From contig JBJEQU010000258.1 of assembly GCA_051881935.1 (NCBI GenBank), forward strand, positions 1 through 35,957: a DNA stretch of 35,957 nt, written 5' to 3'. How positions within the stretch are numbered: the first letter of the stretch is position 1; every line of letters begins with the position of its first letter. The translations under genes and the position numbers were made by a program. Below the pieces are notes generated by a model. It was not told the origin of the DNA and did no database searches. It worked only from the letters and a program-made list of their open reading frames with translations. Positions 1 to 35,957 of the stretch are shown in pieces. The DNA comes from Porcipelethomonas sp. (GTDB taxonomy: Bacteria > Bacillota > Clostridia > Oscillospirales > Ruminococcaceae).

Positions 1-33
1 CTGATGACCTGTGCCGTAAATTGCTATTTTCAT
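1..33 (-). CDS. 5' end of a gene running off the window (MKIAIYGTGHQ..., Rossmann-like N-terminus)
   Basis: ATG at 33 preceded by GAGGAAG; open for 11 codons to the edge; GxG motif after a hydrophobic strand; follows the HAD gene in the same orientation. Confidence 0.55.
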   Translation of the reverse strand, partial: MKIAIYGTGHQ

Positions 34-57
34 ATAAATCACACTTCCTCTATTCCT

Positions 58-768
58 TTAAACCATTCCCTCTGCGATAGAGGGAAAGTTTTTATAATCG
101 TCAATCTTAATAAATTTAATATCCGACTCAAAAACACAGTTGTCGTTTCCTCCGATTCCGTAATCATCACCGAAGAAAACAACTTCATCGGACATGATGC
201 GGTTATCCGACATATATTTTTCCAATGCAAACAATTTATTGTATGGCTTGGGTGCAATATCAAAGGAAGATGTTCCGCCGATAAATACGTTGTAATCAGC
301 AAATAACTCACATACTCTGTTGTAGTATTTCCTTCTCTTAGCTCTGTCCGGATCATAGTTGAGCTTGTCTTCGAGCTTTGCCTCTGTACCAAGGATAGGG
401 AATGTTATAAGCCCTGAGGAATGAAACTCAACCGATTCCCCGGCATATTGATGAAAACCGAATTCGTTCCTTATCTGTTCCGCACAGGCATTTACTCTAT
501 CATGATCTGCCTCTTCAGAAACATTTTCTTTTATTGTCAGGATACCATTTCTCACCTCACCGAACTGCATTCCATAGAAACCTGAAATATCAATATCAAA
601 ATGTTCAAGCTGGTCGTATACTCTGTTACATCCGCCTGCACAGACCATAAGCAGTCTATATTTGTCACGGAGTTTTTCGAGTGCAGTTCTGCACTCTTTC
701 TCAATAGGACTTTTATGCTGTGTAAGCGTTCCATCCATGTCCATAGCAATAAGTTTTATATTTTTCAC
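58..768 (-). CDS. HAD-IIB family hydrolase (phosphatase/phosphomannomutase-like)
   Basis: Motif I DMDGTLT; GGTSSFDI; C-terminal FFGDDYGIGGND. Confidence 0.85.
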   Translation of the reverse strand: MKNIKLIAMDMDGTLTQHKSPIEKECRTALEKLRDKYRLLMVCAGGCNRVYDQLEHFDIDISGFYGMQFGEVRNGILTIKENVSEEADHDRVNACAEQIRNEFGFHQYAGESVEFHSSGLITFPILGTEAKLEDKLNYDPDRAKRRKYYNRVCELFADYNVFIGGTSSFDIAPKPYNKLFALEKYMSDNRIMSDEVVFFGDDYGIGGNDNCVFESDIKFIKIDDYKNFPSIAEGMV

Positions 769-769
769 A

Positions 770-1420
770 CTAAATTTCTCCGTTTCTGAACTTCATTAGC
801 TGTTCAGCAATTATAATATCCTCAGGATATGTAATCTTCATATTATTTTTAAAATCATAATATTCTTTAACTTTCCGGCTTTCAGGCAATTGCTGAACTG
901 TTGCAGTAATATTTGAATCAGCACTGAAGCTGCTGTAAAGAATCTCGAATCTGAATGCCTCCGGAGCTTGTATGAGATAATATTCATCTCTGAGTGTAAC
1001 ACTCTCATTCTTTCGCCCAAGGCTGTCGGTTATGTGCTGAGCGGTTATAACAGCATCATATTCATCCAGCAGACCAAAATAATCATCCACGATGCTGCTC
1101 GTGAGGAATGGCCTTGCAGCTTCAGTAATGAATACTTTATCACACTCAGGGTAGTTGTTTTTTATGTAATCAAGACCATTTTTCAGACTGGAATTTCTGG
1201 AGTTTCCGCATTCTGTGCAAATAACATCATATTGCTTTGAAAGCCGCTCGGAATATGAATTATCACATAATACGATGATTCCCATGTTTTCAGCAGAATC
1301 TTTAAGTGCTTCAACAGAATATGAAAGTATCTCCTTTTTACAAAGGAAGTTATACTGCTTTGGAACATCACTCCCAAATCTGCTGCCTACGCCCCCGGAA
1401 AGGATCATTGATATGTTCAT
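770..1420 (-). CDS. IspD/TarI-family cytidylyltransferase
   Basis: ILSGGVGSRFG..PKQY, EAARPF, IQAPEAF and NMKITYPED motifs; context favours CDP-polyol synthesis for a wall polymer. Confidence 0.85.
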   Translation of the reverse strand: MNISMILSGGVGSRFGSDVPKQYNFLCKKEILSYSVEALKDSAENMGIIVLCDNSYSERLSKQYDVICTECGNSRNSSLKNGLDYIKNNYPECDKVFITEAARPFLTSSIVDDYFGLLDEYDAVITAQHITDSLGRKNESVTLRDEYYLIQAPEAFRFEILYSSFSADSNITATVQQLPESRKVKEYYDFKNNMKITYPEDIIIAEQLMKFRNGEI

Positions 1421-4008
1421 TTAATCAGCACCATCTTTTTAATTGTTTCATGTATCTTAATACCAGCAGTTCCATCAGGATTAGACAGACTTTTCCTGCG
1501 GACAAACGCTCTGCTTTCAATGACAGACAGATTATCGGAGGATTTACTTTCAGCTTTGAGATAATTGCACAGATCTGGTATTGTGATAAGATCTTCGGGA
1601 TAATTTGTCTCATCAGCCCTTGAACATGACTCGCTGACCCGAGCAAACAAACTTTGCACCCTTTTTACGAATTCACAGCAATCCCTCATGTCTGCGGCTA
1701 TCTCCTGTACTGACCATTCTGATGTATTTATATCAAATACAACGAGTCGGCTGTATTCAACGCTGTATGCGTATATTTTATCATCGATTCTCTTGGCAAA
1801 TATATATTTTCCATCGTAATCGTTCATTTGATCCGGCATAAGATCATCAAGGAATGAGTGATCCTTCTTATGAATACTACCATCAATTTTACTAACAGCA
1901 ACGACAGAATCTGCACTGTATGGGAATATCAGAAAATCATCTCCGCAGTCACATATATCTGAAAATGTGGAAAGGTCGTTACTTACAGGCAGGCATTCAA
2001 CCGAATGGTCCTCAATGTCGTAAACACAACAATTCCCCCTGAATGGGGATAAGTACAGCTTTTTTCCTTTTTTTAATACGCTATGGAACTGTGCATTGCC
2101 AAAGCCTTCCCTCAACAGGGAAAATTTTTCAGAGACGGTATCAAAAATCATCAATCCGCTGGTGCATATCATTGGCAGATAAATAATTCCATCTGCAAAT
2201 ACACCCTTCCTGAAATAATAATAATCTTCGCAATCGGGGTCTTTTTGAACAAGCTTTACCCAATCCGTATAATATGAGACTTTTTTTTCTTCAGTATCAT
2301 AGCAGATAATGGCATTGTATGCATAGGGAATAAAATAAATCCTATGATCTTTTGTTACAGCTGAGTAGATCTTGCAAGAGTTAAGAATGACAAATTCCCT
2401 GCTTATCCCTATCTTATCAAACAAGCCCGTTATAGGGTCGTATACAGCTATTGATGATGCAGAAAGCGGAGAAAAATATAATTTGCCGTTACATTCCGTT
2501 ATGCCGCTGAACAATCTCTTCCCGTCAATTGGTTCATCAGGAAAAAATCCAACCAGAACGGGCACCGTATCCGTTTTTTTCATCTTGAATAAACCATTGA
2601 AATTTATTGCACTGAACCAGAGATACTCGCCATCATCATATACATCTTCAAAACCTATGTTTATTTTAGCAGATTCATAATCGGTTATTCTGATATTCTG
2701 TAAAAGAATCGGTTTTCCCGTAAGCTGATACAACGCAACAAGTGAGCTCCTGTCACCGTAATATGAATCACTGCAGGCAATCGCCCTGTGCAGATCAGAT
2801 GAATCATCAAAGATCCCAAAACCAGCTCTCTTATACCATTCAACAAGTTCCAGGTAGCTGTTGAGAATATGACTTCTCATTGAGCTGTATGCTGCGGAAC
2901 TCAACGGATGCGGACGCCACCATAAAACCACATCTCTGTGAAGCGAAAAATAATTCAGAACGGAGATAATCTTATTAAGATAATCCTCATTACCATTAAG
3001 AAGGGCTCCGATACTTGTATTATAGAGGATCACTCTTTTATTTCCGATTATCTGCTTCCACTTATCAGGGAGTTTACAAGATCTGTTCTGGGCAGCAGCA
3101 ACAGCGTCGAATTTCGGACTTCCTAAAGATAATATTTTATATTCGGCATTGTTATTGCTATTTCCGAAAGTCTTTACATAGTTTTCGATATACGTCGTTC
3201 TTACCTGATCTGACTGAACGATAATGTGGTCCGAATTAACACAGGCAGGCAATGTGCAAAAATGATCAGGCACCATGTCACTTACAACAAAATACGGGAT
3301 ATACACAAGCTTGTCCGTATATTTTTTCAGTTCACCTGAATAAAACCTCGGGTCAACGCTTGTAACATAGTTGCAATCATCATAAGGATTATGAATATAA
3401 ATCACGTCCGGATGTCTCTGTCTGAGATTATACTTATTATAATGTACAACCGGAACATATTCAGGGAAATCATCTCCCTCGTAATGGCGCTCGTCAAATG
3501 AGTGATCTGGATTTCTGTCATAATAGGGAACAGGTACAACATAAGCGTCACAGTCGGGGTCTTCATCGGCAGCTTTCCACACACTTTCCAATGAATCCCA
3601 CATAGATGCCTTATAAGGCATGAAAACGACCTCAAGTTTAACTTTAATATGGTTTTTCGCACTGCTTTCAGCAGTAATGAGACTTTCATCTATATATGCC
3701 CTGGCACCATCACCATCATACTTCGAAATATTAGCTGCTACTTCATAAAGCGATTTACAATAATCACCAATAAAAGAAATCGTTACAAAATCTTCGCCTT
3801 CAGAGTTTTCAATTATGCCGCCAAGCTGCAAAGCCGTATCCTGACATTCACCAAGCAGCGAAACTGCATTATCATATTTTTCATCGTCCATGTATTCTTT
3901 TATAACATTATGAGCTTCAAAAAGGCTTTTAAATATTTCAAGCAGATTTTCTTTTATCTTTTTCCTCATTTTTCGGGCTCCCAGATTGTCATTATCTTTC
4001 TTATTCAT
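1417..4008 (-). CDS. CDP-glycerol/polyol glycerophosphotransferase-like (TagB/TagF-like) protein with C-terminal beta-propeller-like region; likely start 3969
   Basis: 863-aa ORF; LGSPKFD, LYNTSI, WRPHPL and YYGDRSS motifs; C-terminal half has repeated aromatic beta-strand units; GGAG precedes ATG 3969. Confidence 0.6.
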   Translation of the reverse strand: MNKKDNDNLGARKMRKKIKENLLEIFKSLFEAHNVIKEYMDDEKYDNAVSLLGECQDTALQLGGIIENSEGEDFVTISFIGDYCKSLYEVAANISKYDGDGARAYIDESLITAESSAKNHIKVKLEVVFMPYKASMWDSLESVWKAADEDPDCDAYVVPVPYYDRNPDHSFDERHYEGDDFPEYVPVVHYNKYNLRQRHPDVIYIHNPYDDCNYVTSVDPRFYSGELKKYTDKLVYIPYFVVSDMVPDHFCTLPACVNSDHIIVQSDQVRTTYIENYVKTFGNSNNNAEYKILSLGSPKFDAVAAAQNRSCKLPDKWKQIIGNKRVILYNTSIGALLNGNEDYLNKIISVLNYFSLHRDVVLWWRPHPLSSAAYSSMRSHILNSYLELVEWYKRAGFGIFDDSSDLHRAIACSDSYYGDRSSLVALYQLTGKPILLQNIRITDYESAKINIGFEDVYDDGEYLWFSAINFNGLFKMKKTDTVPVLVGFFPDEPIDGKRLFSGITECNGKLYFSPLSASSIAVYDPITGLFDKIGISREFVILNSCKIYSAVTKDHRIYFIPYAYNAIICYDTEEKKVSYYTDWVKLVQKDPDCEDYYYFRKGVFADGIIYLPMICTSGLMIFDTVSEKFSLLREGFGNAQFHSVLKKGKKLYLSPFRGNCCVYDIEDHSVECLPVSNDLSTFSDICDCGDDFLIFPYSADSVVAVSKIDGSIHKKDHSFLDDLMPDQMNDYDGKYIFAKRIDDKIYAYSVEYSRLVVFDINTSEWSVQEIAADMRDCCEFVKRVQSLFARVSESCSRADETNYPEDLITIPDLCNYLKAESKSSDNLSVIESRAFVRRKSLSNPDGTAGIKIHETIKKMVLIK

Positions 4009-4194
4009 ATACGATATATTATATTATTCGACATAAATCATATTTTTTAAAGACCTGAAAAGTACTTTTTTAAAATATTATCTGTAATTAATCAATTCAG
4101 GTTCAGCCGTGCTGACTTTACTATTTCTTCTGCAGATCCGAAAATTTGCAGCGTTTTGAACGACAGCAGCGATGCCGTAAGACAATATGCAGTA

Positions 4195-4221
4195 ACAAAC
4201 TTATTTTTCCTGCATAGAATA
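4195..4221 (+). promoter_or_regulatory. Possible SigK/SigE-type sporulation promoter
   Basis: AC(4195)-16 nt-CATA gaa TA(4213-4221) upstream of the AGGAGG RBS of the 4257 gene. Confidence 0.35.
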
Positions 4222-4256
4222 ATAAAAAATCCACATTTTTTCAGGAGGCAGGATAT

Positions 4257-4805
4257 ATGTACAGCAGATGCAACTGTAATCAGACAAAGATAAGAAATGA
4301 AATGAGGAAATTATGGTCACAGCATGTCTACTGGACCCGCATGTTTATAATCAGTACTGTAGAGAAACTAAATGATCTGAGTTTTGTAACAGACCGATTA
4401 CTGGAAAATCCCTCAGATTTCTCAATGGCTTTAAAAATGTTTTATGATGCAAAGACAGCAGACAGATTCGGAAAACTCCTTACCGATCACCTGAAAACAG
4501 GCGGTGATCTGGTTTCCGCACTCAATATGAGAAAAACAGAAAAAGCCGATGCATTAAGAGATCAGTGGTACATGAATGCTGACGAAATTTCCTGTTTTCT
4601 GTCATCAGTCAATCCGAATTGGTGCGAGAAAAATTGGAAGGATATGATGCACCGTCATCTGAGTATGACCGAAAAGGAAGCCGGATTCAGAATCAGCAAA
4701 AATTATCCCAAAGATATCGACACATTCAACGCCATAGAAAAAGAAGCACTTGAAATGGCAGATAATATGCCATCGGGAATAATCAGACAATTTTGCTGCA
4801 AATGA
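4257..4805 (+). CDS. Conserved helical Firmicutes hypothetical protein (family often mislabelled 'acetylglutamate kinase')
   Basis: AGGAGG RBS; LWSQHVYWTR...LLTDHL...WYMNADEI pattern; no kinase motifs. Confidence 0.65.
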   Translation: MYSRCNCNQTKIRNEMRKLWSQHVYWTRMFIISTVEKLNDLSFVTDRLLENPSDFSMALKMFYDAKTADRFGKLLTDHLKTGGDLVSALNMRKTEKADALRDQWYMNADEISCFLSSVNPNWCEKNWKDMMHRHLSMTEKEAGFRISKNYPKDIDTFNAIEKEALEMADNMPSGIIRQFCCK

Positions 4806-4919
4806 TGAATATGAGCCTGTACTCACCACTATTCATCTGACACTGTTCCTTACGCCGGCTTATCGGCTAAAAGCTTATACTGATCTCACGAAATTATAAT
4901 TAACATTTTTAAATATATA

Positions 4920-4987
4920 CCATTTACGTCATGCTGCATGCCAATCACGACAATAGTATTGACTTCTTAGCCTGTATCGTCTATCAT
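4920..4987 (+). promoter_or_regulatory. SigA promoter with tandem LytTR/AgrA-type boxes
   Basis: CCATTTACGTCA (4920) and CCAATCACGACA (4941) are 21 bp apart; TTGACT 4959, 17-bp spacer, TATCAT 4982; same geometry as the agrB promoter. Confidence 0.75.
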
Positions 4988-4993
4988 TTTAAG

Positions 4994-5229
4994 CAGGGGA
5001 TGACTGTAAAGAAGACGAGGGAGAATTTATTTCCTGTCATCTCAACGGCAGCGGTCAATAATATCCCGCAGCCGCAAAATCATAGGTAGAATTCAGATGG
5101 CAATATAAAGACAAATTGCTGAGCCACCGGCACAGCTCCCATGAAAACGGTGGGGATATCAGGTAGAATACCGCACAATTATTAACACCTGTCGCTTTAT
5201 GCAGCATCAGTTAATTGTGTGGTGTTTTT
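4994..5229 (+). ncRNA. Putative agr-regulated structured sRNA
   Basis: Lies between the LytTR-box promoter and an intrinsic terminator; stems 4997-5004/5036-5043 and 5046-5054/5066-5074 plus further hairpins; no ORF with a well-spaced RBS. Confidence 0.6.
5168..5229 (+). terminator. Intrinsic terminator formed by MITE-end-like inverted repeat
   Basis: ATACCGCACAATTA ... TAATTGTGTGGTGT followed by a T-run. Confidence 0.65.
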
Positions 5230-5260
5230 CTGCGTATTTTCACGGTTGTCGGTTAAATTT

Positions 5261-5277
5261 TGTCGAAAAATGTCGAA
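5261..5277 (+). promoter_or_regulatory. Tandem Spo0A 0A boxes
   Basis: TGTCGAA at 5261 and 5271 (consensus TGNCGAA), 10 bp apart, ~60 bp upstream of the -35 of the regulator gene. Confidence 0.55.
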
Positions 5278-5334
5278 AAAGCAAGAAAAAGCTCGTTCAC
5301 CCACCCTTATAATAAAAAAACAGAAGAATTTCTA

Positions 5335-5363
5335 TTGAAATATATGCTGTATTATGATATTAT
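5335..5363 (+). promoter_or_regulatory. SigA promoter of agrA/agrC-like genes
   Basis: TTGAAA-17-TATTAT with extended TG. Confidence 0.6.
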
Positions 5364-5379
5364 GGGGACATGAGGTGAT

Positions 5380-6102
5380 ATGATGATCAAAATTGCAATA
5401 TGCGATGATGAAGAGATTGCAGTCGAAAAAATCAACAGGATTATAACAGAATGTTTAGCCGGGTCGGACATTTTATGCGAAAACGGCTTATATACAGATC
5501 CGTTGGAGTTTTTATCCGATTTTAAAACCACCAATTTCCAGGCGCTGTTTATCGATCTGGACATGCCGGTCAGATCCGGATTTGAAATATCCGAAGAAAT
5601 AAGAAAAGTAAATAAAATGATCCCGATAATCTATGTCACAAACAGAGATGATCTTGTTTATCAGGCATTCCGGTACAAAGCTATCGGATTTATAAGAAAA
5701 AATCATGCAAAAGAAGAAATTCCCGAAATATTACCCCAGCTGATAGAAGAAATCAAACTGAATGGAAATGAAATATCGATCACAAACTGCGGAAAACTAT
5801 ACCGGATAAAACCCAATGACATAATGTACATAGTCAGCGATGACCATGACCTGCTCTTTCATCTGAAAGATGTCAGCGAGATAATCAGAACACGAGGCAC
5901 AATAAGCTCCTTTGCAAAGTCATACAATTTTTCAAAATTTATTGCTATCAGTGCAGGCTGCTTAGTAAATTACACATATATTTTCTCAATTGAAAATGAC
6001 TGCATTTACTTAAATAATAATGAAAAATTATACATCCCCAGACGGAAAATTAAAATGGTCAAGGAAAGCTTTTTAAAACTGTCAAGAGGAGGATTAATGT
6101 GA
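5380..6102 (+). CDS. agrA: LytTR-family response regulator (AgrA-like)
   Basis: Receiver IAICDD...FIDLDMP...GFIRK; C-terminal LytTR (DIMYI...CLVN); GAGGTG RBS; adjacent to agrB/agrD. Confidence 0.85.
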   Translation: MMIKIAICDDEEIAVEKINRIITECLAGSDILCENGLYTDPLEFLSDFKTTNFQALFIDLDMPVRSGFEISEEIRKVNKMIPIIYVTNRDDLVYQAFRYKAIGFIRKNHAKEEIPEILPQLIEEIKLNGNEISITNCGKLYRIKPNDIMYIVSDDHDLLFHLKDVSEIIRTRGTISSFAKSYNFSKFIAISAGCLVNYTYIFSIENDCIYLNNNEKLYIPRRKIKMVKESFLKLSRGGLM

Positions 6103-7409
6103 TTTACACTATAGCCGAATGGCTCGCCACGATTTCAGAGAGCATAATTATTTTTTTCTTCTTAATTAAGACCCTGTCGTTCAAAGAGATTTCAACTGTA
6201 AAAAAATACACAGTTACCGCCTCTGCTTTTGTTGTTTACAATGTGCTTGTCCTTATGCTTAACTGGTTTTATACGCTGGAGGGTCTGCTGACGATTTTAT
6301 ATCTGGTCGTACTGACCGTGTATTGCAGACTGGTTCTCCGACGAAAGATCTGGCTCCAGTGTATAACGGTTATACTTGTATTTATGTGCATATACATAAT
6401 TAATATAACTGTTTCCCTGCTGGTTTCAAATATATTGGATATCTCAATCGAACAGGTGATTCTGATGAGAAGTCCTCTGCGTGTTTTCCTGCTTATCTTT
6501 ACAAAAATACTGCTCGTAGTTCTCCTTTACATTTTAGAAAACCTTATATCAAGAGGAAAGATGATGTTCAGCACTGTTCAGTGCGTAGCGATTTTTTTAA
6601 TTCTTCTTATCTCATTTATATCAGGAGTCATATTCCAGAAAAACCAGATGGAAAATGATCTTTCAGGTACTAATTCTATTATCATTACAACATGCCTTAT
6701 TCTGATCAACTGCCTTTTGCTGACTGTTATATATCTTATTGCGTCGCAAAACAACGAAAAACTCAAAAATCATCTGCTGAAAATCCAGATAGAAAGCGAA
6801 AAGAAGAATATGGAAGAATCTGTGATCTGGAACAAAAAGGTTGAGGGAATACAGCATGACATGAAAAATCATTTGGGCTGTGTGCTCGATTTGATAAAAA
6901 ACAACCATTATGACCGTGCTGTCAGATATATCGAAAGATTATCCTCAGAAACCAATGAAAATGCCCCAAGCCATATATGCACAAATCATCCTGCGTTAAA
7001 TGCAGTCATCAACCTTAAGAAAAGCCAGTGCTATGAAAAGAAAATCGGATTCAAGTGCTGTATACCGAATGATCTGCCGGATTTTGACGATGTCGATTTA
7101 TGTATAATTTTATCCAATCTGTGCGACAATGCCATCGAAGCCGAATGCAAGGAAGAATTTCCGATGATCATTCTCAATATATCGATAGTTGGCAATTATC
7201 TTAACATAAAGATGAAAAACAGAATTTCAGAATCCGTACTCCAGGAGAATAAAGCCCTCAAAACCACTAAGAAGGACAAGGAGCATCATGGTCTCGGACT
7301 GATGAGTGTTTGTGAGGCAGTACAGAAAAATGACGGTATGCAGGAATTTTATGAGGAGGAAAACTGGTTTGCAGCCAACATTCTCATTAAAATAAATACT
7401 CTTGCGTAG
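6099..7409 (+). CDS. agrC: Membrane GHKL histidine kinase (AgrC-like)
   Basis: ~6 TM N-terminus; H-box HDMKNHL; N-box NLCDNAIEA; G-box TTKKDKEHHGLGL; GTG start overlapping the regulator stop, GGAGG RBS. Confidence 0.88.
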   Translation: MIYTIAEWLATISESIIIFFFLIKTLSFKEISTVKKYTVTASAFVVYNVLVLMLNWFYTLEGLLTILYLVVLTVYCRLVLRRKIWLQCITVILVFMCIYIINITVSLLVSNILDISIEQVILMRSPLRVFLLIFTKILLVVLLYILENLISRGKMMFSTVQCVAIFLILLISFISGVIFQKNQMENDLSGTNSIIITTCLILINCLLLTVIYLIASQNNEKLKNHLLKIQIESEKKNMEESVIWNKKVEGIQHDMKNHLGCVLDLIKNNHYDRAVRYIERLSSETNENAPSHICTNHPALNAVINLKKSQCYEKKIGFKCCIPNDLPDFDDVDLCIILSNLCDNAIEAECKEEFPMIILNISIVGNYLNIKMKNRISESVLQENKALKTTKKDKEHHGLGLMSVCEAVQKNDGMQEFYEEENWFAANILIKINTLA

Positions 7410-7463
7410 CTTTATTTGCGACTGCCCCGCAATCGGCAGGCAAAATGGCATTTTAAATAAAAA

Positions 7464-7506
7464 TATTGCTCCGCCAATTTGGCAAGGTCTAATTGGCGGA
7501 GCAATA
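7464..7506. terminator. 16-bp perfect hairpin after the kinase gene
   Basis: TATTGCTCCGCCAATT / AATTGGCGGAGCAATA. Confidence 0.6.
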
Positions 7507-7544
7507 ATATTTGATTTAACCCATGCAGCAGGAATTGCACGGGT

Positions 7545-7820
7545 CAGACTGTAGAAAAAACTTAATTTTAGGTTAATTAGGGGCAGCCCTCTCTTACAGG
7601 GCATGCCCCTCTTTTCAAACAGTCCACTGGACTGTTTGAAAATTCACCCTGTGCGGAGCGCCTCCAAGGCAAGGTATTTCGCCCTCTGCGGAGGGCGACC
7701 AAGGCTCCGCCTTTGGAAACCGCAAACTTTTTTGCCAAAGGCATGCACAGCAGAAAAAAGTTTGATCAAAAACTTTAATGTTGCTATCCGCATACTTAAA
7801 ATAACTTTTTCGACAAACTG
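7545..7820. mobile_element. Non-autonomous MITE with IS1182-like ends, inserted in a duplicated palindrome
   Basis: Left end CAGACTGTAGAAAAA, right end reverse complement CAGTTTGTCGAAAAA; flanks 7519-7544 and 7821-7848 are near-identical palindromes; internal hairpins; no transposase. Confidence 0.7.
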
Positions 7821-7863
7821 ACCCGTGCAGCAGGAATTCTGCACGGGTTTTTTACATAAATGA

Positions 7864-7931
7864 CCAATTACGTCATCTCACTATCCATTTACGACAAAGC
7901 CATTGACTCATGGTAATTATATTGGTATAAT
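7864..7931 (+). promoter_or_regulatory. agrB promoter with tandem LytTR/AgrA-type boxes
   Basis: CCAATTACGTCA (7864) and CCATTTACGACA (7885) are 21 bp apart; TTGACT 7903-17-TATAAT 7926 with TG extension. Confidence 0.8.
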
Positions 7932-7954
7932 CGGAATTAAGGAAGGGATGAGCC

Positions 7955-8539
7955 ATGATAACGAGAATAGCCAATAAAATAACCTGCAGCCTGAACAGGA
8001 ACAACATAATTTCCGCTGAAGACAGGGATATATACGTTTATGGACTTGAAATATTCTTTTCTACACTGATAACGATCGCTATCGTTATCAGCTTCGGAAT
8101 CATAATGAACTGCCTTCCGGCGTCACTGATATATTTTGCAGTATTTGCCGTATCAAGACAAATATGCGGCGGATATCATGCGGATACATATTTTAAGTGC
8201 AACACGATCTTTGCTATAACAACATTTCTTGCTCTGTCTGCGTATAAATACGCTCCGGTGGAGATAGAAGGTTCACTGCACTATATGATAATGACATTCT
8301 GGATAATGTCCGTATTTAATTTTGCCCCGGTAGAGAATGAAAGCAAACCCATCAGCAGTGACAGAAGAAAAAAACTCAGGGTAATCAGCCGGGGAATGTG
8401 CATACTCATGGCGCTTGTATCATGCATGATATATATTTTCAGGCTGCAGTATACTGTTTTGCTCGATGCGACAATATTTTTTGTTGCGTTTGCAATAGTT
8501 ATTTCCGGTCTGCAGCAAAAGGACAGCGAAAAAAAATGA
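7955..8539 (+). CDS. agrB: Accessory gene regulator B (AIP-processing membrane peptidase)
   Basis: YVYGLE, RQICGGYHA...C and FAPVENESKP motifs; multiple TM segments. Confidence 0.92.
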   Translation: MITRIANKITCSLNRNNIISAEDRDIYVYGLEIFFSTLITIAIVISFGIIMNCLPASLIYFAVFAVSRQICGGYHADTYFKCNTIFAITTFLALSAYKYAPVEIEGSLHYMIMTFWIMSVFNFAPVENESKPISSDRRKKLRVISRGMCILMALVSCMIYIFRLQYTVLLDATIFFVAFAIVISGLQQKDSEKK

Positions 8540-8598
8540 AAGCATGTCCCTGAAACTGTATCCGGAGATCAGGACAACTTCTTCAATTAATCTGCTCA

Positions 8599-8707
8599 GC
8601 TATTCAGCAGGGTCTGGTGTCTGTACACCTGATCCCTGCATGATATAGATATATATGATCCGTAAATCGGACAAAGAGAAAGGAAGTGACGAAAATGAAA
8701 AAGACAG
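8599..8707 (+). repeat. 109-bp direct repeat, copy 1 (agrD leader hairpin, RBS and first four codons)
   Basis: Identical to 9598-9706 by manual comparison. Confidence 0.95.
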
Positions 8708-8781
8708 CTTCAACAAGAGCTTATATTAATAGCTTTGTTTATGCATATAACAATTCACAACTCGAAACTTTTGAAAGATGA
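8695..8781 (+). CDS. 28-aa chimeric mini-ORF starting with the duplicated agrD start (MKKTASTRAYINSFVYAYNNSQLETFER)
   Basis: Uses the duplicated AAAGGAAG RBS and ATG; its TGA overlaps the RBS of the next gene. Confidence 0.4.
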   Translation: MKKTASTRAYINSFVYAYNNSQLETFER

Positions 8782-8791
8782 AGGTGATCTT

Positions 8792-9589
8792 ATGAAAATG
8801 TACAAAATGCTTTCATTCTTGTTTTCCACTGCAGCGGCCCTATTAATGCTCGAAGGAGTTTCTGTAAATGCGGATGAGTCGGGTTCGGGTGAAAAAAAGC
8901 TGTATTCCTTTGCCGAACTCATGGAAATGAATGATGAAGATTTTTTGAAGCTTGACAAACATGCAACAGACTTATTCTATGATTATCAAGGATATGTTTC
9001 CAATCACAGCTCGGAGGAAGATCGGTTATTGTTCAGTCTGATTAAGCCATCATGGTTAGGTGCTGACAATAATTATATTCCTTACAAAACTGAAAAAGAA
9101 ATTTTATCGTTGTTTGAGGGATATAATTTAGTAATTGAATCTCCTGTCTGGACAAAAAAATCTGTAGACTCTACTACATATTGCCCATACTTTGATTTCC
9201 TTGAAGTGTATATTGGGAATACAACTGTTGATGGTCTTATAGAAATAAAAGAAAAAAGTAATTTGGCTAACCTGACCAAATCGGATATCATGGAATTTGT
9301 TAAATTTGAGTATTGCGTTGATCAGGCAATTGATATGATTTATAACGATCCTGATCTTGACTGGTCAACGGGAAATTCCATAAAATACGGTGATGTAAAC
9401 GATGATGGAATACTGAATGTCAGAGACTGCTCCTATATTGCCACTTGTCTTGCTTCCAAAGAAACGGATAAGCTAAATGACACCGCTGACTTTAACTGTG
9501 ACGGCGAGAAAAATATCCGTGATGCTGCAAAAATGGCACAGTTTATTTTGGGCAGAGATATGTCTCAGCAGGAAAACTTTTCGGTTTAA
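8792..9589 (+). CDS. Secreted protein with C-terminal dockerin; N-terminal domain unknown
   Basis: GAAGGTGA RBS; signal peptide ending VNA; GDVNDDGILNVRDC...ADFNCDGEKNIRDAA duplicated Ca-binding loops. Confidence 0.85.
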   Translation: MKMYKMLSFLFSTAAALLMLEGVSVNADESGSGEKKLYSFAELMEMNDEDFLKLDKHATDLFYDYQGYVSNHSSEEDRLLFSLIKPSWLGADNNYIPYKTEKEILSLFEGYNLVIESPVWTKKSVDSTTYCPYFDFLEVYIGNTTVDGLIEIKEKSNLANLTKSDIMEFVKFEYCVDQAIDMIYNDPDLDWSTGNSIKYGDVNDDGILNVRDCSYIATCLASKETDKLNDTADFNCDGEKNIRDAAKMAQFILGRDMSQQENFSV

Positions 9590-9597
9590 ACTATCCT

Positions 9598-9706
9598 GCT
9601 ATTCAGCAGGGTCTGGTGTCTGTACACCTGATCCCTGCATGATATAGATATATATGATCCGTAAATCGGACAAAGAGAAAGGAAGTGACGAAAATGAAAA
9701 AGACAG
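9598..9706 (+). repeat. 109-bp direct repeat, copy 2
   Basis: Identical to 8599-8707, offset 999 bp. Confidence 0.95.
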
Positions 9707-9828
9707 TAAAGGCAAACGTTCTCGGTGCAGTTGCTAAGATTGCAAGAAAGAGCGCTTCTGCAGGTGCTTCTTCAGCTTCTGTTTTAGGCTTTCATCAGCC
9801 AAAGGAGCCAAAGGCACTGAAAAAGTAA
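9694..9828 (+). CDS. agrD: Cyclic lactone autoinducer precursor AgrD, 44 aa (MKKTVKANVLGAVAKIARKSASAGASSASVLGFHQPKEPKALKK)
   Basis: Manual translation (below the ORF-track cutoff); amphipathic leader and HQPKEPK tail typical of clostridial AgrD; downstream of agrB. Confidence 0.92.
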   Translation: MKKTVKANVLGAVAKIARKSASAGASSASVLGFHQPKEPKALKK

Positions 9829-9840
9829 TTTTCAGAAAAT

Positions 9841-9962
9841 GGACATGCTTCGTTAAAAAATGGAGGTATTGAAGCAGTCCGCAAAAACGGTACATAAGAA
9901 CCTGTCCGCCGAAAGATACGGACAGGTTCGGTGTTACCGCAAAATCACAGGTAGATGCAGAT
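9841..9962 (+). ncRNA. Structured agrD 3' trailer related to the 4994-5229 RNA
   Basis: Stems 9841-9852/9870-9880 and 9888-9939, followed by CAAAATCACAGGTAGA. Confidence 0.45.
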
Positions 9963-9991
9963 ATTAAACAAACATAAAGAAAGAAAAAACT

Positions 9992-10035
9992 AAAAAAGCT
10001 TTGACGCTGATCAGATTCAGAGTCAAAGCTTTTTT
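9992..10035. terminator. Bidirectional intrinsic terminator between agrD and ilvE
   Basis: AAAAAAGCTTTGAC ... GTCAAAGCTTTTTT. Confidence 0.85.
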
Positions 10036-10060
10036 ATTTCACAGTCATATACGATATGAC

Positions 10061-11128
10061 TTACTTTACTTCTCTTATCCAGCCGAATTCATCAGGGATC
10101 TTACCCCACTGGATACCGGTCATGGTATCATAGAGCATCTGTGAAACAGTACCGATCTTATTATCGTTTATCTCCATGATCTTGTCTTCCCACTTGAGAT
10201 GACCAACCGGGGAAATTACCGCTGCCGTACCTGTTCCGAACACCTCGTCAAGCTTGCCGTTGTCGTATGCATCGGAAACTTCCTGAATAGTGATCTTTCT
10301 CTCCGTTACCTTGTATCCCCTGCTGCGGCATACTTCAATAGCGGACTTTCTTGTAATGCCCGGAAGAACGGAGCCTGTAAGCTCAGGGGTGATAACCTCT
10401 CCGTCAATTACAAAGAAAATGTTCATTGATCCGACTTCCTCTATGTACTTTCTCTCAACACCATCGAGCCAGAGAACCTGTTCATAATCCTGCCTGTGAG
10501 CCTCATCCTGACCGGCAAGGGAAATAGCGTAATTCGCCGCTGTTTTTGCAAAGCCGGTACCGCCTCTTACCGCTCTTACATAGTTTGTTTCAACATAGAT
10601 CTTTACCGGATTAAGACCGGTTGAATAATAAGCACCGGAAGGCGAAAGGATTATCATAAACAGATAATGGTCAGCAGGACGAACCCCTACATAAGGATCT
10701 GTCGCAATAATAAACGGACGGATATAAAGTGCTGTTCCGTCAGAATGGGGAACCCAGTCCTTTTCGATCTCAAGAAGCTTCAGCAGTCCCTCAAGACAGT
10801 CCTCCTCATTGATTTCCGGAATGACCATTCTCTTGTTGGAAACGTTAAGTCTTTTAAAGTTTTCATCCGGACGGAAAAGCTGGATATTTCCTTCCGCTGT
10901 ACGGTAAGCCTTGAGTCCCTCAAAGACCTCCTGACCATAGTGCAGGCACATTGACGCCGGAGAAAGAGTGATGTTCTGATACGGAACGATTCTCGCATCA
11001 TGCCAGCCCTCACCGGTATCGTAATTCATGATAAACATGTGGTCAGTAAAAATGTGACCAAATCCAAGTTTCGATTCATCTGTCGGCTTATCCTTTAGTG
11101 TTTTAGCCAGTTCAATTTTGATGTTCAT
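10061..11128 (-). CDS. ilvE: Branched-chain amino acid aminotransferase
   Basis: LHYGQEVFEGLKAY, LYIRP, PLP lysine AKTAANY, EEVGSMN, LPGITR, GTGTAAVISPVG. Confidence 0.96.
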   Translation of the reverse strand: MNIKIELAKTLKDKPTDESKLGFGHIFTDHMFIMNYDTGEGWHDARIVPYQNITLSPASMCLHYGQEVFEGLKAYRTAEGNIQLFRPDENFKRLNVSNKRMVIPEINEEDCLEGLLKLLEIEKDWVPHSDGTALYIRPFIIATDPYVGVRPADHYLFMIILSPSGAYYSTGLNPVKIYVETNYVRAVRGGTGFAKTAANYAISLAGQDEAHRQDYEQVLWLDGVERKYIEEVGSMNIFFVIDGEVITPELTGSVLPGITRKSAIEVCRSRGYKVTERKITIQEVSDAYDNGKLDEVFGTGTAAVISPVGHLKWEDKIMEINDNKIGTVSQMLYDTMTGIQWGKIPDEFGWIREVK

Positions 11129-11157
11129 TTTATTAAGACTCCCTTTTTAGGGTCTGC

Positions 11158-11283
11158 TTATTCACAGACCGTAATATATTTTTTTCTGAATTTTCTGCTG
11201 TAAACAGCCAGCGCTGCAATGACTGCACCAGCAGCACATGCGGTAATAAGAATTATTGAAATGATTTTTGCAGCCTTTCCCAT
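11158..11283 (-). CDS. 41-aa single-TM small protein (MGKAAKIISIILITACAAGAVIAALAVYSRKFRKKYITVCE)
   Basis: AAAGGAG RBS; hydrophobic stretch followed by a basic tail; absent from the ORF track. Confidence 0.7.
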   Translation of the reverse strand: MGKAAKIISIILITACAAGAVIAALAVYSRKFRKKYITVCE

Positions 11284-11495
11284 AGCCGTTCTCCTTTGCT
11301 GAACAATAATCTCTTTAAAACAACACTGCTGACACGCAGTTCTCCTTTAATATTATACCACATATTTTTCCTCTTGGCTATGGCAATTTAACAAAAATCT
11401 TCACGAATTTTTTACGCTTTTTTTTACAAATTAACCGATTTTCTGCTTTTTGTACGCTGCCTGCACTTTCCATCAAAAAAAATCTGAATTTACAC

Positions 11496-11524
11496 TTGAA
11501 AAATTATTCTGAATGTGATATAAT
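11496..11524 (+). promoter_or_regulatory. SigA promoter of ffs
   Basis: TTGAAA-17-TATAAT with TG extension. Confidence 0.75.
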
Positions 11525-11537
11525 TGTAGGGTATTAA

Positions 11538-11752
11538 AGAAAATCTGTTTCCCGGTGACGGTGCAGACGGTTTTCTGAAAGCATTTGTGAAAGTGTCAGC
11601 GGTTCCTTTCCGAACCGTAACAATTCCGAAATATAGGTGTGCGGGCCCTGTGCAATGGATCACCGTGAACCATGTCAGGCGGGGAACCGAGCAGCATTAA
11701 GCGGATCGTTCTGTGTGCCGCAGCAAGCCTGCACACCTATGTTCCGGAATTT
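11538..11752 (+). ncRNA. ffs: Signal recognition particle RNA (large type with 5' extension)
   Basis: Helix-8-like GTCAGGCGGGGAACCGAGCAGC; long stem AATTCCG..ATAGGTGTGCGGGC / GCCTGCACACCTAT..CGGAATT; canonical position upstream of dnaX; ends approximate. Confidence 0.9.
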
Positions 11753-11806
11753 TTTGCATTTTCAGCGATATAAGACATCATAAAGGTACAGGTGGAGGAA
11801 GTCGTT

Positions 11807-13348
11807 ATGTATACAGCATTATATAGAAAATGGCGTCCGCTGTCCTTTGATGATGTTATTTCCCAGCCCCATATTACCACTACGCTGAAAAATCAGATAA
11901 AAAACGGCAAGACTGCCCATGCGTATCTTTTTACCGGTTCAAGGGGAACGGGAAAAACTACCTGTGCAAGGATTTTTGCAAAGGCGGTAAACTGTCCCAA
12001 TGAAAAGGACGGCAACCCGTGCCTTGAATGTGAAGTGTGCAGGGACGCTGACAATTTTGCTCTTTCTGATATTATTGAAATAGACGCCGCTTCAAACAAC
12101 GGTGTTGACGATATCCGTGACCTGAGGGACGGTGCAGTCTATACTCCTGAACGATGCAGATACAAGGTTTACATAATCGATGAGGTTCACATGCTTACCC
12201 CCAGCGCCTTCAATGCACTGCTTAAAATAATGGAGGAGCCGCCGGAATATGTAAAATTCATTCTTGCCACAACGGAAGTACACAAGGTTCCGGCAACCAT
12301 AACTTCACGCTGTCAGCGCTTCGATTTCAGGCGTATCCTGACGGAGGATATCAAGACACGGCTTCTCTATATTGCCGGGAAAGAGGGCATAAAGCTTGAT
12401 GAAGATGCTGCTGCACTTGTTGCAAGGCTTTCTGACGGCGGAATGAGGGATGCTCTTTCGCTGCTGGATCAGTGCGCCGCATACTCGGAAGAAATTTCTG
12501 CGGAAACGGTTTCAGCCGCTGCCGGAATTGCAGGACGTGACAGTCTCTTTGAAATAATCAGAGCTGTTGTTTCCAGGGATGCAGGGAGCGCCCTTTCAAT
12601 TGCAGACAGACTCTATTCCATGTCCAAGGATATGGGAAAGCTCTGCGCAGAGCTTACTGACCAGTTCCGGAATATCATGCTTATCAAGGTGTGCCCGGAC
12701 AAGCCGGAGCTTATAGCATGCATGCCCGACGAGCTTGAACAGCTCAGAGAAATAAGCTCAGGAACTGAGCTTTCGGATATTCTCTCAAAGCTTACCATTT
12801 TGCAGGAATGCGGAGAGCGAATGGGCAGGGCAATAAATAAACGTGTTGAATTTGAAATGTGCCTTATAAGGCTTTGTTCAGTACAAATTCAACAGAAGCC
12901 TATTGACAATACTAAAATTTATGGTAAAATAGATAATGAAAGCCCCGCCGGGAATAACCCATCCGTCCAGCCTGCCGCTGAACAGGAAAATGTACGTCCG
13001 GCAGCTGACATGAAAACCCTGAAAGCGTCCGATTTCAAACCACTTATAGAGTGGACTGAAATACTTGAGGAGCTTACGAAAACTTCCCCTTCCATTTCGG
13101 GTACGCTTTCCGGATCAAGAGCTTTTGTATATAAAAATATAATGCTGATCGACACGAAAAATCAGTTTTTCCTGAAGCTTTTCAAGGTGCCGGAAAATTT
13201 TGCGATGCTCAGCGGTGCAATAAAAAATGTTATGGGAAAAGCCTACGTTTTAAAGGCAAGATGCTCTGCCGCTGCAAATGAAGAGCAGAAGGCGGGCGAC
13301 CTTATAAAAAAAGCTATAGACAGCGGTATTGAAACTGCTGTTGAATAA
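11807..13348 (+). CDS. dnaX: DNA polymerase III subunit gamma/tau
   Basis: ALYRKWRP, GSRGTGKTT, EIDAASNNGVD, IIDEVHML, SRCQRF; GGAGG before ATG 11807. Confidence 0.96.
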   Translation: MYTALYRKWRPLSFDDVISQPHITTTLKNQIKNGKTAHAYLFTGSRGTGKTTCARIFAKAVNCPNEKDGNPCLECEVCRDADNFALSDIIEIDAASNNGVDDIRDLRDGAVYTPERCRYKVYIIDEVHMLTPSAFNALLKIMEEPPEYVKFILATTEVHKVPATITSRCQRFDFRRILTEDIKTRLLYIAGKEGIKLDEDAAALVARLSDGGMRDALSLLDQCAAYSEEISAETVSAAAGIAGRDSLFEIIRAVVSRDAGSALSIADRLYSMSKDMGKLCAELTDQFRNIMLIKVCPDKPELIACMPDELEQLREISSGTELSDILSKLTILQECGERMGRAINKRVEFEMCLIRLCSVQIQQKPIDNTKIYGKIDNESPAGNNPSVQPAAEQENVRPAADMKTLKASDFKPLIEWTEILEELTKTSPSISGTLSGSRAFVYKNIMLIDTKNQFFLKLFKVPENFAMLSGAIKNVMGKAYVLKARCSAAANEEQKAGDLIKKAIDSGIETAVE

Positions 13349-13390
13349 ATACCTGATAAAAGTATATAAAATCAAAGGAGATTAAAAACT

Positions 13391-13735
13391 ATGAAGTCAA
13401 GAGTACCAAAGAATATCGGCGGAGCTTCAAATATGAATTCGATGATAAAGCAGGCTCAGAAGATGCAGGACGAAATTACTGCTTTGCAGAACGATATTGA
13501 AGCAAGAGAATTTTCAGCAACATCCGGCGGCGGAGTTGTCGAGGTCGTTGTAACAGGTGCTAAAAATATCAAGTCCCTGAAGATCAAGCCGGAGGCTGTT
13601 GATCCGGATGATGTTGAGATGCTCCAGGATTTAGTGGTAAGTGCTATCAACGAAGCTATGAACAATGTTGAAAAAACTACCGAAGATGAAATGAACAAGA
13701 TCACAGGCGGAGTAGCACTTCCGGGATTATTCTGA
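13391..13735 (+). CDS. ybaB: YbaB/EbfC nucleoid-associated protein
   Basis: [27 protein letters not shown]; dnaX-ybaB-recR synteny. Confidence 0.93.
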
Positions 13736-13739
13736 TAAT

Positions 13740-14342
13740 ATGGCTGACAACAACGCACTGCCCCTTGTAATTCTTGCGGAGCAGTTTGCAAAGCTTCCGG
13801 GCATTGGCATGAAAACCGCACAGCGGCTGGCTTATGCGGTCATGTCCATGAGCGATGATGACGCAAAGCAGTTTTCCGACGCTATTATTTCGGTCAAAAG
13901 AGATGTAGGCTATTGCAGGGTCTGCTGTAATCTTACGGAATTTGAGACATGCCCCATATGCAGTGATCCCGACCGTGACAGCTCTGTTATATGTGTTGTG
14001 GAAACCCCGAAGGATGTTTCTGCGTTTGAGCGTACCAACGAATACGGCGGAACTTATCATGTCCTTCACGGGCTTATTTCTCCAATAAACGGCGTAGGTC
14101 CTGATGATATCCATATAAAAGAGCTTCTTGACAGGGTAAACAGCGGCGGCATTTCCGAAATTATTATGGCGACAAATCCCACTGTTGAGGGCGAAGCAAC
14201 GGCAATGTACATTGCAAAGCTGCTCAAGCCTCTGGGGGTTAAGGTCACACGGCTTGCCTTTGGCATACCGGTCGGAGGACATCTTGAATATGCCGATGAA
14301 GTTACACTTTTCAAAGCACTGGAAAACAGAAGTGAAATGTGA
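13740..14342 (+). CDS. recR: Recombination mediator RecR
   Basis: [14 protein letters not shown]4 zinc finger, Toprim [21 protein letters not shown]. Confidence 0.97.
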
Positions 14343-14401
14343 TCAGTATCGGAGCCGTGCCGGTTGTCGGTACGGCTTTTCAATTTAAGGAGTGAATTTT
14401 T

Positions 14402-15109
14402 ATGGCTACACCACACAACAGCGCCGGAAAAGGCGACATTGCAAAGACAGTTCTCATGCCCGGCGATCCGCTGAGAGCTGAATTTATCGCAAAGAATTTT
14501 CTGGAAAATGCAGTCTGCTACAACAACGTCAGAGGGATGCTGGGGTTTACCGGCAAATACAAGGGCAAAGAGGTTTCCGTACAGGGAAGCGGTATGGGAA
14601 TGCCCTCTATCGGGATCTATTCATGGGAACTTTTCAATGAATATGACGTTGAAAATATTATAAGAATAGGCAGCTGCGGTGCGATTGCAGACCATGTAAA
14701 GCTTCGTGATATCATAATCGGAATGGGTGCATGCACAAATTCAAATTATGCTTCACAGTTTGAACTGCCGGGGACTTATGCCCCCACAGCATCATTTGAA
14801 CTGCTGAAAGGTGCGGCAGAAGCGGCAGAAAAACACGGCGCTGCATATCATGTAGGGAACATTTTATCCAGCGACACATTCTATGACGATTCGAATTCCA
14901 CTGCAAAATGGCAGAAAATGAATGTGTTAGGGGTAGAGATGGAGGCTGCGGCACTTTATATGAACGCTGCAAGGTCAGGAAAAAATGCCCTCTGTATAGT
15001 TACAGTTTCCGACTGCCCCCTTAAAAATCTGTCACTTCCGGCGGAGGAACGTCAGACAAGCTTTACAGACATGATGGAAATTGCCCTTGAAACGGCAGCA
15101 GCATTATAA
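14402..15109 (+). CDS. deoD: Purine nucleoside phosphorylase DeoD-type
   Basis: VLMPGDPLRA, GMGMPSIGIY, IRIGSCGA, VEMEAA. Confidence 0.96.
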   Translation: MATPHNSAGKGDIAKTVLMPGDPLRAEFIAKNFLENAVCYNNVRGMLGFTGKYKGKEVSVQGSGMGMPSIGIYSWELFNEYDVENIIRIGSCGAIADHVKLRDIIIGMGACTNSNYASQFELPGTYAPTASFELLKGAAEAAEKHGAAYHVGNILSSDTFYDDSNSTAKWQKMNVLGVEMEAAALYMNAARSGKNALCIVTVSDCPLKNLSLPAEERQTSFTDMMEIALETAAAL

Positions 15110-15147
15110 TTTGTACAGAGGGAAATTTTTTGTTTTATCTGTGATTT

Positions 15148-15180
15148 CTTAAGATTATTTTAAGGGTCAGCTGATATAAT
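15148..15180 (+). promoter_or_regulatory. OmpR-family (CiaR-like) direct repeat and extended -10
   Basis: CTTAAG-5-TTTAAG-10-TATAAT, no consensus -35. Confidence 0.7.
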
Positions 15181-15186
15181 ACAATC

Positions 15187-15310
15187 ATGGATGACGGAGA
15201 GACAAAAAGTGTTAGCCTTTGAGTTTTCTTCATCAATTATTCCTTAATTCCCCTCTATATATATCTTTTATCTATCTTCAGGTCGTGCATTTTTGCACGG
15301 CTTTTCTTTT
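15187..15310 (+). ncRNA. Putative csRNA-like small RNA
   Basis: 5' hairpin (GATGA...TCATC), C/U-rich single-stranded middle, terminator GGTCGTGCA-TTTT-TGCACGGCT followed by TTTCTTTT. Confidence 0.6.
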
Positions 15311-15468
15311 TGCATTTTTATCGTAAAAAGCTGCGCTTTAATATAGGGCATCAATTGCGTACAGACAGGTTATGAACTTGAATTTAAACTCTCTCGTCAA
15401 AATATCAGAAGCAATTCAAAATACATTGTGAAATCTGTAAATAATTTACGAATAATTTGTAAATGTGC

Positions 15469-15497
15469 TTGACACAAGAAACTTAATATATTATACT
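15469..15497 (+). promoter_or_regulatory. SigA promoter of the peptidase-dockerin cluster
   Basis: TTGACA-17-TATACT. Confidence 0.65.
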
Positions 15498-15556
15498 ATA
15501 ACCATAGAAGGTTTTTGGGGTGTAGGTAAAACGACTATGGTTTTTATTAAGAAGGG

Positions 15557-16025
15557 ATGCGGATGGTTTACGGACAAAGTTAAGGAAGTTTTGTAAAAGC
15601 TTTCTGCTTTAATTACAGTGGCAATAATTTATACATATGTAATTAATTCTGTTGCAGTCAGTGCTGGTAACATCTATAAAATCAGTTCCTTCACCGGTTA
15701 TCCACAGGAAAAAACCAATTGGTGCTGGGTGGCTTGTGCAGAAACCAGCGGAAAGTATCTGGTAAGTGGGTCAAGAACGCAAAGCAGCGCAGTAGCTGAC
15801 GTTAAAGGATCTGTTGTTAATTGAAAGTGGAACTGTAACTGAAACCGCTCAGGCAGCCAATTATTTTACATACACATGGTTACTTATAATGATGATGGCA
15901 CAAAAGGTATAGGATACTACGATCCGTGGGGAGCCGGAAGAACATATATTTGTTCTTTTGATGATTTCTGTGATGGAAGTTTTAATGGCAGAGTTTATGA
16001 CCATACGATCTATACAAACACATAG
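15557..16025 (+). pseudogene. Degraded secreted papain-like/C39-like cysteine peptidase
   Basis: Fragments in different frames: signal-peptide pieces, QEKTNWCWVACA (catalytic Cys), and YYDPW...HTIYTNT ending TAG 16025; frameshifts near 15575, 15595 and 15822; no His motif visible. Confidence 0.65.
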
Positions 16026-16040
16026 GAGGAGTGATTTGTT

Positions 16041-16862
16041 ATGAAATTAAAATCAGTAAAATCAGCGGCACTTTCATTGACATTAAGCGCCGGCTTACTT
16101 GCTTCCGGTTTACCGGTGTCAGCACAGTTGTCAGATTCAGAAATAACGGAAGCTATCAGGCAGTACGATAAATCCTTTGATACCGAGCTTGAAAGCAGCG
16201 GCATTGAAAATGTTTACAAAAGCTATGCGCTGGATGGATTTTACAATAAAGATTATTATGATGCGGAGAGCTTCGAATCGCTTATTTCGGGTGAGATCAG
16301 AACATACGTTGAAGTCGGAGGTCAGCTTGTGACTCTGCTTGAAAGGGACGGTAAGCTTAAAGCTGTTGGCGAAACGCTGCAAATAGGAAAGAGTGTAGTT
16401 GAGTTAGAATTGGAGTCCCAGAAAATAAAGAATGACATCGATGGCGAAATCTCCGACATGAAATTCTGTAATTTTTCTATGTTAGGGTTGGCTCTGATTT
16501 ATTATAAGACGGCTGACGGCAATGAATTTGTTGTACCTTACATTGAAGATGTTTTCGGTGAATATACAGATATTATCCAGAGCGGAGAATTATATTCTGC
16601 AAGTGAATTTATCGAGCAGATGAGGCTGATTTTTGACATATCCAATTACGATCCTGACGCAGAAATCGGAATTCCTGATACATATATTGTTGGTGATGCA
16701 AACAGCGATTATAATGTGGATGTTCGTGACTGTACATACATTGCAAAGATGATTTCATCAAACAGAAAGGATATGCTTGGTGATGTATGCGACTATAACA
16801 AGGACGGCGTTATAAATGTTCGTGATGCTGCATCAATTGCAATTTCCCTGGCAAACAGATAA
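16041..16862 (+). CDS. Secreted acidic protein with C-terminal dockerin
   Basis: AGGAGGAG RBS; signal peptide ending VSA; GDANSDYNVDVRDC...DYNKDGVINVRDAA. Confidence 0.87.
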   Translation: MKLKSVKSAALSLTLSAGLLASGLPVSAQLSDSEITEAIRQYDKSFDTELESSGIENVYKSYALDGFYNKDYYDAESFESLISGEIRTYVEVGGQLVTLLERDGKLKAVGETLQIGKSVVELELESQKIKNDIDGEISDMKFCNFSMLGLALIYYKTADGNEFVVPYIEDVFGEYTDIIQSGELYSASEFIEQMRLIFDISNYDPDAEIGIPDTYIVGDANSDYNVDVRDCTYIAKMISSNRKDMLGDVCDYNKDGVINVRDAASIAISLANR

Positions 16863-16879
16863 TGAGAGAAGGTAAAGCT

Positions 16880-17508
16880 ATGAGGGATTTTTCCTTGCCA
16901 TATCAGTAAGTATGCTGGCTTTCAGTATTCCAGTATCGGCAGGATCGGTTTCAGAATCCGAAATGGAGCAGGTCAACGACGCCCTTGAACAGTATGCTGA
17001 ATTTTTAAATGATTCTGAAATATACGGTGAAATGCCGGAGCTTGAAGAAGTAACAATCAGTTTCAGTAAAGCCAAAAGCAATTCCGATAATAACAGCAAT
17101 ATTTACAAATGCCATATCATAGATGGCTTCATTATTGACGACTATGAAGAGACAGGGAATTTTGGCTCTCTTATTTCAGATGAGACAAAAATTTTTGCCG
17201 AAAGCGGAAACCAGCTTGTAACATTGGTCGAGAAAGACGGCAAGCTTGAGGCAATAGGCAGCATGGTTTTGAACGATGGTGAAGAAACAATAAAGTTTGA
17301 AGACGAAGCCGAAAAAATAAAGAAGAGTACAGAAGAGGAAATAACTGATATTAAATTTGCCAAGTCATATATACTTGGACTCGATATGATTTACTATCAG
17401 ACTAAGAGCGATGAATTCGTAGTGCCGTATTTTGATAATGTACCCGAAAGCGTTTATGACACAATCGAAAACGGTACGATGTATACGGCGGATGAGTTTG
17501 TGGGTAGG
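16880..17508 (+). pseudogene. Paralogue of the 16041 gene; frameshifted at the start and truncated by a MITE before any dockerin
   Basis: Shared blocks QLVTL.E.DGKL.A.G, I.D.KF, LGL..IYY.T, EFVVPY, Y.A.EF; ATG 16880 is out of frame with the body; similarity ends at 17508. Confidence 0.7.
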
Positions 17509-17688
17509 TTAAGGCAACACCGCACAATTAACGGCTGTCGCCTTTGCCGCACATCTGCTTGCAGATTTTCCGTCATATCACACAAAAATTTCTTGACATA
17601 CGCTAGTATGCCTGCGAAATTTTTATGCAATCTGGCAAAAAATCTGACTTCGCATCTGCACGACAATAATTATGCGGTATTACCTTAA
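17509..17688. mobile_element. ~180-bp palindromic MITE bounded by TTAA
   Basis: TAAGGCAACACCGCACAATTA vs right-end reverse complement TAAGGTAATACCGCATAATTA (18/21); nested internal inverted repeats. Confidence 0.75.
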
Positions 17689-18651
17689 AAATTCCTCTGC
17701 AAGTCTTTGTGCGTCTTCATAGGTTTCAAGACTATAACATTTAGCACGGAACGCCGCCGCTCCGTACAATCCTTTCATATACCATGATGCATGCTTCCTC
17801 GCCTCTTTCATGGCACGCATTTCATTACCCTTCTCCGGCTGCTCAAGTATAAGCCTTATATGATAAAGCATGACCTCCATCCGCTCCTCAACTGAAGGCG
17901 GAGTATAAGGCTTATTTTCAAAGTAACAGTCGATCTCCCTGAAAATAAAGGGATTGCCGTAGGTCGCTCTGCCTATCATAACAAGGTCACATCCGGTATG
18001 CTCATACATATCAAGGCAGCTTTCAAGGCTGTCAATGTCGCCGTTTCCGATGACCGGAACAGAAACAGCCTGTTTCACCTGTTTTATAATATCACGGTCG
18101 GCTTTTCCCGAATACATCTGGTCCTTTGTACGCCCATGTACGGTCAGTGCATCGGCTCCTGCCTGCTCCATAGCCTGTGCGAATTCCACTGCGTTTACGC
18201 TGTCCCTGCTCCAGCCTTTCCGGAACTTTACCGTTACAGGAACCCCCGAAACACTTTTTACTGCTCTTACGATCTCAGCCGCTCTGTCTGTATCCTTCAT
18301 AAGGGCACTGCCGGAATTGTTGTTTACAACCTTCGGCACGGGACAGCCCATATTTATATCCAGAATATCCGGATCATATTTCATGCATATTTCTGCGGCA
18401 TTTTTCATAAACTCCGGATCATCACCAAAAATCTGCAGAGCCATGGGCCGCTCCTTTTCGGTAACTGTACAAAGCCCTGCAGTTTTTCTGTCACTGTAGC
18501 AAAGACCCTTTGCAGAAATAAGCTCGCTTACCGTATAACATGCCCCGTATTCACGGCAGAGAATACGGTATGCCCTGTCCGCAACTGATGCCATAGGCGC
18601 CAGTGCGGCAGTTTTTTTTATTTTAACATTTCCGATATTTATGTATTCCAT
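17680..18651 (-). CDS. dusB: tRNA-dihydrouridine synthase DusB-like
   Basis: LAPMA, DINMGCPVPKV, GSALM, VTVKFRKGW, TVHGRT, IGNGDI, VMIGR. Confidence 0.93.
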   Translation of the reverse strand: MEYINIGNVKIKKTAALAPMASVADRAYRILCREYGACYTVSELISAKGLCYSDRKTAGLCTVTEKERPMALQIFGDDPEFMKNAAEICMKYDPDILDINMGCPVPKVVNNNSGSALMKDTDRAAEIVRAVKSVSGVPVTVKFRKGWSRDSVNAVEFAQAMEQAGADALTVHGRTKDQMYSGKADRDIIKQVKQAVSVPVIGNGDIDSLESCLDMYEHTGCDLVMIGRATYGNPFIFREIDCYFENKPYTPPSVEERMEVMLYHIRLILEQPEKGNEMRAMKEARKHASWYMKGLYGAAAFRAKCYSLETYEDAQRLAEEFLR

Positions 18652-18781
18652 CTGAAAACTCCCTTAAAAGCTTTTGCGCAATTTTGTATAATAATATTTT
18701 ATCACATTTTTTCGTGAAAGGATAGAGTTTTACAAAAAAATCTGCTATAATATAAGTAATACTATTTAGGGAGAAATCATT

Positions 18782-21331
18782 ATGAAATTACTTGCAATTG
18801 ACGGCAACAGTATTATGAACCGTGCCTATTACGGCATACATGCCCTAACCAACAGGAAGGGTGTTTATACAAACGCTCTTCTGGGGTTTATGAACATATA
18901 TTTCAAAAATTCTGATATTATAAAGCCGGACGGGGTTGCCGTGGCATTCGATCTGAAAAAGCCTACATTCCGCCATAAGGCTGTGGAATCCTATAAAGCA
19001 AACCGAAAGGGCATGCCGGAGGAGCTTGCCCAGCAGATGCCCCTTATCAAGGAAATACTTACAGGTATGGGAATCAGTATAATCGAATGCGAAGGCTACG
19101 AAGCAGACGATATCCTCGGAACGCTTTCAAAAATGTGTACTGACAAAGGTGATGAATGCCATATACTGACCGGTGACAAGGACAGTCTCCAGCTTATAAA
19201 TGACAAGGTCACTGTCCACCTTGCAACTACAAAAGAGACTATCATCTATACCCCGGAAAAATTTATTGAGACCTATGGATTTGAACCTATCAATCTCATT
19301 GACCTGAAAGCCCTTATGGGTGACAGCTCTGACAATATTTCCGGCGTTCCGGGAATCGGCGAAAAAACAGCAGCGAAGCTTATTGCTCAGTGGAATACTA
19401 TTGAAAATCTCTACGAAAATATAGAAAACGCCGGACTTACAAAAGGCGTTACCGCAAAGCTTGAAAACGGCAGGGATGCTGCAAAGGAAAGCAAATGGCT
19501 TGCCACTATAATTCTCGATGCCCCGATAAATACAGATCCGGAAAGCTGTATTCTGAAAAAACGTGACGACGAAAAACTCCGTTCACTGCTTACCGAGCTT
19601 GAAATGTTCAGGCTGCTGTCAAAGCTTGGTCTTGAACCGGCGGAAATACAGCCATCTCAGCCGGAGGAACAGCCTCAAAAGACAGAATGTACCACAGCCC
19701 CCCTTACCGCTGAAATACTCGGCAGACTTCTGGGCGGTGACAAAATCTTTTATATTATCAGAAATAACACAGTATATGTCTGTGAACCTGAAAACGAGAC
19801 ATTATACCATATCTACAATTCGGACAGCGGGGAGCTTATACTTAAAATTTTAAGCAGCGATACTCCAAAGATCACCTTCGGGGCAAAGGCTCAGTATCAT
19901 ACCGCCTTTGAAAATAATTTTCCCCTTAAAAACTGCATTTTCGACTGTGAAATTGCAGCGTACCTTCTCGATCCCTCCGCCAGCGAATACAGCATTGAAA
20001 AGCTGTGTTTCAGATACTCGCTCCCCTATTGCAGTGATGCCGGAGAGGCTGCGGACTGCGCCGGAATAGTCATGCTCTATGAAATAATGAAGAACGAAAT
20101 TGAAAGCCAGGGACTTGACTACATTATGTATGAGGTGGAACAGCCGCTGACGGAGGTTCTTGCTTCAATGGAATATACCGGAGTCCGGGTCAATGCAAAG
20201 GGGGTAAGATCCTTCGGGGAACAGCTCAGGGACGAAACTGAGGGAATAGAATCCCAGATATATTTTATGTGCGGAAAGGAATTTAATATTTCCTCACCAA
20301 AGCAGCTGGGGGACATTCTCTATGAAATGGGCGTACCACTGAAAAAGAAAAACAAGCACGGATTTTCAACAAGTGCGGAAATTCTTGAAGAGCTTCGTGA
20401 CAGTCATCCTGTTATTGATCTGGTACTCCGTTACAGAAAACTTACCAAACTCAGCTCAACCTATGTTGACGGTCTTTTGAAAAATGTTTCAGAGGATGGC
20501 AGAATACACACTGTTTTCAAACAGACAGAGACAAGAACAGGCAGAATTTCCTCGACGGAACCCAACGTGCAGAACATTCCTGTAAGAACAGAGCTGGGCA
20601 GGGAGATGAGAAAATTTTTTATTGCCTCCGACGGAAAAATGTTCCTTGATGCCGATTACAGCCAGATCGAGCTTCGCATCGTTGCCCATATATGCGGCGA
20701 CCCGGTGATGATAGAAGGATTTAAAAGCGGTGCGGACATCCACGCCTCAACAGCAGCACAGGTTTTCGGACTTCCGGAAGAGATGATAACCCCGGAAATG
20801 AGAAGCGCGGCAAAGGCGGTAAATTTCGGAATAATTTATGGTATCGGAGCATTTTCCCTGTCTAAGGATATCGGTGTCAGCGTCTTTGAGGCAAAAAAAT
20901 ATATCGAAAACTATTTCAGAAAATTCCCGAACATCGAAAAATTCATGAATGATACAGTGGAAAAGGCAAAAAAAGACGGATATGTAACCACCATGTTCGG
21001 TAGGAAAAGGTACGTTCCTGAGCTTTCCGCCTCAAACAAGAACATGCAGGCGGCAGGCAGAAGGATCGCAATGAACACTCCAATTCAGGGCAGTGCGGCG
21101 GACATTATAAAAATTGCTATGGTAAAGGTATACAGGCGGCTTAAAGAGGAGCTTCCGGAGGCTAAGCTGATTTTACAGGTCCACGATGAGCTTATTGTTG
21201 AGTGTCCTGCTCCGGATGCAGACAGGGCGGCTGAAATTCTCTCACAGGAAATGCAGAATGCGGCGCAGCTTAAAGTCCCCCTTACAGCTGATGTAAACAG
21301 AGGTGAAAGCTGGTATGAAGCAAAGGGCTGA
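18782..21331 (+). CDS. polA: DNA polymerase I
   Basis: 5'-3' exonuclease N-terminus (YEADD, GDSSDNISGVPGIGEKTA); TGRISSTEPNVQNIP, DYSQIELR, AKAVNFGIIYG, QVHDEL. Confidence 0.98.
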   Translation: MKLLAIDGNSIMNRAYYGIHALTNRKGVYTNALLGFMNIYFKNSDIIKPDGVAVAFDLKKPTFRHKAVESYKANRKGMPEELAQQMPLIKEILTGMGISIIECEGYEADDILGTLSKMCTDKGDECHILTGDKDSLQLINDKVTVHLATTKETIIYTPEKFIETYGFEPINLIDLKALMGDSSDNISGVPGIGEKTAAKLIAQWNTIENLYENIENAGLTKGVTAKLENGRDAAKESKWLATIILDAPINTDPESCILKKRDDEKLRSLLTELEMFRLLSKLGLEPAEIQPSQPEEQPQKTECTTAPLTAEILGRLLGGDKIFYIIRNNTVYVCEPENETLYHIYNSDSGELILKILSSDTPKITFGAKAQYHTAFENNFPLKNCIFDCEIAAYLLDPSASEYSIEKLCFRYSLPYCSDAGEAADCAGIVMLYEIMKNEIESQGLDYIMYEVEQPLTEVLASMEYTGVRVNAKGVRSFGEQLRDETEGIESQIYFMCGKEFNISSPKQLGDILYEMGVPLKKKNKHGFSTSAEILEELRDSHPVIDLVLRYRKLTKLSSTYVDGLLKNVSEDGRIHTVFKQTETRTGRISSTEPNVQNIPVRTELGREMRKFFIASDGKMFLDADYSQIELRIVAHICGDPVMIEGFKSGADIHASTAAQVFGLPEEMITPEMRSAAKAVNFGIIYGIGAFSLSKDIGVSVFEAKKYIENYFRKFPNIEKFMNDTVEKAKKDGYVTTMFGRKRYVPELSASNKNMQAAGRRIAMNTPIQGSAADIIKIAMVKVYRRLKEELPEAKLILQVHDELIVECPAPDADRAAEILSQEMQNAAQLKVPLTADVNRGESWYEAKG

Positions 21332-21770
21332 TATATTAAAATGCGATATATCCGACATTGCAGAAATTGCCGGACTCGAGGAAAAACATATCCCGGACGG
21401 ATGGTCTGAGAAAGCTTTTTCCGACTGTTTTTCCAATGAAAATACTGTTATTTTCAAGGCTGTGTCGGGAGGAAAAATAATCGGATTTGTAAACGGCTCA
21501 TGGGTCATTGACGAGGGGGAACTTCTCAACATTGCCGTTTCCGAAAATTTCAGAAGATGCGGTACAGCATCGGCTCTCCTTAATGCTCTTGAGAATTTTT
21601 TCATGGAAAATGGTGTTGAAAAAATCTTTCTCGAAGTAAGGGAGAAAAACTCAGGGGCTGTAAGCTTTTATTTAAAGCATGGCTTTGAAAAGAACGGACT
21701 GAGAAAAAATTATTACAGAAATCCCCCCGACAACGCAATTCTCATGATGAAAAAATATAAGCTTCTTTAA
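21315..21770 (+). CDS. rimI: RimI-like GNAT acetyltransferase
   Basis: LNIAV..FRRCG.A, FLEVREKN, RKNYY...DNAILM; GAGGTG before ATG 21315; rimI-tsaD synteny. Confidence 0.85.
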   Translation: MKQRADILKCDISDIAEIAGLEEKHIPDGWSEKAFSDCFSNENTVIFKAVSGGKIIGFVNGSWVIDEGELLNIAVSENFRRCGTASALLNALENFFMENGVEKIFLEVREKNSGAVSFYLKHGFEKNGLRKNYYRNPPDNAILMMKKYKLL

Positions 21771-21785
21771 AAAAGGTTAATTTAA

Positions 21786-22820
21786 CTGTATATACTTGGA
21801 ATTGAAAGTTCATGCGACGAAACGGCAGCAGCTGTCTCCGAAAACGGAACTAAAATACTTTCAAACGTTGTATCAACACAGATTGAGGAACACAAAAAAT
21901 ACGGCGGCGTAGTACCGGAAATTGCCTCGAGAAGACACTGCGAAAACATCTCAGGTGTTGTTAAAAGGGCTCTTTCCGACGCCGGAAAAAAGCTCAGTGA
22001 AATTGACGGGATAGCCGTAACCTATGCCCCGGGACTTATCGGTGCGCTGCTTGTAGGCGTAAACTACGCCAAGGGACTTAGTATGGCGTCCGGAAAGCCG
22101 CTTATCCCCGTGCACCATATTTCCGGACATATTGCTGCAAACTATATTGCCCATCCGGAGCTTAAACCTCCCTATCTCTGTCTTGTGGCAAGCGGCGGTC
22201 ATTCCCATATTGTAGAGGTTCTGGATTATACCTCGTTCCGTGTTATCGGCCGAACAAGGGATGACGCAGCAGGGGAATGCTTTGACAAATGTGCAAGAGC
22301 TATGGGATTTCCATATCCAGGGGGTGTACATATCGACAAGGCAGCCCAAAGCGGTGACAGGAATGCCTATCAACTCCCACGTCCTAAGGTTGCCGGAAGC
22401 GAACTGGATTTCAGCTTTTCGGGACTTAAAACAGCTGTTATAAATCTTCTTCACAATTCACAGCAAAAAGGTATTGAGGTAAACAAAAATGATCTCAGCG
22501 CTTCTCTCCAGGGGAATATCTCAGAAATACTCTGCGAAAAAACAATGCTTGCCGCCCAGAAGCTCGGTTACAGAACAATATCAGTTGCCGGAGGAGTTTC
22601 AGCAAACAGCGGCGTCCGCAGAATATTTGAAGATGCATGCACTCGGAAAGGATATGATCTTTACCTCCCCCCTACTGAGCTTTGCGGAGATAACGGAGCA
22701 ATGATCGCATGTCAGGGATATTACAACTTTCTTGCAGGCTTCAGGGCAGACGAGAGCCTTAATGCTGTGGCTACTCTCTCTCTTGAGGAGATCCCCGATT
22801 CATTCAGACAGCAGCAGTAA
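21786..22820 (+). CDS. tsaD: tRNA N6-threonylcarbamoyltransferase TsaD, starting at CTG
   Basis: Open frame CTG-YILGIESSCDET...YGGVVPEIASRRH...HHISGH...DDAAGECFDK; in-frame TAA immediately before the CTG; the ORF track shows only the part from 22083. Confidence 0.93.
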   Translation: MYILGIESSCDETAAAVSENGTKILSNVVSTQIEEHKKYGGVVPEIASRRHCENISGVVKRALSDAGKKLSEIDGIAVTYAPGLIGALLVGVNYAKGLSMASGKPLIPVHHISGHIAANYIAHPELKPPYLCLVASGGHSHIVEVLDYTSFRVIGRTRDDAAGECFDKCARAMGFPYPGGVHIDKAAQSGDRNAYQLPRPKVAGSELDFSFSGLKTAVINLLHNSQQKGIEVNKNDLSASLQGNISEILCEKTMLAAQKLGYRTISVAGGVSANSGVRRIFEDACTRKGYDLYLPPTELCGDNGAMIACQGYYNFLAGFRADESLNAVATLSLEEIPDSFRQQQ

Positions 22821-22832
22821 AGGTAAAAATAA

Positions 22833-23465
22833 ATGGAAAACAAAAGAAATTTTCAGCGTGAACTGGATTTAATAATAAAAAAGCATACCGAAAAGGGTGA
22901 AAGACCCTCTGTTCTTCTTCACAGCTGCTGCGGACCGTGCAGCAGCTATGTTCTGGAGTATCTCACAAATTATTTTGAAGTAAAGCTTTTTTTCTATAAT
23001 CCCAATATCCAGCCTCCGGAAGAATACCAGAAAAGGCTTTCCGCACAGAAAGATGTCCTTGAAAAAATGGATTTTTCCGGAGTGGAATTAATTGAGGGGG
23101 ACTATACTCCGGATGATTTCTTCCGTGCAGTAAAGGGACTGGAAGAAGAACCGGAGGGCGGCAGCCGCTGCGAGGTATGCATAAAAATGCGGATGGAAGC
23201 TGCGGCGGCGGCAGCTGAAAAATACGGCACAGACTATTTCGCCACTACCCTTACGGTAAGCCCCCATAAAAATGCGCCATACATAAACCGTACAGGAGAG
23301 GCAATCGAAAGCGAACGAAACATTGCCTATCTGATCTCAGACTTTAAAAAGAAAAACGGCTATAAGCGTTCGGTGGAGCTATGCCGTGAATATAATATAT
23401 ATCGTCAGAATTACTGCGGATGTATTTTCAGTAAACGGGCTGAATCAAAAAATGATACACAATAG
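22833..23465 (+). CDS. queH: Epoxyqueuosine reductase QueH (DUF208)
   Basis: LLHSCCGPCS, FYNPNI, RCEVC, TTLTVSPHK, YRQNYCGCIFS. Confidence 0.93.
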   Translation: MENKRNFQRELDLIIKKHTEKGERPSVLLHSCCGPCSSYVLEYLTNYFEVKLFFYNPNIQPPEEYQKRLSAQKDVLEKMDFSGVELIEGDYTPDDFFRAVKGLEEEPEGGSRCEVCIKMRMEAAAAAAEKYGTDYFATTLTVSPHKNAPYINRTGEAIESERNIAYLISDFKKKNGYKRSVELCREYNIYRQNYCGCIFSKRAESKNDTQ

Positions 23466-23475
23466 CAATAAACGA

Positions 23476-23500
23476 AAAGCGGCCCATAAAGAGCCGCTTT
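23476..23500. terminator. Bidirectional terminator
   Basis: AAAGCGGC...GCCGCTTT between convergent genes. Confidence 0.65.
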
Positions 23501-23505
23501 AAATT

Positions 23506-24404
23506 TTATTCAGTTATTTTACCGGCAAGCTTATAAGCAAGTGCTGCCGCATCTCTTATATTGATCTTTCCGTCGCCGTTAAAATCAGCCGTTTCCGGAA
23601 GCTCCTGACTCCTTCCCTCTGCAAGCATTTGAGCAATGAACGCACAGTCACGGACAGTATACTCTTCCGTCTGTTCCTGTTCCGGGTCGGATACTGTTAT
23701 TGAAACGGTGGTGGATGTCGTTTCCGGAGAAGTTGTTACAGGGGCAGTTGTTGTGATCTCAGGCTCTTCAAAATATTGTTTAGTTGCCGAGACAGATGTC
23801 CTGCTAACATGCATACCATACTCCTTATACAAACTTAAAAAAGCCGAGACTATATCTTCTTCAGTTGCATCTTCATCGTAACAGATATGAAAATTCTCAT
23901 TGCCATCATCTTCATATGGTTCGAAATGTGCCTTCATATTTTTCTCATCGAGAAAATCATTCAGTTCATCAACAGAATGATTCTTATAGAACATTTCATC
24001 TGTAGAATAAACCCTGTTCCAGGTTATAATAACACCGACAAGAACTCTGGCTTTTTTCAGATCTGGCTTTACCTCCTCTTCCTCATCAAATATATATTCT
24101 CTGGACAAGAGTCCAATATCATTAGGGGTTATGAATTCATCGGTATGATAAGAGTAAACATGCTTTAATTCTACAGCATCATAACCGTCAAAGTTAACCG
24201 TATTATCATTAATATACTCAACGAATTCCTGCTCATAGGGAAGTACATGGTCTAAAGAATTCACCAATTCCCTGTTTTCCTGATTATTAAAATCACAGGT
24301 AGGCATCGACGATCCCGACGCAGAAGCAGAAACGCCTAAAACCACAGACGATAGTAACAGTAAGTTAAGTATCACACTGCCTAATGTTTTTTGATTTTTT
24401 TCAT
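23506..24404 (-). CDS. Secreted protein with Thr-rich linker and degenerate dockerin; ATG 24404 is out of frame by one base in an A7 tract (intact frame from GTG 24375)
   Basis: TVRDCAFIA...ADFNGDGKINIRDAA; GGAG-ATG then AAAAAAA; adding one A gives MKKNQKTLGSVILNLLLL. Confidence 0.75.
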
Positions 24405-24523
24405 AATAATCTCCATTCTGCCGCTAAGAGTGTCAGCACAAATAGGAATGAAAATCTCCCGAGCGTCATAATGGAGATTTTCGCATTCCCTTTACATTTA
24501 TTTCTATCCTTTTCTTTACTGTT

Positions 24524-24552
24524 ATTATAACACTCACCGATTATATTGTCAA
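24524..24552 (-). promoter_or_regulatory. Consensus SigA promoter of the dockerin gene
   Basis: TTGACA-17-TATAAT with TG extension on the minus strand. Confidence 0.8.
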
Positions 24553-24596
24553 TATTTTTTGTTTTCTTTCTGATACTACATACAAAATTCAAAAGC

Positions 24597-24629
24597 AAAA
24601 CACCGCAGTACAATAAGTACCACGGTGTC
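24597..24629 (-). terminator. Terminator of the pyrG operon
   Basis: Minus strand ACACCGTGGTAC-loop-GTACTGCGGTGT-TTT. Confidence 0.65.
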
Positions 24630-24635
24630 AAAATA

Positions 24636-26580
<1,945 letters not shown>

Positions 26581-26851
26581 TTAACTTTCAAAAAATCACA
26601 TTACTTCTATTTTACTATTTATTTCGACGGAATGCAATAGCACAGAGAAATAAATAAAAGAATAACGCAATAGAAATTTAATGTATTTTACCCTGAAAAT
26701 TGTGCAGTATTTATACTAATCCCTTTAAGGGATTCCATGAGACGGGATCTGACAGCAAAGCGGTCAGATCAGAGGATGCCGCAGGCAGCATTTTTTCCGT
26801 AATTTTCCTGACAAATTTGCGTAAATACGCTGAAAATACATCAGATGGGTA

Positions 26852-26880
26852 TTGGCTTTTGAGATAAAATATGCTATAAT
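26852..26880 (+). promoter_or_regulatory. SigA promoter of the desulfurase gene
   Basis: TTGGCT-17-TATAAT with TG extension. Confidence 0.6.
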
Positions 26881-26917
26881 ATAAGGTACGATTATTAAGT
26901 GAGATGGAGAAAATAAA

Positions 26918-28054
26918 ATGGAAATATATCTTGATAATGCCGCAACTACAAAGCCCTGCCGGGAGGCTGTAAAGGCTGCTGCAGACTGCATGACCGACAA
27001 TTTCGGCAACCCCTCATCCCTTCACAGAGCGGGACTGAATGCACAGTTAGCTGTTGACAGCGTAAGAAAAATCATCGGAAGGTCCATTGCCGCTGATCCG
27101 GCATGCATATATTTTACATCGGGAGCCACTGAAAGCAATAATCTGGCTATAATGGGAACCGCAGGCGCATACGGAAAGAGAAAGCCGAGGATCGTCACTT
27201 CCTCGGTGGAACATTCCTCTGTGGAAAAAACAATGGCTCACCTTGAACAGCAGGGCTTTGAAATCGTCCGTATATCCCCTGACAGAAACGGACAGATATC
27301 CCATGAACAGATATTAAATGCCGTTGACGAAAAAACATGCCTTGTCAGCATGATGATGGTAAACAATGAAACGGGATATATCCTCCCGGTAAGGCGGGCA
27401 TTTTACGGCATAAAAAAGCTTTATCCCCAGTGTATCACCCACTGTGACGCCGTACAGGGATATATGAAGATACCCTTTAAGGTATCTGAACTGAATGCAG
27501 ATATGATTTCCATGTCAGGCCATAAAATACATGCCGGAAAGGGCGTCGGAGCACTGTATCTGAAGAAAGGGGTGCGGCTCGAACCACAGGTTTTCGGCGG
27601 CGGACAGGAAAACGGACTCCGCTCCGGAACGGAAAATGTTCCCATGATAGCCTCTATGGGGGCAGCAGTAAAAGCACTGAACGGAAATATTTCCGAAAGA
27701 CTTGACAAAGCCAGACAGCTGAAAAGCAAGCTTCTCGGCAGACTGTCCTCCATGGACGGCATATTCATAAATTCCGACGAGGATGCAAGTCCATATATAA
27801 TCAATATTTCTGTTCCGGGGATACGCTCGGAAATAATGCTCCATTTCCTTGAAGAAAAGGAAATATACATCTCAAGCGGCTCTGCATGCTCAAAGGGAGC
27901 TAAAAGCGGAGTGCTCGGACAGTTCGGCATAAGCGACAGCCGCACCGACTCTGCGCTGAGAATAAGCATCTGCGGAGAAACCACCGTTTCTGAACTGTCC
28001 GCACTGGTAAACGGCATTGAGGATGCAATGGAAAAGCTTGTAAAGGCAAAGTAA
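26918..28054 (+). CDS. Cysteine desulfurase (IscS/NifS group I; NifZ-like partner of ThiI)
   Basis: IYLDNAATT, GNPSSLH, FTSGATESNN, SGHK, SSGSACS; directly upstream of thiI. Confidence 0.93.
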   Translation: MEIYLDNAATTKPCREAVKAAADCMTDNFGNPSSLHRAGLNAQLAVDSVRKIIGRSIAADPACIYFTSGATESNNLAIMGTAGAYGKRKPRIVTSSVEHSSVEKTMAHLEQQGFEIVRISPDRNGQISHEQILNAVDEKTCLVSMMMVNNETGYILPVRRAFYGIKKLYPQCITHCDAVQGYMKIPFKVSELNADMISMSGHKIHAGKGVGALYLKKGVRLEPQVFGGGQENGLRSGTENVPMIASMGAAVKALNGNISERLDKARQLKSKLLGRLSSMDGIFINSDEDASPYIINISVPGIRSEIMLHFLEEKEIYISSGSACSKGAKSGVLGQFGISDSRTDSALRISICGETTVSELSALVNGIEDAMEKLVKAK

Positions 28055-28120
28055 AGGACTTGACACCTTGCAAAAAGCTGTGATATTATAGACAAAACCG
28101 CAAAAACGGAGGAAAAACAA

Positions 28121-29299
28121 ATGCAGGAGATAATACTTATAAAATACGGGGAAATGGCGCTCAAAGGGATGAATAAAAAAAGCTTTGAGGACATACTCGT
28201 TAAAAACATGAAGAGAAGAATAAAAAACCTGGGAAAGGCTGAAATAACAAGGGCACAGTCCACTATATACATCACCCCCGCTGATGACAGCTTTGATGTG
28301 AACGAAGCAGTAGAAAGGCTGAAAAAGGTATTCGGCATTGCCGCTCTCTGCCGTGCTGTTGTGTGCGAAAAGGATTTTGAGGATATTTCAAAAACTGCAT
28401 GTGAATATCTTGAAGATACTCTTTCCTATGCAAAAACCTTCAAAGTCACTGCAAAAAGGGCAGACAAAAGCTTCCCTATGAAATCCCCTGAGATATGCCG
28501 GGAGCTGGGGGGCGTACTCCTTGGAAAATTCCCTCATCTTGAGGTCGATGTAAACGATCCGGAGATAACAGTTACCGTTGAGATCCGGGACACAAAGGCA
28601 TATGTCCACGGGGAGAATCTTAAGGGTGCAGGAGGACTTCCGGTAGGAACCAGCGGACATGCAATGCTGCTGCTTTCCGGAGGTATTGACAGTCCGGTTG
28701 CCGGATATATGATGGCAAAAAGAGGAGTGCACATCTCCGCAATACACTATGTCAGTCCTCCTTATACATCCGACAGAGCAAGACTCAAGGTTGAGCAGCT
28801 GTGCGAAAAAATCACTCCATACTGCGGAAGCATAGCGTTTTTCTGCGTACCCTTTACTAAAATCCAGGAGGAAATAAAGAACAACTGTCCCGAAGAATTT
28901 TTCACTATTATAATGAGACGGCTTATGATGAAGATCGCACAGAAAATATGTCAGAGGGAAAAATGTCTTGCCCTTATTACCGGCGAAAGCGTGGGACAGG
29001 TTGCAAGTCAGACAATGAATGCTCTTATGTGTACAGATGCGGTATGCGATATTCCGGTATTCCGTCCTCTTATAGGAATGGACAAAACAGAAATTATTGA
29101 AATTGCCCGAAAGATCGATACCTTTGAGACTTCCATACAGCCTTATGAGGACTGCTGCACTGTTTTCACTCCCCGTCATCCTAAGGTAAGACCCCTTGTT
29201 GCAGATGTTGAAGCGGCAGAGGCTGGCTTTGATTTTACACAGCTGATCGATGAAGCTGTAGAAAATACAGAACTGAAAATTTTCAATCTTGAAGTATAG
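28121..29299 (+). CDS. thiI: tRNA 4-thiouridine synthase ThiI
   Basis: KYGEMALKG, THUMP region, PP-loop LLSGGIDSPVA, TGESVGQVASQT, EDCC. Confidence 0.96.
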   Translation: MQEIILIKYGEMALKGMNKKSFEDILVKNMKRRIKNLGKAEITRAQSTIYITPADDSFDVNEAVERLKKVFGIAALCRAVVCEKDFEDISKTACEYLEDTLSYAKTFKVTAKRADKSFPMKSPEICRELGGVLLGKFPHLEVDVNDPEITVTVEIRDTKAYVHGENLKGAGGLPVGTSGHAMLLLSGGIDSPVAGYMMAKRGVHISAIHYVSPPYTSDRARLKVEQLCEKITPYCGSIAFFCVPFTKIQEEIKNNCPEEFFTIIMRRLMMKIAQKICQREKCLALITGESVGQVASQTMNALMCTDAVCDIPVFRPLIGMDKTEIIEIARKIDTFETSIQPYEDCCTVFTPRHPKVRPLVADVEAAEAGFDFTQLIDEAVENTELKIFNLEV

Positions 29300-29426
29300 T
29301 CCGATTTCCAGTGCGGCACAGAGAGGATCAGTTCCTCCGGATGCAGCCCGCATATGGAATAAAATGGACATACTGTTTCAAGATTTCAAAAACCATCGGT
29401 CATCTTTTCGCAAAGTTGGTGAATAT

Positions 29427-31016
29427 ATGAAAAAATCAGATACAAACGCAGATAAAACAGGGCAACCTGCCAAAGTAACCCCTGAAAATCTTGACAAGTT
29501 GGTTAAAGATGTAGTACAATTACTCTTGTATAAAGGCATTACTATAGCTACTGCCGAAAGCTGTACAGGGGGACTCCTGTCAGAGCTTATCACGTCTGTA
29601 CCCGGAGCATCGAAAATCTTCGAGATCGGCGTGTGCACATATTCAAACAAAATAAAGCATGAATACCTCGGCGTTCCCAAAGCGCTGTTCAAGCAATACG
29701 GCGCAGTAAGCCGTCAGGTCGCCCTCGCCATGGTCGCAGGGCTTCAGAAACAGTCGGGAGCTGATATATGCATTTCTGTTACCGGAACAGCAGGTCCGGG
29801 AGGAGGAACCCCCGAAAAGCCTGTCGGTACCGTTTTTGTAGGGATAAGCTGCGGCAGAAAGAGAATAGTAAAGCTTTTAAGGCTCTGGGAGCTTGAGGAC
29901 AAGAGCCGTGACAACATAAGAATGAATGTTGCCTACAGAGTCTTTGATTTTCTCAGGCAGATGGTTTCGGTAATGCCGGACGATCTTCCGGAAAATACCG
30001 TCAGCGAGTCGAAGGGTACAGAGGTCGCAAAAAGACTTATTCCATGGAAGGGCGATTCTGCTTCTCAGATTATAAGGAAGGTTGTCTTTCTTGGCTCGGT
30101 CATTATCTTTACTGTGTGCCTCTTCCTTGTAGTGGACTACTACTGGGGCAATTACAAAAACCAGAAGCTGGGGGAGGATCTCCAGAATCTCTACAGTCAG
30201 GCTGAAACGACGCCTCCTGCTGCGTCTTCTCCGGAAGAATCTGCAACAGAAAAGGTGTGGACGCTCAAGGACGGTGCAAAAGCCCTGCTGGAACGCAACA
30301 GCGATGTTGTAGGCTATATAAATATCCCGGACACTGTTATCAGCTATCCTGTTGTTCAGAGAAAACAGGAGGACGGAAACGATTATTACACGAAAAAAAA
30401 TATAGACAAGGAAAACGCCGATGCCGGTTCAATATTCCTTGACTGGAGAAACTATTTTGATTATATAGTTGATGGTACGAAGGTACTTGAAAACTCCCAG
30501 AACCTCATAATCTATGGTCATGAGATGAAGGACGGCTCAATGTTCGGAACTCTCAAAAACTACAAGGATTATGACGGCTACTACAGTGAACATCCTATCA
30601 TAGAACTCAGCTCAAATTATGAGACATATAAATATAAGATATTTGCTTATTTTATTGTGGACGCTGAGGATCAGACCGAAACCAAATTCGACTGCTGGAA
30701 CACTCTTGACTTTGAAAGTGAAGAGCAGTTCTATGAATATGTAAACAATGCAAAAAAGCGTTCATTTACATTCAATGATGTGGATGTAAGATACGGCGAC
30801 CAGCTGCTGACCCTGCAGACCTGCCACAGCATGTTCAGTACTGCAAGATTTTTTGTTATGGCAAGAATGGTGAGGGACGGCGAAGACCCATATGAGGGAA
30901 CAGATAATGTAAGAGTCAATGACAATATCCTCTGGCCGTCTATCTATTATGAGTGGAATGAAAACAATTATGATCCCGATGCAGAGTTTGAAAGCTATCC
31001 TCTGACAACGGAATGA
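29427..31016 (+). CDS. PncC/CinA C-terminal domain fused via a TM helix to a class B sortase
   Basis: ATAESCTGG, YSNKIK, GAVS, SVTGTAGPGGGTPEKPVGTV; TM segment; IYGHEMKDGSMF, LTLQTC, ARF; single uninterrupted ORF. Confidence 0.85.
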   Translation: MKKSDTNADKTGQPAKVTPENLDKLVKDVVQLLLYKGITIATAESCTGGLLSELITSVPGASKIFEIGVCTYSNKIKHEYLGVPKALFKQYGAVSRQVALAMVAGLQKQSGADICISVTGTAGPGGGTPEKPVGTVFVGISCGRKRIVKLLRLWELEDKSRDNIRMNVAYRVFDFLRQMVSVMPDDLPENTVSESKGTEVAKRLIPWKGDSASQIIRKVVFLGSVIIFTVCLFLVVDYYWGNYKNQKLGEDLQNLYSQAETTPPAASSPEESATEKVWTLKDGAKALLERNSDVVGYINIPDTVISYPVVQRKQEDGNDYYTKKNIDKENADAGSIFLDWRNYFDYIVDGTKVLENSQNLIIYGHEMKDGSMFGTLKNYKDYDGYYSEHPIIELSSNYETYKYKIFAYFIVDAEDQTETKFDCWNTLDFESEEQFYEYVNNAKKRSFTFNDVDVRYGDQLLTLQTCHSMFSTARFFVMARMVRDGEDPYEGTDNVRVNDNILWPSIYYEWNENNYDPDAEFESYPLTTE

Positions 31017-31047
31017 AAGAAAAAATAAAAAAAAGAAGGTAACAACA

Positions 31048-31950
31048 ATGAGTAAATTCAGAAGATTTGCAGCGTATGCTGCCGTGGCAGCAATGGCTAT
31101 ATCGTCTATGGCTGTGACAGGCTGTGACGAAAAACAGGAGAGCAGTTCACAGGCGGCAGATGAGCTTGCCCCCACTGAGGCAGCTACTGAAGCTGTCGCT
31201 GTGGAATACCCTGATATCCAAAGCTTCTCGGATGAGCCAAACGGCATGCTGGGACGTGCAAAGGCTCTGAGAGCTATCAACGACGATATCATCGGATACA
31301 TTAAGATCCCCGGTACCAACGTTGACTATCCGGTAACACAGTATGACGGTGAGGATCTCGATACACAGGGCAACGCCTACTACATGGACACCGATATATA
31401 CGGAAATTATCTTGAATCGGGTACTATATTCATGGATTATCGTGATGTCTTTGTCCCTGATAAGAGCAAGCAGTCACAGAACCTCGTACTTTACGGGCAC
31501 AACATGTTAAACGGCTCAAAGTTTGCAACACTTCATTATTACAGACAGGACGATTCATTCTATGAAGAAAGTCCCATTATCGAGTTCAGCTCCAACTACG
31601 AGAATACAAAATATGTCATATTTGCATATTTCGTTACCAGCGGAAGCTATGGTGAAAGCAGCTACGGAGAGGAATTTGCATACTGGGATATGGAAAATAT
31701 GAACGAAGAGGAATTCAACAAATATGTTGAGGTATGCAATGAACGCTCATACATATCCCCTGGCATTGACGTAAAATACGGAGATCAGCTGCTGACCCTC
31801 CAGACCTGCCATCTTGATGAAGATAATTCTCGCTTCCTTGTAATCGGCAGACGTCTTCGTGACGACGAAACGCCGGAAGACTTTATGAATAAAACTGCGG
31901 ATGCTGAAAGCGGCGATGCCGGAGTCAGTGAAGAAGAAACCGAAGAATAA
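31048..31950 (+). CDS. srtB: Class B sortase, predicted lipoprotein
   Basis: Lipobox VTGC; GTIFMDYR, LYGHNMLNGSKF, LTLQTC, SRFLV. Confidence 0.88.
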   Translation: MSKFRRFAAYAAVAAMAISSMAVTGCDEKQESSSQAADELAPTEAATEAVAVEYPDIQSFSDEPNGMLGRAKALRAINDDIIGYIKIPGTNVDYPVTQYDGEDLDTQGNAYYMDTDIYGNYLESGTIFMDYRDVFVPDKSKQSQNLVLYGHNMLNGSKFATLHYYRQDDSFYEESPIIEFSSNYENTKYVIFAYFVTSGSYGESSYGEEFAYWDMENMNEEEFNKYVEVCNERSYISPGIDVKYGDQLLTLQTCHLDEDNSRFLVIGRRLRDDETPEDFMNKTADAESGDAGVSEEETEE

Positions 31951-31973
31951 AAATCCCCGAATGGAGTTTATTT

Positions 31974-33170
31974 ATGAATTTTTTTAAAAGTAAAAAATGC
32001 ACAGCAGTCATACTTTCTGCATTGCTCCTGGGTTCTTCTGTTTTTGGCGGGATTTTAAGCAGCTATAGCATCCGTGCTGTTGAGGATGAACCAGCAAATA
32101 ATACCCATGCTGCCAGTGCCAGCGAAAACAGAAACAAACCGGCTTCCATACTGAAAGAGGCGGTTGTCCTCTGGAAAGCGGAACTGTCAGATTACAGCAG
32201 CAGCTTTTCACTCACCAACTACGAGATCGTAGATGCCGGAGATGAAGACACTGAAGAAGCCAAAAAGACTGAAAGTTCCGGAAACGCTGCGGAAAATGCT
32301 GCGGCAGCTGAACAGTCAGCTGTTCAGAGTGACTACAGGCTGGATTATGTAAACGGTGCTACAAATTATACAGTCCCGGAGAGAGAGTATGTGGAACCTG
32401 CCAGCATTGAATCCGGTAACTTCGGATTTACGACATACGGATATGGTCACGGTCTGGGTCTTAGCCAGAACGGTGCCAATTACTATGCAACCTACGGCGG
32501 CTGGGGTTACCAGACTATACTTGCCCATTACTATCCGGGAACATATATTCAGAATACCGGTACTGCATCGGGTGAAACAATTACAGCCGGCGGTATAAGC
32601 GGAAACGTGCTTGACATTGTTTCAATGGTTGTCTACAACGAAATGTCAGACTGCATGAATGCCGAGGCCATGAAAGCGCAGGCGGTTGCTGCGTATTCGT
32701 ACATAAAATACAAAGGCGGCAATGCACCGGATCTCTGTCCCCGTTCCAATCCCCCGGAAAATGTAGTAAATGCAGTACGTCAGGTTCTGGGCGAAGCTCT
32801 CTATTATAACGGCAGCTATGCACTTGCTATGTTCGGTGCATCAAGCGGCGGTGCAACAGCTTCATGCTATGACATCTTCTATGAGGATATCCCGTATCTG
32901 AGAAGCGTTTCCTGTGACTATGACGCACAGTGTGACCCTCATTACGGTACAGTCGTAGCAATGAGCGCTTCCGAAGTGAAATATATTCTCGAAAGCAATT
33001 ACGGCATAGCACTTTCCGATGACCCCAATAACTGGATCCAGGTTATTGAAGGTGACGGCGGATACGCTGCAAGTGTTGTGATAGACGGTCAGGTCACAGT
33101 CAAGGGCAATGAATTTAAAATTTGTCTTGGACTGAAATCGCCGAAATTTACATGTCAGTACTATAGTTAA
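31974..33170 (+). CDS. Secreted SpoIID/LytB-domain lytic transglycosylase-like protein with permuted motif order
   Basis: GHGLGLSQNGA...ILAHYYPG precedes NEMS...EAMKAQAVAAYSY, SSGGAT, PYLRSV and LGLKS. Confidence 0.82.
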   Translation: MNFFKSKKCTAVILSALLLGSSVFGGILSSYSIRAVEDEPANNTHAASASENRNKPASILKEAVVLWKAELSDYSSSFSLTNYEIVDAGDEDTEEAKKTESSGNAAENAAAAEQSAVQSDYRLDYVNGATNYTVPEREYVEPASIESGNFGFTTYGYGHGLGLSQNGANYYATYGGWGYQTILAHYYPGTYIQNTGTASGETITAGGISGNVLDIVSMVVYNEMSDCMNAEAMKAQAVAAYSYIKYKGGNAPDLCPRSNPPENVVNAVRQVLGEALYYNGSYALAMFGASSGGATASCYDIFYEDIPYLRSVSCDYDAQCDPHYGTVVAMSASEVKYILESNYGIALSDDPNNWIQVIEGDGGYAASVVIDGQVTVKGNEFKICLGLKSPKFTCQYYS

Positions 33171-33218
33171 GAACCTGTCTTCATAAGACATGTGCATACG
33201 CTTGTGAAGACAGGTTCT
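33170..33218. terminator. 18-bp hairpin after the SpoIID-like gene
   Basis: AGAACCTGTCTTCATAAG / CTTGTGAAGACAGGTTCT; no clear U-tract. Confidence 0.5.
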
Positions 33219-33324
33219 AAAGATTGGCATTGCCGGTTCTCTCCGGCAGTGCCTTGTTGTATATTTTGAAATTATATACCGGACAGATATTTTGATACTG
33301 CCTGCGGCAGAATGGAGAATTACC

Positions 33325-34626
33325 ATGAATATGATCGATATTATCTTTAAAACCAAACGAAAGGAGAAGCTTGCAAAAGAAGAAATAGACTGGATGATAA
33401 AGGGCTATGTAAATGAAGATATCCCCGATTATCAGATGTCTGCATGGCTTATGGCAGTGTGCCTTAATTCCCTCAGTGAGGAGGAAACCTTCTGGCTCAC
33501 TGAGGCTATGAGAGATTCTGGAGACAAGCTTGATATGAGCGCAGTTGACGGCGTTACTGTTGACAAGCACAGCACCGGCGGCATCGGTGACAAGACAAGC
33601 CTTGTAATAGCTCCGGTGTGTGCAGCCTGCGGACTGCATGTGCCGAAAATGTCGGGGAGGGGTCTTGGCTTTACCGGCGGAACTATAGACAAGCTTGAGA
33701 GCATCGACGGATTTCACGTAAACGTAACATTTGATGAATATATCAATATTATAAATAAAAACGGTGCTGCCATTATTGCCCAGAGCGGCGATCTTGTACC
33801 TGCCGACAAAAAACTTTATGCACTGCGGGACGTGACGGGAACTGTTGACAGCATTCCTCTGATCTGTTCCAGCATCATGAGCAAAAAGCTTGCAACGGGG
33901 GCTGACTGTATTCTTCTTGACGTAAAATGCGGAAGCGGTGCATTTATGAAAACCATAGAGGATGCTCAACGGCTTGCAGAGCTTATGGTCATAGTCGGAA
34001 AAAATGCCGGCAGAAAATGCCGTGCTGTCATTACGGATATGAATCAGCCTCTTGGCAATGCGGTTGGCAACTCCCTGGAGGTCATCGAAGCATGTGAAAT
34101 CCTTTCAGGAAGATCAAAAGGGCGGCTTTACGACCTGTGTACAGAGCTTGCGGCCAACATGCTGGAACTCGGCGGCAAGGGTAACATTGAGTCATGCCGG
34201 AAAATGGCTGAAGAAAAAATAGAAAGCGGTGAAGCCCTGAAAAAATTTATGGATATGATCGGGGCACAGGGAGGAAACCCTGACACAGCTGTCGACTATT
34301 CCCTGTATAAGCAGCCGGAATATAAGCTTGAGGTCACCGCTGAAAAGGACGGCTATATTTCTTCAATAAACAGCGAGGAGATTGGCATGGCTTCTCTTAT
34401 GACCGGTGCCGGAAGAAAATCCAAATCAGACAGCATTGACAGCTCCGCCGGAATCATTCTGAATAAACATGTGGGAGACCACGCAGAAAGCGGCGAGGTA
34501 ATTATGACTCTTTATTCCTCAGTTGTATCTGACCTGAAGGACGCTGCCAAAAGGGCATACAGCGCTGTTGAAATATCCGACAAAAAACCGCAGGTTACCC
34601 CCGTTGTCATAAAAACTATCAGCTGA
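33325..34626 (+). CDS. pdp: Pyrimidine-nucleoside (thymidine) phosphorylase
   Basis: IPDYQMSAWLMA, DKHSTGGIGDK, KMSGRGLGFTGGTIDKLESI, SIMSKKLA; GGAG before ATG 33325. Confidence 0.96.
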   Translation: MNMIDIIFKTKRKEKLAKEEIDWMIKGYVNEDIPDYQMSAWLMAVCLNSLSEEETFWLTEAMRDSGDKLDMSAVDGVTVDKHSTGGIGDKTSLVIAPVCAACGLHVPKMSGRGLGFTGGTIDKLESIDGFHVNVTFDEYINIINKNGAAIIAQSGDLVPADKKLYALRDVTGTVDSIPLICSSIMSKKLATGADCILLDVKCGSGAFMKTIEDAQRLAELMVIVGKNAGRKCRAVITDMNQPLGNAVGNSLEVIEACEILSGRSKGRLYDLCTELAANMLELGGKGNIESCRKMAEEKIESGEALKKFMDMIGAQGGNPDTAVDYSLYKQPEYKLEVTAEKDGYISSINSEEIGMASLMTGAGRKSKSDSIDSSAGIILNKHVGDHAESGEVIMTLYSSVVSDLKDAAKRAYSAVEISDKKPQVTPVVIKTIS

Positions 34627-34635
34627 ATTTTTCTA

Positions 34636-34664
34636 TTGACATATCGGATATCAGGGTGTAAAAT
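34636..34664 (+). promoter_or_regulatory. SigA promoter
   Basis: TTGACA-17-TAAAAT. Confidence 0.7.
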
Positions 34665-34757
34665 GTATATTAAGACGGAACAAATTCCCGACACGCCGCA
34701 GCAGAGAATTTATTCCGTAATATAAGAGGCTATGCGTGCGGCAGATTGGAGACTACT

Positions 34758-35126
34758 ATGGATCTTTGGGATAAGGTAAAAAATGTCGCTAACGATGCGG
34801 CTAATGCACTTAACGACGCAGCAAGAGACGTTTCCACAGGCGCAAAGGAAATGTCTGAAAAATCAAGGCTTAAAAGAGCAATCAAAAATGAAGAACAGAA
34901 AATCAGCAATTGTTACAGGACTATTGGAGAAAAATTTTTTAACGAAAATTCCGCTGCCCCCGCCGGCTATGAAGAACAGTTTAACAATATAAGAAACTCA
35001 AACGCTGAAATCCAGAGGCTTCAGGGTGAATTGTCAGCCATTGAAAATTCTGCAAAATGCCCGAAATGCGGGGCAAGAGTAACTCCGGACCAGAGATTTT
35101 GCCAGAGCTGCGGAAACAGCCTTTGA
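34758..35126 (+). CDS. Coiled-coil protein with C-terminal zinc ribbon
   Basis: CPKCG...FCQSCG; GGAG before ATG 34758. Confidence 0.85.
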   Translation: MDLWDKVKNVANDAANALNDAARDVSTGAKEMSEKSRLKRAIKNEEQKISNCYRTIGEKFFNENSAAPAGYEEQFNNIRNSNAEIQRLQGELSAIENSAKCPKCGARVTPDQRFCQSCGNSL

Positions 35127-35138
35127 TAATATGAAAAA

Positions 35139-35165
35139 CAGGACATTCCTCATCGGAATGTCCTG
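35139..35165. terminator. Hairpin terminator between convergent genes
   Basis: CAGGACATTCC / GGAATGTCCTG. Confidence 0.7.
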
Positions 35166-35188
35166 CATTATTTTCAATATGTACAAAA

Positions 35189-35956
35189 TCAGTATGAGTG
35201 TCCCAGGAATGCGGCACCGATAATACCTGCGTCGTTGCCAAGCTTTGCAATAACGATCTCGGTGTTTTTGCTGGAGTTTCTTGTATAGACCTCATTCTTT
35301 ACAAGCTCCTTGACAGGAACAAGCAGAGCGTCTCCCTCATTGCATACGCCGCCGCCTATGCAGAGAATATCCGGCTGGAAAATATTTATTGTATTTGTAA
35401 TACCTGATGCCAGATATCTGATATATTTGTCAACAACTTCTTGAGCTGTCTTATCTCCCAGTCTCATTGCGTCAAAGGATGTTCTTGCAGTAACCTTGCC
35501 CTTTCTCTCTTCAGCAAGCTTATGCATTGCTGAATCCTTGTCGGCCTCCATTGCTTCCTTCGTCATCCTTATAAGACCGGTAGCAGAAGAGAACACCTCA
35601 AAGCAGCCTTTTCTTCCGCATGTACACTGAGGTCCGTCAACCTCAATAACCATATGACCTATCTCAGCTCCGGCAAAGTTAGAACCTGAATAAATTTTTC
35701 CATTAATAACTATTCCGCCGCCGACACCGGTACCGAGAGTAATGCACACAGCTGTATCAGCGCCTTTTGCCGCACCGGCTACATATTCGCCGTATGCCGC
35801 AGCATTTGCATCATTTTCAACATAAACAGGCTTGTTAACAGCCTCTCCGATATACTTTCCCAGCGGAGTATTGTCAAATCCGAGATTGCAGGAATATTCT
35901 ATAATTCCCTCCTTATTGTTTGCAATACCTGGAGCACCGACACCTACCCACTCAAT
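35189..35956 (-). CDS. ROK-family sugar kinase (glucokinase-like), 5' end outside the window
   Basis: ENDANAAAYGE, TLGTGVGGG, GAEIGH, CTCGRKGCFE, GIIGAA; frame open to the window edge. Confidence 0.92.
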   Translation of the reverse strand: MEWVGVGAPGIANNKEGIIEYSCNLGFDNTPLGKYIGEAVNKPVYVENDANAAAYGEYVAGAAKGADTAVCITLGTGVGGGIVINGKIYSGSNFAGAEIGHMVIEVDGPQCTCGRKGCFEVFSSATGLIRMTKEAMEADKDSAMHKLAEERKGKVTARTSFDAMRLGDKTAQEVVDKYIRYLASGITNTINIFQPDILCIGGGVCNEGDALLVPVKELVKNEVYTRNSSKNTEIVIAKLGNDAGIIGAAFLGHSY

Positions 35957-35957
35957 A

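Follow-up and report, generated by a model that had tools for sequence, protein, structure and literature searches.

The agr locus and its surroundings

The window analyzed here, a 35,957-nt stretch of Porcipelethomonas sp. DNA, lies on contig C258 of G000, an uncultured assembly (2.43 Mb, 290 contigs, 89% complete) with 95 dockerin matches and a spo0A gene, in keeping with a Ruminococcus-like firmicute; other G and L labels denote genomes and loci of relatives. Genes for a response regulator with a LytTR domain, a GHKL kinase, AgrB and AgrD are found together on this contig, all on the plus strand. The regulator (5380–6102; receiver and LytTR domains, hereafter the 5380 protein) and the membrane kinase (6099–7409) were recognized by domain matches and are called AgrA-like and AgrC-like because they do not reach the NCBIfam equivalog cut-offs for AgrA and AgrC. 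They are followed by agrB (7955–8539; PF04647), a dockerin protein gene (8735–9589, by domain match) and agrD, encoding the autoinducer peptide precursor (9700–9828; TIGR04223, 47.7 bits, cut-off 19). The 3′ trailer of agrD (9829–10039) comprises a hairpin, a 19-mer discussed below and a palindromic terminator (9988–10039). A promoter scan placed agrA's own promoter, without boxes, at 5335–5363 (TTGAAA-17-TG-TATTAT), where it aligns with that of the agr cassette L015 of G442.

Several further features of the locus were recorded. The dockerin gene, an insertion that separates agrB from agrD, is flanked by a 138-bp direct repeat (8570–8707 and 9569–9706, 92%), which duplicates the agrD ribosome site and first codons and has no further copy in G000; in L015, by contrast, the two agr genes are direct neighbours. 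A MITE-like palindromic repeat of about 280 bp (7540–7822), with more than 20 related copies in G000, separates agrC from the agrB promoter. A tandem of TGTCGAA at 5261 and 5271 (5261–5277), upstream of the agrA promoter, resembles the Spo0A box consensus; such tandems also occur at 4027 and 7809, and there are five in G000. The sole Rfam match in the window at gathering score is an SRP RNA (RF00169) at 11639–11737. Upstream of the agr genes, a 182-aa gene (4257–4805) has no Pfam family and is present in three of 21 genus genomes; two close homologues have other genes downstream, not agr. A minus-strand dockerin gene at 23506–24404 has an SD-preceded ATG at 24404 that is out of frame with the remainder within A-runs, which may reflect a pseudogene, slippage or an assembly error.

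A second agr-type system of G000 is located on contigs C230 and C101, beside mobile-element genes. It is accompanied by an integrase that shares 88% identity with the one in the G442 cassette, and several related integrases are encoded on other contigs. The G442 cassette itself (L015, on G442:C22, titled Alistipes) is of clostridial type and carries integrase and relaxase-like genes; its label or binning looks doubtful.

Boxed promoters and their candidate regulator

A boxed promoter stands at 4920, upstream of agrA. Its tandem LytTR-type boxes (4920–4952, plus strand; box 1 CCATTTACGTCA at 4920–4931, box 2 CCAATCACGACA at 4941–4952) have a 21-bp period and precede a sigma-A-type promoter, TTGACT-17-TATCAT (4959–4987; TTGACT at 4959, TATCAT at 4982), from which transcription would start near 4993–4995. 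Boxes and promoter are undecayed. A second such promoter (7864–7931, plus strand) lies ahead of agrB, with boxes at 7864 and 7885, TTGACT at 7903 and TATAAT at 7926. Both sites share the layout box-9-box-6-TTGACT-17-(−10), and they are the best sigma-70-type sites among 32 in 4000–10100 (11/12 for one; that at 4920 is one of six at 10/12). The consensus is a pair of CCAWTYACGWCA at a 21-bp period, in which TTGAC lies 18 bp past the first base of box 2 and is separated from the −10 box by 17 bp. This shared architecture had been proposed in the first-pass annotation, and all its coordinates were reproduced. Promoters activated by LytTR proteins of the AgrA/VirR type are characterized by a pair of direct repeats, spaced by about 21 bp, that immediately precedes the −35 element.

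To chart the pattern beyond the window, all 290 contigs of G000 were scanned on both strands for the box pair, at spacings of 20–22 bp and with up to four mismatches. The scan returned four pairs, each with no mismatch and a 21-bp spacing, and in each case TTGAC stands at +18, with a −10 box 17 bp beyond it; there were no near-misses in 2.4 Mb, and the reversed pattern gave no match in G000. The pairs at C131:6553 and C139:8756 constitute an independent test of the pattern, because neither was used to make the consensus.

Among relatives, the pattern was found in two of 21 genus genomes and two of 400 family genomes; two of 400 order genomes also matched, one being the already detected G168 and the other, G749, looking like a chance match. 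It further occurs in G442 (L015), whose regulator is 60% identical to the 5380 protein, and the same box pair is present in L016, whose record title reads uncultured Ruminococcus. The boxes also precede agrB in the two related agr cassettes of G442 and G191. Metagenome contigs yielded four matches, none with promoter geometry, and viral contigs 35, of which only that in L051 is promoter-like; AgrA had no match in viral contigs. L051 is an IMG/VR contig in which a similar box pair, at position 1501 behind an amidase-like gene, has TTGATT at +18 and a sequence resembling a −10 box.

Altogether 12 boxed promoters were collected, and the 11 not cut by a contig end were examined for a ribosome site and start codon. 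Seven drive intact genes beginning 23–79 nt downstream: agrB in G000, G442 and G191 (the last judged by eye, its contig ending soon after), secreted-protein genes in G002 and G005, and a gene for a Cache/HAMP protein in G168. The secreted products carry dockerin domains in G002 and at G005:C83, and that of G005:C255:530 is truncated by its contig end. Two promoters stand over decayed genes, C139 in G000 and G005:C255:2059 (a single box). The remaining two, C258:4920 and C131, both in G000, are ORF-less, i.e., followed by no ribosome site with a start codon.

Both G000 sites outside the agr locus have additional features. At C139:8756 (minus strand; L011), a start that stops after four codons is followed by a protease-like fragment, recognized by eye, and then by dockerin-protein genes. 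The C131 promoter (6553–6340, minus strand; L009) is 84% similar to the agrB promoter across 45 bp. Downstream of it lie about 135 nt that contain an 18-bp hairpin (z −4.4) with a CU-rich loop, and beyond these a repeat found genus-wide and a terminator that faces gpsA. No copy of this hairpin part was found in 21 genus genomes. The C131 transcript is possibly a better sRNA candidate than that of C258; no likeness and no mutual pairing were detected between the two.

G000 encodes two LytTR proteins and has two copies each of agrB and agrD, and the second agr set (C230, C101) has no such boxes. The closest regulators to the 5380 protein are 54–61% identical to it. All four aligned LytTR proteins of box-bearing genomes (G000 C258, G442, G005 and G191) have in their C-terminal domain I-x-I-[SG]-[AS], where IRxH.[RS]Y is usual, together with [PS]RR[KR]; these four are relatives and represent the signature of one clade, not four events, and the regulators of box-bearing G002 (64% complete) and G168 were left out of the comparison. 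The signature occurs in none of seven others, G000's second LytTR protein included, the absence of boxes being checked separately. A cognate regulator is present and co-varies with the box (4/4 vs. 0/7), and this tracking points to the 5380 protein, rather than the second LytTR protein, as the likely reader of the boxes. Our confidence in the assignment of promoter and regulator is high.

A candidate RNA between the boxes and agrA

Downstream of the 4920 promoter, the plus strand may encode a noncoding RNA of about 237 nt (4993–5229), with predicted hairpins at 4997–5043, 5046–5074, 5118–5136 and 5137–5155. Directly 3′ of the second hairpin lies a 19-mer (5072–5090), predicted to be single-stranded, that recurs with 18 of 19 positions identical after the hairpin of the agrD trailer (9937–9955). 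Ranked by E-value, the best Rfam hit to 4780–5400 had E 0.2, below gathering score, so that no Rfam family matches. There is no Shine-Dalgarno sequence with a start codon between the −10 box and agrA, and the six-frame hexamer scores of the region (−0.48 to −1.01) are those of intergenic DNA (median −0.85; gene median 0.41). An ORF-less transcript from the boxed promoter is plausible. The first-pass annotation had seen no credible coding sequence here, and this holds with one borderline exception: a 29-codon frame at 5000–5089 has a coding score of −0.11 (gene 5th percentile −0.06; intergenic 95th percentile 0.06). It starts about 6 nt past the predicted transcription start, too close for a ribosome site to fit, and is probably untranslated.

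The same frame underlies one alternative, namely that the transcript is the mRNA of a 29-residue peptide translated from a near-leaderless start, or else is antisense to a minus-strand frame at 5080–5178. The peptide has an ATG at 5000 and its borderline score in its favor, but the ATG is predicted to be buried in the hairpin 4997–5043, no SD spacing is available and no credible homologue was found among 1.84 billion representatives. As for the antisense variant, the minus-strand frame has an SD-like AGGTG 7 nt before a TTG, and SpoZ, antisense to CD16671, offers a precedent; against it, no minus-strand promoter is listed in 5230–5380 and the minus-strand hexamer scores are intergenic. We regard this alternative as very unlikely. 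In that search, the peptide 4931–5086 gave a lone phmmer match, which was rejected as repeat-summed, its best stretch scoring 9.3 bits.

Folding of the region exceeded that of shuffled sequences (z −3.17 or −2.72 in two runs). However, 41 of 138 random 240-nt intergenic windows reach z ≤ −2.7, a background sampled from 351 intergenic regions whose crude gene calls mean that repeats and real RNAs are included. The proposed hairpins thus stand out against shuffles but not against intergenic DNA. For the 5′ 174 nt, z is −1.25 on the plus strand vs. −2.74 on the minus strand. The strongest element is a 3′ stem, 5165–5181 with 5212–5228 (17 bp, pairing probability 0.9), enclosing a 30-nt structured loop and followed by five U, four of which are themselves paired in the stem. 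It had been taken for a terminator, and the stem and U-tract are indeed there, but the terminator scan has no listing for 5165–5229; a non-canonical terminator is plausible under the folding model. On read-through, the stem would extend to 5146/5247, and in a strand-neutral alignment this extended stem has 10 G-U vs. two A-C pairs (p = 0.019, one post-hoc test), an excess that favors a plus-strand RNA.

The main alternative is that the promoter is an orphan, having once driven a regulon gene, probably for a secreted dockerin protein, since deleted or decayed. The 240 nt would then be leftover DNA, and the hairpin would merely insulate agrA or end the transcript of the upstream gene 4257–4805, which lacks the clean terminator seen by eye in its G010 and G011 homologues. 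The boxed promoters over decayed secreted-protein genes, C139 and G005:C255:2059, provide a model for such a fate, the transcribed part is not conserved, and the frame 5000–5089 (score −0.11) is basic and then hydrophobic, like a worn signal peptide. Yet its likeness to dockerin N-termini and signal peptides is equalled by 49 of 400 control frames and, unlike in the two decayed cases, there is no ribosome-site remnant at a usable distance. A six-frame comparison with the genome and the retrieved loci revealed no protein remnant, and the 1.84 billion representatives contained no credible one; moreover, neither the boxes nor the promoter show decay, and the 3′ hairpin has a G-U bias. We consider an orphan promoter unlikely on balance.

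A further alternative is feedback in cis, in which the boxed promoter works by read-through past a leaky terminator into agrAC, either adding AgrA once the 40-bp hairpin has been processed, or damping it by an untranslatable transcript that occludes the agrA promoter. The boxed promoter is co-oriented with agrA and about 390 nt upstream of it, the U-tract is weak, and the stem reaches 5146/5247 only upon read-through. In the read-through transcript, the agrA SD and start would be buried by an anti-SD arm at 5293–5314 (predicted helix probabilities 0.94–0.99), while in a transcript from agrA's own promoter the SD is predicted to be mostly open. Since agrA has its own conserved promoter and read-through would bury its SD, the boxed promoter does not appear to be built to boost AgrA. 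Nor would feedback in cis account for the ORF-less promoter on C131, where the gene ahead is convergent; related cassettes have no boxed promoter upstream of agrA, and the SD-pairing arm sits in a spacer inherited from a mobile cassette (see below). We judge this alternative improbable.

The preferred reading is that of a young, lineage-specific, AgrA-activated, separately terminated and trans-acting sRNA, to which we give slightly less than an even chance. Judged by sequence alone, the segment has its own promoter and no translated ORF, as a trans-acting sRNA does; whether 4993–5229 is a functional RNA is a coin-toss. By analogy with these protein families, at high cell density AgrB would mature AgrD and AgrC would phosphorylate the 5380 protein, which would bind the tandem boxes at 4920–4952 and switch on the noncoding RNA of about 237 nt. 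The transcript would end near 5229, at the 5165–5229 hairpin, and the RNA would likely act in trans by base-pairing to mRNAs. Conjecturally, the unpaired A/G-rich stretch 5075–5117, which holds the 19-mer shared with the agrD trailer, might serve as its pairing region, and its outputs might be secreted dockerin proteins, the class that is under direct box control elsewhere.

Origin, targets and relation to known agr-type RNAs

The transcribed part had no homologue in G000 itself, in 60 relatives (the one match there covers the promoter only), or in plasmids, phages and viral contigs. The match of the 19-mer between the RNA and the agrD trailer is not equalled by shuffles (local score 42, 0/300 as good); with up to two mismatches, the 19-mer is absent elsewhere in 22 genus genomes and in viral contigs. 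We also compared the RNA with agrD and with other leaders of the regulon; an origin as a decayed copy of either was rejected, the 19-mer being the sole shared part.

A boxed promoter upstream of agrA is lacking in the three nearest agr cassettes examined (G442, G191 and G005); in G442 and G191 that position is taken by an integrase. The segment 5228–5380 of the window, including the agrA promoter, the TGTCGAA tandem and the anti-SD arm, aligns with the integrase-to-agrA spacer of the G442 cassette (score 92, 0/300 shuffles as good). A decayed integrase as the RNA's origin found no support, as 169/300 and 41/300 shuffles score as well. Since the spacer aligns but the integrase shows no alignment to the RNA region, the promoter and RNA appear to stand where the mobile agr cassette has its integrase.

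Targets were sought with a home-made predictor, based on seed and accessibility, over 1968 start regions. The top-10 mean target energy of −16.5 kcal/mol was better than in 14 of 14 shuffles; with its own contig excluded, the value was −15.9, and 10 of 22 real intergenic controls were equal or better. These controls derive from 23 of 85 intergenic windows, one having been dropped for overlap with the RNA itself. No target of the candidate RNA thus rises above intergenic controls among the 1968 start regions. A 14-bp complement of the 19-mer lies in a dockerin gene at 24289–24302 (minus strand); as one of seven non-self 14-bp complements genome-wide, it is anecdotal.

The first-pass annotation spoke of a quorum-controlled regulatory RNA. 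The agr locus, the boxes on agrB in related cassettes and the tracking regulator signature support the regulatory half of this reading well, but the missing homologue, folding at intergenic background, lack of a supported target and boxed promoters over decayed genes in the same regulon weaken the case for a regulatory RNA. The broadest reading, which we rate as improbable, combines these observations. Here, a mobile agr cassette was domesticated and its integrase replaced by a quorum-driven RNA gene, and the C258 and C131 transcripts would be two unrelated newborn sRNAs forming half of a four-promoter regulon. The hairpin plus 19-mer, present in the RNA and the agrD trailer, would be a shared seed that tunes secreted dockerin proteins by density.

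The element resembles known systems at the promoter level and is a member of none of their RNA families. RgaR of Clostridioides difficile and VirR of Clostridium perfringens are both LytTR proteins. According to PMC10602386, agrB1D1 and the sRNA SpoZ are both activated by RgaR through VirR-like repeats with key G residues 21 bp apart; RgaS and RgaR are orphans, and RgaS does not sense AgrD1. SpoZ is described there as about 528–560 nt long, conserved across the species and antisense to a 58-aa ORF. A regulator whose boxed promoters drive agrBD plus an sRNA is thus a design already known from RgaR. The two systems share a single response regulator, 21-bp direct repeats beside the promoter, and a regulon of few promoters that includes agrBD and an ORF-less intergenic site. 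Unlike RgaS-RgaR, the kinase and regulator here are encoded together with agrBD, the boxes have a sequence of their own, and the RNA, seen in one genome, is the shorter of the two. In C. difficile the regulator of the boxed agrBD promoter is not responsive to the AgrD peptide, so quorum induction of the boxed promoter here is an inference.

In C. perfringens, PMC2838878 places VirR boxes just upstream of the −35 element, driving VR-RNA, VirU and the strain-restricted VirT, with virT present in two of eight strains. Compared with that source and PMC4691137, our element likewise has two imperfect direct repeats directly 5′ of the −35, and in the VirR regulon, too, a single regulator governs several RNAs as well as secreted enzymes, the strain-restricted virT resembling the patchy RNAs found here. 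There is, however, no sequence match; VR-RNA is 386 nt long with known toxin targets, whereas the regulon here comprises dockerin-bearing proteins and agrB. With S. aureus RNAIII, as described in PMC3673130 and PMC4691137, the candidate has in common an ORF-poor transcript adjoining agr genes and boxes shared with the agr biosynthesis promoter. RNAIII is divergent from P2, folds into 14 hairpins, carries UCCC motifs in loops and contains hld; the candidate is co-oriented and upstream of agrA, with about five hairpins, UCCC tracts mostly in stems and no Rfam match. The initial label of RNAIII-like fails if RNAIII or VR-RNA itself is meant: neither these nor any other Rfam family matches at gathering score, the RNA does not diverge from the agr operon promoter, and it embeds no hld or other credible coding sequence. 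Like FasX of S. pyogenes, it would be a small RNA beside the gene of an AgrA-like activator; by the same sources, FasX pairs through CU-rich loops, unlike the A/G-rich free stretch here, and Fas has no known peptide signal.

RNA effectors of agr-type systems have been described in pathogens (RNAIII, VR-RNA/VirT/VirU, FasX and SpoZ). A literature search that lacked most subscription papers found no agr-controlled RNA for a Ruminococcus-like organism, and a rumen review reports agrA/agrB in 199 genomes with limited evidence on function (PMC10838665). The candidate, seen in one uncultured, 89%-complete assembly, is a putative addition to these effectors. What stands more firmly is the regulon itself, in which a new LytTR box, matched by a regulator signature, drives agrB and secreted dockerin proteins in several genomes. 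If the RNA is real, the design would extend to a fibre-degrading commensal, linking cell density to the dockerin secretome. If the broadest reading given above is also true, this would be the first quorum-sensing RNA effector in a cellulosome-type commensal, caught at birth.

What the first reader, a model, noticed from the sequence alone, without database searches (positions are those of the whole stretch)
9841..9962. agrD 3' trailer and the upstream sRNA share motif and architecture
Seen: CCGCAAAATCATAGGTAGA (5072-5090) vs CCGCAAAATCACAGGTAGA (9937-9955), 18/19 identical, each followed shortly by CAGAT. In both, the motif follows hairpin 1, an A-rich linker, and hairpin 2 opening CGG and closing CCG, while the stem sequences differ. 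AGGTAGAAT recurs at 5161. Inference: both LytTR-box transcripts carry the same RNA module, either a seed for shared mRNA targets or a protein-binding site, i.e. a two-copy RNA output of this agr system.
Basis: partly seen in the sequence, partly recalled or inferred. Interest (0 to 1): 0.82.

Follow-up and report, generated by a model that had tools for sequence, protein, structure and literature searches.

The report
Quorum-driven RNA decoy for sporulation repressor
Two RNAs predicted to be switched on by this bacterium's quorum-sensing (agr) genes share a 19-letter stretch that is complementary to a third, predicted small RNA that likely blocks the sporulation master gene spo0A, so they would act as decoys that let crowded cells start to sporulate; this is untested, and the motif was seen only in this narrow lineage.

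Summary
The 18/19 match is real (0 of 100 shuffles), but it is not a widespread RNA module. It was not found at other agr loci of the genus or family. A close pig-gut relative keeps only the core and lacks hairpin 1 and the CAGAT tail. No compensatory change was seen.

The new lead lies on another contig. G000 C206:3813-3992 folds like a trans-acting sRNA (z -7.5), with a promoter, an anti-Shine-Dalgarno loop and a terminator. Its single-stranded linker pairs over 18 bases with the upstream copy and over 16 of 17 with the trailer copy. A twin this long is expected 0.002-0.004 times by a Markov model and occurs for 1% of sampled noncoding 19-mers. The best predicted mRNA target of this 'sRNA-X' is spo0A (rank 1 of 1955), and the agr motif resembles the spo0A start region.

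Best reading: the AgrA-driven upstream RNA, and more weakly the agrD trailer, sponge a spo0A repressor (about 35%; about 50% that the pairing is real). Main rival: a functionless relic of a local duplication. The pairing and target claims are computed; sRNA-X has no detected homologue, and transcription is unshown.

The parts
4920..4952 (+). Pair of 12-bp LytTR-type direct repeats (21-bp period), likely AgrA boxes
   Evidence: the same pair occurs at 7864 and at two other places in the genome; period equals the RgaR repeat spacing (-51/-72) in PMC10602386
4959..4987 (+). Sigma70-type promoter (TTGACT, 17 nt, TATCAT) of the upstream RNA
4994..5235 (+). Predicted upstream noncoding RNA (about 240 nt; ends inferred): hairpins 4997-5043 and 5046-5074, motif, terminal hairpin
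   Evidence: z -2.9; terminal hairpin not called by the terminator scan; no Rfam match
5072..5090 (+). Motif copy 1 (T form); 5074-5091 pairs over 18 bases with sRNA-X
5161..5169 (+). Partial second copy AGGTAGAAT at the base of the terminal hairpin; its first 8 letters also stand in the spo0A ribosome-binding region
5261..5277 (+). Two TGTCGAA heptamers upstream of the agrA promoter, Spo0A-box-like (consensus recalled)
   Evidence: a tandem pair occurs at 4 places in the genome
5380..6102 (+). AgrA-like LytTR response regulator
   Evidence: PF00072 + PF04397
6099..7409 (+). AgrC-like GHKL histidine kinase
   Evidence: PF14501
7864..7931 (+). LytTR-type repeats and promoter of agrB-dockerin-agrD
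7955..8539 (+). agrB
   Evidence: PF04647
8570..8707 (+). 138-nt duplicate of 9569-9706, ending in a stub of agrD
8735..9589 (+). Dockerin-bearing protein gene between agrB and agrD
   Evidence: PF00404; agrB joins agrD directly in relatives' contigs X1, X2, X4
9685..9828 (+). agrD (AIP precursor)
   Evidence: TIGR04223 above cut-off
9841..9880 (+). Trailer hairpin 1, GGAGGU in the loop; absent in the close relative
9888..9939 (+). Trailer hairpin 2; inner stem unchanged in X1 and X4, one stem change in X7 that could form a wobble pair
9937..9955 (+). Motif copy 2 (C form); 16 of 17 bases pair with sRNA-X, one central mismatch
9988..10039 (.). Long inverted repeat between agrD trailer and ilvE, likely a two-way terminator

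Best explanation
The shared 19-mer is complementary to the linker of a third, predicted small RNA (sRNA-X, G000 C206:3813-3992, + strand) and likely works as a decoy site: the likely AgrA-driven upstream RNA, and more weakly the agrD trailer, would bind sRNA-X and free its predicted target, the spo0A mRNA, so that quorum sensing would favour sporulation. Shown by sequence and calls: the two copies, the LytTR-type repeats and promoters, the agr genes, the complementarity, and the presence of hfq and spo0A in the genome. Predicted: the folds, the transcription of all three RNAs, the sRNA-X/spo0A duplex over the Shine-Dalgarno sequence and codons 2-7, and the binding energies. Inferred: activation by AgrA at high density, the direction of control (sponge rather than target), and the effect on sporulation. 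The upstream RNA probably arose from a duplicated agrBD transcription unit that lost its coding part.
For: (1) At up to 3 mismatches the 19-mer has one further match in the genome, at C206 in the complementary orientation to sRNA-X. Expected number of such noncoding 16-mer twins: 0.002-0.004 (Markov orders 2-5); empirically 307 of 30000 noncoding 19-mers. (2) The match falls in the 35-nt unpaired linker of an element that starts just behind a promoter whose sequence is kept in relatives, ends in an intrinsic terminator with a U run, carries an ACCUCC loop and folds at z -7.5. (3) It is the longest non-self helix of copy 1 in the genome (18 bp; next 17). Full-length binding: -24.4 (upstream RNA), -16.9 (trailer), -20.3 (spo0A) kcal/mol; 0 of 300 linker shuffles reach either agr value. 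(4) The letters shared by both copies beyond the CCG stem arm are those that pair with sRNA-X. The close relative's trailer has the T form and, by my reading of the alignment, further A letters after the core, which would pair better. (5) spo0A (TIGR02875 above cut-off) ranks 1 of 1955 start regions for linker plus hairpin (-22.2; next -19.8; median -6.7) and 5 of 1967 for the linker alone, where 0 of 25 shuffles rank 5 or better. This genome's spo0A binds best of 11 orthologues (next -21.6). (6) Hfq is encoded. (7) Precedent: in C. difficile RgaR drives agrB1D1 plus the sRNA SpoZ, and one RIL-seq partner of SpoZ is another sRNA (PMC10602386, section 13); SpoY blocks the spo0A RBS (PMC10267692, sections 9, 13).
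Against: (1) No expression or binding data; one RNA-run contig (X4) spans agrD into the motif but contigs cannot show strand or transcription, and the upstream RNA had no cover in X1, X2 or X4. (2) sRNA-X has no detected homologue: 0 of 21 genus genomes beyond its promoter, 8 of 400 family genomes with weak hits that proved unrelated, 1 of 60 by a one-sequence model at E 0.04, not examined, and it is missing at the same site in 18 of 18 relatives. Co-variation of the pair could therefore not be tested. (3) spo0A is sticky for anti-SD, U-rich sequence: with the hairpin kept, shuffled linkers average -17.4 and 16 of 300 reach -22.2; sRNA-X is only 6th of 106 ACCTCC-bearing noncoding windows, most of the top ones looking like reverse strands of ribosome-binding sites. 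(4) The trailer copy has a central mismatch; C206 is not among its ten longest helices, and it binds more weakly than spo0A. (5) Scored on the weaker of both copies, two coding sites rank above sRNA-X. (6) Keeping 13 of 14 core letters in a region about 80% identical is not significant by itself (about 0.2, my estimate). (7) In the full-length fold part of copy 1 pairs with the RNA's own 3' tail. (8) The partner was found after the fact, in a search of several ideas.
Confidence: 0.35

Rival explanations
1. Duplication relic. The upstream RNA is a decayed copy of the agrBD transcription unit, the 19-mer is the best-preserved leftover, and the C206 match is chance.
For: The locus duplicates and rearranges (138-nt duplicate; alleles with and without the dockerin gene behind agrD). 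The 5' end of the upstream RNA resembles the agrB 5' end (36 of 2000 shuffles) and the hairpin-2 arms are weakly alike (44 of 2000). The motif was not found at other agr loci. 1% of noncoding 19-mers have a distant 16-mer twin.
Against: Drift should not leave 18/19 identity in an unpaired stretch while the regions before it fall to background. The kept letters coincide with the complement of a well-formed sRNA linker.
Confidence: 0.25
2. The pairing with sRNA-X is real but the logic differs: sRNA-X marks the agr RNAs for cleavage or decay, or its main targets are other mRNAs.
For: Same complementarity evidence. A site in the 3' trailer of agrBD could set mRNA stability. Other start regions with AGGTAG or GGTAGA exist, 19 of 2058 called genes, among them fliS. 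The spo0A rank is partly generic.
Against: The agr coding starts rank poorly as targets (681, 1422, 1530 and 1751 of 1955). The upstream RNA has no convincing reading frame to silence, which fits a decoy better.
Confidence: 0.15
3. One reading: both RNAs use the motif to pair with shared mRNA targets.
For: One outlier among 1963 start regions: the dockerin gene at window 23506-24403 (-) has a 14-base site (24290-24303) with G opposite the C/T position, so both forms pair (-19.6 and -23.0; next -14 and -16).
Against: That site lies about 100 nt inside the coding region (my gene caller took an internal ATG), the gene looks frameshifted near its start, binding of the motif drops to -14.2 and -18.2 in fuller context, and several coding sites score alike. 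The motif is SD-like, not anti-SD.
Confidence: 0.1
4. Protein-binding or processing site (CsrA, Hfq or a ribonuclease) next to a stem.
For: CsrA and Hfq are encoded. The trailer has 3 ANGGA, one in the loop of hairpin 1. The motif is unpaired or weakly paired and follows a stem.
Against: The motif has no GGA; each RNA has only 3 GGA. A 17-base exact requirement is longer than these proteins are known to need (recalled).
Confidence: 0.1
5. DNA-level element: direct repeats that bound the agrACB-dockerin-agrD block (insertion or recombination site), or an operator.
For: The two copies are direct repeats 4865 bp apart around the whole gene block. sRNA-X is itself a lineage-specific insertion at a promoter.
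Against: The LytTR-box promoter lies outside the repeats. No integrase was seen among the flanking proteins scanned. The motif is not palindromic and not placed at a promoter.
Confidence: 0.05

Closest known systems
C. difficile RgaS-RgaR / agrB1D1 / SpoZ (PMC10602386; abstract, sections 10 and 13, passages read)
   Same: A two-component regulator with direct-repeat boxes 21 nt apart drives agrBD and a separate sRNA; the output is sporulation; one SpoZ partner in RIL-seq is another sRNA.
   Different: SpoZ is about 560 nt and antisense to a small ORF; the kinase and regulator are orphans. Here agrAC lie beside agrBD, the RNA is about 240 nt, and the same site is repeated in the agrD trailer. 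No sequence homology was tested.
C. difficile SpoY and SpoX (PMC10267692; section 9, part 1 of section 13, passages read)
   Same: SpoY is an Hfq-associated sRNA that blocks the spo0A RBS, as predicted for sRNA-X; SpoX is discussed as a possible sponge.
   Different: No agr link is described in the parts read (one 'agr' hit in the text, not shown to me). sRNA-X is predicted to cover the SD and codons 2-7. Sequence homology was not tested.
RNA sponges QrrX (V. cholerae, PMC9732341) and RosA (B. subtilis, PMC8216469); abstracts only
   Same: A transcription-factor-controlled RNA pairs with and inactivates sRNAs; QrrX acts within quorum sensing.
   Different: QrrX is driven by a LysR regulator and targets the Qrr sRNAs; RosA is CcpA-repressed and targets RoxS and FsrA. 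Neither abstract mentions agr or spo0A.
S. aureus RNAIII and C. perfringens VR-RNA, VirT, VirU (named in PMC10602386 section 13; details recalled)
   Same: RNA output of an Agr or Vir two-component system.
   Different: These act directly on mRNAs; the motif here is SD-like and points to an sRNA partner.

Membership tests
agr quorum-sensing locus | LytTR response regulator and GHKL kinase | tested here: met
   (NF046049 AgrA model only below cut-off)
agr quorum-sensing locus | AgrB and AgrD | tested here: met
   PF04647; TIGR04223 above cut-off
agr quorum-sensing locus | Direct-repeat boxes before the agrBD promoter | tested here: met
   binding by this AgrA not tested
agr quorum-sensing locus | The AIP activates the adjacent kinase | not testable with these tools
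   not true of RgaS in C. difficile
Agr/Vir/Rga effector sRNA | Noncoding RNA behind regulator boxes | tested here: inconclusive
   boxes, promoter and fold present; a 29-codon frame starts about 6 nt after the predicted start; transcription unshown
RNA sponge | Pairs with the target-binding region of an sRNA | tested here: met
   in silico only: the same linker pairs with the motif and with spo0A
RNA sponge | Binds at least as well as the mRNA target | tested here: inconclusive
   upstream RNA -24.4 and trailer -16.9 against spo0A -20.3
RNA sponge | Relieves repression in cells, co-expressed at fitting levels | not testable with these tools
   no raw reads available
SpoY-like spo0A repressor (sRNA-X) | Pairs with the spo0A RBS | tested here: inconclusive
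   rank 1 of 1955, but 16 of 300 linker shuffles do as well and 6th of 106 controls
CsrB/RsmZ-type protein-titrating RNA | Many GGA motifs in loops | tested here: not met
   3 GGA in 244 nt and 3 in 212 nt
Any Rfam family | Score at or above gathering threshold | tested here: not met
   only SRP RNA at 11639-11737 passes

The most novel reading that the evidence does not exclude
An agr system promotes sporulation by a double negative made only of RNA: AgrA transcribes two decoys, a free RNA and the 3' trailer of the pheromone mRNA itself, that mimic the spo0A start region and titrate a recently acquired spo0A-repressing sRNA, with Spo0A boxes before agrAC closing a feedback loop.
Probability: 0.25. 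Interest if true: 0.85.

Novelty: new variant of a known kind. Interest (0 to 1): 0.6.

Why it matters
How agr signalling promotes sporulation in clostridia is open: PMC10602386 (section 13) says the peptide acts through an unknown factor. A sponge against a spo0A repressor would be a direct and cheaply testable link, and a decoy site in the 3' trailer of the pheromone mRNA would couple signal production to the response. It would also show a three-RNA circuit arising within one lineage. The narrow distribution limits how general it can be.

Tried and rejected
Rfam: no family for either agr RNA, sRNA-X or the C131 RNA.

Exact 19-mer in the GTDB collection: 3 hits, all overlapping long ORFs of unrelated organisms. 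Family scan: 15 of 200 genomes match at up to 2 mismatches, but 18 of 18 sites overlap long ORFs, three of them response-regulator genes. Core at 1 mismatch in 5 genus genomes: 9 of 9 sites overlap long ORFs.

agrB loci: 29 further loci were scanned (1500-nt flanks; 30 of 52 matches fetched, one being the window's own); four had only 5-mismatch hits, and none of the 11 printed agrD trailers has the motif. G191 (AgrA 41%, AgrD 64%, same boxes) lacks it upstream of agrA and behind agrD. G005 (AgrA 46%) has a coding gene upstream of agrA, and no AgrD was found with this query. The upstream RNA had no match in 5 of 5 genomes. The whole-locus DNA search returned, apart from the self match, only a dispersed repeat among the listed rows, with 59 rows unlisted. 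The metagenome scan gave 5 distant AgrA loci (25-32%), not examined further. Genus of G352: 0 of 27 at E 1e-36. Viral contigs: 0 for the sRNA-X linker.

A small-peptide reading was rejected: the C/T change is silent in one frame, but the trailer has no usable start and the relative shifts that frame. The C131 RNA and C139 leader do not bind sRNA-X (-2.8, -7.0). A pattern search for an anti-spo0A sRNA in 5 relatives gave 6 hits: 4 were the reverse strand of spo0A, 2 were not examined. Lack of cover of the upstream RNA in X1, X2 and X4 proves nothing. Three look-ups of earlier findings returned nothing.

Full report
Observation. The two 19-mers are at 5072-5090 and 9937-9955 on the + strand with one C/T difference. 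They exceed chance: 0 of 100 window shuffles give two matches, shuffled pairs of the two regions never pass 16/19 in 2000 trials, and 1 of 3000 random genome pairs reaches 18 or more. Each copy begins on the 3' arm of a CGG...CCG hairpin. The wider architecture is weaker than described: the linker between the hairpins is 2 nt upstream and 7 nt in the trailer, the regions before the motif are not alike beyond chance, and the CAGAT flank is not significant.

The locus. It reads LytTR regulator (5380-6102), GHKL kinase (6099-7409), a dispersed repeat (7536-7829), agrB (7955-8539), a dockerin gene (8735-9589), agrD (9685-9828) and a long inverted repeat facing ilvE. Paired 12-bp repeats with a 21-bp period precede a -35 at 4920 and 7864 and at two other places in the genome: C131 (no long ORF behind it) and C139 (dockerin genes). 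The same spacing is reported for RgaR boxes. So two transcripts carry the motif: a predicted RNA of about 240 nt upstream of agrA, and the 3' trailer of the agrB-dockerin-agrD mRNA. No call named the organism; many dockerin genes suggest a Ruminococcus-like species (my inference).

Distribution. The motif was not found at other agr loci: none of 11 printed agrD trailers in relatives, not in G191, whose AgrD is 64% identical and whose box is the same, and not upstream of the closest AgrA in the genus. Hits in the family and in GTDB overlap long ORFs. The only comparative data come from contigs of pig-gut runs that hold a close relative. There agrB joins agrD directly, hairpin 1 is absent, the inner stem of hairpin 2 is unchanged (X1, X4), CCGC is altered and the CAGAT tail is lost (X1), and the core is kept in the T form of the upstream copy. 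No compensatory change was seen. Keeping 13 of 14 letters in a region about 80% identical is only weak evidence of selection.

A partner. In its own genome the 19-mer has one more match at up to 3 mismatches, at C206:3890-3906. On the + strand this is the complement of window 5075-5091. It lies in a 180-nt element that starts just behind a promoter, folds into a three-way 5' domain, a 35-nt unpaired linker, a hairpin with an ACCUCC loop and an intrinsic terminator, at z -7.5. I call it sRNA-X. The promoter is shared with relatives, where it drives a VanY-type gene directly; 18 of 18 relatives lack the element there, and no homologue was found by BLAST or by a one-sequence model. The expected number of such 16-mer twins is 0.002-0.004 by Markov models and 307 of 30000 empirically, a figure that appears to include real short repeats. 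The helix with copy 1 is 18 bp, the longest non-self helix in the genome; copy 2 has a central mismatch. Binding is -24.4 and -16.9 kcal/mol for the full RNAs.

What sRNA-X would do. Folded against the start regions of 1955 crudely called genes, linker plus hairpin binds spo0A best (-22.2; next -19.8), covering the Shine-Dalgarno sequence and codons 2-7. The linker alone ranks spo0A 5 of 1967, against a median of 151 for 25 shuffles. The agr motif therefore looks like the spo0A start region, which is what a decoy should look like. The controls temper this: spo0A is sticky for anti-SD, U-rich sequence, 16 of 300 linker shuffles bind as well, and sRNA-X is 6th of 106 ACCTCC-bearing windows. Hfq is encoded. 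Two Spo0A-box-like heptamers (consensus recalled) lie before the agrA promoter.

Mechanism. Most likely sRNA-X holds spo0A translation down during growth; at high density AgrA transcribes the upstream RNA and agrBD; the motif captures the linker of sRNA-X and frees spo0A. The upstream RNA is predicted to outcompete spo0A (-24.4 against -20.3); the trailer copy is not (-16.9). The complementarity is shown; folds, transcription and energies are predicted; direction and outcome are inferred. The upstream RNA probably began as a duplicate of the agrBD unit, since its 5' end resembles that of agrB (36 of 2000 shuffles) and the locus duplicates readily. Origin by duplication and retention by selection are compatible. 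I give the full sponge model 0.35 and a real pairing of either direction about 0.5.

Results against. A functionless relic remains plausible (0.25).

Known systems. The closest is C. difficile RgaSR, which drives agrB1D1 and the sRNA SpoZ and promotes sporulation by partly unknown routes (PMC10602386: abstract, sections 10 and 13, passages). SpoY represses spo0A at its RBS (PMC10267692: section 9, first part of section 13, passages). QrrX and RosA are proven sponges (PMC9732341, PMC8216469: abstracts). Eight library searches were answered; in the listings and parts read I saw no agr-driven sponge of a spo0A-repressing sRNA. The library lacks most subscription papers, and I read no supplements; the RIL-seq tables of PMC10267692 could show whether SpoZ partners include a spo0A repressor.

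Verdict. A real but lineage-restricted RNA motif with a specific, testable partner hypothesis: new variant of a known kind, interest 0.6.

Noticed in passing
G000 C131:6553 (-), L149: A third LytTR-box promoter drives a candidate noncoding RNA of about 130 nt ending in a long hairpin; no Rfam match, no binding to sRNA-X.
   Followed up: partly
G000 C139:8756 (-): A fourth LytTR-box promoter precedes a gene fragment and tandem dockerin genes; similar boxes precede secreted-protein genes in G002 and G005.
   Followed up: partly
window 8570-9706; runs X1-X5, X7: The dockerin gene behaves like a movable cassette: between agrB and agrD here with a 138-nt duplicate, behind agrD in some contigs of the relative, absent from that position in others. 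It is 97-98% identical to the relative's while agrB is about 83%, which suggests a mosaic locus.
   Followed up: partly
window 7536-7829: A repeat of about 290 bp with 24-nt terminal inverted arms (MITE-like), many copies in this genome and across the genus; a second small palindromic repeat at about 7415-7511.
   Followed up: partly
window 23506-24403 (-): Dockerin gene whose likely start (ATG 24403 behind an SD) is out of frame with the rest after an A run: a frameshift or an assembly slip.
   Followed up: partly
L178, L181-L185, L191-L195: The spo0A ribosome-binding region GGAGGTAGA is kept in 11 of 11 genomes read; fliS in G000 has the same letters.
   Followed up: partly
G000 C206:3813-3992 (L147:2514-2693): sRNA-X sits at the start site of a promoter that drives a VanY-type gene in 18 relatives; its terminator could attenuate that gene.
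   Followed up: partly
window 4257-4805 (+): 182-aa ORF with no Pfam or NCBIfam hit directly upstream of the LytTR boxes.
   Followed up: no
window 11639-11737 (+): Small SRP RNA upstream of dnaX.
   Followed up: no
genus genomes G008, G012, G018: Six or seven agrB matches per genome; in the loci read, agrD is usually followed by a hairpin and a secreted-protein gene.
   Followed up: no
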